Source of the DNA: Spirochaetaceae bacterium
GTDB lineage: Bacteria > Spirochaetota > Spirochaetia > DSM-2461
Assembly (NCBI GenBank): GCA_051531975.1
Contig: JAOPTT010000017.1
Span: 44,597-108,596 of the forward strand
Length of the DNA stretch: 64,000 nucleotides
Direction: 5' to 3'
Positions 1 through 64,000 of this stretch are shown here, one piece after another; the first letter of the stretch is position 1; each line of letters begins with the position of its first letter. The notes under the pieces were generated by a model. That model saw only the letters and a list, made by a program, of their open reading frames with translations. It was not told where the DNA came from and ran no database searches. Both the position numbers and the translations under genes were made by a program.

Positions 1-479
1 TAAATCGTTTGCTAAAATTGTTAAAAAAAGTACTCATTTTGGTGCAAAACCATGGACATCTTTAAAATATATAATACAAGCCTAAGAGTATGTCAAATAT
101 TTTTTTCTTTATGCTTTTTTTTTGATGTTTTTACTCTAATTATCCTGTTAATCCCTTGTAAGCCGGTCTGAATTTAGCTTTTAAAATTATTCCGGTATAA
201 TCCTTTTTTATCATGAAAAATCAAAAAAAAGACACCTGTCAGCAGAGAATTCTATATCAATGTACTTGTATCCTTATTCAGCACCAAAACTTATTAGAAT
301 TATTCTTTAATGAAGATGTAAATTACATTTTAGTTATTTTTAGTTCCTTCGTCTTAGGATATTATGGGTTCTGTAAGTGACGCTTTCAAATATTTATAGT
401 TAATCATAATAATGTGCCAATGCCGAAGATACCGTGATGTTCCATATTATCTTTAGTTTTCAACATACGATGAAATATT

Positions 480-780
480 TTATTGGATTTCAAATATTTT
501 CTGTTCTTTTGTTTCAAAAATACCTATTGCTTCATAAAACTCATGAGTATCCATTCTTTTTGAATTGCAACGTACTCGTGTCTTTAAATCCCTTTCTTTT
601 GCCCATCTAATTGCATAACAGACTAGTTCTTTTCCAATTCCATTTCTACGAAATTTAGATGAAACAACTAAGCCTGCAATCTCTATAAATGAAGGAGAAG
701 CGACTCTGTTTGCAATAAAGAAATGAATCCAACCTTTAATATACCCATTCTCTTCAAATATCCCCAGATATGGAATAATA
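480..780 (-). pseudogene. GNAT-family acetyltransferase remnant (5'-truncated, frameshifted)
   Basis: Manual translation gives IEIAGLVVSSKFRRNGIGKELV (acetyl-CoA motif A). After a frameshift near 590 it continues RVRCNSKRMDTHEFYEAIG...KEQKIFEIQ*. No start codon seen. Confidence 0.75.
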
Positions 781-800
781 TTGCTATTTATATACTAAGG

Positions 801-2453
801 TTATGCCCTCTTCCGTGGATTAAACAGTTCTGAAGATCCCACATCTTTATAATGTCTATCAGAATCTTCAAAGAATATGAACTCTGTATACTTGGATATG
901 ATGGAATCAATCTCTTTTGAATTTTTTTCTATAAAATCATTAAAATCAGAGATACCGTTTTTAACTTTTAATTTTGCAAGATCCACTAAAAAACAACTAA
1001 CATTATTAACAGGTAGTGTTGCAACTTCTTTGGCTAAATTGAAACTTGATCCGGTACCTCTACCTCCAAACATAACTTTGTATAGAGGAAGAAACCGATC
1101 ACCATCTTTTTTTAAGAAACCATAGAGACCAATGTTACCAAGGTGATGACTTCCACAGGCATTAGGGCAACCGGAAATATAAATTTCAGGCAGGGCCATC
1201 TTTACTGTTGTCGATTCATTTTGGAACTTATGTTTAATTCTGTCTGTTAAAGCCCCGGTATCTGTTATACCTATCCTACATGTATTGCTACCTGGGCATG
1301 AGACAATGTTATTCATCTTGTTTTTTCTTAGAAAATCATGGGATATATAATTAAGTCTCTCTACATCCTTACCACATAACTCCCTAATGAAAAATCCCTG
1401 ATCATGGGACAGTCTTATTGAAGGAGTATAATCCAGAGTATCAATAAAAATTAGTAATTTTGTAAGCTCTTTTGAAGTTATATTTCCTTTCTCAGGCTGA
1501 ATATTTACAGCATACCGACCCTTTACCCGGGTTTCGAAAATTATTTTATTATCAAATTCTATAGTTTCGCCTTCTGTTTCAATATATTCAGACCTGTATT
1601 TTTCTATATCTAAATCTGAAAGTCTGTTTATATCTAATCTTCTATTAAAACAGTCTATAAAAAGTTCTTTAAAAGAATCATCTCCAAGGTTTCTAGCTAT
1701 GAATCTTGTTCTTTTTTTTGCATTTTTATGTTCATTCTCTGTAATTAAAACCTCTTTCATGGCCTCAATACAGTGTAAAACAGTGTTTTCATTAACAAAA
1801 TCCAATAATTTAATACCTAATTTAACATAGGAACCCTGACCACCACCGCCATAAACTTCGAATCCGGCTTTACCATTTCTCGTTACTGCAATAAAACCAA
1901 TATCTGCCATTTTTGCTTTGGAGTGATCTTCTATATTATTAGAAATTGATATCTGAAACTTAGCTGGTAGAGTAAAGTTTGTTTCATCCCGTAAAAGGGA
2001 TTCAGTAATTGATAGAACGTAGGGTGAAATATCAAACGGTTCATCTATTTCGATTCCTGCCAGAGGTGGAGCTACAATATTTCGTGGAACTTTTCCTGCA
2101 GCAGCCTTTGTTGTAATACCTAATTCTAGAAGTTCTTCTAAAATGTTTGGTATATCATCAAGTTTAATTTTTTGAAATTGAATATTCTGCCTGGTAGTAA
2201 TATGGAAATTCAGAGTTGAGTAACTGTTATTAATTTCATTTATTCCCCGTAACTGATCTGCAGAAATTATTCCACCGGGAATCCTGGTTCGTAAAGTAAA
2301 CAGCTCCAGATTGGAATTTCGGTTAACATAGGCTCCATATAACTTCAATTTAGCTGAAAACTCTACTGAATCTATAATACTGCTTCTATAGTTTTTAATA
2401 ATTTCCCGCACCTGATCTGGTGCATAAGTTAACTCATCAAATAATTTAAACAT
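801..2453 (-). CDS. Ferredoxin-dependent nitrite/sulfite reductase family protein (siroheme, 4Fe-4S; NirA/Sir/CobG-like)
   Basis: RIPGG and ITTRQNIQ motifs, LPAKF, and intact Cys ligands CPGSNTC...ISGCPNAC. 550 aa. Confidence 0.85.
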   Translation of the reverse strand: MFKLFDELTYAPDQVREIIKNYRSSIIDSVEFSAKLKLYGAYVNRNSNLELFTLRTRIPGGIISADQLRGINEINNSYSTLNFHITTRQNIQFQKIKLDDIPNILEELLELGITTKAAAGKVPRNIVAPPLAGIEIDEPFDISPYVLSITESLLRDETNFTLPAKFQISISNNIEDHSKAKMADIGFIAVTRNGKAGFEVYGGGGQGSYVKLGIKLLDFVNENTVLHCIEAMKEVLITENEHKNAKKRTRFIARNLGDDSFKELFIDCFNRRLDINRLSDLDIEKYRSEYIETEGETIEFDNKIIFETRVKGRYAVNIQPEKGNITSKELTKLLIFIDTLDYTPSIRLSHDQGFFIRELCGKDVERLNYISHDFLRKNKMNNIVSCPGSNTCRIGITDTGALTDRIKHKFQNESTTVKMALPEIYISGCPNACGSHHLGNIGLYGFLKKDGDRFLPLYKVMFGGRGTGSSFNLAKEVATLPVNNVSCFLVDLAKLKVKNGISDFNDFIEKNSKEIDSIISKYTEFIFFEDSDRHYKDVGSSELFNPRKRA

Positions 2454-2503
2454 CTGTACTCCCTTATTCCTAGATGAATATAAAATAAATTGAGGAATGC
2501 AAA

Positions 2504-2519
2504 TGTAACAATTGATACA
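2504..2519. promoter_or_regulatory. Palindromic TGTA-N8-TACA candidate CRP/FNR-family operator upstream of the reductase
   Basis: TGTAACAATTGATACA is a 14/16 palindrome ~50 bp upstream of the start codon at 2453. Confidence 0.4.
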
Positions 2520-2671
2520 AATATCAGTATGTTTCTATAATATCATGGTTCTATGGATATTTTTAAACAACGGATGAACCATATTTTCATAATCAGAAAA
2601 CTTCATTTGTATTATTTACTGATGGTTACAGACATTAAAAACTAATCTATCATTCTCTAATGATCAAAAAA

Positions 2672-2797
2672 TTATTTAGCTATTTCTGCAACTTCTGCAC
2701 GATAAGCGTCTGTACTCTCTTTAATATAAAAATTAAATATTCTAATCACTTCCACTTGATGATTAACTGATAATTGTTCAAATAAATATTCACTCAT
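2672..2797 (-). pseudogene. N-terminal fragment of a GNAT (Pat/YncA-like) acetyltransferase
   Basis: AGGAG RBS and ATG, then MSEYLFEQL...VIRIFNFYIKESTDAY and a stop after 41 aa. Resembles the IFNYYI..S.A.Y N-terminus of that family. Confidence 0.5.
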
Positions 2798-3077
2798 AAT
2801 AAGCTCCTACACATCTCAGAAAGTAGTATTACAAAGAGTGATCATCGTCAATTCTATAACTTAATTCTAGTAATTAACTTTTTTAGATCACTGATTCAAT
2901 TAAGTAGCTAGTTTTGAATAAAGTTCTAAATCTATATATTTATCATTTTTTTTTACAGTACAGTTTACTATTCCTGTATTTTACAAACATCTACTCCGGT
3001 ATTAAACAAAACCCTATCCTTATACTTTCGTATTAGTCTAATCCATGATCCTATTGAATAAATTTATTACATATAAG

Positions 3078-3350
3078 TTACTGTGGTATTCTCCAATCGC
3101 CTCCTACATATAATAATTGGCTTGTAAGCCATCTTGATTGCTCTGAAGCTAAGAATACCATTACATCCTCTGGCGTTTCATTTACATCATTTGACCCACA
3201 ATCTGCTTGAACTTGTCCTGGATGTATAGAGACCACACCTATGGTATTATTTCTAAGTTTATTATTTCATCTTTCGATCTATTTTCTGTCTGATGCATCA
3301 CCTGCTATACCTTCATAGACTTCATGATATATATTACTTCCCAAAGTTTC
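3078..3350 (-). pseudogene. SDR oxidoreductase remnant
   Basis: Translates as IGVVSIHPGQVQ...TPEDVMVFLASEQSRWLTSQLLYVGG, a typical SDR C-terminus. The upstream part is interrupted by stops. Confidence 0.65.
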
Positions 3351-3505
3351 TATAATTTAGTATATGAAAAAATATGGCACTAATTCTTAATGCCTGTAAT
3401 AAATCTATGTAATATTACATGTAAGATATTAAATATTTATGAAATTTACATAATAATTCGTTTTTTTCTTGCCAACAACAAATAATCGTTATATTAATAG
3501 TAACA

Positions 3506-4393
3506 ATGAAAAGAAAATTTATTTTTAGTATTATATTTTGCTTAACATCCTTGATTATATACTCTGATGATCTGCCTGACTTTAGCGATCTTCCAGAAAT
3601 TCCAATGGAAGATATTGTAGAAACTTCAGATGATTCAATGAATATCATTGAAAAAATCAGTTACATTCAGAATGATGGATTTCTTCTGATTGATAAACAG
3701 TTAAAAGGATTAAAAAATGGCTTCAAATTCGGCAGTCTGTTGATTATTATCCTTTTTTCCTTTGCATATGGTGTTCTTCACACATTGGGCCCCGGTCATG
3801 GAAAGATGATAATATTTTCATATTTTCTCTCAGAAGAGACCACAAAATGGGATACTCTTGCACTATCTATATTAATTCCAATTATTCACTCCACAGGAGC
3901 GGTTCTACTGGCAGTTCTATTAAAAACTGTACTTTCTTTTATTACGGGTTTTGATGTTCTTGCAATTCAATACTCGTTCACCATGTTATCCGGTCTGCTT
4001 ATTGTCGGAATATCCCTATACCTGATTTTTAAGAGTCATAAACATCATAAGGTTTCTGTTTCAAACAATAAAAATGTGATTCTACGAAATATTCCGGTTG
4101 CTGTATCTGTTGGAATAGTTCCTTGTCCCCTATCCTTGACAATAATGTCAACTTCTATAATATATGGGATATTCTGGATAGGATTCTCAGCTGTGATGTC
4201 ATTAACAATAGCAATGACAATTGTTCTCTATTTTATAGCATTAATAGCCTCAAAATCACAGAAAAAATTGAATCAAAACAAAGAGAGAAAATTATCAAAA
4301 ATATTTCATAGCATAGGAGAAACCCTTTTACTGCTAATCGGTTTAATGTTTATATACAACGGAGGAAGAGCTTTATGGCCAATATTATTTTAA
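3506..4393 (+). CDS. Nickel/cobalt transporter (RcnA/NicO family)
   Basis: YGVLHTLGPGHGK signature, GIVPCP motif, several TM helices. Confidence 0.85.
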   Translation: MKRKFIFSIIFCLTSLIIYSDDLPDFSDLPEIPMEDIVETSDDSMNIIEKISYIQNDGFLLIDKQLKGLKNGFKFGSLLIIILFSFAYGVLHTLGPGHGKMIIFSYFLSEETTKWDTLALSILIPIIHSTGAVLLAVLLKTVLSFITGFDVLAIQYSFTMLSGLLIVGISLYLIFKSHKHHKVSVSNNKNVILRNIPVAVSVGIVPCPLSLTIMSTSIIYGIFWIGFSAVMSLTIAMTIVLYFIALIASKSQKKLNQNKERKLSKIFHSIGETLLLLIGLMFIYNGGRALWPILF

Positions 4394-4941
4394 AAAAACA
4401 TTTTTTACTAATTGCACTTTTTGTAATTAGTACCATTTCTCTGTATGCCCATCCACATATGAAAATACAGGCATACTCATATAATTATTTTAATGATAGT
4501 GGACTGCAAGGAGTATACATGCAGTGGGAATATGATCCTATGATCAGTTCACAACTTATATACAATTACGATATCAATGGGGACATGACTTTTTCAGAGA
4601 GTGAAATTGAAGAGTTTAAAACTAAATATTTTGAAAATATTGTTGATTCAGGTTATTATACATATTTTGAAATAGATGGTAAAACTTTAATTAATCCGGA
4701 ACCTGTCAGTTTTAAAGCTGTTATAGATAAAGAGGACGAAGTTATAATCTTATCGTTTTTTGTCCCTCTGAATCTCTCTAAAAAAGGTTATGTGGATATC
4801 AGGTATGGTTTTAATGATAATACCCAATACACTGCATTCTTCATCCCCCATAGTAAAGTCCGGACTAAAGGTGACGGTTTTAAACTAATAAAAGAGTATG
4901 TAAACCAGTTTGGAGAGATAACATATAGTTATAAGATGTAA
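4375..4941 (+). CDS. DUF1007-family periplasmic metal-binding protein
   Basis: Signal peptide followed by AHPH, W-x-x-D and EF-hand-like YDINGD. This family usually pairs with NicO transporters. Confidence 0.75.
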   Translation: MANIILKKHFLLIALFVISTISLYAHPHMKIQAYSYNYFNDSGLQGVYMQWEYDPMISSQLIYNYDINGDMTFSESEIEEFKTKYFENIVDSGYYTYFEIDGKTLINPEPVSFKAVIDKEDEVIILSFFVPLNLSKKGYVDIRYGFNDNTQYTAFFIPHSKVRTKGDGFKLIKEYVNQFGEITYSYKM

Positions 4942-4988
4942 ACTTACTATCTTATTTCTTGATAAAGCATATTATGGTTCAAAATCAA

Positions 4989-5311
4989 TTATCCAATATT
5001 TCGAGTAGAATATATTTAGCACTTGTTGATATATAAGGAGTATTAGAACCTTCTAATTCTTTTAGCTTAATAATCGCTTTTTCTTTATCTATTTCAAGAG
5101 TATGCGTTGCAGCCCATAACTGAACCTATTTACTTGAATTTTCCATAAGTTCAATTATTTTTTGTTCTTCACCAATTGAAACGATACCTTTAAGAGCTGA
5201 GTGTAATTTCTTATAGGCTTTGTTTCCGGTTTTATAGTCATCATTTTCAGAACACTTCCCATGCTTTAAAGCTTCATCTTTATAGTTTAATAATAATTGT
5301 TCTATTTTCAT
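4989..5311 (-). pseudogene. DUF2019-like (putative polymorphic-toxin immunity) protein with an in-frame TAG
   Basis: ORF 5126-5311 (HG...DYKTGNKAY) continues in frame past the TAG as VQLWAATHTLEIDKEKAIIKLKEL...*. Confidence 0.6.
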
Positions 5312-5853
5312 TTTAATATCTCCAAATTAAATTTAAAATGTCCAACAAAACTCCGTTAACTTCTCAACTCCATAATTATATTGATAATACTAAATAATCT
5401 TCACTAGAGACTGTAGTATTAAATGTTCTTACACTAATAAAGAACGAAAAATGAAAAAAAATCAGACTTTAGTAAAAATATTTATTATTTATAGGTATAA
5501 TTATTAAGAACATTTTCCATATTAACCCAAAAGTAAAAGATTCTAAATATCGGAAGTAATTATATTACCAACTAAAACTTTTCCTATATTTGATAAATGG
5601 ATATTTTTGTTATCATCATTTATGCTCTCTGAAAGTTGTTGGACCATTTCTCTTACTAAGTTCTCTATTGATTTGAAATCTATAGAGTCTAAACTTAAAT
5701 CCGGTACATCATTTCTTCATACTCAATTAACTTATATCTTAACAATGCATTTCTATTAAATTAAAAATTTTGAACTAATTCTAAATATTTTTCTGATGGT
5801 AAGTCTTCTCTTAATGTTTCAGGTGCAATAATTTCCTTATGTTTCCCTAACAG

Positions 5854-6269
5854 TCACTGAGACTCTTCTGTCCCTCGATTATACAAGAATAATATTATTA
5901 ATACCTGCTCATCTGATAATACAGGCAATAAGTTTTCAAGAAGATTGGGTTTTAAGTTTCTATTTATAGCATTATTAACTAATTCAATTAGTCTTTTATT
6001 CTTTAGTGTTGACCTGTTATTAACAACTACATGAATTGCATCTTCTATGATATTTTTAACGTAATCTTCACTAATTATAAACTCCAAATCTTCAATTTTT
6101 AAATATAATTCTCTTAAAAAGATACAAACTCTATCAAGCCTTTGATTAGGTATAAATACACTAATTACTTCACCAATCAATGTTCCAGAAAAGGAATTGC
6201 TCCTAATACAGATCGAGAAACTTTATGTAAATAATCACATTTATCATTCTTTAACTCATCGATATTCAT
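5854..6269 (-). pseudogene. Frameshifted hypothetical protein
   Basis: ATG at 6269 (MNIDELK...LGAIPF) is out of frame with GTLIGEVISVFIPNQRLDR. The frameshift lies in a T run near 6190. Confidence 0.55.
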
Positions 6270-6303
6270 ATTTTATTTTTCCTTTAGTTTGCTATATAAA
6301 AAC

Positions 6304-6540
6304 TTAGTTTTCTCTAGATAATATTTCTATCCTATCGACAATAGGATCTAATTCAGATTTTATAACTTCAAGATGCGTAATAGTTGAAATTAAAGTCCTA
6401 TATTCGTTTTCATAACTCCAGTGTTGAGATTTTGTAAATATAAATGGTTCAAATTCAAGAGCACTATCAGGAAAAAAACTTATTACTTTTGGAATTTCAT
6501 TCGAATAAATTACTTTTAAAGAGGTATTAGCCTTATTTTT
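6304..6540 (-). pseudogene. DUF2971-like domain fragment
   Basis: Translates as KVIYSNEIP...FTKSQHWSYENEYR, matching the K..W.YE.E.R motif. No start codon. Confidence 0.6.
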
Positions 6541-6927
6541 AATAAGTCATTACGGTTTCTTTCTTTTTTTTGGTATTTGTTTTGTATCAACTTTTATATA
6601 GTGAAAGATTTCCACAATCCCACTGAGTACTAAGCATTTATAACTCTTATTAAGAATACAAAGGTGACAGTCGCAGTTATATATAATACGACAAACCGGG
6701 AAAGTGAAAGTCGCATATCAAAATTCATATAAAACGGTTATGTGGTAAGTGCAGTAACCCCGAACTCTAATAATGAAATCTTACTGCATTAAAACTGTCC
6801 CTAACCTGTCGTGTGGGGATTGTTGATTACAGTACAGTTTAATAGTGCTATATTTCCTAATATGAATTGGAATGATGAAAACTTTAAAATAGAATAGTGA
6901 AAAAATCTGTCTATAATACTAAAATAT

Positions 6928-7680
6928 ATGATAAAGTATTGTATGAAAAACTTGGAAGATATCTTTAATATAGCATATAAAGATGTGGTTAGTATTACAG
7001 GTGCAGGTGGGAAAACCACTCTATTATACTACCTTGCAAGCTATTTTAAGGGATCATTGATAACAACGACAACCAAGCTATTTATCCCTAAGAACAGGGA
7101 GTTCTTTACTAAAGATATACCAGATAATATAGAGAGCTCTCTATTAGTTGTTAATAGACAGGTCGGAAACAAATTACACGGTCTAACATGTCATGAATTA
7201 AAAGAGATCTTCCCAAGATTTAATTATACTTTTATTGAAGCTGATGGTGCAGGAATGAAAAGTTTAAAGGGTTGGAAAGAGAATGAACCTGTTATCTGTA
7301 ATTTTTCTAATAAAACAGTAGGTGTATTGGATATAACCACTTTGGGGAAGCTGTCTGATCCTACTATATTTCGTTTAGACGAGTATAAAAAGATTACGAA
7401 CTACTCAACAAATATAACCCTTGAAAATTTAATAGACGTTGTACTTAATAAAAATGGTCTATTTAAAAATAGCATATATAAGATACTATATATAAATAAA
7501 GTTGAGAGTTTGAGTCTGGAAAAACAGGCTTCCAGTTTTATTTCTAAACTTATGGATGATCCTAGATTCCATTTAGATCGTATTGTCTGTGGATCGACAG
7601 TAGATGAAACTTTCAATCTTGTATTTGATAAAAGGGATAGGGTTATGGAGACAAAAAATAATGAAAATAGTTATTGTTAG
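6928..7680 (+). CDS. yqeC: Selenium-dependent hydroxylase accessory protein YqeC
   Basis: SITGAGGKTT, ITTTTK and IEADGA...LKG...EP motifs; adjacent to yqeB. Confidence 0.9.
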   Translation: MIKYCMKNLEDIFNIAYKDVVSITGAGGKTTLLYYLASYFKGSLITTTTKLFIPKNREFFTKDIPDNIESSLLVVNRQVGNKLHGLTCHELKEIFPRFNYTFIEADGAGMKSLKGWKENEPVICNFSNKTVGVLDITTLGKLSDPTIFRLDEYKKITNYSTNITLENLIDVVLNKNGLFKNSIYKILYINKVESLSLEKQASSFISKLMDDPRFHLDRIVCGSTVDETFNLVFDKRDRVMETKNNENSYC

Positions 7681-8443
7681 AGGAGCTGGAGATCTTGCTA
7701 CTGGGATTATTCAGAAGCTTCATAATTCAGGATTTAAGGTTATAGCTTGTGAAATAGAGAAACCAACAGCCATTAGAAGAATGGTATCGCTCTCGGAGGC
7801 TGTATACTATGGGGAACAGAGGGTAGAGGATATAACAGCAAAATTATGTACATTTGAAGAGGCTATTAACGACGAAGGAGTCTCTGTGATTATAGACCCA
7901 AAAATGAGCATACTGGAAAGGATAAAGCCCCTAGCAGTAGTAGATGCTATATTAGCAAAATGTAACCTTGGAACCACTATAAACAGTGCAAAGGTTGTTA
8001 TCGGCGTAGGTCCTGGTTTTAGTATTGGAGTCGATTGCCATGCTGTAATAGAGACTAAGCGAGGGCATAATTTAGGAAAAATATACTATAGAGGATCAGC
8101 GATCGAGAATACAGGAATACCCGGTGAGATTGAGGGAGAATCAACCCGAAGGGTTCTCCATGCACCTACCCAAGGAGAGATAGAGAACAGAGTAAACATA
8201 GGGGATATTGTTCAGGAGAACGATTTAATGTTCACTATAAACAATACTCCAATCTATGCACCGTTTAGTGGTGTGGTTAGGGGTATAATAAAGGATGGCT
8301 TCTCTGTTTTTAAAGGAATGAAGGTTGCAGATATAGATCCTAGAATGGATCAAGTGGATAAGTGTAATACAATTTCAGATAAAGCTCGAAACGTAGCTGG
8401 TGGAGTTTTAGAAGCAGTAGTTAGATTAGGTGAGGTTATTTGA
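7661..8443 (+). CDS. yqeB: Selenium-dependent molybdenum hydroxylase system protein YqeB
   Basis: VRGAGDLATG, VDAILAK, ETKRGH.LG, DIDPR and ISDKAR..AGGVLEA motifs. Start reassigned to the ATG at 7661. Confidence 0.92.
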   Translation: MKIVIVRGAGDLATGIIQKLHNSGFKVIACEIEKPTAIRRMVSLSEAVYYGEQRVEDITAKLCTFEEAINDEGVSVIIDPKMSILERIKPLAVVDAILAKCNLGTTINSAKVVIGVGPGFSIGVDCHAVIETKRGHNLGKIYYRGSAIENTGIPGEIEGESTRRVLHAPTQGEIENRVNIGDIVQENDLMFTINNTPIYAPFSGVVRGIIKDGFSVFKGMKVADIDPRMDQVDKCNTISDKARNVAGGVLEAVVRLGEVI

Positions 8444-9226
8444 ATGAATAGTATTGTAATTAACCAACTAAATCAGGATATAAAGAACGATATAAAAGTA
8501 GCTATTGCTACGGTTACATCATCAACAGGTTCGGCACCAGGTAGAACTGGAAATATGATGTTGATATATCCAGATGGAAACATAGTTGGAACATGTGGTG
8601 GTGGCAAAGTTGAACACACAATTATAGAAAAAGCTATAGAATGTCTAGAAAAAGGGATCATGGATAATTTTGATATTGTTCTTAAGGATCTTGGTATGAG
8701 TTGTGGTGGACATATGAAAGGTTTTATTGATGTTCAGAACAATGAGAAACAATTAATGATCATCGGTGGTGGTCATATAGGAAACAAGATATACAACCTC
8801 GGTAAAGAGCTAGAGTTTTCTATGACAATTATTGATGATAGAGTGGAGTTTGCAAACAATGAAAAGTTCCCAAATGCGCAAACACTCTCTGGCGATATAT
8901 CGGAGATTATAGAAAATGAAAATCTTAGTAATAAGTATGTTGTAATTGTCTCAAAGGGACATATAACAGATTATCAGGCACTAAAAGTAGCCATAAAGAA
9001 GGATTATAAATACCTAGGGCTCATTGGATCAAAGAAGAAGGTAAAACAACTGCTTTCTGAGCTACATTCCGATGGCATAGATTATAGCCAATACCCCAAT
9101 TTTTATGCACCTGTTGGACTATCCATTGCTAAAAAAGATCCCGCAGAGATCGCCCTTGGAATAATGGCAGAGATACTGCTTATTAAAAATGGAGGGACAT
9201 TAACACATATGAGGCTAGATAGATGA
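8444..9226 (+). CDS. xdhC: XdhC/CoxI-family xanthine dehydrogenase accessory factor
   Basis: GSAPG, GTCGGG..E, GMSCGG, IGGGHIG, YLGLIGS and APVGL motifs. Confidence 0.88.
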   Translation: MNSIVINQLNQDIKNDIKVAIATVTSSTGSAPGRTGNMMLIYPDGNIVGTCGGGKVEHTIIEKAIECLEKGIMDNFDIVLKDLGMSCGGHMKGFIDVQNNEKQLMIIGGGHIGNKIYNLGKELEFSMTIIDDRVEFANNEKFPNAQTLSGDISEIIENENLSNKYVVIVSKGHITDYQALKVAIKKDYKYLGLIGSKKKVKQLLSELHSDGIDYSQYPNFYAPVGLSIAKKDPAEIALGIMAEILLIKNGGTLTHMRLDR

Positions 9227-10194
9227 AATTAAAAACAATAAAAACAGAAGAAGCAGTGGGACATACTCTATGTCACGATATAACCAAAATTGTTCCTGGG
9301 GAGTTTAAAGGAAGAATTTTTAAAAAAGGACATGTAGTTAGAGAAGAGGATATTGAAGTTCTTCTAAGTGTTGGGAAGGATATTCTCTATGTTTGGGAGA
9401 ATGTAGAGGGGTATGTTCATGAAAATGATGCTGCAAAAAGATTAAAAGATACGATAATAGGTAAAAACCTTGAATTCTCAGAGATAAAAGAGGGAAAGAT
9501 CAGTCTAATTGCTACTGAAACAGGAACATTGAAGATTAATGTTGAGGCTCTGTTTCATATAAACATGATCGATGAGATTATTGTTGCAACAAAGCCAAAC
9601 TTCAAGTTTGTAAAAAAAGGAGATATTATAGCATCAACAAGAGTAATACCCCTGCTTATCCACGAGGAAAAGCTAAAAGAGGCAGAGAAGTTTACAGGGG
9701 AACTAATAACGATTAAACCATTAACAAGAAAAACCGTTGCTATGGTGACAACAGGAAATGAGATCTACTACGGAAGAATTAAAGATAAGTTTAGAGATGT
9801 AATGGAACACAAACTGGACTTTTTTGATTGCGAGATTGTAGGTCAAACCATTGTTCCCGATGACCTACCCCATATGACCTCTGCAATTAATAGATACCTA
9901 GAAGAAAATGTAGACCTTATAATCTGTACTGGTGGTATGAGTGTTGATCCATCTGATATAACACCAACAGCGATTAAAGAGACTGGTAGCGAAATAGTAA
10001 CCTATGGTATGCCTGTACTATCTGGTTCAATGACATTAATTGCATATAATGGTGATACTCCTATTATTGGTCTACCAGCAGGGGTTCTTTTTAGTGAAAA
10101 GAATACTGTTGATGTTATTTTACATAGACTACTTTGTAATGACAAAATCAGTAGAGAAGAGGTCGCTGCATATGGTGTTGGTGGGTTACTATAG
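9223..10194 (+). CDS. Molybdopterin-binding protein (MoeA/MoaB-Mog domain)
   Basis: LCHDIT..VPG.FKG..FKKGH, VTTGNE, TGGMSVDP.D.TP and terminal GVGGL motifs. Confidence 0.85.
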   Translation: MKLKTIKTEEAVGHTLCHDITKIVPGEFKGRIFKKGHVVREEDIEVLLSVGKDILYVWENVEGYVHENDAAKRLKDTIIGKNLEFSEIKEGKISLIATETGTLKINVEALFHINMIDEIIVATKPNFKFVKKGDIIASTRVIPLLIHEEKLKEAEKFTGELITIKPLTRKTVAMVTTGNEIYYGRIKDKFRDVMEHKLDFFDCEIVGQTIVPDDLPHMTSAINRYLEENVDLIICTGGMSVDPSDITPTAIKETGSEIVTYGMPVLSGSMTLIAYNGDTPIIGLPAGVLFSEKNTVDVILHRLLCNDKISREEVAAYGVGGLL

Positions 10195-10202
10195 TAGACG
10201 CT

Positions 10203-10447
10203 CTATATCAAAGAAGGAAGATCTCGTTAGACTATTATGAGTTGTGGAGACTCCTGATATTATATTTCATAACTCTAGGGTTAGTGCAGAGGTAACCAAT
10301 AGATTTTTAGTTAATAGATTGAACAGAGATGATATTGTCTACTATCATGCAGGGCTTCAAAAAGATGAGAAAACAGCCATAGAAAAGTGGTTTTTTGACT
10401 CTGATTCAGGTATACTAAATGCCACTTGTGCCTATGAAATGGCGTAA
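10203..10447 (+). pseudogene. RecQ helicase C-terminal fragment
   Basis: YYHAGL...EK.FF...ILNATCAYEM corresponds to helicase motifs IVa/V. Truncated at both ends, with an in-frame TGA upstream. Confidence 0.75.
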
Positions 10448-10672
10448 AAAACTATGTATAATTTAAATGGTGAATATTTTCCACAATAAAATACTTACAG
10501 AAAAAAGACAGCAATTCTCCTTAACTTGTTTTTATTTATAAAGATATAAGATTTGAATCTATAATTATACATATGGATAAAATATGTAACGATACTTAGT
10601 ACCATTATTTAATATTTTATCATCTTAGTAGTGCTGTAAACTCAGGTGTAAGCAGATATATTGATTTTGTTG

Positions 10673-11410
10673 TTATATATGATGTTTTAGAACCTTATCC
10701 AGGAACTTCTTGATTCGGATGTCCTTTGAGGTTTGCAGCACTTGTTTGGCTGTTCCGTGTTGTACTATACCTTCATCTTCAATAAACATTACCTTGTCTG
10801 CTGCTTCCTTAGCAAATCCCATTTCGTGGGTCACAAGTATTAATTGCATACCTTCTGATCTTAACTCATAGATTAAGTCTAGAACTTCCGAGGTATATTC
10901 AGGATCTAGGGCAGAAGTTGGTTCATCTAATAAGAGGTATTCAGGTTTAATGGCTACAGCTCTGCAGATTGCGATTCTTTGTTGCTGACCACCTGATAAT
11001 GCTATTGGTTTTTTATGGGCATGGTCTTCTAAATTAAACCTTGTTAGAAGGTTCATTGCTTGGTATTTTGCTAGTTTAGGATCAATACCGTGTACCTTAA
11101 TTAATGGCAATGTTATGTTTTGAACTGCAGTTAAGTGGGGAAACAGGTTGTAAGCTTGGTAAACCATACCTATGTTTTTTCTGTGTATATGTAGACTTTT
11201 CTCGTCATAAAGTATCTCTTTGTTGTTAATAAATACTCTACCCTGCTCAGGTTTCTCTAAACCGGCTAAGATTCTTAAAAGAGTTGTTTTACCACCACCT
11301 GATGGACCAATTAAAACTAGAGAGCTAAAGTCATTTAGCTCTACATTTACATTTGAAAGAACCCTATGGTCACCAAAACTTTTGTGTAAGTTTTCTAATC
11401 TAAGTTTCAT
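10673..11410 (-). CDS. Polar amino-acid ABC transporter ATP-binding protein
   Basis: GPSGGGKT, LSGGQQQR, LLDEPTSALDPE, VTHEMGFA. Confidence 0.95.
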   Translation of the reverse strand: MKLRLENLHKSFGDHRVLSNVNVELNDFSSLVLIGPSGGGKTTLLRILAGLEKPEQGRVFINNKEILYDEKSLHIHRKNIGMVYQAYNLFPHLTAVQNITLPLIKVHGIDPKLAKYQAMNLLTRFNLEDHAHKKPIALSGGQQQRIAICRAVAIKPEYLLLDEPTSALDPEYTSEVLDLIYELRSEGMQLILVTHEMGFAKEAADKVMFIEDEGIVQHGTAKQVLQTSKDIRIKKFLDKVLKHHI

Positions 11411-12191
11411 ATTTAAACCTCTTTTCTAGGGAACTTGTTAAAATTGATATTGGAATTGTTAATAGTAGGTAACCAATTGCCAGTGGGATGTAACTCTCTA
11501 TTGTTGAAAATGTATTTGAGTTTATCTCCCTAGCTGCTAATGTGAACTCTTTTATCGCAATTATAGATAGAAGTGAAGAATCTTTAATTAAAGAAGCAAA
11601 TTGTCCGGCTAATGGTGGTAAAACCCGTGTTATTACCTGGGGGAAGATAATATAACGATATGTTTGAGACCGTGTTAAACCTATAGCTTTTGCAGTCTCT
11701 CGTTGGGTTTTACCAACACTATCTACACCAGCTCTAATTATTTCAGCTATGTATGCACCACTAAAAAGTGACATTATTATTACACCGGCAACGTACCTAT
11801 TATTGATACCAATTAAATTTGCAACTACATAATAGAAAATTAGTATCTGAACTAGTAGTGGCGTCCCTCTAATTATTTCTATGTATACTTTTGCTAAAGC
11901 TCTAAGTGGTAGGATTCTACTTCTTCTGGTTATACCAAAATAAGTACCTAAAATTATACTTAGAACCAGACTTATTAGGGACATTAAAATTGTTACACCA
12001 AAGCCACTTATTAAGCTGTCTTTGTAACGGTATACGTTGTCCCATCTAAGGGTATAATCTAAGTTATTAAATCCACTTAATATTAGAGATATAAAAATTA
12101 GAGATATTATAGTTATGTTTATAAAAGAACTTCCCCTTGGAGGTTTGTCCAAAGGGTCTTTTAGTATAAAGTATTTTTTTAAATCTAGCAT
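11400..12191 (-). CDS. Polar amino-acid ABC transporter permease
   Basis: IRGTPLLVQ, AYIAEIIRAG, IKDSSL. Confidence 0.95.
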   Translation of the reverse strand: MLDLKKYFILKDPLDKPPRGSSFINITIISLIFISLILSGFNNLDYTLRWDNVYRYKDSLISGFGVTILMSLISLVLSIILGTYFGITRRSRILPLRALAKVYIEIIRGTPLLVQILIFYYVVANLIGINNRYVAGVIIMSLFSGAYIAEIIRAGVDSVGKTQRETAKAIGLTRSQTYRYIIFPQVITRVLPPLAGQFASLIKDSSLLSIIAIKEFTLAAREINSNTFSTIESYIPLAIGYLLLTIPISILTSSLEKRFKYET

Positions 12192-12195
12192 GGGG

Positions 12196-13008
12196 CTACT
12201 TTATATCAAAAAAGAACGGTATACCAGACTCGTCAAAAAGTGACTTAATATAACCTAAGTATTTATCTCCTAATTTATTAAAACCACCATTATCTTGGTA
12301 CTCTTTAATAAACATATTAACACCGTCTAAAAGCTCAGTATTACCTTTTTTAACAGCCATACCCCAGTAACCGACCGAACCAGGAAGTGCTTCTAAGTTC
12401 ATTCTAGTAGTTTCTAGGTTTCTCCGGTTATTTTCGTAGATTGTTAATACGTCGTATATAAAGACATCTGCTTTACCTTGGCTTACTTCTAAAACACAAG
12501 CTGATACTTCGTCAAATAGTCTAATATCTGCTTTAGTGAACTTATCCTGTGCTAAGTTAGCACCAATAGTTCCAGATTTAACAGCAATAACAACACCCTC
12601 TTGGTTTAGATCATTAAAAGATAAAACCTTAGAATCGTTGTTAATTAATAGGCTTAGACCTGACTTAATATAAGGATTAGAAAAGTCTACAACTTCACCT
12701 CTCTGTTCTGTTATAGTCATAGAAGAGATAATAATATCCGCTTTATTTGTTTGTAACGAAGGTATTAAACCAGTCCAAGAGATATTCTCAATAATTACTT
12801 CTTTACCTAAATATTCACCTAAATCTTTAGCTATATCAACACTGATTCCAGAAGGATTACCCTGTTCATCAGACATTTCAAATGGAGGATACTGTAACTC
12901 CATTGCAACAGTTATTTTATCTGTATTAGTTTCTTTACTACTATTAGCAAAAAGACCTATTCCTATTAAGAGCATACACATTAATAGAACGTTATTTAAT
13001 TTAATCAT
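12196..13008 (-). CDS. Polar amino-acid ABC transporter substrate-binding protein
   Basis: Signal peptide, YPPFE, G..VDI, ITEQR..VDFS.PY. Confidence 0.93.
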   Translation of the reverse strand: MIKLNNVLLMCMLLIGIGLFANSSKETNTDKITVAMELQYPPFEMSDEQGNPSGISVDIAKDLGEYLGKEVIIENISWTGLIPSLQTNKADIIISSMTITEQRGEVVDFSNPYIKSGLSLLINNDSKVLSFNDLNQEGVVIAVKSGTIGANLAQDKFTKADIRLFDEVSACVLEVSQGKADVFIYDVLTIYENNRRNLETTRMNLEALPGSVGYWGMAVKKGNTELLDGVNMFIKEYQDNGGFNKLGDKYLGYIKSLFDESGIPFFFDIK

Positions 13009-13077
13009 ATTTTAACTCCTTAAATATTACTGTATTATAGTTAGTATCAATATTTTAAAAAAGAGGAATTATAAATT

Positions 13078-14322
13078 ATGGATTTATTTATTAACTTTTT
13101 AACAGGAAAAGGCATTTCCTACCAACTAAGTGGGCTTATCTCAGTTATTGCAGCCTCAATTTTAACTATTTTACTATGTTTAATAGCATATTTAGTGGTT
13201 AAATATAAGTTTTTAAAGCTTGTTGAGTTCCTAATTCTCAGAAGTAAAACTAAATTTGACGATCTATTATTAGAAAATGGAGTATTTATACACATACCTA
13301 AGTTTATACCGGCAGTTATATTAATATATATATTCCCACTTATATTTAACGAGTTTGAAGCGGTTATTTTTGTGTTCCATAAAATAGTTTACTCCTATAT
13401 GACAGTATTAATTATGTTAACATTAAACGCACTTTTAACAGTCTTAGCAAAAATGTACAAAATGTTTAATTCAACAATGAAGATACCAATAACTGCTTTA
13501 GTCCAGGGTGTTAGGATAATTTTAGGCATTATAGGTGCTGTAGTAATAGTTGCAGTAGTATTAGATAAATCACCTCTGATTATATTAAGTGGTTTAGGTG
13601 CTTTAACAGCTGTATTTATGTTTGTATTTAAAGACTCCTTAATGGGGTTTATTGCTGGTATTCAATTAACATTAAATAAGATGGTAGACCATGGTAACTG
13701 GATAGAGATGCCTAAATATGGTGCAGATGGAACAGTTGAAGATATTACATTAACAACAGTTAAAGTATGTAACTGGGATAAAACTATAACAATGGTACCA
13801 ACATATGCACTGCTATCAGAATCCTTTAAAAACTGGCAAGGTATGACAGAGTCCGGCGGGCGTAGGATTAAGCGTTCAATCTTCATTGATACAAGTTCAA
13901 TTGGTTTTTGTAGTCCAGAACTACTTAGTAAATTAAAAGATATTGAACTAATCTCACACTTTTTAGAAGGTAAAATTGATGAAGTCGAGAAACATAATGT
14001 AACTGAGAAGATTAATTTATCCTCTCCAGTTAATGGTCGAAAAATTACAAATATTGGTGTATTTAGACATTATATCGAGGCTTATCTTGGTTCTAATGAA
14101 AATATAAATATGGATATGACATTTTTAGTTAGACAAAAACAACCAGGGATACACGGATTACCAATAGAGATATATGTATTTTGTAAAGAGACAGCCTGGG
14201 TAGAATACGAAGCTATACAATCTGATATATTTGACCATATTTTTGCTATTATTAACGAGTTTGAACTTAAAATGTTTCAAGCACCTTCAGGTGAAGATAT
14301 TAAAACACTTAGTTCGCTGTAG
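13078..14322 (+). CDS. Small-conductance mechanosensitive channel (MscS/YbdG type)
   Basis: GLGA..AV..FVFKD, NWDKTIT.VP and SGGRRIKR motifs. Confidence 0.92.
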   Translation: MDLFINFLTGKGISYQLSGLISVIAASILTILLCLIAYLVVKYKFLKLVEFLILRSKTKFDDLLLENGVFIHIPKFIPAVILIYIFPLIFNEFEAVIFVFHKIVYSYMTVLIMLTLNALLTVLAKMYKMFNSTMKIPITALVQGVRIILGIIGAVVIVAVVLDKSPLIILSGLGALTAVFMFVFKDSLMGFIAGIQLTLNKMVDHGNWIEMPKYGADGTVEDITLTTVKVCNWDKTITMVPTYALLSESFKNWQGMTESGGRRIKRSIFIDTSSIGFCSPELLSKLKDIELISHFLEGKIDEVEKHNVTEKINLSSPVNGRKITNIGVFRHYIEAYLGSNENINMDMTFLVRQKQPGIHGLPIEIYVFCKETAWVEYEAIQSDIFDHIFAIINEFELKMFQAPSGEDIKTLSSL

Positions 14323-14938
14323 GTTTCTTAATCATCATATCGTTTACTTCTGCTGCTCTTTTTGCATCCATAAATTGAAGCCAAATTGAGGAGTTTGAAG
14401 CTCTAGTATCTCTTTTTGCAATCTCATCCTCTTTTCTTAGAGTATCTACAACTTTAAGTACCGGATAATTATTTAATATATCAACAGTTTTTAGTGGTGG
14501 AAGTGCTGCTAAATAGGAAACTGTTGTTTCAAGATTTTTTTGTTCATCATCATATCTAGCTAATGCATCGGTTAAAGATTTCTCTTTATCTATAATAGCG
14601 GACTCTTTCTCTACTAACTCTTCTGCTATCTGTCTGTTTTTAGCTTCTTCTAAAGTTATATTCTCTTCCCTAGATTTAAGAGCAATCTCTCTCTTCTCTA
14701 TAGCTTCCCGCTCTTTTATTAACCTTACAGCATCTAAAAGATATATATTTTCATCTGTATCTTCTACAACCTCAGGGCTTTCTAAACCAATTCGATCAGT
14801 TATAAAATTCAGAGTATCACCACGGTCTATAACTCCTAAAAAGTCGAACCAGATAACTCCACCTATTAAAAGAGCAACTATTAATAGAAGAAGTAGGACT
14901 GATTTACCAATCATTGCGCCTATTGATTTACTTGCCAT
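14309..14938 (-). CDS. flbB: Periplasmic flagellar collar protein FlbB
   Basis: N-terminal TM with WFDFLGVID, coiled coil and SIWL..MD..RAAE C-terminus; lies directly after fliJ as in spirochaetes. Confidence 0.8.
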   Translation of the reverse strand: MASKSIGAMIGKSVLLLLLIVALLIGGVIWFDFLGVIDRGDTLNFITDRIGLESPEVVEDTDENIYLLDAVRLIKEREAIEKREIALKSREENITLEEAKNRQIAEELVEKESAIIDKEKSLTDALARYDDEQKNLETTVSYLAALPPLKTVDILNNYPVLKVVDTLRKEDEIAKRDTRASNSSIWLQFMDAKRAAEVNDMMIKKPTAN

Positions 14939-15378
14939 TAGTTTGCTCCTTCTAGCATTTTCTCTCTTATTTTAGCAGAACTATTAATATTGTCTATAAA
15001 CAATGAATCCTCTTTTAGGCTATATTTTTTATATCTTAGTTTAGATTTATCTTTTAACTTATCTATAACTTTTCTATCTATAGATTTTTGAAGATATACC
15101 TCTTTAATTTTATCTCTTTCTACTTCTCTCTCTTTTAATACCTGTTTCTGATTAGATATTTGCTGAAGAAGTCTGGCCTCATATATACACTTTATCTGAA
15201 ATTGAGTTATATCCACCTGATCATTTTTAGAATCTGCTATCTGGCTATAACACATGTCAATTTTATTTTGAACTAATTGGCATTGGCTATTTGCTCTACC
15301 TAGTTTAGCTTCCCACTCTTTTTCTATATTTTCTCTGATAGAAAGTACATTGTCTAGTTTAAAATTAAACTTTCTCAT
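14938..15378 (-). CDS. fliJ: Flagellar export protein FliJ
   Basis: MRKFNFKL..VL.IR N-terminus; downstream of fliI. Confidence 0.85.
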   Translation of the reverse strand: MRKFNFKLDNVLSIRENIEKEWEAKLGRANSQCQLVQNKIDMCYSQIADSKNDQVDITQFQIKCIYEARLLQQISNQKQVLKEREVERDKIKEVYLQKSIDRKVIDKLKDKSKLRYKKYSLKEDSLFIDNINSSAKIREKMLEGAN

Positions 15379-16703
15379 TATGCTTCTCCATCAAAGTTAT
15401 GGCCCGAGATATTACCCTGTTCCGTTAAGGTATCTTTTATTGATACATCTTCGTCGATATCTTGCCTCAAAAATTTATTTATATCGTCCATTTTATCTAT
15501 AGCTTCATCTATATCTGGGCTAGAACCTTTAGCATAGGCACCAATATTAATTAGATCCTCTTTATCTTTATACAGAGCTAACATCTTTCTAATATAACCC
15601 ATGTTTTGCTGTACTGGTTTACTTGTAATTTTATTTGTAAGTCTAGAAACTGATTGTAATACATCAACAGCTGGATAGTGGAACTTATGGGCTAGATCTC
15701 TACTTAATACAATATGACCATCTAAGATACCCCTAACTGCATCCGCAATTGGCTCGTCCATATCGTCACCTTCGACTAATATTGTATATAACCCGGTAAT
15801 TGAACCTTTATCGTTAGTTCCAGCACGCTCTAATAGTTTTGGTAACATTGTGAATACCGAAGGAGTATAACCTCTTGTTGCTGGTGGTTCCCCAGTTGAA
15901 AGTCCAATTTCTCTCTGGGCCATTGCAAAACGTGTAACTGAATCAAATAGTAACATAACATCTTTACCCTGGTCTCGGAAAAACTCAGCTACTGCTGTTG
16001 CTACAAATGCACCTTTGAGTCTAGCTAATGGTGGAGTATCCCCTGTTGCAACAATTACAACTGAACGTTTTAATCCCTCTTCACCTAAATCATTTTCTAG
16101 GAATTCTAGAACCTCACGGCCCCTCTCTCCTATTAATGCTATAACATTTATATCTGCGTTTGTATTTCGGGCTACCATCCCCATTAATGTAGATTTACCA
16201 ACACCAGAACCTGCAAAGATTCCAACTCTTTGGCCTTTACCTAGTGGGATTAATCCATCTATCGATTTAACACCTGTAATTATTCTGTCTTCTATTCGTT
16301 TACGGCTCATGGCATTTGGAGGTTTGTTCATGGCAGGGTATCTAGTTGTTGAAACTATTGCACCTTTGCCATCTGTTGGTCTTCCAAGTCCATCTAAAAC
16401 TCTACCTAACATGTCGTTAGATACGTTCACATGCAAAGTTTCACCACTTGCTGTTACTAAAGATCCAATTTTTACACCATCCATTTCACCAAATGGCATT
16501 AGCTGAACAGTTGTTCCTTTAAGTGCAACAACTTCGCACCATAGTCTTTCTGCAGCATCAATAGTTATATAACAGAGTTCCCCAATAACAGCCTGGGGCC
16601 CAGAGCTCTCTATCATCATGCCGTGGATACCGATAACACTACCTGTAAACTTTACAGGTTCGAGTTTATCTAAAGTTGAAAAATATTTATCAAAGATCTC
16701 CAT
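15378..16703 (-). CDS. fliI: Flagellar export ATPase FliI
   Basis: GIFAGSGVGKS, LIGERGREV, DSVTRFA, GEPP..RGY. Confidence 0.97.
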   Translation of the reverse strand: MEIFDKYFSTLDKLEPVKFTGSVIGIHGMMIESSGPQAVIGELCYITIDAAERLWCEVVALKGTTVQLMPFGEMDGVKIGSLVTASGETLHVNVSNDMLGRVLDGLGRPTDGKGAIVSTTRYPAMNKPPNAMSRKRIEDRIITGVKSIDGLIPLGKGQRVGIFAGSGVGKSTLMGMVARNTNADINVIALIGERGREVLEFLENDLGEEGLKRSVVIVATGDTPPLARLKGAFVATAVAEFFRDQGKDVMLLFDSVTRFAMAQREIGLSTGEPPATRGYTPSVFTMLPKLLERAGTNDKGSITGLYTILVEGDDMDEPIADAVRGILDGHIVLSRDLAHKFHYPAVDVLQSVSRLTNKITSKPVQQNMGYIRKMLALYKDKEDLINIGAYAKGSSPDIDEAIDKMDDINKFLRQDIDEDVSIKDTLTEQGNISGHNFDGEA

Positions 16704-17637
16704 ATTCCTCTAACCTCTTTTTCTCCATATCTGCTTTAATTGGCATTAGATCTCGGATTCTGTCTTCGATCTCTCTTAACTGACTAGAAATTCTAGCATC
16801 TATACGTCCAAGGTTAGTTTCAATTATACAGCCACCCTTCTCAATAGTAGAGTCCTCTAATACTGTAATAGCAGAGACACTTTCTATCATCTCCATAAAG
16901 TCTTTAATATGCTCAGTTGTTAGGTTTACATCTGCAAGGTTAACTTTAATTTCAACTTCACCCCTAGATTTCATTTTTCTCAGAGCCTGAACAACATTAC
17001 TTAATATAACATTTTTTTGATCTTCTGAGATAACTTTTACAACTTTTTTAGAAATTAGAAGTACAAGCTCAACCATCTGATTTTCAGCTTCCATTATAAT
17101 TTCACGTCGTTTATCTATTGCTGCATTTAGAACTTTATGTACTCGATCTACAAGTCTCTGAACTTCATCATGCCCAGAGGCGTAACCCTCTTCTTTACCG
17201 ATTGTTACACCTTTATCTAAAGCTTCTGCTCTAATTCTCTCTGTTTCAGCCTTAGCTTCTGTTATGAGTTTTTCAGCTTCTACTTTAGCCTCGTTTACTG
17301 TCTGTACTGCTTCATCTTTTAACTTATTAGCTTCTATCTGAGCGTCTTCAATTGTACGTTGAGCCATCTGAGCACTAGATTCCTGAGCTTTTTCTTTGAT
17401 AGAAAATACTTCGTTTTCTGCCTGGGATATCATGAACTGTTTCTCTTCGTCCCATCTGGCTTTAAACTCTTCGGCTTCCCGTCTTAAATCGTCTGCTGTA
17501 GGGCCTAAATATTCATCTATCTCTTCTAACTCGTCTAACTCTTCAACTTCTTCTAAACTTTCAAAAACCGGTGGAGCAATCTCAACTTTTTGTACGAGAT
17601 TCATTATTTCCATCGGTCTAAATACATTTTGTGCCAT
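16690..17637 (-). CDS. fliH: Flagellar assembly protein FliH
   Basis: GxxxG repeats and GGCIIET..G.IDA C-terminus; between fliG and fliI. Confidence 0.93.
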   Translation of the reverse strand: MAQNVFRPMEIMNLVQKVEIAPPVFESLEEVEELDELEEIDEYLGPTADDLRREAEEFKARWDEEKQFMISQAENEVFSIKEKAQESSAQMAQRTIEDAQIEANKLKDEAVQTVNEAKVEAEKLITEAKAETERIRAEALDKGVTIGKEEGYASGHDEVQRLVDRVHKVLNAAIDKRREIIMEAENQMVELVLLISKKVVKVISEDQKNVILSNVVQALRKMKSRGEVEIKVNLADVNLTTEHIKDFMEMIESVSAITVLEDSTIEKGGCIIETNLGRIDARISSQLREIEDRIRDLMPIKADMEKKRLEEYGDL

Positions 17638-17648
17638 CTAGATAACCC

Positions 17649-18674
17649 CTATACCATTACGTCTTCTTCGCCACCACGTGCAATAATAACTTCACCTTGC
17701 TCTTCAAGTTTCCGTATTATTGATACGATCTTCTGTTGGGCATCTTCTACATCTTTACGTCTAGTAGGACCCATATATTCCATATCCTCTTTTAAAAGAG
17801 CCGCAGCTCTCTTACTCATGTTTCTGTATATTTTATCTTGTACATCACCATCACAACCTTTAAGGGCTTTAGATAATTCTGATGTATCAACTTCACGCAT
17901 GATTTTCTGGATAGATTTATCGTCAAGCATAACAATGTCCTCGAATACAAACATTCGTTTCTTGATCTCTTCTGCTAATTCTGGATCGTCTTCTTCTAGT
18001 ACCTCGATAATACTTTTCTCTGTAGTTCTATCTACAAGGTTTAAGATTTCTACGATACTTTCAACACCACCTGCCGAGGTATAATCCTCTTGAGATACTG
18101 ATGATAGTTTCTTCTCTAGTACCCGCTCAACCTCTCTTAAAATCTCAGGAGAGGTTCTTTGCATTGTTGCAATACGTCTAGCAACATCTGACTGTTTTTC
18201 GGCTGGGAGTTGTCCTAAAATAACAGATGCTTTTGCTGGTTCTAAATATGCTAAAATAAGAGCGATAGTTTGTGGATGCTCCTGTTGTATAAAGTTTAAA
18301 AGGTGGGCAGGGTCCGTTCTTCTAATAAAGTCAAAAGGTCTAGTTTGTAGGGAGGATGTAAGTCTGTTAATTATATCAACAGCCTTTTGGTTACCTAATG
18401 ATTTTTCTAAAAGTTCACGGGCGTAATCTATACCACCGTTAGATATAAAGTCCTGAGCTAACATTAGCTCTTGAAACTCACCTAATACCTGGTCACGTTG
18501 TTCTGAGTCTATATTATCTAATCGGGCAATCTCAAAGGTTAAAACTTCGATCTCGTCCTCTCTTAAATGCTTAAATATCTCTGAAGATATCTCAGATCCA
18601 AGGGTTACAAGGAATATGGCAGCTTTCTGTCGTCCTGTGAGTTCCTCTTTGTGGGTCTGTTTTTTCTTAGCCAT
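17649..18674 (-). CDS. fliG: Flagellar motor switch protein FliG
   Basis: QKAAIFL, GGIDYA, EHPQTIA, MFVFED, NMSKRAA. Confidence 0.97.
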   Translation of the reverse strand: MAKKKQTHKEELTGRQKAAIFLVTLGSEISSEIFKHLREDEIEVLTFEIARLDNIDSEQRDQVLGEFQELMLAQDFISNGGIDYARELLEKSLGNQKAVDIINRLTSSLQTRPFDFIRRTDPAHLLNFIQQEHPQTIALILAYLEPAKASVILGQLPAEKQSDVARRIATMQRTSPEILREVERVLEKKLSSVSQEDYTSAGGVESIVEILNLVDRTTEKSIIEVLEEDDPELAEEIKKRMFVFEDIVMLDDKSIQKIMREVDTSELSKALKGCDGDVQDKIYRNMSKRAAALLKEDMEYMGPTRRKDVEDAQQKIVSIIRKLEEQGEVIIARGGEEDVMV

Positions 18675-18681
18675 TTATTAC

Positions 18682-20388
18682 CTACTCCTCTGCTAACCAG
18701 GTTCTGATAAGTTGTGCAACATCTTCAGGGTGCTCACGGGCAACATTAAGCGCCTGTTCTTGCATCTCAAGTCGTGCTCTGTCTTCAACAGACATTTCAA
18801 CTTCCATACCATCTTCTTCTGCACTTCTAAGTGCTGCTTCACGCATTGCTTGATGTTGTCGAGCCATCTCTTCTTCTTTAAGTCTTCGACGTCTCTCCAT
18901 CTCTTTGGAAACTATACGCATAACAACAAATATGATTACAATTAAAACTAGCCCTAAAATAGAAAATAGTACAATCTTTTTTCTATTTTGTGCATCGCGT
19001 TCTATTTTATTTTCAGCTTCAAATTCAGCTGATCTATCAAACTGAATTGCTTGAACTGTTACAGAATCACCATTTGCAATATCAAAGTTAATAGCTTTTT
19101 TGATTAACTCTTCAGCTGCTGCTATTTCTTCTACTGTTAATGGTATAAAATCTCTAACTATTAAACCACTTTCAATTAGAATATTTCCATCTTTATCATA
19201 CTGTTTCTTCCAACGACCATCAATATTAACCGCAACGGAAGTTCTCTCTTTTTTCCACTGACTTTTAATTTGGTTGGTTTTTATAGTATTTATCTCTTTA
19301 TTTATAATTTCACTGCTTTGATTATAGGTTCCTGCCATTGTATCAAGTTCCTGATACTGTGGTGGAGTTTGTCCTTCAGCCCCTGCTGGACCTTCTGGAG
19401 TAAACCCTGAACCTTGAAATTCTGTTTTATTTACTTTTGTAGAAACTACAATAGACTCCTGGTTAACCTCTTCACTGTATCCAGTTTCAGGATTATCCTT
19501 AGTCATTATTATAGGAGTATGTTCCTCTTTCTGAATTTCTACAACATCGGTATTTAATGTAACGTCTAAGTTAACAAATGCAACTCGACCTGGTGTAAAA
19601 ATTGTTTCTAAAGCTTTAATAATTGATGTTTCATATTTTAGCTCAAAACGCTCTTTTTGGTCCATCTCTTTATTACCTAAAGCGAGTCTGTCAAATACAG
19701 CCATCTCTTCATCTGTAACATTTAGAACTATACCTGTTGTTCTATCTATAATTTTAATATTTTCTTTTTTAAGATTAACTACCGACGTCATTATTAATTG
19801 TACAACACCTGAAATTTGTGCTCTATCCGATGTAAAAGTAGAACCATGTTTGGCTCTAATAGACACCGATACTGTATTAGGTTTTTCATTCTCTTTAAAA
19901 AGTTCTTTTTCTGGAATTACAATTGTAACTGAAGCATCTTCAATACTATCAAGAGTCTCAATATGGTATTCTAGCTGTTTTTTAACTGCTATCTGAAGTT
20001 TTTGCTCTTTATCCCACTGTGTTTCAGTAAAACTTGGGTTACCTAAAGCTTCAAAACCTGTTAGACCGCCTGGTACTGAGTTTGTAGAAACTAATTTTGC
20101 TCTAATTTTTTGAGCTAAAAAGTCACTATTAACTTTAACAGTTACACCATCTGTAGCTATAGTAAAGTCCTGATTCATAGTTCTAAGATTAAATTGAAGT
20201 TCTTGTGATTGTTCTTCGGTTAAACCGCTATAGATCGCGACACTAGATGGCCCTGAATTAACACTAACAACTGCCGAAAGTGCTCCTATAACTGCTATTA
20301 CGATTACTGCAAGAATTATTTTCTGCATTACGGACCATTTGCCCCATAACTCAATAATCTTGGTTATTATCTGTTTTATAAAATCCAT
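18682..20388 (-). CDS. fliF: Flagellar M-ring protein FliF
   Basis: Two TM segments, GFE motif and PEDVAQLIRTWL C-terminus. Start placed at ATG 20388 behind a GGGGAG RBS. Confidence 0.93.
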   Translation of the reverse strand: MDFIKQIITKIIELWGKWSVMQKIILAVIVIAVIGALSAVVSVNSGPSSVAIYSGLTEEQSQELQFNLRTMNQDFTIATDGVTVKVNSDFLAQKIRAKLVSTNSVPGGLTGFEALGNPSFTETQWDKEQKLQIAVKKQLEYHIETLDSIEDASVTIVIPEKELFKENEKPNTVSVSIRAKHGSTFTSDRAQISGVVQLIMTSVVNLKKENIKIIDRTTGIVLNVTDEEMAVFDRLALGNKEMDQKERFELKYETSIIKALETIFTPGRVAFVNLDVTLNTDVVEIQKEEHTPIIMTKDNPETGYSEEVNQESIVVSTKVNKTEFQGSGFTPEGPAGAEGQTPPQYQELDTMAGTYNQSSEIINKEINTIKTNQIKSQWKKERTSVAVNIDGRWKKQYDKDGNILIESGLIVRDFIPLTVEEIAAAEELIKKAINFDIANGDSVTVQAIQFDRSAEFEAENKIERDAQNRKKIVLFSILGLVLIVIIFVVMRIVSKEMERRRRLKEEEMARQHQAMREAALRSAEEDGMEVEMSVEDRARLEMQEQALNVAREHPEDVAQLIRTWLAEE

Positions 20389-20434
20389 TGTTGACTCCCC
20401 TCCCAAAAAGAAAACTTATTAAAAAACTAAAAGA

Positions 20435-20776
20435 TTATCTTAACGATGTAATCTCTTTATATGCTTTTACCGCTCTATCAATAACTGCCTTTGTTACATT
20501 TAGAGACATATCAGCTTTAGCCATGGCGATTGTTAAATCGTGGGTATCAACTGAATCTGGGTTTGTTATCATCTGCTCCATTAATCCTGCAGAGTTCATC
20601 TGATCAGCATTTACACTGCCAATGGCTTCTAACATCATCTCTTCGAAACTAACCCCATTTGTATCAGTTAAAGGTGCCTGTACCCCTTCTGTATTCAAAT
20701 GTAATGGATTTGTTCTTTTAATATCAACTAAGTCGCCTACTACCTGGTTGCTACTTAAAACATCTAATATACTCAT
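20435..20776 (-). CDS. fliE: Flagellar hook-basal body protein FliE
   Basis: F..M...AI..VN..Q, H...IAM.KA, AYKEI. Confidence 0.93.
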   Translation of the reverse strand: MSILDVLSSNQVVGDLVDIKRTNPLHLNTEGVQAPLTDTNGVSFEEMMLEAIGSVNADQMNSAGLMEQMITNPDSVDTHDLTIAMAKADMSLNVTKAVIDRAVKAYKEITSLR

Positions 20777-20782
20777 TCTCTA

Positions 20783-21241
20783 TTACCTCCCGATTTCTAG
20801 AGCTTTACTAAACATAGCTTTTGTTCCCTCTATAACAGATACATTAGCTTCGTATGCCCTTGAAGCCGAGATCATATCTACCATTTCGGTAACTGGATTT
20901 ACATTTGGGTACTGAACGTAACCCTTTTGTGGACCAACTTTAACAGCATCAGGATGGGTAGGATCCCAAACTAATCTAAGATCTGAGTCCATATCCTTCT
21001 CAATCTTGTCTACCTTAACACCTCTTCCAACACCGTTGTCTAGATCTTCTGGCATAAAAGGACTGTTCCAGTATGGTTGGTCTACATTTCCTTTTAAAAC
21101 AACACGGCTTCTTCTGTAAGGACCACCATCTGCAGTTCTTGTAGTATCTGCATTTGCAATGTTGTCAGATATTACATCTAGTCTTAGTCTCTGTGCAGTT
21201 AAACCACTTGCTGCTGTATTTATTGAACTAAACATTCCCAT
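20783..21241 (-). CDS. flgC: Flagellar basal-body rod protein FlgC
   Basis: ASGLTAQRLRLDVIS.NIAN, PNVN...EM.DMI.ASRAYEAN. Confidence 0.97.
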   Translation of the reverse strand: MGMFSSINTAASGLTAQRLRLDVISDNIANADTTRTADGGPYRRSRVVLKGNVDQPYWNSPFMPEDLDNGVGRGVKVDKIEKDMDSDLRLVWDPTHPDAVKVGPQKGYVQYPNVNPVTEMVDMISASRAYEANVSVIEGTKAMFSKALEIGR

Positions 21242-21250
21242 ATCTTATAC

Positions 21251-21667
21251 CTACCTTACTACCATGTTAATTTTTTGAAACTGTTTGCTTACTGACTGAG
21301 TTAATAACTGATATCTCATCTGATTTTTAACAACATCCATCATCTCTCTTTCAATGTCTACGTTGTTACCGTTACTATCCGCCTGTGTCATGTAATCTAA
21401 AACCCGTCTTGGTTTAATTGTTTTGTAATCAACAGTTCTATCGTCTGGGATATGTTTATCATTTGTCATCTTCATTTCAAAATCTGAGCTATTATAGCTA
21501 TTTAAAGCCTTAGTTAAAGAAGCTTCAAAAGTAACATCAGTTCTTTTAAAATTTGGTGTTTCTGCATTCGCAATGTTGTTGGATATTACCTCTCGCCTTA
21601 AAAGTGATACATCCATAGTTCTTTGCAATACATCTAAACTTTTTCCAAATGTTGTATTATCAAACAT
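21251..21667 (-). CDS. flgB: Flagellar basal-body rod protein FlgB
   Basis: NNIANAETPNFK, NGNNVDIE.EM. Confidence 0.96.
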   Translation of the reverse strand: MFDNTTFGKSLDVLQRTMDVSLLRREVISNNIANAETPNFKRTDVTFEASLTKALNSYNSSDFEMKMTNDKHIPDDRTVDYKTIKPRRVLDYMTQADSNGNNVDIEREMMDVVKNQMRYQLLTQSVSKQFQKINMVVR

Positions 21668-21713
21668 AAATCCCTCCGGGTTGATGGTATACCGTCAACC
21701 ATATTAATATATA

Positions 21714-21740
21714 TTTTCGGTATTAAAAAAAATTACCTTA
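21714..21740 (-). promoter_or_regulatory. Sigma-28 (FliA)-like promoter of the flgB operon
   Basis: Minus strand reads TAAG-N15-ACCGAAAA, versus consensus TAAA-N15-GCCGATAA, in the hslU-flgB gap. Confidence 0.55.
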
Positions 21741-21747
21741 ATCTTTT

Positions 21748-23139
21748 TTAAAGTATGTACCGACTAAGGTCTCTATCCTGGGATAGATCTTTTAATCTTT
21801 CGTCTACAAAGTCCTTAGTAATCTCTATTTTTTCACCTTTATTATCAGGTGCGTTAAAAGAGATATCCTCTAAAAGGTGCTCTAAGATTGTATGTAATCT
21901 TCTAGCTCCGATATTCTCTGTTTTGTTATTAACATCTTCTGCAATTTTTGCAATTCGTTTTATTGAATCCTCAGTAAATGTTAACTCAATCTCTTCAGTT
22001 TTAAGTAGCTCTATATACTGTTTGGTTAAAGATGCCTTTGGTTTTGTTAAAATTGCTTCAAAAGCTTCTGCATCTAAATCTTGTAGTTCAACTCTTAATG
22101 GGAAACGACCCTGTAGTTCTGGAATTAAGTCAGAAGGTTTACTCATAGTAAATGCACCGGCCGCTATAAATAGAATATGTGTTGTATCTACAATTCCGTG
22201 TTTTGTATTAACTTTAGACCCTTCAACTATTGGCAGAATGTCTCTTTGAACACCCTGTCTTGAAACATCTTGGCCACCACCACCAGAACCTTTAGCTGCA
22301 ATTTTATCAATTTCATCAATAAAAATTATTCCCATATCCTGAACTCTGTTTCTAGCAATGTCCACAGCGTTATCGGTATCTATAAGTTTATCTCTCTGCT
22401 CTGATAAAATAATATCTCTTGCTTGTTTAACAGTTACAATTCTTTTTTTCTTATTTCCACCAGGGGATAACATACCAGTAATTGCACCGATATTCATCTC
22501 CATATTTTGGAACTCCCCACCACCTAAAACTTCAAATGATGATGATTTTGTTACAGAGATTTCAATCTCTTTTTCCTCTAACTTACCATCACGGAGCATC
22601 TCTCTAAACTTCTCTCTTGTAGAATTTGTAGAGTTTGTAGATGTATCCTCAGTTGGAGCTATTACATTATCTTCTGGGTTAAAACCAAGATCGGCTTTTT
22701 TATCTTTTTTAAGACCAGGTAAAAGATAGTCTAATAATATCTCCTCTGTTCTATTTTTAGCATCGACTTCTATGCCATCTTGCATTTCAGTTTTAACCAT
22801 AGATACAGCTGATGCCATTAGGTCTCGAACCATAGATTCAACATCTCGACCTACATAACCAACTTCAGTAAACTTTGTAGCTTCTACTTTAATAAAAGGA
22901 GCTCGTGCTAATTTTGAAAGTCTTCTAGCAATCTCAGTTTTACCAACACCAGTTGGCCCAATCATGATTATATTTTTAGGTGATACTTCATTTCTAATAT
23001 CGTCGTCTAATAAAAAACGTCTCATCCTGTTTCTAAGGGCAATTGCAACAATCTTTTTTGCATTATCTTGACCAATAATATGTTTATCAAGCTCTTTAAC
23101 TATAGATTTTGGAGTACCCTCTTCCATATTTAATTTCAT
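21748..23139 (-). CDS. hslU: ATP-dependent protease ATPase subunit HslU
   Basis: IGPTGVGKTEIARR, GYVGRDVES, FIDEIDKI, ENIGARRL. Confidence 0.97.
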   Translation of the reverse strand: MKLNMEEGTPKSIVKELDKHIIGQDNAKKIVAIALRNRMRRFLLDDDIRNEVSPKNIIMIGPTGVGKTEIARRLSKLARAPFIKVEATKFTEVGYVGRDVESMVRDLMASAVSMVKTEMQDGIEVDAKNRTEEILLDYLLPGLKKDKKADLGFNPEDNVIAPTEDTSTNSTNSTREKFREMLRDGKLEEKEIEISVTKSSSFEVLGGGEFQNMEMNIGAITGMLSPGGNKKKRIVTVKQARDIILSEQRDKLIDTDNAVDIARNRVQDMGIIFIDEIDKIAAKGSGGGGQDVSRQGVQRDILPIVEGSKVNTKHGIVDTTHILFIAAGAFTMSKPSDLIPELQGRFPLRVELQDLDAEAFEAILTKPKASLTKQYIELLKTEEIELTFTEDSIKRIAKIAEDVNNKTENIGARRLHTILEHLLEDISFNAPDNKGEKIEITKDFVDERLKDLSQDRDLSRYIL

Positions 23140-23670
23140 TTAAACTACCTCAACAATTATGTTTTTATTTGTATAAATACAGATTTCACCAGCAATGTTA
23201 AGAGATCTCTCTGCAATCTCTGGCGCTGTTAAATCAGATCCGTCTAAGTATGCTAATGCAGCAGAATATGCAAAATTTCCACCACTACCAATTGCTATTG
23301 CACCGTTTTGTGGCTCTATAACATCACCATTACCACTTAGTAGATAGATCTGTGTTTTATCAGCAACTAACAACATAGCGTCTAATTTTCTAAGTGCTCT
23401 ATCTGTTCTCCACTCTTTCGCAAGTTCAACAGCTGCTCTTGTTAAATCACCTGAGTATTGGTTTAATCTATCTTCAAAAAGTTCTTCTAATGTAAAAGCA
23501 TCTGCAGTTGAACCTGCAAAGCCAGCTACAACTTTTCCGTTATATATTCTTCTTACTTTACGTGCATTACCTTTCATACATGCGTTACCTAAAGTTACCT
23601 GGCCATCTCCAGCCACAGCGATAACTCCATCTTTTTTTACTGCAAGTATTGTTGTTCCTCTAATATCCAT
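23140..23670 (-). CDS. hslV: ATP-dependent protease peptidase subunit HslV
   Basis: TTILAV...[22 protein letters not shown]. Start at ATG 23670 with a GGAG RBS. Confidence 0.96.
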
Positions 23671-23680
23671 AAACCACTCC

Positions 23681-24556
23681 TTAATTCCTTGTTCCATGGG
23701 GGTGTGCCCCACGATACACCTGCCGTAATTTTTCAATACCGGTATGTGTATATATCTGAGTCGTAGATATACTTTTATGTCCTAGAAGTTCCTGAACAAT
23801 TCGTATATCTGCCCCCTCATTTAAAAGGTGTGTCGCAAAAGTATGCCTAAACGTATGTGGGCTCACTTTTTTATCAACTCCAGCCTCTCTTATTCTTTTA
23901 TCTATAAGGTAGTAGATTCCTCTTGTTGTAATCTCTACTGCTTTATAGTCAAGAAACAGTGAATCATTTTCTTCACCTTTCTTTTTTAATAGTTCTTCCC
24001 GTATTGGAAGATATTTTGTTATAAGGCTTATTACATCGGGAGTAAAGTATACAAATCTATCTTTGTCCCCTTTCCCTACAACCTGTACTCGGCCTTGTTC
24101 ACTTTGTACTTGGCTAACTCTGATTCCAATTAGTTCCGAAACCCGACACCCAGTACTATAAAGAGTTTTAAATATTAACAGATCTCTAACACTGAAAAAA
24201 TCTTCACCCTCTTTATTAAATATTTTTTCCAAATCCTTAAAAAACAGATAATTTGGTAATTTGCTCTCTTTTTTAAGAGATTTTATCTGGTTAAAAGGGT
24301 TATCTTCCCTTATTCCACTTAAAATCTCAAATCTGTAATAGCTTCTAATAGCACTTAACTGTCTATTTACAGTAGAAGCTTTTAAACCTTTTTTTTGCAG
24401 AACAACTAAATAGGATCTAATTATAGATCTAGTTACTTTTTCTCTGCCGTCTAAAAAAGTTTCCCATGCTGTAATATCCCTAGTGTAACTAACTGCAGTA
24501 TATTCACTTACAGATCTTACACTTCTAAGATAACTAATAAAATTCTCTACGTTCAT
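23681..24556 (-). CDS. xerC: Tyrosine recombinase XerC-like
   Basis: [28 protein letters not shown]...TTQIY. The xerC versus xerD assignment is by synteny. Confidence 0.85.
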
Positions 24557-25497
24557 AGATTAAAAAAGCAACCTTTGTACTTAATAATCTCCCCATCTAA
24601 TTCCATTTTTAATAGTCTATCTGTATGTACAAACTCACTATCAAAACTCTTAATTTCATAAGCTTTAAAAAATGTTTTTAATATTGGATAAGCCGAATCA
24701 ATTTTAGTTGCTCCATCTTTGTAAAACCTATCGGAACCTGTAAATCTACTATCTCCAATTCCTACTGAATGAATATAAATATCTGTCCCATTTTGTAATG
24801 CAAAATCCCCTGTTATTAGTGCTCCGGATTTTTTAGGTGCCTGCATAATTATTAAACTATTAGAAAGTCCTGCAATAATTCTATTTCTTTTAGGAAAGTT
24901 AAACCTTTTAGGTTCTTCTCCCGGTGGAAATTCGCTTATTATAGCACCTCTATTTTTTAAAATATTACCAGCTAAAGTTTTATTAGATGATGGATAAATT
25001 GTATCTACTCCCCCACCTAAAACAGCAATAGTTCTACCTTTTGTAGCAACATTCCCACTTTGTACTGCAGCATCAACTCCTAATGCTAAACCAGAGACTA
25101 CTGCAACATCTTTTCTGCCTAAATCTAAACCTAATTTAAAAGATTCATGGAACCCTCTAAGGGATGGCTTTCTAGTTCCAACAACTGAGACTAAATCACC
25201 TTCTAATGCATCTAAATCCCCTCTTAAATATAAAATAAAAGGTGGGTCATAAATGTTTTTAAGTCTTGGTGGATAATTATTATCTGCTAATGTAACTATT
25301 TTTATATCCATCTTTTTAATAATTTCTACTATCTGGTTAAATCTATTAAAAGCGTATCCCTTCTCTAATTTATATTTTGTTAACTGCCTTAAGTCTTCAC
25401 AAACATCTATTAACTCTTCTAGATTATAGTTTTTATTTAGAAGTGCCAATTTACTGTTGTTTGTCCCTTTTAATAGAGATATTAAGACTCTATTCAC
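24553..25497 (-). CDS. dprA: DNA-processing protein DprA (Smf)
   Basis: YPPRL..I.DPP, VVGTR, VSGLALGVD, FPKRNRIIAGL, SGALIT. Confidence 0.94.
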   Translation of the reverse strand: MNRVLISLLKGTNNSKLALLNKNYNLEELIDVCEDLRQLTKYKLEKGYAFNRFNQIVEIIKKMDIKIVTLADNNYPPRLKNIYDPPFILYLRGDLDALEGDLVSVVGTRKPSLRGFHESFKLGLDLGRKDVAVVSGLALGVDAAVQSGNVATKGRTIAVLGGGVDTIYPSSNKTLAGNILKNRGAIISEFPPGEEPKRFNFPKRNRIIAGLSNSLIIMQAPKKSGALITGDFALQNGTDIYIHSVGIGDSRFTGSDRFYKDGATKIDSAYPILKTFFKAYEIKSFDSEFVHTDRLLKMELDGEIIKYKGCFFNL

Positions 25498-26200
25498 CAG
25501 TTAACCTCTTTAATATTCGATCTCTATTTGTTTCAGCTCTAAATATATGAACATCTTTTTTAGATAGGGATAAAACAGTGTCGTACAGGTCTAAAGCTGC
25601 ACTTAACTCATCATCTTTCTCTAATAATAGTGCCAATAATAACATTGCATCAAACTCTCTAGTAGATATTTTTAATAACCTATCTAATAGTGGTTTTGCA
25701 TCGTTAGGTCTATCTAATTCGTAAACATATAAAATAGATAGGGCGTATAAACCTTTAGGAAACCTTGGGTTTAACTCGAGGGAGTGTTCATGGTTATATT
25801 GCGCTTTTTGCAGGTATTCCCGTCTAATACTCTCTTCATCCTGGCTTTTTGCATATTGTCCTGCTGCTACACCTCTATAATAGTGCAACATTTCACTGTT
25901 TGGGTAAAACTCGATAGCATTATTAAAGTGATCATATGCTTTTTTATACATTTTATAATGCATCATTTTAACACCTAAAGCTCTTTGGAAATTTCCAATT
26001 TTCTGGTATTTCTCTAAAGTTTCTTCAAGATCTTTCTCTATTTTTTTTATATCTTTTGTAAGCTCATTTAATCTTTTATCTCTATTAGATTCTTTATTTT
26101 CTTCTGTTTCGTAAACCTGACTAGCTAAGTTTTTTGTTTTTTCACTAGTACAACTAAAAAATATACTAATTATCAAAATTATAAAAGCTGTTTTTTTCAT
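25490..26200 (-). CDS. TPR-repeat lipoprotein
   Basis: Lipobox-like FFSC and TPR-like helical repeats; conserved spirochaete position between xerD and dprA. Confidence 0.75.
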   Translation of the reverse strand: MKKTAFIILIISIFFSCTSEKTKNLASQVYETEENKESNRDKRLNELTKDIKKIEKDLEETLEKYQKIGNFQRALGVKMMHYKMYKKAYDHFNNAIEFYPNSEMLHYYRGVAAGQYAKSQDEESIRREYLQKAQYNHEHSLELNPRFPKGLYALSILYVYELDRPNDAKPLLDRLLKISTREFDAMLLLALLLEKDDELSAALDLYDTVLSLSKKDVHIFRAETNRDRILKRLTGE

Positions 26201-27066
26201 TGAGCCTCCGGATGATAAGTAGAAAAAGCTGTTTGGAGCTCTGTGCTACTTAAATGTGTATAAATTTGTGTGGTTCCAATATCGCTATGACCTAGAAGTT
26301 CCTGTACAGATCTTAAATCTGCTCCACCAACTAATAAGTGTGTAGCAAAAGAGTGTCGTAGTGTATGCAATTTACCTTCAACTCCGGATAAACTACAAAT
26401 AGTCTTAAAGTTTTTCCACATACCTTTCCGAGTTAAACGTCCACCCCGGGTATTAAGAAAAACGCTCTCATTTTTTACCTTTCCAGATAATTTAGGTCTT
26501 GAGTTTTCCAAATATTCTAACATCCAGTAAATAGCTACATCACCTAAAGGAACAAGTCTCTCCTTGTCCCCTTTACCTCTAACAAGAAGGACACCTTCTG
26601 TTAAAAATAGACTGCTCTTATCTAGATCGACAGCTTCTGAAACCCTAAGACCACAAGAGTAAATAAGCTCATATAGAGCTCTATCTCTGAGCCCACCTGG
26701 GTTTGTAATATCAATAACTTCTAATAACTTATCAACTTCCTCTACAGCTAATACATGGGGAAAGTGCTTTCTAAACCTGGGAGTATCTATCTTATCTAGG
26801 GGATTATCTTCTCTAATTCCTTCGATAATTAAAAAATTATAGTATGCTTTAATAGCTGTGTGACACTTTGCCAATGTTCTTGCTGTTACTAAGGTCTGTT
26901 TTCTAGTTATTAAAAAATCGATTACCTGGTCAACTTTTAGTTTTTCTGGATTAAGAGATCTACTTTTACAATAATTGGACAGTTCCATAGCTTCGTACAT
27001 ATATGTTTCAACTGAACTATCCTGAAGACGAATCTCTACTGTAAGGTAACCTCTAAAATTTTCCAT
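26197..27066 (-). CDS. xerD: Tyrosine recombinase XerD-like
   Basis: RDRALYEL.YSCGLRVSE, GKGDKERLVP, HTLRHSFATHLL, LLGH.DI.TTQIY. Confidence 0.88.
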   Translation of the reverse strand: MENFRGYLTVEIRLQDSSVETYMYEAMELSNYCKSRSLNPEKLKVDQVIDFLITRKQTLVTARTLAKCHTAIKAYYNFLIIEGIREDNPLDKIDTPRFRKHFPHVLAVEEVDKLLEVIDITNPGGLRDRALYELIYSCGLRVSEAVDLDKSSLFLTEGVLLVRGKGDKERLVPLGDVAIYWMLEYLENSRPKLSGKVKNESVFLNTRGGRLTRKGMWKNFKTICSLSGVEGKLHTLRHSFATHLLVGGADLRSVQELLGHSDIGTTQIYTHLSSTELQTAFSTYHPEAQ

Positions 27067-27070
27067 CTAT

Positions 27071-28210
27071 CTAGTTTGCCCTCTGTCTCTCTCTTAAAAT
27101 AGTTGGGACATCAAAGTCCTGACTAATAGAGAAGTTTTTAGTTAAAATACTGCCCTTTGCCCGTTCTTGTTTTGGGGTTCTAGTTCCAGTATTACTAGTT
27201 TTAAGAGTTGCAATTTCTAATATTTCATCTTTATAGTTCTGCTCACCACTAAAACCTGTAGCAACAACTGTTACCATAATTTTTCCATCCATAGATGAAT
27301 CAACAACTGTTCCGGATTTAATTTCGACACGATCGTCTACTGTAGATGTAATTATCTCATTTATCTCTTTAAATTCAGTTATTGATAAACTATCATCACA
27401 TCTAATGTTAATTAGAAGGGCTGTAGCACCGTCAATAGATGCTTCGTTTTCTAATAGAGGATTTTTAATTGCACTAGTTGCAGCATCAATGGCTCTATTA
27501 TCACCAAAACCTTCACCAATACCCATTAAGGCATCACCCTTACCTTTCATTGTACTTTCAACATCTGCAAAGTCTATATTTAACATACCTGGCATTGTTA
27601 TTAAGTCAGATATTCCTTGAACACCCATTCTAAGAACATCATCTGCCATTAAAAAAGCATCTTTAATTGAAGCATTTTTATCAACAACATTAAATAAGTT
27701 CTCGTTTCGTATTGTTATAACTGTATCTACTATATCTCGTAAATTATTTATTCCATTTTCAGCAAATGACATTTTTCGTTCTCTTTCGAAAGCAAATGGT
27801 TTAGTAACAACAGCTACAGTTAAAATGTCTAACTCTTTTGCAATTTGTGCAATTACAGGAGCTGCTCCAGTTCCAGTTCCACCACCCATTCCGGCAGTGA
27901 TAAAAACCATTTTAGAACCTCTTAATATATTAATGATTGTTTCTCGGTCCTCTTCTGCGGCATCTCTACCAACTTCTGGTTTACCACCAGCACCAAGACC
28001 ACCTGTTAATTTTGATCCGATAGCTAATTTTATTGGTGCATGTGACATCTGTAATGCTTGCTGATCTGTATTTACAGCAATAAAGTCTACACCTTGTACA
28101 CCTTCTGATATCATACGGTTAACAGCATTACTACCACCACCACCAACTCCAATAACCTTAATAATTGTATTACCAACTATAGGTTCCTGATTTATGTATT
28201 CAATTTCCAT
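27071..28210 (-). CDS. ftsZ: Cell division protein FtsZ
   Basis: GVGGGGSNAV, GMGGGTGTG, NIDFADV. Confidence 0.98.
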   Translation of the reverse strand: MEIEYINQEPIVGNTIIKVIGVGGGGSNAVNRMISEGVQGVDFIAVNTDQQALQMSHAPIKLAIGSKLTGGLGAGGKPEVGRDAAEEDRETIINILRGSKMVFITAGMGGGTGTGAAPVIAQIAKELDILTVAVVTKPFAFERERKMSFAENGINNLRDIVDTVITIRNENLFNVVDKNASIKDAFLMADDVLRMGVQGISDLITMPGMLNIDFADVESTMKGKGDALMGIGEGFGDNRAIDAATSAIKNPLLENEASIDGATALLINIRCDDSLSITEFKEINEIITSTVDDRVEIKSGTVVDSSMDGKIMVTVVATGFSGEQNYKDEILEIATLKTSNTGTRTPKQERAKGSILTKNFSISQDFDVPTILRERQRAN

Positions 28211-28225
28211 CTATCCCTCCCAGAT

Positions 28226-29464
28226 TTAAATGAAGTGTTTAAATATTCTTTTAAAAATATTTTCGCCTTTTATTTTATCAGAGCCATCGCTGTCTCTTCT
28301 GCCTTGTTTTACTGGTGTATGACTTTTTTTATTTCCAGCATATGTTACAAGTCCTACAGCTGTTGAATAACCTGGGTGCCTTAATTCCTCAGTTAATCCA
28401 GCTATACCTTGTGGTAATCCTATTCTTGTTTGTACACCTAAAATTTCCGTTGCTAAATCTGCGATTCCTGGCATTAATGCGGAACCGCCGGTTAAAACGA
28501 CGCCTCCAGGATATTTATCATCAAACCCTTTCTGTTTAAGCTCTTTTGCTATTATATTAAACATTTCACATGCTCTTGCTTCAATTATCTCTGCTAAATA
28601 AGTTCTAGTTACTGTTACTGGAGATCTTCCTGCTATACCAGGAATAATAATTTCAGAATCAGAATCAACATAACTAACAACACAACACCCTTCACGTAGC
28701 TTAATATTCTCTGCAGACAGCGTAGGAGTATTTAATACCTTTGATATATCACTAGTAAAAATATCACCACCCATCGGAACAACATTTGTATAATATGGTG
28801 CTCCTCCATAATGCAGAAGTACATCTGTTGTACCACCACCAATATCTACTAATAGTACACCTAATTCTTTTTCATCTCTTGTTAAAACACACTCACTAAC
28901 AGCTAAGGATTCTAAAACAATCTCATTAACATAATAGTTTCCTCTATTAACACATTTAACTATGTTATCTGTGGAGGTTAATGAACATGTTATAATATGA
29001 ACTTCTGCTTCTAAACGTACCCCAATCATGTTAATAGGGTCTGTAATACCATTTTGACCATCAATTGTATATTCCTGGGGTATTACATGTAAAATTTGTC
29101 TATCCAAGGGTATAACTAAAGCTTTTGCAGCTTCTAAAACACGATCAACATCTGATTTAGTAATCTCTTTTCCTCTGTTACCAACAGCGACAACTCCCCG
29201 GGAGTTATAACACTCGATACTGCCACCAGCAACACCAGTATATATATGAGAAACTGTTCGACCAGCCATCTGTTCAGCCACATAAATTGCCTCGGATACA
29301 GCTTTCATAGCCTCTTCCATATTTATGATTACACCAACTCTAATTCCTCTAGATGGAGAGCTTCCCCAACCTGCTATATGGAGTTTTCCAGAGATATCAT
29401 ATTCAGCTATGACTACTCTTATTGTTGTAGAACCAATATCTAAACTTACAACTACATCATCCAA
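28226..29464 (-). CDS. ftsA: Cell division protein FtsA
   Basis: LDIGST, DIGGGTTD, VLTGG, STAVGL. Confidence 0.96.
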   Translation of the reverse strand: MDDVVVSLDIGSTTIRVVIAEYDISGKLHIAGWGSSPSRGIRVGVIINMEEAMKAVSEAIYVAEQMAGRTVSHIYTGVAGGSIECYNSRGVVAVGNRGKEITKSDVDRVLEAAKALVIPLDRQILHVIPQEYTIDGQNGITDPINMIGVRLEAEVHIITCSLTSTDNIVKCVNRGNYYVNEIVLESLAVSECVLTRDEKELGVLLVDIGGGTTDVLLHYGGAPYYTNVVPMGGDIFTSDISKVLNTPTLSAENIKLREGCCVVSYVDSDSEIIIPGIAGRSPVTVTRTYLAEIIEARACEMFNIIAKELKQKGFDDKYPGGVVLTGGSALMPGIADLATEILGVQTRIGLPQGIAGLTEELRHPGYSTAVGLVTYAGNKKSHTPVKQGRRDSDGSDKIKGENIFKRIFKHFI

Positions 29465-29469
29465 TGTTT

Positions 29470-30216
29470 CTACTCCTTCTCTCTATATACAATTTCGTCT
29501 TCTCTAAAATCTACTAGATCCACAGAGATCTCTTCTTTATCTAAGAGAGAAATAACAACTACAATATTTTTTAATTGTGGGATAGTTAAAACATCTTTAA
29601 CCAACGCTTTTATTGGAGAGTGAGTGAAATTCAGTATTAGATCAAATGTCATCTCCCCTCTTTTAATCACAGATATTTCGCTTATGGAAGAGTACAGCTT
29701 TGGAACTGAACCCCTAACATTTTTTAATGATTTTAACAGAGGCACTAATACTCTAGGAAGTTCTCCACCCATAGTAACCTTTTTAAAATCTATATCTCCA
29801 CTTATAACTGGTAAATTTATATCGTTAATTTCTTCACCAATTTTAAATACAACTCCATTTTCATCAAAACATAGGGGTATAGATATACCATCCTTTTTTA
29901 TATATGAAATTGCTAAAGCTTTTCTTCCTAGAACTGTTATATTAAGTGTATCTGGGAATGATTTTTCAACAGATACTTTTCTAACTAGTGGTTCTTTTAA
30001 TATCCTATCTTCTATTATTTTTGGTTTTATTAATAGATAGGAACTATAACTATCTAACCCAGCTATCTGCTCTAAACTAGATGAAAACGATAGGGATGAA
30101 TTTAATTTAATCTCTTTAATAGTAAAATAAGGTAGAATAAAAAATGCAGTTATAAGCATTATAAATAAAGAAACAGTTAAGGTATAAATCAGATTTATTA
30201 GAACACTATTATTCAT
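29470..30216 (-). CDS. ftsQ: Cell division protein FtsQ/DivIB
   Basis: TM segment plus POTRA-like domain (V.VEKSFPDTL); between ftsW and ftsA. Confidence 0.85.
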   Translation of the reverse strand: MNNSVLINLIYTLTVSLFIMLITAFFILPYFTIKEIKLNSSLSFSSSLEQIAGLDSYSSYLLIKPKIIEDRILKEPLVRKVSVEKSFPDTLNITVLGRKALAISYIKKDGISIPLCFDENGVVFKIGEEINDINLPVISGDIDFKKVTMGGELPRVLVPLLKSLKNVRGSVPKLYSSISEISVIKRGEMTFDLILNFTHSPIKALVKDVLTIPQLKNIVVVISLLDKEEISVDLVDFREDEIVYREKE

Positions 30217-31354
30217 CTGACTCCCCTTTTGCTGTTGATAGGTTTAGCAAAAAACCTATCATTATCATTGTAACTATTATGGAAGTTCCACCCTGGGAGA
30301 AAAATGGTAATGGTATACCAGTTGGTGGAAACAGTCCTGAAACAACTCCCATATTTAACATTGCTTGAAAGAATATAGCACAAGAAAACCCTGAAGCTAT
30401 ATAAATCTTGTAGTTTGATTCCTGCTTTTTAGCAATTGATAAACCTTTAAAAAATAGCAAAATAAAAAGTGTAATAACAATTATAATCCCAACAAATCCA
30501 ACTTCTTCTCCAACTACTGTAAATACAAAGTCGGAATGTGCCTGGGGCAGATGTCCTAATTTCATCTCTCCAGCGCCTATTCCTTTACCTGCGAATCCAC
30601 CCTGATAGAGTGCTTTTAAGGATTTAATAACCTGATACCCACCACCTAGTGGATCTTTTGCAGGATCTAACCAAGAGAGTATTCTTCTTATCCTATATGG
30701 TTGCATCATAATAACAAACGTGGCGATAAGTAGACAGAATCCGGTTATTATGCCTAAAAATCTGATTCTTACACCTGATATAAACAATAAAACTACAGAC
30801 AACATAAAAACAAAGAAGGCTGTAGAGAAATCGTTTTGTTCTATTATAACCCAAGAAGAGATTCCAACAACAAATATAGCGGGTAGAATTGTTCCCTTAA
30901 AGTCATTTATCATCTCTCTTTTTTTATCAAGAATATATGCTAGATAGATGGTTAATGTAATTTTTATACCTTCTGAGGGCTGAAACATAATACCAGCTAT
31001 CTCAAACCATCTTTTTCCACCCGATATAGTTCTACCTAATCCTGGCACAAAAACTAATAAATTTAACAGTATAGATATAGCCCATAAAAGAAGGGCAATT
31101 TTACCAAATATTTCAACTTTTACTAATGTTAAAGAAAAAGCTAAAATAAAACCTACACCTAAAAATTGCAAGTGTCGGATAAAAAAGTAAAACGGACCTT
31201 TATCAAACTTTAGGCTAAAAAACCAAGAGGCTGAAAAAAGAGATACCGCACCAATACCTGATAATAAAATAACAAGCATTATAAGCTGGATATCAATAGA
31301 CCTTTTTTCTGAGATAGATTCGAATGTAAACTGATTTTTTAAACTACTTACCAT
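30209..31354 (-). CDS. ftsW: Peptidoglycan glycosyltransferase FtsW
   Basis: RW, QPSE, HSDF, GEE.G, GIPLPFFSQGG. Confidence 0.94.
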   Translation of the reverse strand: MVSSLKNQFTFESISEKRSIDIQLIMLVILLSGIGAVSLFSASWFFSLKFDKGPFYFFIRHLQFLGVGFILAFSLTLVKVEIFGKIALLLWAISILLNLLVFVPGLGRTISGGKRWFEIAGIMFQPSEGIKITLTIYLAYILDKKREMINDFKGTILPAIFVVGISSWVIIEQNDFSTAFFVFMLSVVLLFISGVRIRFLGIITGFCLLIATFVIMMQPYRIRRILSWLDPAKDPLGGGYQVIKSLKALYQGGFAGKGIGAGEMKLGHLPQAHSDFVFTVVGEEVGFVGIIIVITLFILLFFKGLSIAKKQESNYKIYIASGFSCAIFFQAMLNMGVVSGLFPPTGIPLPFFSQGGTSIIVTMIMIGFLLNLSTAKGESDE

Positions 31355-31358
31355 TTTT

Positions 31359-32438
31359 CTATTGTGTTTTTAACATTGAAAGCCCTAATATTGCTAACAT
31401 TCCCCCAATTATCCAAAATCTATTTATTACTTTACTTTCTGCCCAACCCTTTAACTCAAAATGATGATGAATTGGAGCCATTTTAAATACTCTTTTACCT
31501 GTTCTTTTATACCAAAATACTTGAATTATTACCGACATAGTTTCAATAACAAAAACTCCTCCAATGATTAGAAATAGGATCTCTTTTTTAACAATTATAG
31601 ATATAACTCCTAAAACACCACCAAGGGCTAAACTACCTGTATCTCCCATAAAAACTTGAGCAGGATAGCAGTTAAACCATAAAAAACCTATACATGCACC
31701 AACAAGAGCTAAACAAAAAACTGTAAGTTCTCCTCCCCCTTGTACAAAAGGGATATTTAGATAATCAGCAAAGTCAGGTCTACCTGATAAGTAGGTAATA
31801 ACAGCTAAAGCAATTGTTGCAAATAGAACTAAACCTGTAGCTAGTCCATCTAAACCATCTGATAAATTAACTGCATTTGAAATACCAACAATATAAAATA
31901 CAATAAAGGGAATCATAAAGATTCCAAGATCAAGAAGTGGATCTTTTAAGAATGGTACATATAATTTTGAGAACTCATCTGAGCCATGAAAATAGAGTAA
32001 AATAGCTACAGTAGAGGCTATTATAATTTGACCAATAAGCTTAAACCGACTTCTTAATCCTTCAGAACTTTTCCTTGAGATTTTAAGATAATCATCTAAG
32101 AAACCTAAAAATCCAAAAGATATAAAAGTACCAATAACTAACCATGAGTAGAAACTTTTAATTTCAACCCATAAAACTACTGAGATTATTACTGAAACTA
32201 TAATTAAGAAACCACCCATAGTAGGTGTCCCTGATTTTTTTAAGTGAGATTGGGGGCCATCAGTTCTAACTTCCTGTCCCATTTTAATTCTAGCTAAGAA
32301 AGCTATAACTTTAGGACCTAAAATAAAAGAGATTAATATTGCGGTAACTGCAGCATAGGCAGACCTAAGACTTATGTACTGGAATATATTTAAAAATGAA
32401 ACATAATCGTTTAGTGGATATAATAAAGCTTTAAACAC
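31359..32438 (-). CDS. mraY: Phospho-N-acetylmuramoyl-pentapeptide transferase MraY
   Basis: KSGTPTMGG, NAVNLSDGLDGL, FMGDTGS, MAPIHHHFE. Likely GTG start at 32438 after GGGAGG. Confidence 0.96.
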   Translation of the reverse strand: MFKALLYPLNDYVSFLNIFQYISLRSAYAAVTAILISFILGPKVIAFLARIKMGQEVRTDGPQSHLKKSGTPTMGGFLIIVSVIISVVLWVEIKSFYSWLVIGTFISFGFLGFLDDYLKISRKSSEGLRSRFKLIGQIIIASTVAILLYFHGSDEFSKLYVPFLKDPLLDLGIFMIPFIVFYIVGISNAVNLSDGLDGLATGLVLFATIALAVITYLSGRPDFADYLNIPFVQGGGELTVFCLALVGACIGFLWFNCYPAQVFMGDTGSLALGGVLGVISIIVKKEILFLIIGGVFVIETMSVIIQVFWYKRTGKRVFKMAPIHHHFELKGWAESKVINRFWIIGGMLAILGLSMLKTQ

Positions 32439-32473
32439 GTCTTCCCTCCCCAGAAATGACAAAGATTTAATTG

Positions 32474-33841
32474 TTAGAGAATACTATCAGTTATCTCTTC
32501 TAATTTGACTCCCCTAGAAGCTTTAAGAAGTACCAATGAATTTGGTTTAATCACCTCTTTAACAGCTATCTTTAAGTCATCCATATTATCAAAAAAAAGA
32601 ACGCCTAATTCTTCTTTCAGATTTTTAAATACATCTCTGTATTGGTCGCCATATAGTATAACAACCTTAAATTTGCTAATAGCAAACTTTGCAACTTTTA
32701 CATGCTCAGAATAGGAAATATCACCTAACTCCAACATGCTTCCTAAAATAGGAATCTTTGGATTATCCCAAGTAGTTTTAGCTAAAAGCTCTAAAGAACT
32801 TATAGTTGATTCGGGGTTTGCATTGTAACAATCCCTAATTATTCTACTTTGGCCATTAAGTAGTTCACCTCTTCCAAATATTGAAGGTAAATTACTTAAA
32901 CCCTTAGCTATAGTTTCACTTGGGACGCCTATTTCCCTAGCACAAGCTATTGCCATAAAAGCGTTTAATAAATTGTAACGCCCCATATACTGATAGTTTA
33001 TTTTTATATCTTCATATAAAAACTCCCATCCATTAAAACCAAGGTCTTTAATCCCTGTAATGTAACGTGGTGTATCAGTAACAGATAAAACATCTGCATT
33101 CACACCAGTTTTTAGAAGTTCATAGTAGTCGTCCCAGCTAGGTATAACAGCTAAATTATTGCCTGTGAAGTTTGCAAAAGCATCCTTCTTTTCTTTAGCA
33201 ATACCGTCTCTGGAACCAAAAAAACCAATATGTGCACTTCCTATATTTGTAATTAAAGAAATATCAGGATTAATAATATCCACAAGATCTTTTATCTCTC
33301 CTGGTTTACTCATACCCATTTCTATAACTGCAATTTCATGCTCTTTAGTTATTCTAAAAACAGTTAATGGAAGTCCTGTTTCAGAATTATAGTTTCCCTT
33401 TGTCACTAGAGTGTTTTTAAAGTTACTTAAAATTGAACCTAAAACCTCTTTTGTAGTAGTTTTACCACTACTGCCTGTAATCGCAACAACCTTTAACTGT
33501 TTAAACTGACCAATATACTCTTTAGCCAATTTTTGTAGAGCCTTTAAACCATCCTCTACTATAAAAAAAGTACTTTCATACTTTTTTGCTAATTTTAGAA
33601 CCTGATCTTTATTCTCTAAAAAATACTTTTTAGATACTAATGAGCAGTTACATCCACCTATTAAAGCAGATTCTATATACAAGTTTCCATCTGTAAACTC
33701 CCCAACTAATGGAATAAACAGAGAACCACTTTGGGCCTCTCTAGAGTCAATAACAATACTTGTAATATCTGTATTATTAAACTCTAAAACTTCAGCCTGC
33801 AAAAAAATCTTTATGTCTTCAGCAGAAAAAAGTCTACTCAT
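32474..33841 (-). CDS. murF: UDP-MurNAc-tripeptide--D-Ala-D-Ala ligase MurF
   Basis: IDSR, ITGSSGKTTTKE, EMGM..PGEI, DCYNANP, LLKASRG. Confidence 0.95.
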   Translation of the reverse strand: MSRLFSAEDIKIFLQAEVLEFNNTDITSIVIDSREAQSGSLFIPLVGEFTDGNLYIESALIGGCNCSLVSKKYFLENKDQVLKLAKKYESTFFIVEDGLKALQKLAKEYIGQFKQLKVVAITGSSGKTTTKEVLGSILSNFKNTLVTKGNYNSETGLPLTVFRITKEHEIAVIEMGMSKPGEIKDLVDIINPDISLITNIGSAHIGFFGSRDGIAKEKKDAFANFTGNNLAVIPSWDDYYELLKTGVNADVLSVTDTPRYITGIKDLGFNGWEFLYEDIKINYQYMGRYNLLNAFMAIACAREIGVPSETIAKGLSNLPSIFGRGELLNGQSRIIRDCYNANPESTISSLELLAKTTWDNPKIPILGSMLELGDISYSEHVKVAKFAISKFKVVILYGDQYRDVFKNLKEELGVLFFDNMDDLKIAVKEVIKPNSLVLLKASRGVKLEEITDSIL

Positions 33842-34115
33842 TAGATTCAATAACCTCTATACGAATAATCTCTCCACCACCAATTTTTTGCAATTCAACA
33901 TCTGGATTTAAATATTCAAAAACCCTATTAGGGGATTCTAATTCTGCAACTTTATTAACCAGTCTTTTATTCTCCAAAACTAGTTCATCTTGGGATCTAA
34001 CCAAACTCCGAACTTCAAAATAATTAATCATATATCGTTGTGATTGCCATACATTCACAAATAAAAATAGAGGCACCGATAAAGAAATAATTATTCCTAA
34101 AAAGGTTTTCCTCAT
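33834..34115 (-). CDS. ftsL: Cell division protein FtsL-like
   Basis: Small TM plus coiled-coil protein with LESPNRV, directly after rsmH. Confidence 0.7.
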   Translation of the reverse strand: MRKTFLGIIISLSVPLFLFVNVWQSQRYMINYFEVRSLVRSQDELVLENKRLVNKVAELESPNRVFEYLNPDVELQKIGGGEIIRIEVIESNE

Positions 34116-35071
34116 ACCATAACCTCTCTAGCTTCTGTAAGTTTTTCAATAACTCTTAACTTTGCACTTCTTGAAGGAGGATTTATGCCAATTTCTTCAG
34201 CTGTTGGGCCTACTGGCTTTTTAGTTAGTCGTTTTACTTCAGGCTGTCCACCACATTTACACCTAGGATAATTGTCTGGACATATACATTTTTGGGCTTT
34301 TGACTGAAAATACCGTTTAACAGCCCTATCTTCTAGGGAGTGAAATGTGATAATTCCTATTTTTCCACCAATTTTTAATATTTTTAATGCGTCTTCTAAA
34401 ACACTATCTAATCTATCTAATTCTGAATTAACCGCTATTCTCAATGCTTGAAATGTTCTAGTTGCAGGATTAGTCCTACCGTGTCTTTTATCCGGAGGAA
34501 AACAACCCTTTACAATATAAGCTAATTGCTCAGTTGTCTCAATTGGTTCCTTCTCTCTTTCTATACATATTTTTCTAGCTATCTTTCTAGATAATTTCTC
34601 ATCACTATATTCATATATAAGGTTTGCTAAAAGACTCTCTTCGTAGTTATTTACAATATCCCGAGCACTTTCTAAACTATTTTCATTCAGACGCATATCA
34701 AGTGGTTCATTTTTCTGAAAAGTAAAACCTCGTCCACTTTTTTCGTAATGAAAAACAGAGATACCTAGATCTAAAAGTATTCTATCAGGTCTCTCATAGT
34801 CATAATCAGAGAAGTTCTCAAAAAACTCATTAAACCAGGTATGTTCAAAACTAACTCTGTTACCAAATACTGAGAGTCTCTCTTTTGCAACTTTTTGTAT
34901 TACTTTATCAGCATCTATACCGATAACTTTGATATCAGGGAATCGGGATAAAAACATTTCAGAATGTCCACCTTCTCCCATTGTTCCATCAACAATCAGT
35001 TCATTCCCAACCTCAGGTTTAAGGAAATCACATACTTCTTCTTTTAAAACTGAGTAATGTACTATATCCAT
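34112..35071 (-). CDS. rsmH: 16S rRNA m4C1402 methyltransferase RsmH
   Basis: DGTMGEGGHS, LDLGIS, PLDMR, FQALRIAVN, TFHSLEDR, SRSAKLR. Confidence 0.97.
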   Translation of the reverse strand: MDIVHYSVLKEEVCDFLKPEVGNELIVDGTMGEGGHSEMFLSRFPDIKVIGIDADKVIQKVAKERLSVFGNRVSFEHTWFNEFFENFSDYDYERPDRILLDLGISVFHYEKSGRGFTFQKNEPLDMRLNENSLESARDIVNNYEESLLANLIYEYSDEKLSRKIARKICIEREKEPIETTEQLAYIVKGCFPPDKRHGRTNPATRTFQALRIAVNSELDRLDSVLEDALKILKIGGKIGIITFHSLEDRAVKRYFQSKAQKCICPDNYPRCKCGGQPEVKRLTKKPVGPTAEEIGINPPSRSAKLRVIEKLTEAREVMV

Positions 35072-35508
35072 TAAAAATCCAACCCTTCAAGAGCTTCGTT
35101 AAGATCCTCTTCAGTTTCCATCTGGTATGCTTCGTAAGCTTCAACATCCCAAATCTCAATATGATCATCTAATCCGAGAATTATACATTCCCTTATTACA
35201 TCTACTGACTTCATAATTGAAGCAGATAATTTTATTCTTCCAGCCTTATCAACATTCACTTCTTGAGCAGGTGCAATAAGTCGTCTTTGTATTAATCTTG
35301 ATTGAGATTTAAACAGGGAACTATTCTCTTTAATTAGTGCTTCAAGTTTAGACCAAGGCTCTTGTGGAAATAACCAGATACATCTATCGACGCCTCGAGT
35401 TTGGATTAACATATCTTCTGGCAGTGATGCCCTTATTTTTCCAGGAAGAAGTAATCTTCCCTTATCGTCGATAGTTCCATTGAACTGACCTTTAATCTCT
35501 AATCCCAT
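35071..35508 (-). CDS. mraZ: Transcriptional regulator MraZ
   Basis: DDKGR, DKAGRI and EIWD motifs. Start placed at ATG 35508. Confidence 0.93.
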   Translation of the reverse strand: MGLEIKGQFNGTIDDKGRLLLPGKIRASLPEDMLIQTRGVDRCIWLFPQEPWSKLEALIKENSSLFKSQSRLIQRRLIAPAQEVNVDKAGRIKLSASIMKSVDVIRECIILGLDDHIEIWDVEAYEAYQMETEEDLNEALEGLDF

Positions 35509-35524
35509 AAAATCACACAGTTTT

Positions 35525-35549
35525 ACTACTAATTCCCACTTTCTCCCAC
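35525..35549 (-). promoter_or_regulatory. MraZ-binding dcw boxes
   Basis: Minus strand GTGGG-N5-GTGGG-N5-GTAGT with a 10-bp period just upstream of mraZ. Confidence 0.75.
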
Positions 35550-35560
35550 GATATAACTTA

Positions 35561-35589
35561 ATAATGACACTAAGAAATTCAATTGTCAA
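35561..35589 (-). promoter_or_regulatory. Sigma-70-type promoter of the mraZ/dcw operon
   Basis: TTGACA-N17-CATTAT with TGn extension. Confidence 0.55.
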
Positions 35590-35674
35590 CGAAGAAAAAA
35601 ATATTAGAATTTCAAATTGATTTGATAAAAAAATTTTTACTACACATATGTTTAGATAGGGGGGATTTTAGAGC

Positions 35675-35707
35675 AAAAAAAAGGGAAATAGTTAAACTAT
35701 CCCCCTC
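35675..35707 (-). terminator. Rho-independent terminator after the GH57 gene
   Basis: Minus strand GAGGGGGATAG-TTTAA-CTATTTCCC followed by T8. Confidence 0.7.
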
Positions 35708-35732
35708 TATTGATAAGTATTATTATCTATGG

Positions 35733-37328
35733 CTATATTTTTTGGAATACCAAATAGTTAATATCCTTGAAAAGGTTATTCTTCTTTTCAAGCTTTGTTA
35801 ACCACTCAGTTTTTACCACATTTTCACACAAAGAATCATATATCTTATGGAAATTTAGAATGTGGGTTTTTACCCTTTTATTTGCATATGGAACAGTTGT
35901 TCCTGTCTTCATAATTAGTGGCCAGTCAGATGCTTGAGAAAGTAAAACTTCTCTTGCAGCTTGATTCAATGCTCGACGTTTAAGTCCAGTAGCATCAGGA
36001 TATCTTACTGTTAATTCAACCATCTGATCTATAATTTTAAATAGATGTCTGTATATCCAGTCATTTGCACCGTCTAACCACACTTGGCTATAACCTTGTT
36101 CTCCCCAACTTGAATAGTGTGGAGTACAAAGTTGATTTTCAGGATAAGTTTCTAAATAATCTGTTGGAGTACAACAAGAAAATTTTTCGTTTTTATCAAG
36201 TGCTGTTAATAACTTTTCTAAGAACATTGGACCTTCAAACCACCAATGACCAAAAAGTTCCGCATCATAAGGGCACGTAAAAAGTGCAGGTCTATCAGTA
36301 AATACACCTTGAACTTTTTTTAGCATCTTTTCACGGTTATATATAAAGTTTTCAACATGTTCGTTAACTTTTTGTTCAGCTTTTTTAGGGTTGTAATAAT
36401 TTTTAGTTTCCGCCCCAGTTATTGAGAAATATTTAAAACCTGTATTTACTCGAACATCATCATCTTGTATATATGGTCTAATATAGTCTAGAGGTAAGTC
36501 AAAACCGATATCTCTATAAAATTCTCTGTAAACAACATCACCAGGGTATCCATCTATAGGAGACCAGATATCTTTACAAGACTCTTTCTCTCTTGGAAAT
36601 ACAGATACACCATTATTACAAGAAACAGGTGCAAAGACACCTTTTTCTGGAACTTGGTCACTATACATTACCCCATGTGCGGATGATATATAAAACTTAA
36701 TACCAGACTCTTTTAGAAACTTTTCTAAACCTGGATAATAACCACATTCTGGTAACCATATCCCGTCAGGTCTTACAGAAAAGACACGTCTAAATGAATC
36801 AACTGCAGTAACAATCTGAGCTCGTACTACTTCTGGAAATTCTGAAAAGTTTGGTAAAAATGCATGGGTTGCAGCACTAGTAATTAATAGTAGATTACCT
36901 TTGTTAAAAAAGTATTTAAACCCTGTAGTTATATTTTTTTTATATAGATCTTTGAAGTCATTATAATTTTCAGTAAATAGCTTTAAATACATAACAGCCA
37001 TTTTTTGCTCTTCAGGGTTAGTTCTAGTTCGAATAATCTCTTTTTCGGCTAGTTCTAACAGTGACTCTAAATGATCTAGGTAACGATTTTGTAAAAATGG
37101 ATCTATCAACATCTCAGTAAGTGTTGGAGAGAATGATATTGTTAACTTAAAATCAATATTTTTTGCTTCTAAGTTTCTAAAGGTTCTAAGAAGTGGTAAG
37201 TATGTTTCGCTTATTGCTTCAAATAACCATTTTTCTTCAAGGAATTTAGTATATTCAGGGTGTCTAACAAATGGTAAATGGGCGTGTAATACAAAAGATA
37301 GCAAACCCTGGGAATTATCAACGTGCAT
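35733..37328 (-). CDS. GH57 1,4-alpha-glucan branching enzyme (DUF1957)
   Basis: VLHAHLPFVRH, WLFEAI.ETYLP, GIWLPEC, YDAELFGHWWFEG, ASDW. Confidence 0.92.
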   Translation of the reverse strand: MHVDNSQGLLSFVLHAHLPFVRHPEYTKFLEEKWLFEAISETYLPLLRTFRNLEAKNIDFKLTISFSPTLTEMLIDPFLQNRYLDHLESLLELAEKEIIRTRTNPEEQKMAVMYLKLFTENYNDFKDLYKKNITTGFKYFFNKGNLLLITSAATHAFLPNFSEFPEVVRAQIVTAVDSFRRVFSVRPDGIWLPECGYYPGLEKFLKESGIKFYISSAHGVMYSDQVPEKGVFAPVSCNNGVSVFPREKESCKDIWSPIDGYPGDVVYREFYRDIGFDLPLDYIRPYIQDDDVRVNTGFKYFSITGAETKNYYNPKKAEQKVNEHVENFIYNREKMLKKVQGVFTDRPALFTCPYDAELFGHWWFEGPMFLEKLLTALDKNEKFSCCTPTDYLETYPENQLCTPHYSSWGEQGYSQVWLDGANDWIYRHLFKIIDQMVELTVRYPDATGLKRRALNQAAREVLLSQASDWPLIMKTGTTVPYANKRVKTHILNFHKIYDSLCENVVKTEWLTKLEKKNNLFKDINYLVFQKI

Positions 37329-38057
37329 TTACAGCTCCTCTTCTAAGTGGTCCATAGGTAAAATCCTATTTAAACTTCTACTTTTCTTTGTAACTACATC
37401 AATATTTGAAAAACCACTTAATTCAACAATTTTCTTAGTTTTTTCATCATCATTTAAAATATAATTTACATGATCTCTCGATGTTTTTAATATACAACTT
37501 CTCTCAATTAAAATCTCTTTCATTTCTGAAGCAATATATAGTTCAACACAATAATATGACTGTTCATTAGGAAGGTTAACATATCTTCTCTTCTCTTTAG
37601 ATTCTACTGCGATATCAAAAAAATCAACAATTGCATCTTTGTCATATTTAGGTTGAGTTAATTCAATTACTCTTAGAATATAAGAAACAGTTCCTAGAGA
37701 GTTCTTATATTTAAGACTTAAACTATCTTTAATATCCCATAGGATAAAACCCCAAGAATTGTCTCTAAGTAGGAAATGAAGCATATTATCATTATATCTA
37801 CTAGGTAGAACCATCTCTTCGTCTACATCATAAGAAAGATCTAGCTCTTCATCTATTGTTACAGAATATTTTTTTGATTCAATTGAAACTGCAAGATTTA
37901 AAAGAGACTCTTTCTCTATTCTATCTTCATCCATTGCGTCGATAATTGAAGAAATTAAGTGTTTTCTACTCCAATCAGATTTAGATCTTATACCAATCTT
38001 TTTAGCAAGATTAACTAATACATCATCACCTAACAACTCTAAACGTTCTTCTGTCAT
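37329..38057 (-). CDS. DUF4912-domain protein
   Basis: Rho-N-like helical N-terminus and LP.RY.....L.RD..W....WD motif; typical partner of GH57/DUF1957 genes. Confidence 0.75.
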   Translation of the reverse strand: MTEERLELLGDDVLVNLAKKIGIRSKSDWSRKHLISSIIDAMDEDRIEKESLLNLAVSIESKKYSVTIDEELDLSYDVDEEMVLPSRYNDNMLHFLLRDNSWGFILWDIKDSLSLKYKNSLGTVSYILRVIELTQPKYDKDAIVDFFDIAVESKEKRRYVNLPNEQSYYCVELYIASEMKEILIERSCILKTSRDHVNYILNDDEKTKKIVELSGFSNIDVVTKKSRSLNRILPMDHLEEEL

Positions 38058-38101
38058 ATACCATCCTAAATCAAGGAATTAATTTTAATTACTTTTATGT
38101 A

Positions 38102-38130
38102 ATGTTATGAAAATGAGGTAGCAGTGTCAA
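38102..38130 (-). promoter_or_regulatory. Sigma-70-type promoter for DUF4912-GH57
   Basis: TTGACA-N17-TAACAT on the minus strand. Confidence 0.55.
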
Positions 38131-38138
38131 GTGTTGTT

Positions 38139-38984
38139 CTACAAGGGTTTAACGGCTTTTATTATAACAACATCACCAAAACCTAGGGGTTTAGCAAGTT
38201 TGTCTAGCAATATCTTTATATGTTTCGGGTAGCCACTATTTGCACAGAGACCTCCCCATGTTTTATGTCCATAAATTCTAAAATTATTTTGTACAAATAT
38301 CTGCTTTAATGTTTTAACGGAGAATAAAATCATGTGATCAGGAATTGCGGAACGCCATCTATTTTTAAAAATTTTGGACTGCAGTCCACTGACATTTGGA
38401 GTTGTACAATAAACCACTCCTCCAGGTTTTAGTAGTTTAAAGATATGTTCAACAAAGGTATTAGGATCGTTTATATGTTCAATTACGTGGGATAAGTGGA
38501 TAACATCTAAAGAGCCAACAGGTATTGGAGCATTGTCTAATATGCCCTTATATATATCTAATCCTCTTACACTATTTCCATAATCAACAGCACTTTCACA
38601 GACTTCTACACCAAATGTCTGCCAGCCTAACTTTTTCATATGTGATAAAAAAAGACCAGTTGCACAGCCGATGTCTAATATTTTTTTATTATCGGTTATA
38701 CTGCTTGTTACATCAAACTTCATGTCTTTTAAACCTAATAACATTAAATTTAGAAACGAGTCTTCATTTTCTATTTCATAGCTAAAATAACTTTCATCAT
38801 AACGTTCTTCAACATCCTCTGATATTGGTTGAGGGTTCTGATATATTAGGGAACAATTAGGGCACTGACTATAAAAAAAGCTTTCGAGATCCCAATGTTT
38901 TTCATATTTGATACTTTGACACAATGGACAGGGTATCTCCCTTGATTTCTCTGTTTTGGGAGGTATAGTAGAAAATGTTTTCAC
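38139..38984 (-). CDS. Class I SAM-dependent methyltransferase with N-terminal Zn ribbon
   Basis: CPLC/CPNC, ILDIGCATG, HVIEH, LKPGG. Confidence 0.88.
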   Translation of the reverse strand: MKTFSTIPPKTEKSREIPCPLCQSIKYEKHWDLESFFYSQCPNCSLIYQNPQPISEDVEERYDESYFSYEIENEDSFLNLMLLGLKDMKFDVTSSITDNKKILDIGCATGLFLSHMKKLGWQTFGVEVCESAVDYGNSVRGLDIYKGILDNAPIPVGSLDVIHLSHVIEHINDPNTFVEHIFKLLKPGGVVYCTTPNVSGLQSKIFKNRWRSAIPDHMILFSVKTLKQIFVQNNFRIYGHKTWGGLCANSGYPKHIKILLDKLAKPLGFGDVVIIKAVKPL

Positions 38985-39841
38985 TATTCAATGACCAAGG
39001 AGTAGGATTTTGAAGCTTCGTTACCTTCAATATCTCGAACTACAATTTCAACAAGACTTCGTCCTCTAGTTAAAAATGCTTCACCACCATAAAAAAGCTC
39101 ATTCCCGGTTAAAAAATTATTTAGTGGTATATCTGTTTCCCCAGATAGATAAAGAATATTATCGATCTCTTTTATTGAGCTAAAGATACCACTGTGACGT
39201 TCAAAACCATCGATGAATATATTTATGCTAAATGGGGTAAACCTTTTAAAAACATCACCAATCTTTATTAGATCCCAGACATCAACATAAACTGTGTAAT
39301 CATCTGTTGGAACAATTTTATTTCTTGTAAGTTTTATATTTTGATCTTTGTTTCTTAGATATACGGCATTTATTATTGGGCTTTTACCATCTTCTAAAAA
39401 AGGAAGTATTTGTTGAGGATTAATATAGGCATCTTTTTTATCATCATATACAGAAAAGATAAAATCATCATACTCTTTTTTAGAAATGCCTATCATTTCA
39501 TCTTTGTTTATATGAGTTAAAAAATCGAAGTTTTCTGTGGAAGAAAAGTTTCTATAAATTGACTTAAACTCTCCTACATGCTCAACAACTAAAAGATTCC
39601 CTTCTTCACCGGAATAATTCAGATCACCAAACAAAAAACTATCCTGATAATATATAATTTCCCCATCAGTTAGTGGATATATAGCTTGATTTTCACTATT
39701 AAACTTAATTCCATCTTGTACTGAATTATTATGAATTGAACCAAATAAAGATTCTAAGTAGTCTTTATTAGAAGGCCATTGATATGAAAATATAATAGAA
39801 TGAATCACAATTATCTGTAGAATAAGAATTAGATATCTCAT
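38984..39841 (-). CDS. Exported protein with degenerate M23/LytM-like domain
   Basis: Signal peptide, WP, FG, DGEI and GNLLVVEH. The His/Asp zinc ligands are not evident. Confidence 0.55.
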   Translation of the reverse strand: MRYLILILQIIVIHSIIFSYQWPSNKDYLESLFGSIHNNSVQDGIKFNSENQAIYPLTDGEIIYYQDSFLFGDLNYSGEEGNLLVVEHVGEFKSIYRNFSSTENFDFLTHINKDEMIGISKKEYDDFIFSVYDDKKDAYINPQQILPFLEDGKSPIINAVYLRNKDQNIKLTRNKIVPTDDYTVYVDVWDLIKIGDVFKRFTPFSINIFIDGFERHSGIFSSIKEIDNILYLSGETDIPLNNFLTGNELFYGGEAFLTRGRSLVEIVVRDIEGNEASKSYSLVIE

Positions 39842-39842
39842 A

Positions 39843-40883
39843 TTACTCCTTTATATCCAATTTAATAACTGAATTATCTATAACAACATATACTGAATGA
39901 TCCAGAGCCTTTATGGAGACCCCATCTCCAACAAAACTTTTCTCTAATAGTACTCTGTGATCTGTAGTTACTAATTTTAGATTATTATAATTAACAGTGC
40001 CTGTATGAATCATGTATATTTTAAGTGCTTCTAAATATTTTACATTTTTCAGTGGATAATCAGCTGCAATAAAACTGCTTTCTTTAGTTGAATAATCTAC
40101 CACATAAAAACCATCGCTGCCTTCAATAAAGATATTATTGTCATTGGAAGTAATAAATAATTTTGGACTTCTCCTTACTTCATCTTTCAAATTCATAGAA
40201 AATATCGGTTTAAATTCAAGTTCTTTTCTCTGATAAAGTATAAACCTCTGGGGATCAAGTCCACTAACAATTGCGATACAGTTTCCATCGGTGGATATAC
40301 TAGTTGAATAAATAACAGAGACTCTACTTCCCCCGACTTCGTATTCAAAAAATAGATCTCCAGTCTCATCTAAAACAACAAATTCACCTTTCATAAATCC
40401 AATAACTAAGTCTTTTTCATTTGCATCTACTGTAGTTATTATGTAGTTAAAATTCTTTGTCCATCGTATTTCACCATAAACAATTTCACTTATACTTTTT
40501 CTATCCCGACCTAAAATAAAAAGTCGATTATTAATACTAAATGGATAACCATCATCTTCTATTTTATATTTAGCAATCCCTTTAAGATTTGTATAGTTAA
40601 GAGTTTTCTCAGATCTTTTATAATTTATATAACCATCATCTAAAAGAGTTACACCGTCATGAATATCTATTCCCCATGCATTTTTTAAATCCGTCGAAAA
40701 ATATCCAGCCCTATCACCAAAAATATAAGGTATTTTTTCCCCAGGAAGAGATGTTAAAGTTCCACTTAATTCAATGGACTCATCGGAAAAATAACTTAGA
40801 TTATTTTGTAACTTTAAAGGGAATAGCAGAAAAAATAGAATAAACACTAGAGCTGCTAATATAATATTTTTTTTATCAGACAT
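39843..40883 (-). CDS. Membrane-anchored beta-propeller-like hypothetical protein
   Basis: N-terminal TM and beta-rich repeats; GGSR and SGLDPQRF motifs. Confidence 0.6.
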   Translation of the reverse strand: MSDKKNIILAALVFILFFLLFPLKLQNNLSYFSDESIELSGTLTSLPGEKIPYIFGDRAGYFSTDLKNAWGIDIHDGVTLLDDGYINYKRSEKTLNYTNLKGIAKYKIEDDGYPFSINNRLFILGRDRKSISEIVYGEIRWTKNFNYIITTVDANEKDLVIGFMKGEFVVLDETGDLFFEYEVGGSRVSVIYSTSISTDGNCIAIVSGLDPQRFILYQRKELEFKPIFSMNLKDEVRRSPKLFITSNDNNIFIEGSDGFYVVDYSTKESSFIAADYPLKNVKYLEALKIYMIHTGTVNYNNLKLVTTDHRVLLEKSFVGDGVSIKALDHSVYVVIDNSVIKLDIKE

Positions 40884-40951
40884 ATTTCTCACTTTATGAT
40901 GGATGATTATCATCCTACACTAGCTAGAGGACATATGTCAAATATTTTGTT

Positions 40952-41770
40952 TCAGCGCGCTTCTTTTGCTTTTTTCTCTTGTGCAAACATATCTGATTTT
41001 AGTTTGGTCTTCCAAACATCAACCTTTTTCTGAACCTCATCCATATCTTTCTTTTTACCGATATATGAATATAGTCTTCTTAATGTGGCTAATATCAAAA
41101 TTGCTTTTTTAAAATCTTCGAATTTTGAAGTAGTAAGCTCATATTTTAATCTATAATTATTTGCTGCATCATTTAGAGCTTTGATTGTCATTTCAATAAA
41201 ATTTGTATGTAATTTATATACATCTCTATTTCTAGGATCTAACTCTTTTGCTATTATCTTAAAATCTATAGAGTTGTTTGATATTATTGCGTGTCTTCCC
41301 TCTAGATCAATAAATGATGTTTTCCATTTTGAGTTCTCACCAAAAGCATCTTTAACCATATTAATACTAAAGCCAAGTTTTTTAAGTAGATTATATTTAG
41401 ACTCAATTGGATATGTTGCAAACTCCTGAAAGTTTTCTTTATAATCAGCATAGGCGGCATTTATTGCATCTCCAAAAACAGCTTCTAATAATATTAATGA
41501 TTCATAACAAGATTTTCTTGCTTCGTTTATAAAAAACTCATTTTTAATTCCTAAAAGATCTAGAGATAGTCTATTCATAATGCAGTATAAGGCGACACCT
41601 TTCATTGTTTCATCTGCGATTAATATTCTCTTGTAAGAAGCTCCACTATCATCTCTTTGAAGAATAAGCTTCATCTGATTCACTTTTTTAATACTCTCTT
41701 CTAAAGATCTTTTATACTCAGAGATCTTCCCAGAATAGAGATGTTTTGCTTCTTTACTTACTTTTGCCAT
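40952..41770 (-). CDS. Conserved helical hypothetical protein
   Basis: 272-aa ORF in the operon after recN; family not recognised. Confidence 0.7.
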   Translation of the reverse strand: MAKVSKEAKHLYSGKISEYKRSLEESIKKVNQMKLILQRDDSGASYKRILIADETMKGVALYCIMNRLSLDLLGIKNEFFINEARKSCYESLILLEAVFGDAINAAYADYKENFQEFATYPIESKYNLLKKLGFSINMVKDAFGENSKWKTSFIDLEGRHAIISNNSIDFKIIAKELDPRNRDVYKLHTNFIEMTIKALNDAANNYRLKYELTTSKFEDFKKAILILATLRRLYSYIGKKKDMDEVQKKVDVWKTKLKSDMFAQEKKAKEAR

Positions 41771-41776
41771 AACTGT

Positions 41777-43450
41777 TTAGCATGAACCAAGGAGTTCTCT
41801 AGCATGATTTAATGATGCTTCGTTACACTCACCTGATAACATTCTTGCTATCTCCCTTACTCTTTCCTCACCCTCAAGCTTAATGACCTCAGTTTTTGTT
41901 TTTAAACCGTCAGTACTTTTAATTACTTGTAAATGGTTTTCTCCATAACTAGCAATACTTGCTAAGTGAGTAATACTTAAAATTTGTTTATTTTTTGACA
42001 ATAATTTTAGGTGGTCACCAATACTTAGTGCAACTTCACCACCTATTCCAGAATCAATTTCATCAAAAATTAAACATCCTACATTATCAACATCGGCTAA
42101 TACACTCTTTAAAGCAAGCATAATTCTAGAAATTTCTCCACCTGAAGCTATCTGTTTAACAGGTTTTAGTGGCTCTCCAGGGTTCATGGACATCATAAAC
42201 TCAATTTCATCCATACCCCAAGGACCACATGATGTTTTTCCACCATTGTCTTTTCTAGGCTCAATATTAACAATAAACCTTACATTTGGCAGACTTAATT
42301 GTTTAAGAAGACCTACAACCTTCTCTTCCATCTCCCTAGCAAAGAAGTTTCTTTTATTAGAAAGTTCTTTGGCTATTTCTAAAACTAAGTTTTGCTCATC
42401 TTTTATTTTTGCTCTAAGATCATCTATAATTTTAGTACCAGAACCAATTTCTTCCAACTCTTTCTTTGCACTTATTACAAATTTTAAAACATCTTCAACA
42501 TTTGTGCCATATTTCTTCTGAAGATTAAATATTTCAGTAAGTCTATCTTCTTTTTTTTGTAACAGTTCTGGAGAAAAGTCTGAATTTCTATGATAATCTC
42601 CTAGTGCTTCTGAAATATCATCTATTTCAAAATAACTATCTTTTATTCTCTTTAATAATGGTTCAAATGTATCATCAATACCCGATAAAGAATCTATGCT
42701 CAAAGATAACTCTTTTAGTTTAGCAACAACACCTTTATTTCCACTAACGATATTTAGAGATTCCCCTAATAAGGAGTTTATATTATCATTATTACGTAAT
42801 AATTTAAGTTCACGATCAAGTTCTTCTTCTTCACCTATTATTAAACTTGCTTCTTCTATTTCTATTATCGATTTTTTTAAGGAAGAAATTTTCTCATCTT
42901 GGCTAACTTCACCTTCTTCAAATTCTGTTAGCTGTTTTCGTAACTGAGTTAGGTCTTGGAACTTATTATATAGAGTAATAACTTGCTCAGTTAAATGACC
43001 GTATTTATCAAGTAGTTTTCTATGGTTAACTTTACTAAAAAGAGATTGATGTTCATGTTGGCCATGCATATCAAATAACAGAGCAGAGAATTCTTCAAGT
43101 TGAGAACGTGTAACTCCTTGATTTTCTATATATTGACTTCCCCGCCCAGAGTTTTTTATATTCCTCTTTATTAAAATCTGATTATCTTCGTAATTAATAC
43201 CTGATTCTAATAACCAGGTCTTAGCATCTGGATTATGTTCTAAATCGACTAAAGCTGATACTGACGCTTCATCACACCCTTGTCTGACATAACTTGGGCT
43301 AGCTTTTTTACCAAATATTAGGCCTAATGCACCAACTAACAGAGATTTACCAGCTCCAGTTTCTCCAGACAAGACATTTAATCCTTTTGAGAAAGTAACT
43401 TGTATATCATCTATTAGCGCATAATTAGCAACACTTAACTCCTCAAGCAC
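41777..43450 (-). CDS. recN: DNA repair protein RecN
   Basis: SGETGAGKS, HGQHEHQ, ASGGEISR, FDEIDSGIGG, ITHL. Confidence 0.96.
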   Translation of the reverse strand: MLEELSVANYALIDDIQVTFSKGLNVLSGETGAGKSLLVGALGLIFGKKASPSYVRQGCDEASVSALVDLEHNPDAKTWLLESGINYEDNQILIKRNIKNSGRGSQYIENQGVTRSQLEEFSALLFDMHGQHEHQSLFSKVNHRKLLDKYGHLTEQVITLYNKFQDLTQLRKQLTEFEEGEVSQDEKISSLKKSIIEIEEASLIIGEEEELDRELKLLRNNDNINSLLGESLNIVSGNKGVVAKLKELSLSIDSLSGIDDTFEPLLKRIKDSYFEIDDISEALGDYHRNSDFSPELLQKKEDRLTEIFNLQKKYGTNVEDVLKFVISAKKELEEIGSGTKIIDDLRAKIKDEQNLVLEIAKELSNKRNFFAREMEEKVVGLLKQLSLPNVRFIVNIEPRKDNGGKTSCGPWGMDEIEFMMSMNPGEPLKPVKQIASGGEISRIMLALKSVLADVDNVGCLIFDEIDSGIGGEVALSIGDHLKLLSKNKQILSITHLASIASYGENHLQVIKSTDGLKTKTEVIKLEGEERVREIARMLSGECNEASLNHARELLGSC

Positions 43451-44291
43451 GAGGGCCTCCTGTCCATTTTAATTTTGTTCTTACAACATCAAAAAAGGAT
43501 CTTTGGTCAGACATAATAATCTGAGCCTGTTTATGATACTCTGTAAATAGTACGGAGTCACCTTCTTCTAATGTAATACTTTCTTGTCCATCAACTGTTA
43601 AAAGCAGTTGTGACCTTTGATCTTTTTGTATTTTAACAGCAATAACTTCGCTACCACCAGTAACCATGGGTCTATTTGAAAGCGAATATGGACAAATTGG
43701 AGTTAATACTAAAGCATTCATTTCAGGATTAATGATAGGTCCTCCTGCAGCTAAAGAATATGCAGTAGAACCAGTTGGTGTAGAAATGATAATACCGTCT
43801 CCGTGTATCTCACCTATCTCTATATCAGAAAAATATACTTCTAATTCAACAATAGCTTTAATATTTTTAGAAGTTATTATTCCATCATTTACTCCGATAG
43901 TTTCAAATACCTCTTTACCATTTCTTATAACTCTTACATATAATAGTGTTCTACGACTAACTCTAAGTTGATCATTAATATATTTATCTATAGATTCCTT
44001 CCATTCAGATATTAAAATTTCTGTTATAAATCCAACAGTACCTAAATTAATACCTAAAATAGGAGTTTGATAACCTCTTATTCTTCTTAGAGCATGGAGC
44101 ACTGTGCCATCTCCACCTAGAGTTATTACCAGATCATATCCTATTATCTCTGATCTTTCTTTTTTCTCAGCATAAATAATATCACAATTAATATTTTTAT
44201 CTATGAAATATTGAGATATCTCGTCTTTAAGCGTGCATGAGTCACACTTTGTTCGATTTATATATAATAAGACTGATTTTAGCACTTTCAT
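43443..44291 (-). CDS. nadK: NAD kinase
   Basis: LGGDGT, GINLG.VGF, DGIIISTPTGSTAY.L.AGGP. Confidence 0.95.
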   Translation of the reverse strand: MKVLKSVLLYINRTKCDSCTLKDEISQYFIDKNINCDIIYAEKKERSEIIGYDLVITLGGDGTVLHALRRIRGYQTPILGINLGTVGFITEILISEWKESIDKYINDQLRVSRRTLLYVRVIRNGKEVFETIGVNDGIITSKNIKAIVELEVYFSDIEIGEIHGDGIIISTPTGSTAYSLAAGGPIINPEMNALVLTPICPYSLSNRPMVTGGSEVIAVKIQKDQRSQLLLTVDGQESITLEEGDSVLFTEYHKQAQIIMSDQRSFFDVVRTKLKWTGGPRA

Positions 44292-44310
44292 AACTTATAA
44301 TATGGCGATT

Positions 44311-45309
44311 TTATGGCAATGTCGAGAGTATCTTGGAAATTAGTTTTATACTATCTTTTTTCATATTAAGTGATAATGGGAAAAGTAGAGTTCTATTACT
44401 CAAAGATTTTGCATTTGAACACTTTAAATTATTAATATTGTTGCAGATACATCCCTCATATCCTTTAATAGTTTCTACACCCTGACTTTTACAATATTTT
44501 TGAACCTCTTTTAATGATTTTTTTAATACCACAGGAAAATAATTGTATGAATTACTTTCACTGTTATCAAATGTATAATAACCAGATTTTAATGTTGAAT
44601 CTTTATAGATTTCAATTATGGGATACCTTTTATCAAAAAAAATGTTTAAGTCAGATATTTGGGAATTCAAAAAAGAAGCGTTTAATCCAGACAAACATAT
44701 ATCTGGTCGTTTTTTCAAACGATTATCTAGTATACCAGAGAGTTCTTTTTTATTATGACTAATTAAAGCTCCACCCATAGAAGATAGTATATTTTCATCT
44801 TCAAAAGATATTATTGTATATGGACTGTTTCCTGTAATAGTTTCATTTTCAGAATCTCTTCCAATACCTGGAAGAAGAACTTCTAAAGTAGGAACATCAA
44901 TTTCGCTTAACCCATCTATATCCGGTTTAATACAGTTAGAAAAAGTTGAAATTATAAGTATTGTATTCTCTGTAATATTATCTGTAATAGTTTTTATTTC
45001 TGGTAAACCACTCTCGGGTGCAACATCCACAACAACTGGAACAAAACCACAATTAATAATTGTTTCATAGAAATAATATGGAGAAAGAGCTGAAAGAATA
45101 ATTTCACCCTTGGAGTTATCTGAAAATGTATTCAAGATTTCTATTAAGGCATGTTCTACCCCTCTATAAAAATGGATGTATTCATGATCAGTTATTTTTT
45201 TAAATGATCTACTCAGCTCACCTATATAATCAACATTAGTATCGACTAAATAAGTTAAAACTGAGTCCATCTCTTTTCTTCTAACATATGTGCTATTTAT
45301 TGGTATCAA
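44311..45309 (-). CDS. DegT/DnrJ/EryC1/StrS aminotransferase-fold protein (degenerate)
   Basis: G..PVVVDV, SF......GGAL and TLLFPL match the family scaffold; the catalytic Lys is absent. Confidence 0.7.
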   Translation of the reverse strand: MIPINSTYVRRKEMDSVLTYLVDTNVDYIGELSRSFKKITDHEYIHFYRGVEHALIEILNTFSDNSKGEIILSALSPYYFYETIINCGFVPVVVDVAPESGLPEIKTITDNITENTILIISTFSNCIKPDIDGLSEIDVPTLEVLLPGIGRDSENETITGNSPYTIISFEDENILSSMGGALISHNKKELSGILDNRLKKRPDICLSGLNASFLNSQISDLNIFFDKRYPIIEIYKDSTLKSGYYTFDNSESNSYNYFPVVLKKSLKEVQKYCKSQGVETIKGYEGCICNNINNLKCSNAKSLSNRTLLFPLSLNMKKDSIKLISKILSTLP

Positions 45310-45809
45310 AGATTACCTAAATCGATATTCTGTAATTCCCCACGACTAAATAGTCTTCGAGTATCTAATATAACTAAATATCCATCTTTTTCATTAACAA
45401 CACCATGTATATACTCACTACCAATACCTGATACTATTTGTGGTGGTGGTTGTATGTTTCTCTTATCTACAGTTACTACTTTTAATATCTTATCAATAAT
45501 AATTCCAATATCCATATTATTTATATTAATTATAATAAAACCGCTTAGAAGTTTTTCTTCTTCGGTTAACTCTTTCTTTTCAAAATGAAATCGTTTCTGA
45601 AGATTTATTACTGGAATAATAGCACCTCGAAGGTTAAATAAACCTTCTACATATATAGGGGCATTTGGAATTGGTCTTACATCCTCTATACCATTTATCT
45701 GCTTAACATCCATTATGTCTATACCGTATCTCTCTTTTCCTAGCTGAAAAGTAACAAGTTGTAGGGTATGATCTTCAACAACTTCTTTTTTACTTTGACC
45801 TAATATCAC
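45306..45809 (-). CDS. cheW: Chemotaxis coupling protein CheW
   Basis: LVTF.LG.E.YGIDI, IPNAP..VEG..NLRG.IIPVINL. Confidence 0.93.
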   Translation of the reverse strand: MILGQSKKEVVEDHTLQLVTFQLGKERYGIDIMDVKQINGIEDVRPIPNAPIYVEGLFNLRGAIIPVINLQKRFHFEKKELTEEEKLLSGFIIININNMDIGIIIDKILKVVTVDKRNIQPPPQIVSGIGSEYIHGVVNEKDGYLVILDTRRLFSRGELQNIDLGNL

Positions 45810-45842
45810 AATAATCTCCTACACTTACTATTCTATAATATA

Positions 45843-46472
45843 TTATATACCGTTACAAAGTTTTTTTACAGAAATATATAGTTTTTTACAAGATTCTACC
45901 TTATTTCTCTTAAAATCCATTAATGTAGAGTGATTACAACAATCTGTAACTGCTCTAACTGATACAAAATTTATATCTAACTTTTTACATAAAGAAAATA
46001 CTGAGTATGTTTCCCATGTAACTATCGATGCACCTTTTTCTTTCAATTTATTAACATCTGATTCTGAATTTATACTTTTTTCAATTGAAGCTACAACTAA
46101 TTCAGAAATATCTATATTTGGTATATATGTTTTAACACTATATGTATCTCCAATAATAGTATTATTATTAGGATTGTCAATATTAAAAAATTCTATAGAA
46201 CTATTTGATATTACAATACTATTTATTGGTATGTCCCCGGTTAAAGAACCACAAGTTCCAGTATCGATAATTAAGTCTGGATTTTCTTTTATTATTAAGG
46301 GATAGAGATTTAATATTGTACTGTTTTTTCCAATACCTGTATAAATAAGGATGAGCCCACCTCTAGCGGCAATTCTTGGTATCTCTTTTTTTGTTGTTTT
46401 TTCAATCAGACCAAGCTGATTCCTAGCTTCATTAAACTCTACAGGTAGTGCACATGTTATTACTATTTTCAT
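45843..46472 (-). CDS. MTA/SAH nucleosidase-like (PNP_UDP_1 family) protein
   Basis: CALPVE, TGIGK, IDTGTCG, SVRAVTD. Confidence 0.8.
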   Translation of the reverse strand: MKIVITCALPVEFNEARNQLGLIEKTTKKEIPRIAARGGLILIYTGIGKNSTILNLYPLIIKENPDLIIDTGTCGSLTGDIPINSIVISNSSIEFFNIDNPNNNTIIGDTYSVKTYIPNIDISELVVASIEKSINSESDVNKLKEKGASIVTWETYSVFSLCKKLDINFVSVRAVTDCCNHSTLMDFKRNKVESCKKLYISVKKLCNGI

Positions 46473-46477
46473 CTACG

Positions 46478-46930
46478 CTATTCTAGCATAACTTTGATAT
46501 TAAATTCTTTAGAAATGTTATCTAAATAACTGTTAAGCTTAGATAGTTGGTCATTTGTTACATATCCACTTAATTTACATGAAAATTTATTTTCATCAAC
46601 TTTAAAACCTAGACCTAATTCAGAGTTTATTAGTGAAATACACTTTTGTTCAAAGTCATCACATTCATCATAATCGACAATCAACTTTTCTCCGTTGGCT
46701 CTAACAAAGAGAATAACAGTATTTAGTTTATTTATCTCAAGGCTTTCATCATCCTCAAAATAATATTTTATATCCCCGCAATTTTCTAAAAAAAGATCAG
46801 AGTGTGTGGCGACAACACCGTCTTCATCTAATAACCTGGATTCTATTTTTATTACTCTTTTTTTACTATTTTCCACCAGATAATCATGAACTTCCTGTCT
46901 GGATGTAAAATCGCTAAAGCTTACCTTCAT
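46478..46930 (-). CDS. Hypothetical protein
   Basis: ORF with a GAGG RBS before ATG 46930; no recognisable motif. Confidence 0.55.
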   Translation of the reverse strand: MKVSFSDFTSRQEVHDYLVENSKKRVIKIESRLLDEDGVVATHSDLFLENCGDIKYYFEDDESLEINKLNTVILFVRANGEKLIVDYDECDDFEQKCISLINSELGLGFKVDENKFSCKLSGYVTNDQLSKLNSYLDNISKEFNIKVMLE

Positions 46931-46991
46931 AACATACCTCTTATACATAATTATAAACAAAATGTCAGAAATAGTACAAATTTAATTTGTT

Positions 46992-48431
46992 TTAGTTATA
47001 TTTTGTAAAATTACGGTTGTCTTCATCAAATGGTACAGTGTCAGATGTCTTTAAATACCAGTTTAACATTCTACTCTCAAAATCGAGTTTAATATCTTTA
47101 TATTCATCTTCATAATACAAGTTGTCTATTTCCATTGGATCATCTTTTAAATTGTACAGTTCATTAACATCATCTGTTCTTTTAATAAGTTTAAAATCTA
47201 AGTTCCTAATCATAGTTGTCCTACATACACTCTCAGGATAATCCTGTTGTTGTTTAGCCTTAGGATAATAGATGTTTTCTGGATTGGATATTTGACCACC
47301 CCTTTCTGGATATCCTTCAAAAGCATGTGGTTCGTGTCTGTCATAACCACCTTCAGAGAATACAAACCTGGCCCTATCATCTTTTTCACCTTTTAAGTGT
47401 GGGGTTAATGTTTGTGCAAAACTTGTATGTTTTAACTCTATATTGGCTAGGTCAAGAATTGTGGCACTAAGATCAAAACACTCAATTGGTCCTTTTACTC
47501 TTAAACCTTTTTTACATATTGGGGATTTAACAACAAATGGAACTTTTACTAAGTTATCAGTAAATGCATTGGGCCATTTCTCCACTAGTCCATAATCCCC
47601 TGCAAATTCCCCATGGTCACTGGTTACAAATAGGGTCGTATTACTATTTAAATCTAATTTATTCATAGTATCTAATAATTTACCAAGTAGCATATCTGAA
47701 AAAGAGACCATTCCACTATATATATTTTGCATATCATTAAAATGATTTTTATCTAAATCGTCTAGAGATCTATACTCTCTAATAAGTTCGTGGAACTTAG
47801 GTTTAATTCCGACTGGAATGGGTTTTATAATATCTAAGTCTATATCATCGTACATATGATGATATTTTTTAGGTGCGTAAAATGGTACATGGGGAATTCC
47901 TACTGGGATGAAGACGCAATACTTTTTATTATCTTTATGCATTTTTGTTATAAAATTTATAGCCGCATCAACTTCCATTTCAGATTTTTTTGGAAGCCCT
48001 TCATATGATGGATTTTTTAGAAAGCTGTAATACCTTTTATCTGACTTACTGAACCTCTGGGTAGGAGAACCTTCTGGAGGAAGGATAGTATCTTTTACAT
48101 CTATTAACTTTTCTACCATCTCTTCTGAATAAAGGTCATTTTTTCCAAACCAACCAATTTCATATCCATCATTTTTTAAGTATTCAAGCAAAGATTTTTG
48201 ATGTGGACGAATTGAATGAAAGAGTGTTCTATGACCATTATTATGAACATACTGTCCTGTCATCATTGAGACTCTTGATGGTGTACAAACAGGGTTCTGA
48301 GAGAAAGCATTTTCAAAAACAACTCCATCCTTTGCCATTCTTTCATAATTGGGGGTTTTTAGATTTTTATTTCCATAGAGACTTACTGATTCAGCCCTCG
48401 TTGAATCGGGATAATATATTATAAAATTCAA
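46992..48431 (-). CDS. Formylglycine-dependent sulfatase
   Basis: TPN, PVCTPSR..MMTG, PHVP, TSDHGE, ELYNL..DP.E..NL. Confidence 0.93.
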   Translation of the reverse strand: MNFIIYYPDSTRAESVSLYGNKNLKTPNYERMAKDGVVFENAFSQNPVCTPSRVSMMTGQYVHNNGHRTLFHSIRPHQKSLLEYLKNDGYEIGWFGKNDLYSEEMVEKLIDVKDTILPPEGSPTQRFSKSDKRYYSFLKNPSYEGLPKKSEMEVDAAINFITKMHKDNKKYCVFIPVGIPHVPFYAPKKYHHMYDDIDLDIIKPIPVGIKPKFHELIREYRSLDDLDKNHFNDMQNIYSGMVSFSDMLLGKLLDTMNKLDLNSNTTLFVTSDHGEFAGDYGLVEKWPNAFTDNLVKVPFVVKSPICKKGLRVKGPIECFDLSATILDLANIELKHTSFAQTLTPHLKGEKDDRARFVFSEGGYDRHEPHAFEGYPERGGQISNPENIYYPKAKQQQDYPESVCRTTMIRNLDFKLIKRTDDVNELYNLKDDPMEIDNLYYEDEYKDIKLDFESRMLNWYLKTSDTVPFDEDNRNFTKYN

Positions 48432-48434
48432 GAT

Positions 48435-49910
48435 TTATTCCTCCTGGACATATTCAGCTTTACCATGAAGGTAGTTTTCAAAATCAGCAGCACCTGGCCA
48501 TCTAACTTTGGTATCATCAGCTGCTCTACTTTTATATGTCTTATTAAAGTAACAACTTTTACTAAACCATGCTAATAAGTCTAATATCATTCTGTTTTTT
48601 ATTTTACTATATTCACTGTTATCAAATAGATTGTTAAATTCCTTATGGTCTTTGTTTAAGTCGTAAAGTTCTCCATAGGTTTGATCAATATAATATACAA
48701 GTTTATAATCTTTATCTCTTATCATGATAAGATAGTTATCTTCACAAAATACATACTTATTTTGACTATCACTATTTAGGTTGATTCCCTCTAATCTGTT
48801 TGGTATCTTTATTCCACCATAACCTAGTATAGTTGGTCCTAAATCCATAAGGCTTACTAGATCACTGTTTATTATAGATGGCTCATTAGGTTTTCTAAAA
48901 TCCTTTATAATAAGAGGTACATTTGTAACATTATCATACATAAGCCATTTATATGGTAGTTTATGATCCCCAAGGTTATCACCATGGTCACTTGTTAATA
49001 TAATAACCGTATTATCTAACATTCCCTTAACTTTAAGGGCATTTATAATTTCTCCAATTTTATCATCAATCAGAGTTATATTTGCGCTGTAATGTTTTCT
49101 AATTTTCTGAATATCTTCATCTTTTGCATCCCTTGTATTTATCTGGGACTGATCGTTATTACTGGTTCTAAAATATGTCTGGTGTGCCTTTTGTTGAGGT
49201 GGCTTATCCTCTAGTTCTCCATCTACAAACTCCCTTTGGGGGAACTCAATACCATCGTACATTTTCAGATATCTCTCTGGAGGATCAAATGGATCGTGGG
49301 GACCTGGGAAACCTATCTGCATAAATAGTGGTTTACTCTGGTTCCAGTTATTTATCCACTCTTTTGCTAAATTACCTGTATATACATCACTATGTAGGTT
49401 TTCACCTTTTTCCCAAACCATACAGTTATGTTTTTGTTTCCAATCTGGATCAGTTTTATGGAGGGCTGTGTCCCGCTTCTCTCCATGCATTGTTAACCAC
49501 CAACCCCATTCATCTTCATGAAGGTTTTGAGCCTCGTAATTTTCTGCTTTATTTTCAATAACTTTTCTCTCATGGAAACCTATATTATCAAAGATTGGCT
49601 TTACATGCATTTTCCCAATATTAACACAGTGATAACTGTTTTCAGAAAGGTCTTCCACCCAGCTTCTATGATGACTCCAATCATCAAAAGAGTAGACTCC
49701 ACTATTATGTGAATAAAGTCCTGTAAACATAGCAGCTCTAGATGCAACACAGGTTGCGCCTGGGCAAAAAGCTTTAGTATAAGCTGTACCCTTATCTATT
49801 AAACTGTCCATATTTGGAGTAATCATATAGTCATACCCTAGGGCATTTATAGTGTCTATACGCTGCTGATCTGTCATTATTAAAATAATATTAGGTCTTT
49901 TTTTAATCAT
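48435..49910 (-). CDS. Sulfatase (CxAxR-type signature)
   Basis: PNIILIMTDQ, TCVASR..MFTG, IGKMH, PHDP, TSDHG. Confidence 0.93.
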   Translation of the reverse strand: MIKKRPNIILIMTDQQRIDTINALGYDYMITPNMDSLIDKGTAYTKAFCPGATCVASRAAMFTGLYSHNSGVYSFDDWSHHRSWVEDLSENSYHCVNIGKMHVKPIFDNIGFHERKVIENKAENYEAQNLHEDEWGWWLTMHGEKRDTALHKTDPDWKQKHNCMVWEKGENLHSDVYTGNLAKEWINNWNQSKPLFMQIGFPGPHDPFDPPERYLKMYDGIEFPQREFVDGELEDKPPQQKAHQTYFRTSNNDQSQINTRDAKDEDIQKIRKHYSANITLIDDKIGEIINALKVKGMLDNTVIILTSDHGDNLGDHKLPYKWLMYDNVTNVPLIIKDFRKPNEPSIINSDLVSLMDLGPTILGYGGIKIPNRLEGINLNSDSQNKYVFCEDNYLIMIRDKDYKLVYYIDQTYGELYDLNKDHKEFNNLFDNSEYSKIKNRMILDLLAWFSKSCYFNKTYKSRAADDTKVRWPGAADFENYLHGKAEYVQEE

Positions 49911-49928
49911 TATTTATCCTTATAATTT

Positions 49929-49959
49929 AAAATCATCCCCCTAGGAATCAGAGGGATGA
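49929..49959 (-). terminator. Stem-loop after the solute-binding gene (terminator or mRNA stabiliser)
   Basis: Minus strand TCATCCCTCT-GATTCCT-AGGGGGATGA-TTTT. Confidence 0.65.
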
Positions 49960-49964
49960 AGATT

Positions 49965-51563
49965 CTACTGTTTAAAAAATTTATAATAGTCGTCGTAAAC
50001 GTTCATTACTTTTGATAGACCCATTTTTTCAAGTCTATCTAAATAATTATCCCACTCTACATCAATATCAGTATCGGACATTACAATCCATTTGGCCTGC
50101 ATCTCCTGTACATAATTATGTATATCAACTAGATAAATATCTAGAACTTTTGATTGTTCTTCTGAAAAATAACCTCTTGGAAAATATTCTTCTGGGAAAT
50201 ATTGTGAATATATAGCATGTCTGTCCAGTTTTCTCTGTCTTGATTCAGGTAGTGGATAGTTTTTATACATCTCTCTAGTTAAAACTAGTGGAGCTACATA
50301 GTTAGGAGAGTGATTAAACTTAAATTCATCTGCAGTCATTCCCTCTGGAACTGGAAGGGTTTGAATCATTCCGTCACTATCTTTTTCTATAACAACACCA
50401 TAAGTTCCTTTCATTGCCTGCCATGAACCATCTTCAGTAAATAACCAGTCTGCCCAACGTATACTTATTTCAGGGTTTTTATTAGCGGATGTTATAATAA
50501 ATCTATTTCTTCCTGTAAACACCCAAGGACTCCATGCCCAGTAAGTTTCATCCCCAGGTCCATCTAATGGAGGAAGCATTACATAATCACTTTTAGCTTT
50601 TTCTGCTCCAACCATGTTTTCATCAAGCCAGATTGAAAATACTCCCAATGTTGTATCTGCAGTTTTTCCTTTTGAAATAAACTCTTTACGAGATTGAGTA
50701 TATGTTTCTTGGTCTAACAGACCTTCGGAGTAGATTTTTTGTAGAAATTTCAGGCCCTCTTTATATTCTTCAGAAGCTGGAACAAAGAGTGGTTTCCCAT
50801 TTTTTACCATAAGATGATTATCTACATCATCTATTACCCCATAAGCTCCAAAAAATGAGTTATTCCCCAGAACTGCATTATTGGCAAGGTATGACCATGG
50901 AATCTCATCAGCTTTTCCATTTCCATTTGGATCTTCCTCTTTAAATGCTTTAAGAGCTTCATAAAATTCCTGAATAGTTTTTGGTACTTCTAGACCTAGT
51001 TTATCCAGCCATTTTTTATTAATGAACATGTTATCTCTATTCTCTTTTTCAGTGAACTCATCAACAGCAGGTAAGGCATATATATGTCCATCAGGTGCTG
51101 TAACAGAGCTTTTTACATCAGGATATTTTTTAAAGAAAGCTGAAATGTTTGGAGCATACTGTTCGATAAGATCTTCAAGAGGTATAAAAGCTCCGGAAGG
51201 ACCATATTTAACAATATGACTATCTGTTAGACCACGTCCATTTAAAAAGATATCTGGTAGATCACCACTTGCAAGCAGAAGATTTATTTTTTCAGCATGA
51301 TTAGCCTGGGGGATTTCTGTCCATTCTATTTGAACACCAGTCTTTTCCTGATACTCTTTAAAGAACGTCATTTCTGAAAAATTACCATGTAAAGTGTGTT
51401 TCTCTACTGCAATTTTCAGAGTTACCGGGTCATTAACAATTGGATAACCAACCGCATTAAACTCTCCAGTTTTAACTGAAGCCTCTTCTTTTTGACCAGT
51501 AGCCATTAGCAGTAGTGGTGTACATACAAACACAATTGCAAATAAAAGCATAATTCTTTTCAT
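49965..51563 (-). CDS. Carbohydrate ABC transporter solute-binding protein
   Basis: Spirochaete-type signal (..A.G..E), LASGDLPD, DGHIYALP, DPNGNG.ADE (LplA-like). Confidence 0.9.
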   Translation of the reverse strand: MKRIMLLFAIVFVCTPLLLMATGQKEEASVKTGEFNAVGYPIVNDPVTLKIAVEKHTLHGNFSEMTFFKEYQEKTGVQIEWTEIPQANHAEKINLLLASGDLPDIFLNGRGLTDSHIVKYGPSGAFIPLEDLIEQYAPNISAFFKKYPDVKSSVTAPDGHIYALPAVDEFTEKENRDNMFINKKWLDKLGLEVPKTIQEFYEALKAFKEEDPNGNGKADEIPWSYLANNAVLGNNSFFGAYGVIDDVDNHLMVKNGKPLFVPASEEYKEGLKFLQKIYSEGLLDQETYTQSRKEFISKGKTADTTLGVFSIWLDENMVGAEKAKSDYVMLPPLDGPGDETYWAWSPWVFTGRNRFIITSANKNPEISIRWADWLFTEDGSWQAMKGTYGVVIEKDSDGMIQTLPVPEGMTADEFKFNHSPNYVAPLVLTREMYKNYPLPESRQRKLDRHAIYSQYFPEEYFPRGYFSEEQSKVLDIYLVDIHNYVQEMQAKWIVMSDTDIDVEWDNYLDRLEKMGLSKVMNVYDDYYKFFKQ

Positions 51564-51608
51564 TTTGTCTCCTTATATTTAATACCCTCTAAGAGGATTA
51601 TTACTAAA

Positions 51609-52502
51609 TTAGCCCTTTACGGAACCCGAAAGTGTTCCCTGGGTAAAATATTTTTGTAAAAATGGATAGATTATCAGTGGCGGAATAATAGAAACCATAA
51701 CAACTGTATATTTAAGCAGCTCAGAAATTCTTGTTCTTTTAGCAACCGTATCAGCATCTAGAACTGCAGCTCCACTAACATCAGATTCAAGAAGAATATT
51801 ACGGAGGATAAGTTGAAGAGGAAATTTATTTTCATCGGTTAGATAGATCATTGGTTGGAAGAACATATTCCAAACTGCCATACCATAAAACAGGGTCATT
51901 ACCGCTAAGATCGCTTTAGATAAAGGCATTAAAATACTGAAAAAATATCTAAATTGTGAACAACCATCCATCATAGCTGATTCATATAACTCTTCTGGTA
52001 TACTTACTGTGAAAAATGTCCGCATAATAAATATGTTATAAACCCAAACTGCACCAGGAAGTAATATAGCCCACATAGAATCTATTAACCCAAGGTTCTT
52101 AATTACGAGATATGTAGGAATTAGCCCACCATTAAAAAACATCGTAAATGTTAAAAGTGTCAAAACTAATTTTCTGAATTTAAGTTCTTTTCTAGACAGT
52201 GCAAATGCAGCACCTGAAGTAAAAGAGACACCAAGAATAATGCCAAGAGTTGTATATAATAGTGTATTCCTATAACCAACAAGGATAGTATCATCCATAA
52301 ATATTCTGACATAACCTTCAAGTGTTATGTTTTTTGGTAATAGGATAACACTTCCCTCAGCAACAGAAATTGGATCACTAATAGATGCTATAAGTACAAA
52401 ATATATAGGATATATAACACAGAGTAAAACAATGCCCAAAATTGTATAATTTATTATGTCAAAGATTTTATCTTTTTTTGATTTTTTTATTGATAATGTC
52501 AT
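51609..52502 (-). CDS. Carbohydrate ABC transporter permease (LplC/YtcP-like)
   Basis: TMFFNGGLIP, ELYESA..DG, YPFLQKYF..G...GSVKG. Confidence 0.93.
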   Translation of the reverse strand: MTLSIKKSKKDKIFDIINYTILGIVLLCVIYPIYFVLIASISDPISVAEGSVILLPKNITLEGYVRIFMDDTILVGYRNTLLYTTLGIILGVSFTSGAAFALSRKELKFRKLVLTLLTFTMFFNGGLIPTYLVIKNLGLIDSMWAILLPGAVWVYNIFIMRTFFTVSIPEELYESAMMDGCSQFRYFFSILMPLSKAILAVMTLFYGMAVWNMFFQPMIYLTDENKFPLQLILRNILLESDVSGAAVLDADTVAKRTRISELLKYTVVMVSIIPPLIIYPFLQKYFTQGTLSGSVKG

Positions 52503-52510
52503 ATTCCCCC

Positions 52511-53455
52511 CTACCACAAACTACTATTGCTTAACTTTTTTGCAATTTTATTGGCAGATAATAGTATTATTAAATTGATGACTCCATTAAATAGATCTAC
52601 TGCTGTAGAAAAACTAAATTGAGCCTGTAAGATTCCCATTTTATATACATAAGTTGATATAATTTCAGAACTTGAAAGATTTAATGGATTCTGCATTAAG
52701 AAAACTTTTTCGAATCCAACCTTCATTATTTTACCAACATTCAGAATCAAAATAATTACGACAGTAGGTAATATCCCAGGGAGATCTATATGGATCATAC
52801 GGTGAAAACGATTGGCACCATCGATTTTAGCTGCTTCGTATAACTGGGGATCGATCCCGGAAAGTGCCGCCATATAAATAATGGCTCCATAACCTGTATT
52901 TTGCCAGATTCCAGAAAGTACATAGATGGGTTTAAACAGTCCCTCTTTTCCTAAAAAATATACGGGATCTCCTCCAAATTGAACGATTATAGTATTAATA
53001 ATACCTGTCCGTGGTGAGAGAAAAATTGATATCAGACCAACTAAAACTACCAAAGATATAAAATGGGGAGCGTATGTTACTGTCTGTACTACTTTTTTAT
53101 ACCTTTTATTATCAACCTGGTGTAACATTAGTGCTAATATTATTGGCATTGGAAAACCAGCAATTAGTTGAAAAAAGCTTAATCCTATAGTATTAAAAAG
53201 TACTTTCCAAAACTGATAACTATTAAAAAAACGGATAAAATGAAAGAAACCAACCCAGGAACTTTTTGTAAATCCTAGAAATGGATTATAATCCTTAAAG
53301 GCAATTTGAATACCATACATAGGCCAATACCTAAAAAGCGCATATATAATTAATGTGGGTAACAACAGTATATATAACTGTAAGTTAACTGTTAGAGCCC
53401 ATCTTGGTGGCTTTCCTTTTAATATTATTTGTTCACTCTTTTTCTCTCTGTTCAT
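52511..53455 (-). CDS. Carbohydrate ABC transporter permease (LplB-like)
   Basis: Y.PMYG..IAFKD, PHFIS, LYEAAKIDGA, GFEK. Confidence 0.93.
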   Translation of the reverse strand: MNREKKSEQIILKGKPPRWALTVNLQLYILLLPTLIIYALFRYWPMYGIQIAFKDYNPFLGFTKSSWVGFFHFIRFFNSYQFWKVLFNTIGLSFFQLIAGFPMPIILALMLHQVDNKRYKKVVQTVTYAPHFISLVVLVGLISIFLSPRTGIINTIIVQFGGDPVYFLGKEGLFKPIYVLSGIWQNTGYGAIIYMAALSGIDPQLYEAAKIDGANRFHRMIHIDLPGILPTVVIILILNVGKIMKVGFEKVFLMQNPLNLSSSEIISTYVYKMGILQAQFSFSTAVDLFNGVINLIILLSANKIAKKLSNSSLW

Positions 53456-53622
53456 GCATAAATACTGTACTTAGTTACCTTATCTGACAATTGGTATTAA
53501 TCTGCTATATTGTGCCAGAATTGAACTTTATGTCATTCTTAAACTAAAACTATGCGATACATAGATATAATACATGTAATTATATCTATGTAGATTGTCA
53601 AAGATATAATATAATTATAGGT

Positions 53623-55815
53623 ATGAAATTTATGAAAAATAATTTTTTCTTTAGGTTGTTAATAACAAATTTATCAGTAATAACAATTGTTATGATTTTA
53701 GTTATAATAATTCAAAACACTCTATTTTTTGAAAGCTATAAAAAGAATATTGTAGTTGGTCATTATAATACACTTAAATATATACAGGATATAATTGATA
53801 AAGAGATTAAAGGGCTGTTTGTATTAAGCAATACTATTTCATATGATAGGGATCTGTCTTATTTTAAATTATCTGAAAATCCACATGAAGCTTATATGGC
53901 GGTTCAAAAACTAAAAAATTATTTTTTGATTAATAGTTTTGTTAATAAAATTATTATCTCTTTTTATAACGATAAGTATCTTTATACATCTGAAGGTAGT
54001 TATACAAAAAATAATTATATCAATTATAACGACAATGAATATAACAAAAATATAAATATATCAGCTATGATCGATGGTAAAATTAAACCTAGGATAATAA
54101 ATACAGATAATACAATTCTGTTTTCATATAAGTACCCTTCCTATGCAATGAGTAGTAGTGGTGTTCTTATTTATGAAGTAGTCAAAGACAATTTTAAAAA
54201 ATTACTTAAAATTAATTATGCTGGCCAGGAAAATTTTAACCTTGTATTTGATACTGAGAAGAATTTTCTAATTTCATCTTTAGAAATAAAGGATGATTGG
54301 ATTTTTGATATAGAGTCAGACCTAAAAAATAAAAACAATGAACATAACAGAGAAAAAATATTTGATATTGAAGGAGAGAAGTTCCTAATGCAGGTTAGTT
54401 CATCAGAAATTACAGGTCTGACTTATGTATCCCTTATATCCAATAATAGAGCCCTCGCACCATTTTATGCCAGCCGGTTATCACTTATATATAGTTTTGC
54501 TTTAATATATTTAATAAGCATTATCTTGAGTCTATTTGTATCTAAGAAGAACTATAATCCTTTTAATAATATGAAAAAAATCTTATTAAAGGGTTCAGAT
54601 GGATTGGGTATACAAAATGAAGTTTTATGGATGCAAAATACTCTAATTTCAATGAACCAAATGATTGATGAGCAAAAATTAGCTTTTAAAAATAACTCAA
54701 TTAATAAACTGATTCAGAATAAATATACCACTTTGAATATGTTTATTTCAGAAATGGAACAGAGCGGTTTTTATTTCCCATATAGTTTATTCGGATTTAT
54801 TATTCTACAGTTTGAAAATGATGAAGATAAAAATTTCATTCTAAAACAGATCAATTTAATAGATTACGATAAATTAAAAATTGTACAAAAAGACAGTATG
54901 TTTACCCAACAGATTCTATTTTTATATAATACCTGCCTCGATGAGGTTTCGTTAAACTTATTACTAAAAAATACATTTGAAATACTAAAACAAGATGGAA
55001 GATTCAATTTAACCATGTGTGTTGGAACATCAGGAGATAATATAAGTGATGTAAATGACTCTTTAATGGAAGCATTTGGAGCCTTAGAATATCAATTTGT
55101 AATAGGAAAAAATAAAATAATTTTTTATAGTGATCTAAAACTTGATGGAGATTTTGAAAGGCCATTAACAGCTGCAGATCTTGATACAATATCTTTTTCA
55201 ATTTACTCAGGTGACATAAAAAATATTACGTCTACAATTAACAATATAATTGATACTCATAATATCCGGAACTTATCACTTTTAAATGCAAAATCTTTAA
55301 TTTATCAGATTGCAAATAGGGTTCTTAGAACCATTGATGAGATATTGCAGAAAAAAGCGTTACCATTATCTTTATCATCGGAATTACATCAACAACTTTA
55401 TATGGGATCAATAGATGAGATGATGGATTCGATTTACGCAGTATTAAAAGATATTGAACCTATTATCAAGAAAGATAATGAACAAAAAAGCAGTAAAACT
55501 GTTAAAATGGCTCAAGAAATAATTAATTCAGGCTTTATGAATTCTGGGTTGTCGGTACAGGATATAGCAGATGATTTAGAAATCTCACTATCCTATCTTA
55601 GTAGGGTATTTAAAAAACATCTAAGCAAAACTATACTCGAATATATTACAGAAAAACGTATAGAAATGGCTAAAAAATTGCTAAAAGAGACAAATATATG
55701 CATTAAAGAGATTATGGAGAAAGTTGGATATTTTGACCTATCTAGTTTTACAAGGAAATTTAAAAATATGACTGGTGTAACTCCAGGAAATTATAGGAAG
55801 AGTTTTGATTTCTAA
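53623..55815 (+). CDS. Membrane-anchored AraC-family regulator (YesS-like)
   Basis: Two TM segments flanking a sensor domain; C-terminal AraC HTH (SYLSRVFKK, FTRKFK..TG.TP..YR). Divergent from the ABC operon. Confidence 0.88.
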   Translation: MKFMKNNFFFRLLITNLSVITIVMILVIIIQNTLFFESYKKNIVVGHYNTLKYIQDIIDKEIKGLFVLSNTISYDRDLSYFKLSENPHEAYMAVQKLKNYFLINSFVNKIIISFYNDKYLYTSEGSYTKNNYINYNDNEYNKNINISAMIDGKIKPRIINTDNTILFSYKYPSYAMSSSGVLIYEVVKDNFKKLLKINYAGQENFNLVFDTEKNFLISSLEIKDDWIFDIESDLKNKNNEHNREKIFDIEGEKFLMQVSSSEITGLTYVSLISNNRALAPFYASRLSLIYSFALIYLISIILSLFVSKKNYNPFNNMKKILLKGSDGLGIQNEVLWMQNTLISMNQMIDEQKLAFKNNSINKLIQNKYTTLNMFISEMEQSGFYFPYSLFGFIILQFENDEDKNFILKQINLIDYDKLKIVQKDSMFTQQILFLYNTCLDEVSLNLLLKNTFEILKQDGRFNLTMCVGTSGDNISDVNDSLMEAFGALEYQFVIGKNKIIFYSDLKLDGDFERPLTAADLDTISFSIYSGDIKNITSTINNIIDTHNIRNLSLLNAKSLIYQIANRVLRTIDEILQKKALPLSLSSELHQQLYMGSIDEMMDSIYAVLKDIEPIIKKDNEQKSSKTVKMAQEIINSGFMNSGLSVQDIADDLEISLSYLSRVFKKHLSKTILEYITEKRIEMAKKLLKETNICIKEIMEKVGYFDLSSFTRKFKNMTGVTPGNYRKSFDF

Positions 55816-55911
55816 TACCTCTAGAGCGTTTACCTTTTACTTTTCTGAATATGCATCATAAATAATTAGTACTATAAAAACTGGAGATCTTATTGAGTCT
55901 GCAATTTTATT

Positions 55912-56658
55912 CTATTTGAAATAATATGATACTGTGGATTTTAAACTGGATCTATATTTATCAATGTTTAAATCGAGTAATGGTGTGAAAACCATTGCAA
56001 GTGTTATAACACCTTCAAATGATTCCCCTAGACTTATTGCCATTGATAATCTTTTAATTCCACGGTCGTTATAGTTTGAATCAACAATCAAAAGACTTTT
56101 TTTTGCAAAAGAGATCTTCTCTTTTATAGTTTTATTATCTAAAGTAATTTTTTCCCCTGTTGGTCCATAAATCCAGAGATCTGTCCCTATATCCCAATTT
56201 GGAGAGTCCCCATAAAAGGCATATCCAATAGTTGTTACTGAGTCTAGCTCACCAAACCATTTTCTAATGTATCCAGCTCTAGCTGCTACATAAATTTCAG
56301 ATTCCAGAGGGGAAGAACGCTGAATAAGTTTAAGACCATTGCCCCAGGGTTCATACCACTCAGCTGTGACACCAAGATCCAGGGACAGTTTTTCTAGGCA
56401 CTGTTGTATTTTAGTCTTAAAATCCAGCTCATTTTTATTAGACCGCGCAATGGCAGCTAAAGATTTATAGTTTTTTGTTCTTTCATCTCTTTCCACCAAC
56501 TTCAATTCAATTAGAGTTTGAAGCATACGTAAAATGGATGCCTTTGGGTAGGATGTATTCTGTCGAATCTGCTCAAGAGATAGTTCTCCACTCATATTTA
56601 AAAGCTGCCATATCTGAATCCCACGGTATAAACCCGGTACCTGACTATCTTTATTCAT
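55912..56658 (-). CDS. IclR-family transcriptional regulator
   Basis: VPGL.RG..I, PKASILRMLQTL...LVE N-terminal HTH. Confidence 0.8.
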   Translation of the reverse strand: MNKDSQVPGLYRGIQIWQLLNMSGELSLEQIRQNTSYPKASILRMLQTLIELKLVERDERTKNYKSLAAIARSNKNELDFKTKIQQCLEKLSLDLGVTAEWYEPWGNGLKLIQRSSPLESEIYVAARAGYIRKWFGELDSVTTIGYAFYGDSPNWDIGTDLWIYGPTGEKITLDNKTIKEKISFAKKSLLIVDSNYNDRGIKRLSMAISLGESFEGVITLAMVFTPLLDLNIDKYRSSLKSTVSYYFK

Positions 56659-56695
56659 AATCTAAAACATCCCATAAAATATATAATATACCAGA

Positions 56696-58318
56696 TTAGA
56701 GCTCATCGGCAAGCCAACCTTTTAGTGTCCAGTCCCTTCTTCTAAGCTCAGTTTTTGTTCTTTTTATGTCCTGTATACCACATATCATTTCTGATAATAT
56801 AGGTAGAGTTGTATCTATAGTTCCATGGGTATTTATCACACAATCCATTAATGCTTTATACTCCAAATGCATAAAAGGATGGAAGTGTGAAATGAATACA
56901 ACAGGTAAACCCATATGTGCCCAACCTCCCATTAAATTCCTAGCCTGTGCACCATGAAACCTAATTACGTTAGTTCCAAAATTATACTCGTTACCAATGG
57001 AACAAATAATTAGATCAAAATCCTTGTTTTTTACAGCCTGTATTATTTTTGCATTTCCTGGATCCACCCACTCTTCTACACTTTTAAAATTTTTTTTAAG
57101 GTTAGTAGTATAACTCTCCAAAAGTTTAATCTGATTAAATAGTGGATTTACTAATATTAGATGCAGAACTCTTTTGCTTTTACTATCTTTTATAGGCAGT
57201 AGCTTAGCTCTATCTCTCATTACTGTTATGGATGATTTAATAACTTCGTGTGCAGTAGACTGATGATTTTCTTTAATAAAATCTGGGGAAATTTCTCTAA
57301 AACTATTATTAATTTGTTCTTTAAAAGCTAATACTCTAGCAGCCCTATTTTGTAGATTCTCTATTTTTAATATACCTTCAATAATAAGCTGAGTTAACTC
57401 TTCAATAAATTCTGTATCAGGATTTACAAAAAGTAGAATATCTCCACCATATTCTAAAAATCTGGCACAGGCTTCAAAATAGTTCATAAAACCTGAAAAT
57501 CCAATCATTTTTACAGCATCTGAAATTATAATCCCATCAAAACCAAGTTCGTCTTTTAATAGCCCCGTTAATAATTTTTTAGATAAAGTTGCTGGTGGGT
57601 ATTCCCCGTTATGCTGCCAAACATCGTCATAAGCCGGAAAACTTATATGTCCAGGCATTATACTCATAACTCCACTCTCTATAACATTTTTATAAACTTT
57701 CCCAGATGTTTCATTCCATTCATTGTATGTTAGAGGGATTTCCGGAGTTGTTAGGTGTTGATCGTAAATACCAAAACCATCCCCTGGGAAATGTTTCGCT
57801 GTTGCTATCATTCCATGATCCTGACAACCATTTATATATGCGATACCATAATCTATAACTTCAATAGGTGTTAACCCTGCACTTCTGTTTGAAGTTGTAG
57901 GTGTATCAGGATTTGCACATATATCAACAGCTGGACCTAGAGTCCAGTTATATCCTAATTTTCTGCCCTCTAATGCTGCAGCTTTACCCATTTCATATGC
58001 TAGTTCAGGTTTTCCTGTAACGCTACAGCTAAAAAGTGATGGAAATTTTGTAGCATCACTTATCATAGAGCCAGGTCCCGCTTCAAAATCACTGCAAACA
58101 AATGGTTGTGTTGTTTTCTGTTTAGTAACAATATTCATCATATTATTATGATAATCACTATTACCTTGGTGTATAAATGCTGTTGCTGTATCTAATCGTT
58201 CTGGATGATAATCCTCTGATATATAATTTGGACAACACACCAAATATAGCAAATCTTTAATACTCATTTTTTCCACAATATCTAAGTGATCTTTTTTAAT
58301 GTTAATTTTATATTTCAT
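56696..58318 (-). CDS. GH3 glycoside hydrolase (beta-hexosaminidase/beta-glucosidase type)
   Basis: D.E.G, KHFPGDG, IMPGHI, ATLS, GFDGIIISD (nucleophile Asp). Confidence 0.9.
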   Translation of the reverse strand: MKYKINIKKDHLDIVEKMSIKDLLYLVCCPNYISEDYHPERLDTATAFIHQGNSDYHNNMMNIVTKQKTTQPFVCSDFEAGPGSMISDATKFPSLFSCSVTGKPELAYEMGKAAALEGRKLGYNWTLGPAVDICANPDTPTTSNRSAGLTPIEVIDYGIAYINGCQDHGMIATAKHFPGDGFGIYDQHLTTPEIPLTYNEWNETSGKVYKNVIESGVMSIMPGHISFPAYDDVWQHNGEYPPATLSKKLLTGLLKDELGFDGIIISDAVKMIGFSGFMNYFEACARFLEYGGDILLFVNPDTEFIEELTQLIIEGILKIENLQNRAARVLAFKEQINNSFREISPDFIKENHQSTAHEVIKSSITVMRDRAKLLPIKDSKSKRVLHLILVNPLFNQIKLLESYTTNLKKNFKSVEEWVDPGNAKIIQAVKNKDFDLIICSIGNEYNFGTNVIRFHGAQARNLMGGWAHMGLPVVFISHFHPFMHLEYKALMDCVINTHGTIDTTLPILSEMICGIQDIKRTKTELRRRDWTLKGWLADEL

Positions 58319-58327
58319 ATTATCTCC

Positions 58328-59821
58328 TTATGCCGGTGCGGTTCTAACCCTAAGTGTTCCATCTTTTTCCATTTCAGCACCTATGTACTTCATTATTACT
58401 CTATCTTTATCAACTTTATAATCTTCATTATTCCATAAATTATTATACTGGTTTGGATCTTTCTGCATATCGTATAACTCTCCATAATCTCTTGTATATA
58501 CAACCATTTTATAGTGTTCATATAAAAATGTTTTTTGCATAAAATCTGATTCTGTGGGTCTAAACTCAACCTGAACCCAATCTCTACTGTTTTTATTTGA
58601 ATTTATCCAACTATCTCTTTGGTCTATACCCTGAATAAGAGGTTCAGATGAACACCCAGCTTCTGCTAAAATTACAGACGCAACATCTAGATTACTTTGA
58701 AAGGCTTTACTATGTTTGCCTTTAGTTTCACATTCAGGATAAGATACTATAAAAGGAATTCTTAAAGCATCATCATATGCTGGTAAACCTTTCCACCATA
58801 ATCCATGGTTACCCATATAGTCACCATGATCTGATGTAAAAATAATTATTGTATTATCTATCAATCCCTCATCTTCTAGTTTATCAATTATCCTACCAAT
58901 ATGATGATCCATTAATGAAACCATGGCATAATATTTTGTCATTATATCACGGCTCTTTTTTTCATCCATATCTAAAGTTTTACTATTTCTAACACAGTGC
59001 CATGGTTTTTCTCCAAAGTCCTCTGACCCACCAAAATTACCATCTGTTATTATGTTTTTATATAAAGCAGGTTTATCATCCATCTCCCCCATCTCTTGTT
59101 TATAATATGGCATATCCTCTGCCTTATACATCGAAGCCCACGGTTCTGGAACAACACATGGATTGTGTGGATCTTGGAAACTAGACCAAATAAAAAAGGG
59201 GGTTCCTTTCTTTTTAAATTCATCAATTGTTTCTAATGTTTCATCTGCTGTCCATTTGGAGTTATGTAACTCTTCAGGTAGATTCCATGTCCCAAAGCCG
59301 GAATAATCATGATTTCCAAAATAATCGTCTGTATTAATACCCTTGTTTTTTAGCCATGCACCATAATGCATTCCAGAAGCGTGTTTTTCTGATGAATGAC
59401 CAATAACTAGTTTGGCCTTTTGGAATCCATAATATGGTCCTTGCCAACTATCAAAATATTCTTTATTAAATATATTTGGTGCAGCTTCGAAACTATTTTC
59501 ATCAAGACAGGATTGAAAATGAGCTTTACCTATTAATGCTGTAGAATATCCATTTTCATTCAAAACCCCAGGTACAGTTGGATAATCTTCTGGTAAATTT
59601 GTTCCTATAGTATAACATCCGTGCCTGGATGGGTAATGGCCTGTTAACATACTACATCTTGATGGAGTACATACAGGATTAACTGTGTATGCTCTATCAA
59701 ATGTAATTCCATTTTGTGATAACCTATCAAGGTTTGGAGTTTTAATCCTATCATTATAGACCCCTAGAGTATCCCATCTTTGTTGATCACTTGTTATTAA
59801 CAAAACATTTTTTCTTTCCAT
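58328..59821 (-). CDS. Formylglycine-dependent sulfatase
   Basis: ITSDQ, PVCTPSR..MLTG, IGKAH, DPH.P, TSDHG. Confidence 0.94.
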   Translation of the reverse strand: MERKNVLLITSDQQRWDTLGVYNDRIKTPNLDRLSQNGITFDRAYTVNPVCTPSRCSMLTGHYPSRHGCYTIGTNLPEDYPTVPGVLNENGYSTALIGKAHFQSCLDENSFEAAPNIFNKEYFDSWQGPYYGFQKAKLVIGHSSEKHASGMHYGAWLKNKGINTDDYFGNHDYSGFGTWNLPEELHNSKWTADETLETIDEFKKKGTPFFIWSSFQDPHNPCVVPEPWASMYKAEDMPYYKQEMGEMDDKPALYKNIITDGNFGGSEDFGEKPWHCVRNSKTLDMDEKKSRDIMTKYYAMVSLMDHHIGRIIDKLEDEGLIDNTIIIFTSDHGDYMGNHGLWWKGLPAYDDALRIPFIVSYPECETKGKHSKAFQSNLDVASVILAEAGCSSEPLIQGIDQRDSWINSNKNSRDWVQVEFRPTESDFMQKTFLYEHYKMVVYTRDYGELYDMQKDPNQYNNLWNNEDYKVDKDRVIMKYIGAEMEKDGTLRVRTAPA

Positions 59822-59830
59822 CTATTACTC

Positions 59831-61267
59831 CTATTTTATTAGTGGTGCCCATGAAGTTTGAGCAGCAGGTGTTTTATCTTTTAAAATAATACGTCTATTT
59901 CGACAACTAATTATTTCTTCTTTATATCTTTTATCATCTATAATGTTAACTTGTTCGTTGGGATCAGATTTTAAATCATATAATTCTTCTGTGATGTTTA
60001 TAAAATCATTAAAATATATAATGTACTTAAAGTTATCAGTTTGGATCATCTCCCATTCGTTATTAAATTCTGTAAAACTAAAATCTCTGATACTTTCTTT
60101 CTGTTCTTTAATTAATGGTAATAATGAGATGCATGGAATTATATTGTTGAATGCTGGCCAATCTTTGCTTAAAGAATGAATAGGATTTAGACCGGCGATA
60201 TCTAATATGGTTGCAGTAAAATCTATTATTTCAATAGGAGAGCTATTAACAATTTTATTTAAATAATCGGGATGTCTAATTGCAGCTGGTACTGTACAGG
60301 ATTGTTTCCATGGAACCATTTTTTCCATTCTTCCATGGTCTCCCAACATATCCCCATGATCCGATGTGAAAAGTATTACAGTATCTTTTAATAAATCTTT
60401 CTTTTCTAAAATGTGGAATATTTTACCAATTTGGTCATCCACCAACTTAACCATGGCTTTTGCAGATCTTCTTTGTTTATACAACTTATCTTTTATATCA
60501 TCAGTAAGAATTTCACCATTATATAGAATAAAATCATCTTTCTCTTCATGTGGAATAAGGTCTAAATACTCTTTAGGTGGATCGTATGGTTTATGTGGGC
60601 TGCAGAATGAGCCATATATAAAAAATGGTCTGCTTTTAGGTGCATGTTGTATTGTTTCAACAATTTTATCCCCTATTATAACATCTACATAATCCTCAGT
60701 TCTAAATGGCCAGTATTCCGGTTCTTTTTTTAAATCTTTAGCATATTTGCTATTTTGTCCTGCGGACTCTACAAAATCTCTATAACTATCTAATTTTCCT
60801 TTTTTATCCAGATAGGCACAATAGTCACAGTAATTTTTAGTTGCTAACTGTTTTCCTGAACTCTCCCATATAACATCGAAACCATAATCTTTAATGTCAT
60901 CTTTTATTGTATTTAGTGGAATACCCTTCCCTCTTTTTGTATTCCAATCCCATGTTTGAAGAAAATGGAATTTCCCAATACCTGCTGTAAAATAACCCTT
61001 CTTCTGTAGAGCTTTCGTATAGGTTGGAATTTGTCTACTTAGATCTCCAGACATGGCAAGGGTTCCAATCTGATGTGGATATCTACCGGAAAGAAGTGCT
61101 GTTCTAGCTGGTGTACAAACCGGGTTTACCGTCTGGCAATTAGTGAATCCAATAGATTCAGCAATTCTATCAATATTTGGAGTTTTAAAATTAGATTTTC
61201 CACTATAACCAACATAATCTAATCTTTGCTGATCTGTCATGATAAAAACTATATTCTTTAATTTCAT
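59831..61267 (-). CDS. Formylglycine-dependent sulfatase
   Basis: MTDQ, PVCTPAR..LLSG, IGKFH, PHKP, TSDHG. Confidence 0.94.
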   Translation of the reverse strand: MKLKNIVFIMTDQQRLDYVGYSGKSNFKTPNIDRIAESIGFTNCQTVNPVCTPARTALLSGRYPHQIGTLAMSGDLSRQIPTYTKALQKKGYFTAGIGKFHFLQTWDWNTKRGKGIPLNTIKDDIKDYGFDVIWESSGKQLATKNYCDYCAYLDKKGKLDSYRDFVESAGQNSKYAKDLKKEPEYWPFRTEDYVDVIIGDKIVETIQHAPKSRPFFIYGSFCSPHKPYDPPKEYLDLIPHEEKDDFILYNGEILTDDIKDKLYKQRRSAKAMVKLVDDQIGKIFHILEKKDLLKDTVILFTSDHGDMLGDHGRMEKMVPWKQSCTVPAAIRHPDYLNKIVNSSPIEIIDFTATILDIAGLNPIHSLSKDWPAFNNIIPCISLLPLIKEQKESIRDFSFTEFNNEWEMIQTDNFKYIIYFNDFINITEELYDLKSDPNEQVNIIDDKRYKEEIISCRNRRIILKDKTPAAQTSWAPLIK

Positions 61268-61274
61268 ATACTAA

Positions 61275-61302
61275 ACAATATCATATTTGAAACTATTGTC
61301 AA
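61275..61302 (-). promoter_or_regulatory. Sigma-70-type promoter of the sulfatase-sulfatase-GH3-IclR operon
   Basis: TTGACA-N16-TATTGT with TGn; the -10 box lies 7 nt before the ATG. Confidence 0.5.
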
Positions 61303-61542
61303 TATTTTACCTGCTTTCATTATAATAATTATATATTTTATAGCTAAGCAACTACTCGGTAATACGTTTTAATGGAATCATAATACGTTTTTTTTATCGT
61401 TAAAATGACTGTTTTTACTTATTTGCCAATAATATAAAATATAATTCATCATTTTAAAACAATATGATAAATAAGTGTTTTATTATGGGATCATATAACA
61501 CATCCAGCAAGACAAGACTATCCGTGAATGATAAGATAACCG

Positions 61543-61923
61543 ATGCCTAAAAGAATTCACAAAGAACTTACTAAAATCAAATACTCAGATGGCGAAACTG
61601 TTGGTCAAAGGATAACTGAAATACGAAAAGTACGAGGTTATACTCAAGTTGAACTTGCAGAAAAAATTGGTATTGCACGTGATTTACTTTCCAGTTACGA
61701 ATTAGGTAGAGTTCGGATTTATGACGAAATGATCTACAGGCTAGCCCTAATTCTTGAAGTATCTACAGACAGACTCCTTGGCTTTGAAAAAAGAGAGGAA
61801 GTTGCAGAAAGTGTCAGTCTCAGATATACCAGAAGAATAAAACAAATAGAAACACTCCCTGAGCATAAGATAAGAATGATATTAAAAATGATAGATGATT
61901 CTATCAAGGCCAACAAAGAATAA
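61543..61923 (+). CDS. XRE-family HTH transcriptional regulator
   Basis: GQRI...RK.RGYTQVELAEKIGI.....S.YE.G, and L.VSTD.LLG. Confidence 0.9.
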   Translation: MPKRIHKELTKIKYSDGETVGQRITEIRKVRGYTQVELAEKIGIARDLLSSYELGRVRIYDEMIYRLALILEVSTDRLLGFEKREEVAESVSLRYTRRIKQIETLPEHKIRMILKMIDDSIKANKE

Positions 61924-62313
61924 GTATCTTCAAACGAATCATAAAGACAACATTTAGAGGTATTTGTAATAATCATACTGGCTTAATAAATTCCTTACAA
62001 AGATTTTTGTTTATCAGATAGCCCACAGCATCAATTAAGGATGCCTCCTACAAATTATTTTCATGAGTATTATCTAAAATATCAATAGAAAGTATATAAA
62101 CCTTTATTATCTTAGATTTGAAATCAAAATACCATCTTTCATATGGATTCAGACTTACTTTACATCTAATTGTTAATAAACCTATTCTAAAGTCTCTTTT
62201 TGGAATACAAACTAATAATAAATTTTATTTCTCTATATATAATTTAAATAACATAATGTAAACAGGGTTGTTTTTTTTACTCTTCTATTTGTAATTAATA
62301 TAATTTTAAGGAT

Positions 62314-62592
62314 TCAATCCTCAACCTCTTTTAGCCGATTATTAAAGCATTTTTTTGCATAAAGGACTTCCTCTGATAATTTTAAATAGGCAACCTTTAA
62401 AGAATTCAGATTCACCTCTGCATTACCTTTTAAGCAAATATCCCTTAATTGGTAAACATTCTTTCCCTCAAAAAACAGTTCACAAATAGTAACTTTTCCT
62501 ATCTGTAATACTTCTATTTTTTCTAGAATACAAGTGTTAATATAATAAAAACAAGCTTCATATATATCACAGGTGGTAATTATATTCTTCAT
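62314..62592 (-). CDS. Small hypothetical protein, phage/mobile-element-like (DUF5659-like by eye)
   Basis: GGAG RBS before ATG 62592; T.DIYEA.FY...F.G...VNL..LK.AY pattern. The family call is tentative. Confidence 0.45.
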   Translation of the reverse strand: MKNIITTCDIYEACFYYINTCILEKIEVLQIGKVTICELFFEGKNVYQLRDICLKGNAEVNLNSLKVAYLKLSEEVLYAKKCFNNRLKEVED

Positions 62593-63323
62593 ATTATCTC
62601 CAATAGTATGAAATCTATTATTTGACAAAAAAATTTAATTAAAATGTCAGAAAAGGTTTATTATTTCTTTTAAAATTTCAGGTATTGTTATTATGGTACA
62701 GTTATCCATTCATAAAAAAATATTTTATGAATCCTTAAATCGTTTGTTTTTTTTAATAATACTTCAGTAAATTATATATTTTACAATACAGATAAAAAGT
62801 TTATTTTTTTATTATGTGTCTATAATACACATTAATCAAGTGTAAAATCCTAATAAAAAACTCAATATTTACCTTTATTATTCTATTTGTCTAATAATCA
62901 TTGATGATTAATACTTCTCATGAAGCTTAGAATGGAAGAATATCCCCTGCGTGAGTAGTTATAGTTTTAAATTTAATGATTAACTTAATCCATTCAGCCA
63001 CTATAACCTATCTTATTGCTCATTCTCAGTCAATTAACCTCAATTAATGTCATTTTTTTAATACAACAACATGAATTACTAAACTGTTCAACAACTTCTA
63101 AATTCAATTTTATATATATATCTTATAATTATTACGCTACCTTTAGAGCCAAAAATCAATCATAACTGAATATATGAATATCTTTCTGGGAATTACGACA
63201 TTTATTTTACTAGGTAATTTTTCAAATATAATAAATATTTGAAATGTATAGAGGATAAAAATAAAAGTGATATTTAAAACAGATTGGACGATTCCTTCTT
63301 TTAGCGAAATCGTTATAAACAAA

Positions 63324-63348
63324 AAAACCAACCCTATAGGTTGGTTTT
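63324..63348. terminator. Perfect inverted repeat, bidirectional rho-independent terminator
   Basis: AAAACCAACC-ctata-GGTTGGTTTT with A/T tails on both sides. Confidence 0.75.
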
Positions 63349-63381
63349 ATATGTGTATTCAATTTCATTTATTACTTTTGA

Positions 63382-63453
63382 GAGACAATTCCTTCTTTTG
63401 TCGGTGGGACGATCCCTCCTTTTGTCGGTGGGACGATCCCTCCTTTTGTCGGA
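63382..63453. repeat. 24-bp tandem repeat x3 (gggacgatccctccttttgtcggt)
   Basis: Units at 63382, 63406 and 63430. A diverged fourth copy with the same 3' flank (aatcgttataaa) lies at 63285-63326. Confidence 0.92.
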
Positions 63454-63457
63454 ATCG

Positions 63458-64000
63458 TTATAAATAAAAAAGTCTAGTTTATTAACCCCAACATCATACT
63501 TTCCGATGAGGAAATGTATAACTATCTAAATGTATTAGTTTAAATATTCGAAGATAACACCTATGGCAACGATGGTGCTGTGTTCGTACTTAGATTAGTT
63601 TGAATTGTTTATATCAGAGTCGAATTATAAAATAAAAAAGTCTAGTTTAATAACCCCAACGCAAAGCAATTTGCCTTGGGCCTACTATCCCACTAACATC
63701 AAACTTCTCGGAGAGAGAATGTTTGACTATCTTAATGCTTAGTTTAAACTTTCGAAGATAACACCTATGCCAACGATGGTGCTGCGTTAGTGCTTAGATG
63801 AATTCAACTTGATTGAATTAGATACGATTATAAAATAAAAAGTCTAGTTTAATAACCCTAACATCAAACTTCTCGGAGAGAGAATGTTTGACTATCTTAA
63901 TGCTTAGTTTAAACTTTCGAAGATAACACATATGGTACCCGATGGTACGGAGTTAGTGCTAGGATGAATTAGAATTGCTAATATCAGAAACGAATTATAA
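63458..64000. repeat. Non-coding tandem array of ~167-bp structured units (at least 3 copies, continues past the window)
   Basis: Units start at ttataa 63458, 63625, 63828 and 63995 (periods 167, 203, 167). Copies 2 and 3 are identical over 72 bp (63693-63764 = 63858-63929). Confidence 0.95.

Follow-up and report, generated by a model that had tools for sequence, protein, structure and literature searches.

The window analyzed here is a stretch of 64,000 nucleotides (positions 44597–108596 of contig C17 in the assembly under study, hereafter G000), and its last base, 64000, is also the end of the contig. Flank genes in the window encode a GH3 hydrolase, two sulfatases, an XRE regulator, and an uncharacterized 104-aa ORF, and positions 63458–64000 hold three repeat units and the beginning of a fourth (about 167 or 203 nt long and 70–99% alike). 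In BLAST comparisons between units, units 1 and 3 aligned at 78.6% identity over 168 nt, units 2 and 3 at 86% over 136 nt, and units 1 and 2 at 79% over 129 nt. A repeat search of the window found direct-repeat families spaced 166 and 204 nt apart across the array, among them a 77-nt stretch with 99% identity in units 2 and 3. Both analyses agree with an earlier note on this DNA, which had described an array with a period of about 167 nt at these positions, and two of its further statements were confirmed: the units contain no noteworthy ORF (only frames of 31–45 aa were listed), and the motif TAGTTTA, read from the sequence, occurs twice in each. Tandem Repeats Finder picked up solely an adjacent 24-nt repeat, at 63384–63452, and not the array itself.

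For the feature list, we set unit boundaries at the recurring 5S-like end CTAGAC, with all units assigned to the minus strand (the rRNA sense; see below). Unit 1 (63472–63639, minus strand; 168 nt in rRNA sense) is the last before the distal trailer and was delimited by the CTAGAC split, the repeat families, and the unit alignment; its 3′ side, at the low coordinates, ends with the pseudo-5S end CTAGAC followed by a T-run. Unit 2 (63640–63841, minus strand; 202 nt), delimited by a 5S match, the CTAGAC split, and the alignment, contains a 36-nt insert, such that the 203-nt unit equals a 167-nt unit plus this insert, itself a copy of 5S nt 81–98 with a small hairpin. Unit 3 (63842–64000, minus strand) runs from the CTAGAC split to the contig end, which cuts it at a length of at least 159 nt.

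Searches for known classes of non-coding sequence came back empty. Rfam gave no match at E ≤ 1 over 61000–64000, and the earlier dismissal of a CRISPR array holds up, as the units are 167–203 nt long, homologous over their whole length, and match no Rfam CRISPR family. A tRNA/tmRNA scan of the array loci found none, and two exact unit stretches compared with metagenome contigs yielded 0 matches each. A scan of genome contigs with the neighboring sulfatase recovered only distant relatives, spread horizontally. Within G000, the same repeat is present at six contig ends (C17, C1, C21, C22, C16, and C27), all of which, in the window orientation, run from unique flank through array to a contig break with no assembled exit from the array. 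Since the window ends where its contig ends, the array was cut by assembly and not by biology, and its context was hidden from the earlier note.

Position of the array relative to rRNA operons

With a relative's rRNA operon as query, the G000 assembly lacks 23S and most of 16S; its only rRNA sequences are a 428-bp part of 16S, on contig C28 (634 bp), and one solitary 5S (C22:5737–5845). The placement of the array comes from G001, a near-closed genome of the same genus in two contigs, where Rfam identified full 5S, 23S, and 16S genes directly adjoining homologous units. Besides one solitary 5S, G001 has seven 5S genes within operons, and its units lie on the rRNA strand between the 5S of 16S-23S-5S operons and the operon end or terminator, in the 3′ trailer. 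In rRNA sense, the operon 5S genes are followed by 0, 1, 2, 2, about 2, about 3, and 4 units, with a long terminator hairpin after the units in two operons. Since the G001 units stand behind 5S on the rRNA strand, rRNA sense corresponds to the minus strand of the window; judged from this comparison, the strand on which the earlier note described the array is the complement of the one likely to be transcribed.

Matches of flank proteins indicate synteny with G001 rRNA operon ends at three of the six G000 array ends: C27 with L024 (59% protein identity), C16 with L026 (53–71%), and C1 with the neighborhood of L018 (88%). For the remaining three flanks, too little G001 flank sequence was compared to judge synteny. 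Public runs comprised one DNA run with the locus and one small metatranscriptome from the same sample; no RNA run was listed as covering the locus. No contig of the DNA run bridges the G000 array (Logan contigs fragment inside it), so the link between array and 5S in G000 is drawn from homology to G001 and from the synteny of three of six flanks. Taken together, this homology and synteny, the rRNA genes missing from the assembly, and a minus-strand terminator suggest that the G000 array is an rRNA trailer. Where the earlier note had expected an enzyme just beyond base 64000, G001 homology and synteny point instead to more units and then 5S, 23S, and 16S genes on the minus strand.

Other genera of the family carry no such units; G006 and G019 have a hairpin terminator after 5S, and G012 has a T-run directly after 5S. 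In G012 and the genus under study, the T-run follows 5S helix I with no separate hairpin, and termination may therefore make use of the 5S stem itself. A conserved TTATAA comes after the T-run downstream of 5S, or of its terminator, throughout the family (TTTTTTTATTTATAA; G012 L030, L034, and L037; G006/G019 L033–L046; C22:5846–5860). A solitary 5S lies away from operons in each of three genus genomes (C22:5737–5845 in G000, L028 in G001, and L032 in G002), in each case with a variant helix I, which reads GTCAGTG...GCTGGC in G000 and G002. One G001 operon (L017, 6230–6330) has no tRNA gene in its 16S-23S spacer according to ARAGORN, and an apparent tRNA 3′ remnant (GGTTCGATTCC...) stands there just before a bulged hairpin; the other operons carry tRNA-Ile and tRNA-Ala in the spacer.

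5S-derived pieces and a covarying hairpin

The units are mosaics of rRNA-operon sequence. In rRNA sense, each starts with a T-run and TTATAA, like the sequence after a real 5S, and contains the 5S 3′ end with its T-run in direct orientation, together with an inverted copy of 5S nt ~69–88 and an inverted bulged hairpin. The inverted 5S copies lie on the plus strand, that is, antisense within an rRNA-sense transcript. They are clear in unit 2 (63774–63792, plus strand; 5S nt 69–88, 18/19 positions, score 33 vs. a shuffle maximum of 22–25) and unit 3 (63939–63958, plus strand; nt 68–88, 18/20, score 30 vs. 20–21), and degraded in unit 1 (63570–63587, plus strand; nt 69–87, 15/18), where a score of 21 is borderline against shuffles. 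The insert of unit 2 holds a sense copy of 5S nt 81–98 (63681–63697, minus strand; 16/17 identical, score 29 vs. a shuffle maximum of 23); in 167-nt units, this sense 3′-end piece is reduced to a few bases at either end.

The same derivation is evident in G001, where eight of nine units have exact matches of 14–29 nt to 5S nt 82/85–98/110 (two of them extending to the final base of 5S) and the ninth a match of 9 nt, compared with a shuffle maximum of 10. The units are nevertheless not 5S genes: RF00001 (gathering score 38 bits) had 0 matches at E ≤ 1 over 61000–64000, and its only match in G000 is C22:5737–5845, vs. 5S fragments of about 17–29 nt in the units. Considered by themselves, the location behind an rRNA operon and the origin from 5S are conclusions that we hold with high confidence. 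Three unit-like fragments also occur within 48 kb of contig C2, away from assembled rRNA genes (C2:482478–482517, C2:487710–487749, and C2:530149–530188), each with a single or double hairpin and 5S-like flanks of the GTTAGGGATAGCA type; these may be what is left of an earlier rRNA operon site or may reflect dispersal.

The bulged hairpin consists of 5 bp, an invariant bulged A, and another 5 bp, closed by a loop of 4–5 nt. We aligned 18 of 20 distinct instances from G000 and G001, leaving out one with a large loop insertion (L023:732–771) and one degenerate remnant (L024:900–939). The structure is paired in 94.9% of alignment cells, compared with 32–54% when slid, changes on both sides occur in 7 of 11 pairs, and the covariation score was reached by 0 of 500 shuffles; G-U pairs (2 vs. 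2 between strands) favor neither orientation. A covariance model built from the alignment (R1) scores the copies in the window at 54.7 bits (63486–63525), 60.9 bits (63691–63730), and 59.9 bits (63856–63895), all on the minus strand. The covariation upholds the earlier description of a non-coding array with conserved nucleic-acid structure, and of the three variable hairpins per unit proposed there the bulged one is strongly supported, whereas support is weak for a small GGTAC-type hairpin and for a third that only unit 2 possesses. Run over the 38 genomes of the family (the same 38 represent the order in the collection searched), R1 found matches in G000 and G001 alone; the genus has two other members there, both drafts of 71–81% completeness, so a blank result in them does not indicate absence.

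Copies of the hairpin are also found outside the trailers. In G001, it occurs in the rRNA leader and the 16S-23S spacer, and in G000 it lies behind tRNA genes on C13 and C25 (in tandem on C25) and ~90 nt behind a tRNA-like match on C2. At the leader, spacer, and tRNA sites, its orientation relative to the RNA gene is opposite to that of the trailer copies, from which it follows that trailer units carry the hairpin and 5S nt 69–88 as an inverted block between direct copies of the 5S end. Consistent with this, the window plus strand matches the G001 spacer in rRNA sense over ~44 nt including flanks (score 33, vs. 23 in the other orientation). At the tRNA sites, the C13 hairpin follows its gene directly (L070, 573–612), the tandem hairpins on C25 are degenerate and stand after two identical tRNAs (L071, C25:14000–15200, 355–700), and C2 holds a six-copy array of a 28-nt hairpin ending in TTATAAAC and a terminator (L069, C2:161400–162600, about 440–575). 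Loops of the hairpins behind tRNA genes read mostly GANNA in RNA-gene sense.

Mean identity between units is 81% within G001 (up to 100% between operons), 70% within G000, and 60% between genomes. At the level of sequence comparison, these values demonstrate that units are homogenized within genomes, i.e., concerted evolution, and together with the differing number of units per operon the pattern fits unequal recombination and gene conversion among operons.

Proposed transcription of the trailer and alternative readings

The account that we favor, with moderate confidence when taken whole, is that the array is a transcribed rRNA-operon trailer made of operon-derived mosaics amplified by recombination, with no partner enzyme. 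Along the minus strand, the order would be the 16S-23S-5S genes (past base 64000), the repeat units, three 24-nt hairpin repeats, and a terminator at 63348–63324. Units would originate by inverted duplication or template switch at the 5S end and multiply by unequal recombination between repeated copies of that end, and gene conversion would maintain their likeness among six or more operons. They would be transcribed as part of the rRNA primary transcript when RNA polymerase passes the T-run after 5S, and then be removed by processing. No dedicated enzyme would be needed, and any role would most likely be local (as a spacer or a buffer for processing or termination) and not trans-acting. Some observations sit uneasily with this account: the native sense of the hairpin is the window plus strand, which counts against it, and the invariant bulge and compensatory changes argue for selection on the hairpin and fit badly with a purely passive trailer. 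Whole-unit folding energy is also unremarkable (z of −3.3 to +0.5 on both strands vs. shuffles).

A strong intrinsic terminator (63324–63348, minus strand; 11-bp stem, T-run, and TTTATAA) is the sole canonical terminator in 62600–64000, and it probably marks the end of the rRNA operon transcript. There are no tandem canonical terminators in the units, where the sole candidate is a 5-bp stem without a T-run, and a scan of the G001 array likewise gave none. Also against the account, the stretch from the last unit to a downstream gene on the same strand lacks a terminator in several G001 arrays; termination may therefore occur at the T-runs, and little transcription would then reach the distal units.

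Preceding the terminator is the distal trailer (63384–63455, minus strand), three tandem 24-nt repeats recognized by repeat searches and folding, each of which carries ACAAAAGGAGG in rRNA sense (SD-like, with a GGA motif) in a hairpin loop. Repeat searches place a further copy of the 24-nt element just past the terminator (63287–63310, minus strand). Past the last unit, the sequence follows the same course as the trailer behind the solitary C22 5S, with a T-run, TTATAA, a hairpin, and CTCTCAA..TAATAA in that order; the hairpin position is filled by one hairpin on C22 and by the three repeats in the window. On the opposite strand, the element reads CCTCCTTTT (anti-SD). It occurs after 5S genes or trailers at four loci (the window, C22:5846–5890, and the array flanks on C1 and C27), in tandem at three of them, and a look-alike cluster of five copies lies between convergent genes at C6:352937–353063.

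It is possible, though distinctly less likely than the trailer account above, that the trailer yields functional sRNAs through read-through of the 5S T-run, at a level reporting rRNA transcription. Such products could be unit-length four-way-junction RNAs with an anti-5S segment, a CsrA-titrating RNA made of the GGA-loop hairpins at 63384–63455, or both. A study in E. coli provides a precedent, sRNAs located between the dual terminators of three rrn operons (PMC8144298), and the trailer here has the equivalent placement, preceded by the 5S T-run and closed by a strong terminator. A four-way junction can be folded from each of the six G000 units, its closing stem composed of inverted and direct 5S helix-IV pieces, and the bulged hairpin within them covaries; however, the junction stem hardly varies and so has no covariation support, and it is not common to the type-B units of G001. 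With the G000 fold, G001 units share only the bulged hairpin. A helix-I closure that would make a "mini-5S" was not found in the units, which lack the helix-I 5′ strand. For a CsrA-binding product, the distal trailer folds at z = −4.5 and offers five GGA motifs before the terminator, and G000 encodes CsrA (C16:84763–84918, 75 bits), but the GGA motifs are in part base-paired in the predicted fold. Two features of the units also speak against functional sRNAs, namely their variable number (0–4 per operon, with one G001 operon having none) and their fast divergence between species to 60% identity.

The orientation of the hairpin bears on a very unlikely reading in which the units act on the plus strand, transcribed towards 5S, either forming a roadblock or controlling rRNA 3′ processing as antisense RNA. 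A plus-strand RNA would present the hairpin in its native sense, with a GNNNA pentaloop that may resemble that of boxB, together with a sense 5S fragment. The match of hairpin and flank to the spacer is in this orientation, as is the GANNA reading of 13 of 18 loops in the alignment, yet the hairpin is near-palindromic, which makes the orientation signal small. Likewise, a TTGACT-16-TAAACT site recurs in units 2 and 3, but promoter-like sites are at the level of chance (9 found vs. 9.1 expected) and the array contains no plus-strand terminator.

Genomic islands pile up in tandem at tRNA genes, and each unit here is bounded by direct repeats of an RNA-gene 3′ end. The units might accordingly be pictured as recombination sites or miniature integrative elements whose insertion target is the 5S 3′ end; they would bring a replacement 5S end and accumulate in tandem. 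In G001, the terminators of two rRNA operons are directly adjoined by a 116-aa ORF (L027, 2176–2526, and L021, where the copy is degraded) that by eye resembles a tyrosine recombinase in its C-terminal catalytic half and is followed by small toxin-antitoxin-like ORFs; a truncated recombinase at two operon ends would suit such elements. No integrase, however, lies near any G000 array flank examined, the units have no ORF, distal array ends are truncated at differing points with no fixed att core, and the unit interiors are themselves pieces of rRNA operon. We consider this origin highly improbable, slightly more so than action on the plus strand.

Least probable of all is that the hairpins are REP/REPIN sequences spread by a RAYT transposase, with the array as a BIME-like cluster: small imperfect bulged palindromes do occur at gene 3′ ends in both orientations and sometimes in tandem, but no Y1_Tnp/RAYT (PF01797) was found in this 98.5% complete genome (a control search was positive in 6 of 14 reference genomes), and of only 15 perfect family hairpins genome-wide in G000, 11 are in rRNA trailers.

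Two further classes were rejected. An integron cassette or attC array has neither unit ORFs nor an integrase among the flank genes to recommend it, and a type III toxin-antitoxin locus (ToxI-like, with ~36-nt repeats upstream of a toxN-type gene) is at odds with units of 167–230 nt, the lack of an adjacent ORF, and the G001 array being followed by 5S rRNA and not a toxin gene. The mechanisms offered in the earlier note fared no better: no RT, nuclease, or toxin gene lies near what it took for a template, guide, or antitoxin array, and a set of ssDNA recombination sites is contradicted by the absence of cassettes, ORFs, and a flank integrase and by the 5S origin of the units. What survives of its interpretation is the structured non-coding array without an Rfam family.

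Relation to known rRNA trailers and significance

The closest published analogue of the trailer array is the set of RrA/RrB/RrF sRNAs of E. coli, located in the rrnA, rrnB, and rrnD trailers between dual terminators (Stenum et al. 2021, PMC8144298). That report describes them as read-through products with five GGA motifs that bind CsrA and Hfq in vitro (PMC8144298). As they are characterized there, RrA/B/F resemble the array in being non-coding, in lying between the first stop signal of the last rRNA gene and a second, strong terminator, in a read-through origin (predicted here), and in having GGA motifs, which here are in the distal part. Unlike RrA/B/F as so described, the array shows no sequence relation to them (no Rfam match) and consists of tandem 167–230-nt mosaics derived from 5S at 0–4 per operon.

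Duplicated material at the ends of bacterial rrn operons is familiar from tandem terminators and extra 5S genes, such as T1-T2 of E. coli rrnB and the second 5S gene of rrnD. The array shares with these a location at the operon 3′ end, and each of its units ends in a T-run, but the units are not whole 5S genes and have no canonical terminator hairpin. Inverted duplications can arise by template switching, as in Ripley-type models of rearrangement. Like template-switch rearrangements in rRNA operons, the units place antisense 5S material within the same operon; the difference is that here a short inverted block (~20 nt of 5S plus the spacer hairpin) is part of a tandemly amplified unit, across the operons of two species. 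Full-text literature searches turned up no report of arrays of 5S fragments downstream of bacterial rrn operons.

What looked like a novel RNA or recombination array resolves into rRNA-operon trailers that break short-read assemblies, and contig-end repeats should first be compared with rRNA operons before new systems are called. The array is a lineage-specific variant of rRNA trailer architecture, and the trailers remain unusual in combining tandem sense/antisense 5S mosaics with a covarying hairpin common to the rRNA leader, the spacer, and tRNA trailers, all homogenized among operons. A more speculative and, in our estimation, improbable extension is that rRNA operons of this genus co-transcribe structured RNAs behind 5S (an anti-5S segment covering helices IV/V, a mimic of the 5S 3′ end, and a GGA-hairpin module) whose targets would be 5S maturation, ribosome assembly, or CsrA (by titration), so that post-transcriptional control would be tied to growth rate. 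To our knowledge, no CsrA-sponge RNA is known in this lineage. If the units or the GGA-hairpin module were stable RNAs, the idea behind RrA/B/F, that of regulators wired to rRNA transcription, would extend to a distant lineage.

Follow-up and report, generated by a model that had tools for sequence, protein, structure and literature searches.

The end of this contig raises the question of why a small bulged hairpin recurs there in a tandem array with its pairing intact, and of the kind of molecule in which that pairing would matter. The window, by which we mean the whole analyzed stretch of 64,000 nt, ends where contig C17 of the source genome (G000) ends; the array starts near position 63458 and runs off that end. 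A preliminary description of this DNA placed three hairpins in the array, and they lie where it put them: on the + strand, ATAC-TTTCC-GATGA-GGAAA-T-GTAT occupies 63496-63519, and TCAAAC-TTCTC-GGAGA-GAGAA-T-GTTTGA occupies 63699-63726 and again 63864-63891. Its report of complementary changes on both arms at three stem positions, between copy 1 and copies 2 and 3, is confirmed by direct reading. All three are genuine copies of one small stem-loop that is specific to the genus, and tandem repeats built partly from the end of the 5S gene carry them. As to what keeps them, the reading we favor, at a probability of about one half, is that the hairpin is a structural module of spacer RNA, kept for its folding and for recognition at its bulge, and REP-like in its working.

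Repeat finding resolves three units at spacings of 168 and 202 nt. The first unit, of 168 nt (63472..63639, minus strand, bounded at CTAGAC and by unit alignment), reads in sense order as a T-run, an inverted 5S piece, the hairpin, and GTTGGGG..AAACTAGAC, a copy of the 5S 3' terminus. The second, of 202 nt (63640..63841, minus strand), contains a 36-nt insertion; one 5S piece more is present in it, together with an inserted hairpin (CCCAAGGCAAATTGCTTTGCGTTGGGG). The third (63842..64000, minus strand) is incomplete at the contig end, where the array appears to continue toward an unassembled rRNA operon. The 5S-derived pieces emerge from local alignment to the 5S gene of the congener G021 (same genus, 2 contigs, 96% complete): a direct copy of 5S positions 81-97 (GTTAGTGGGATAGTAGG) at 63681..63697 on the minus strand scores 29 against a null maximum of 22, and an inverted copy of positions 69-87 at 63774..63792 on the + strand (repeat family D1) scores 33 against a null maximum of 22. 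The inverted piece, with equivalents at 63570-63588 and 63940-63958, is 5S-like on the + strand and antisense in the trailer. In nine of ten unit-by-strand alignments the 5S-derived pieces beat every shuffle, the exception being the sense strand of one short G000 unit.

This likeness to 5S consists of 17-19-nt local matches only. The 5S covariance model (RF00001) has no match in window positions 60000-64000 at E values up to 10, and none where the units lie at the G021 loci. Rfam, searched by E-value with 60000-64000 and with seven rRNA-trailer loci, likewise offers no family to which the units or the hairpin would belong; we attribute its weak matches to snoRNA, U6 and microRNA families to chance, including a U6 snRNA match at 60407-60511 (minus strand, 23 bits, E 0.014) that falls inside a sulfatase open reading frame. 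The tRNA scan of the window finds none, and we reject coding as an account of the units, in which the only frames are of 5-10 codons.

In G021 the genomic setting of such arrays can be read directly. This genome has eight 5S genes, one an orphan with its own promoter and seven operon-linked; one to three complete tandem units follow six of the seven on the same strand, and none follow the remaining one. The units measure 187-219 nt (one is truncated, and two arrays carry an additional partial copy) and end in the 5S 3' end plus a T-run, with a one-directional terminator closing the array. Their order in the rRNA sense is T-run, AT-rich spacer, inverted 5S ~69-87, bulged hairpin, direct 5S ~81-97, often an inserted small hairpin, and CTAGAC. 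A trailer position, between 5S gene and operon terminator on the same strand, is therefore a direct observation for these six of seven operon-linked 5S genes, and for the window it is an inferred one. In G000, six arrays lie at contig ends, namely that of the window on C17 and those of C1, C16, C21, C22 and C27, with fragments inside C2; all six break on the rRNA-proximal side, i.e. the side that faces the 5S gene in G021. The G000 assembly is without 23S rRNA, and the only 5S gene present is the orphan. Summed word depth reaches up to 1382 in the array as compared with 35.6 in the unique flank. An intrinsic terminator on the minus strand (63324..63348), an 11-bp stem followed by a T-run, ends the trailer, and it is one of 2 terminator-like sites in the terminator scan, the other being weak, where 0.4 were expected. 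Based on the contig-end position, the side of the breaks, the missing 23S gene, the word depth, the orientation and the minus-strand terminator, we infer that the window array is the 3' trailer of an unassembled rRNA operon lying just beyond the contig end, whose sense is the minus strand.

Two further features of these neighborhoods deserve mention. The orphan 5S gene has its own promoter (TTGACT, 17 nt, TTTAAT) in both species (G000 C22:5737-6260; G021 L027), and next to it in G000 is a different tandem array, of ~95-nt units, and then a terminator. At G021 loci L019 and L026, ~200-700 nt past the rRNA terminator, a C-terminal tyrosine recombinase fragment is followed by toxin-antitoxin genes.

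The opposite strand offers another way to read the array, in which each unit would be an independent small-RNA gene, degenerate and 5S-like, starting at GTCTAG behind TATAAA and directed toward the rRNA operon. The unit does open with a 5S 5'-like GTCTAG that has TATAAA-N7 upstream, it contains the 5S-like CGATGGTGCTGCGTTAGTG in 5S orientation, and the orphan 5S gene provides an example, elsewhere in the genome, of a 5S gene with its own promoter. We nevertheless regard this account as very unlikely. Promoter matches on the + strand are at chance level (9 found, 9.1 expected) with a -35/-10 spacing of only 14-16 nt; the terminator scan finds no terminator on the + strand of the array; the A-run plus TATAAA simply mirrors, on the complementary strand, the T-run found after every true 5S gene; and the 5S covariance model leaves 60000-64000 unmatched at E up to 10. 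The G.U pairs of a neighboring hairpin also favor the minus strand over the + strand. This second conserved hairpin, ACGATTCC-GACAAAAGGA-GGGATCGT (63433..63458, minus strand, with a further copy at 63288-63313), stands directly after the T-run of the last unit. As ACGATTCC-GACAAAAGGA-GGAATCGT it is found at seven loci, after the T-runs of 5S genes, trailer units and terminators, and copies lie on G000 C1, C22 and C27. It has one compensated pair, and its G.U pairs occur only on the 5S-sense strand (four of seven loci, two types), the opposite strand having C.A.

The loop of this second hairpin carries a Shine-Dalgarno-like AAAGGAGG, and in the window the hairpin is extended into three 24-nt tandem repeats (63384..63455, minus strand, repeat family D5, Tandem Repeats Finder score 117) with the Shine-Dalgarno-like sense sequence CCACCGACAAAAGGAGGGATCGTC. 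The repeats at 63384-63455 present a ribosome-binding-site-complementary motif on the + strand and its Shine-Dalgarno-like complement on the rRNA-sense strand. Metatranscriptome contigs from the same sample (12 million letters) have no match on 63000-64000, a result with no bearing on transcription either way.

The bulged hairpin itself is longer on the minus strand than first described, with a stem of 7+5 bp that includes G.U pairs. On the strand with the unpaired A, its layout is 7 bp, the A, 5 bp and a loop of 4-5 nt, for a total of 29-30 nt. In the rRNA sense, copy 1 (63493..63522, minus strand) reads GTTATAC-A-TTTCC-TCATC-GGAAA-GTATGAT and matches the covariance model at C17:108089-108118 with 43.3 bits; copy 2 (63698..63727, minus strand) reads GTCAAAC-A-TTCTC-TCTCC-GAGAA-GTTTGAT and matches with 44.4 bits; copy 3 (63863..63892, minus strand) has the same sequence as copy 2. 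Alignment of 19 distinct versions, drawn from G000 and G021 only and so from two species of one genus, refines the earlier picture. The loop had been taken as fixed at 5 nt, and it has 4 nt in three of the 19. The single bulged T fares better: one unpaired base is present in 19 of 19 versions, a count to be read in light of the fact that the scans that gave most of them required it, but in the rRNA sense of the window units the extrahelical base is an A.

In this alignment, standard pairs fill 96.9% of 225 cells, compared with 82.3% in shuffles, and 0 of 500 shuffles reach the observed value (some solo copies came from scans that required pairing). Seven of the 12 pairs change on both sides, as happens in 2 of 500 shuffles, and they do so in 31 cells, which is matched by 0 of 500. 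When the partner column is slid by 1-3 columns as a control, pairing falls to 36-53%. RNAalifold, run unguided, returns the same 11 bp plus the bulge, and the pair types found at each position imply at least 11 separate pair switches. The seven unpaired cells consist of four at the outermost position and three internal C.A combinations. In G000, all eleven terminal copies embedded in arrays were located through the homology of their units, and if G.U is accepted every one of them is paired at 12 of 12 positions. Taken across copies that are related by duplication within each genome, and across two carrier species only, these data support the proposal that base pairing rather than sequence is what the hairpin copies keep. 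The preliminary description had argued for selection on a folded structure and had pointed to integron attC sites as a precedent; the shuffle counts and RNAalifold bear out the first idea to the extent that pairing and not sequence is kept, and membership among attC sites is not supported, as discussed below.

Nine columns of the alignment are invariant, and they cluster around the bulge; the invariant neighbors of the unpaired base are listed as four pairs (A-U, C-G, the bulge, U-A). In the five G021 copies from 16S-23S spacers, a 1x1 T.T mismatch replaces the unpaired base. That the unpaired base is retained although the stem sequences change is consistent with a folded single strand being what is recognized. 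Among more specific roles, we rejected an intrinsic terminator (GTTAG..., and not a T-run, comes after the hairpin) and CsrA-type GGA loops (GGA occurs in only some loops). Mimicry of loop E to attract 5S-binding proteins was also rejected as an account of the hairpin in general (the two motif strands lie on one strand in a single G021 unit type only, and not in G000).

Matched changes on two arms could also arise with no function at all, if the units were neutral by-products of tandem duplication at a strongly transcribed operon end and the arms were matched by template switching within the palindrome during replication. Template switching has been reported to produce and preserve hairpins whose changes look compensatory, and its copying of one arm from the other in a single step would explain fast compensated change (PMC8794818). 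A neutral origin would also suit stems that are more variable than some flanking blocks, a unit number that ranges from 0 to 3 between operons, and the recurrence of 5S-end duplicates in other genera, which is described below. We consider it unlikely, based largely on the bulge: template switching should erase or mirror an unpaired base, which is instead found in 19 of 19 copies (most scans assumed it) and is surrounded by the nine invariant columns. In addition, both species have the hairpin, although their units have diverged in sequence elsewhere, except in the 5S-derived blocks.

The distribution of the hairpin is narrow. The order to which the source genome belongs is represented by one family of 38 genomes, G000 and G021 included. 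With a sequence pattern, 13 copies are counted in G000 and 14 in G021, next to one chance-like match in G018 and none in the other 35 genomes; the reversed pattern, as a control, has 1 match in all 38. The covariance model has 22 matches in G000 and 21 in G021; seven other genomes have at most one weak match each (E 0.002 or worse), and the remaining 29 have none. No hairpin copies are present in two further genomes of the genus, which are 71-81% complete. When all bacteria outside the genus were scanned with the pattern, 109 stretches were returned, and each of the 80 listed holds one match, in unrelated phyla and at the level of chance. Metagenome scans with hairpin-plus-5S patterns gave 0 matches, and the array is unmatched in plasmid and phage collections. 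The hairpin is restricted to one genus.

Within that genus, all examined copies are non-coding, and most in G021 belong to rRNA operons: 20 of its 21 matches lie inside rRNA transcription units, 14 in 5S trailers, five in 16S-23S spacers and one in a leader, and one match lies elsewhere. The spacer copies, present in five of seven operon spacers, stand directly after a tRNA-like remnant, and of seven rRNA leaders examined one has an intact copy and a second a decayed one. G000 has copies after each of its two tRNA-Asn genes and after the second tRNA-Ser gene. A further six intergenic sites outside the arrays hold copies, three of them as unit fragments on C2 and one in a divergent intergenic region.

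Several of these sites have an architecture of their own. In the G021 16S-23S spacer at L202:400-470, the apparent 3' part of a decayed tRNA (GGTTCGATTCC...) has a hairpin copy immediately after it, the same arrangement as that after the G000 tRNA-Asn genes. On G000 C2, three fragments of trailer units, each a double hairpin plus GTTAGGGATAGCA, lie within 48 kb at 482485, 487717 and 530152, the outer copies inverted. They are part of a defense and mobile-gene island, whose content includes genes for type I restriction-modification, nuclease/helicase genes and two genes of an IS21-like transposase pair. Also on C2, at 161722-161975, five tandem 27-nt hairpin-core modules (GGGACAAACATTTTCTTTTCGAAAAGT) end in one full hairpin, with a bidirectional terminator adjoining.

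This pattern of occurrence brings in the main rival to an RNA module, a DNA-level palindromic repeat of the REP or MITE kind, which would spread or recombine as folded single-stranded DNA or bind a DNA-binding protein, with pairing kept for mobility or binding, and which would simply have built up in the non-coding DNA near stable-RNA genes. Several observations would suit such an element. The hairpin occurs in both orientations relative to transcription; solo copies are found at at least seven non-rRNA loci in G000, as compared with one match outside rRNA operons in G021; presence in leaders and spacers is patchy; a hairpin-like module is nested in the loop of another in a G021 unit at locus L022; and short stacks of core modules occur in tandem, such as the five 27-nt modules at C2:161.7-162.0 kb. 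Exceptions of the G.U/C.A type fall on either strand. In the trailers the rRNA sense is favored by G.U at the outermost position, in 13 of 18 informative rows, and by two G.U pairs further in, but C.A appears on the locally transcribed strand in one trailer copy and in one or two solo copies, so that the internal evidence from the bulged hairpin is mixed, with ~3 cases for the locally transcribed strand and 1-2 against. The unpaired base in the transcript would be A in 5S trailers and U in 16S-23S spacers, the leader and tRNA trailers. Given both orientations and an A or a U at the bulge, a strand-specific RNA-binding protein would not see the same object at every locus, which counts against an RNA module, as do the several G000 copies outside stable-RNA operons.

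The comparison with REP and BIME elements of enterobacteria and pseudomonads is close in form. Those elements are imperfect extragenic palindromes of 20-40 nt, mostly 3' of genes, in either orientation and sometimes in tandem stacks, and a short, repeated, imperfect extragenic palindrome is what the hairpin is (22 matches in G000 and 21 in G021). Both have a conserved stem irregularity, and recognition of REP by its protein is reported to require the conserved bulge (PMC8266576). Roles that have been proposed for REP include mRNA 3'-end protection and termination. The hairpin differs in its low copy number, only ~22 per genome, in its concentration in rRNA and tRNA operon spacers, and in being embedded here in 5S-derived units. 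The transposase associated with REP elements is also missing from both genomes: the RAYT/Y1 transposase family (PF01797), found in 6 of 14 control genomes, has 0 matches in G000 and G021. At the stem base the GTAG/CGTC tag is absent (the flanks read GATA/G..., .../GTTAG or ATT/GACAAAC), and target-site duplications were not seen. With 20 of 21 G021 copies inside rRNA transcription units and no match in plasmid or phage collections, we view a DNA-level repeat as a real but less probable alternative to the spacer-RNA module.

A particular form of DNA-level recognition would make the hairpins miniature attC-like sites for the genome's integron integrase and the units cassettes devoid of ORFs. Integron core sites have the consensus RYYYAAC/GTTRRRY, and attC sites comprise two box pairs (R''/L'' and L'/R') with a variable arm, ~55-140 nt in total. 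An integron integrase is encoded in both genomes (387 and 382 bits against a curated cut-off of 265), and the outer arms of the hairpin, GYYAAAC/GTTTRRY, are one base longer than the core-site consensus. The two kinds of site share a folded single strand that is recognized (presumably so for the hairpin), and a sequence that is free while pairing is kept. Extrahelical bases may be a further likeness; in the hairpin the extrahelical base is single in 19 of 19 distinct copies, on a strand that varies by locus. Other features differ. At 29-30 nt the hairpin is half the length of the shortest known attC sites, and it has one interrupted stem where attC has R and L boxes with a variable arm. It lies neither at cassette boundaries nor near the integrase, which in G000 is encoded at C8:31741-32976 with a cassette array to its right; no hairpin copy is present in or near that array, and the hairpin model has no match on C8. 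The genome's own attC-like sites, found by folding the C8 spacers, are palindromes of ~110 nt (TAACAAA..TTGGAATGG...CCACTCAA..GTTA) with two boxes and a long variable arm, and they are unrelated to the hairpin in sequence and layout. The window array has no ORFs between its sites, and its units are homologous tandem copies that track 5S, not unrelated cassettes. We therefore judge an attC identity to be highly improbable. The region C8:31741-45000 is a chromosomal integron in its own right, in which the integrase faces same-strand cassette-like ORFs that include a toxin-antitoxin pair; a simple search of C8 for attC core sites showed no enrichment.

The preferred reading, in which the hairpin belongs to spacer RNA, invites comparison with known features of rRNA operons. 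Like other rRNA-operon spacer elements, the hairpin is structured and undergoes concerted evolution between the operons of a genome, and its positions, after 5S, between 16S and 23S and in one leader, agree with theirs. In known leader-trailer helices, the paired sequences flank an rRNA on its two sides (PMC11404451); the hairpin, by contrast, is local and sits in tandem units with inverted and direct 5S pieces. Our literature search on 5S-end trailer repeats found no description of such units. They resemble tandem or extra 5S genes in that duplication takes place at the 5S end of the operon, but they keep only 17-19-nt 5S pieces plus the last 6-12 nt, to which the 5S model is blind.

Duplication of this kind is not confined to the genus. 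In five other genomes of the family, the 700 nt that follow every 5S gene were searched for the final 12 nt of 5S. Copies of the 5S end are present at two of three loci in G017, one of four in G002, two of five in G008 and none of three in G016, or 5 of 15 together, where the null expectation is at most 0.055 per locus. In G034 the single match is a true second 5S gene, 487 nt apart, so that this genome has two true 5S genes. The units of the other genera match no Rfam family and, as judged by eye, have a short inverted copy of the 5S end at their start. One could imagine from this a family-wide rRNA-operon trailer RNA, made of inverted and direct copies of the 5S 3' end and freed by the 5S maturation enzymes, that could influence ribosome biogenesis as a decoy or a regulator. 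In such an RNA the bulged hairpin would be a genus-specific protein-binding arm, and the spacers and tRNA trailers into which it has spread would show how far a single structure-specific factor for stable-RNA processing reaches. We offer this as speculation that is quite unlikely to hold.

For the spacer-RNA module itself, we propose the following course of events. The module would be a ~30-nt element in the transcribed spacers of the stable-RNA operons of the genus, located in the window inside tandem units of 165-202 nt. Each unit would have arisen as a duplicate of the 5S 3' end plus the downstream spacer, and copy number would probably change by unequal recombination between 5S-end copies. 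Read-through of the weak T-runs at the 5S ends may carry the units into RNA, up to the terminator at 63348-63324. A need for folding in that trailer RNA would then keep the hairpin, and the unpaired base with its four invariant neighboring pairs (A-U, C-G, the bulge, U-A) may serve as the contact point for a putative protein, probably a processing or 3'-end-protecting factor.

As an instance of covariation within genomes the hairpin is a tidy example from one genus only, with a putative function, and it is likely to be of interest to RNA-processing specialists more than it is surprising. The 5S-end-derived tandem units explain why short-read assemblies break at these rRNA operons, and they illustrate how a highly transcribed operon can duplicate its terminal part again and again. 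If our reading is true, the rRNA and tRNA operon spacers of one genus are marked by a small hairpin whose unpaired base is fixed, and this would be a good starting point for identifying the protein by which stable-RNA precursors are processed or protected in these bacteria.
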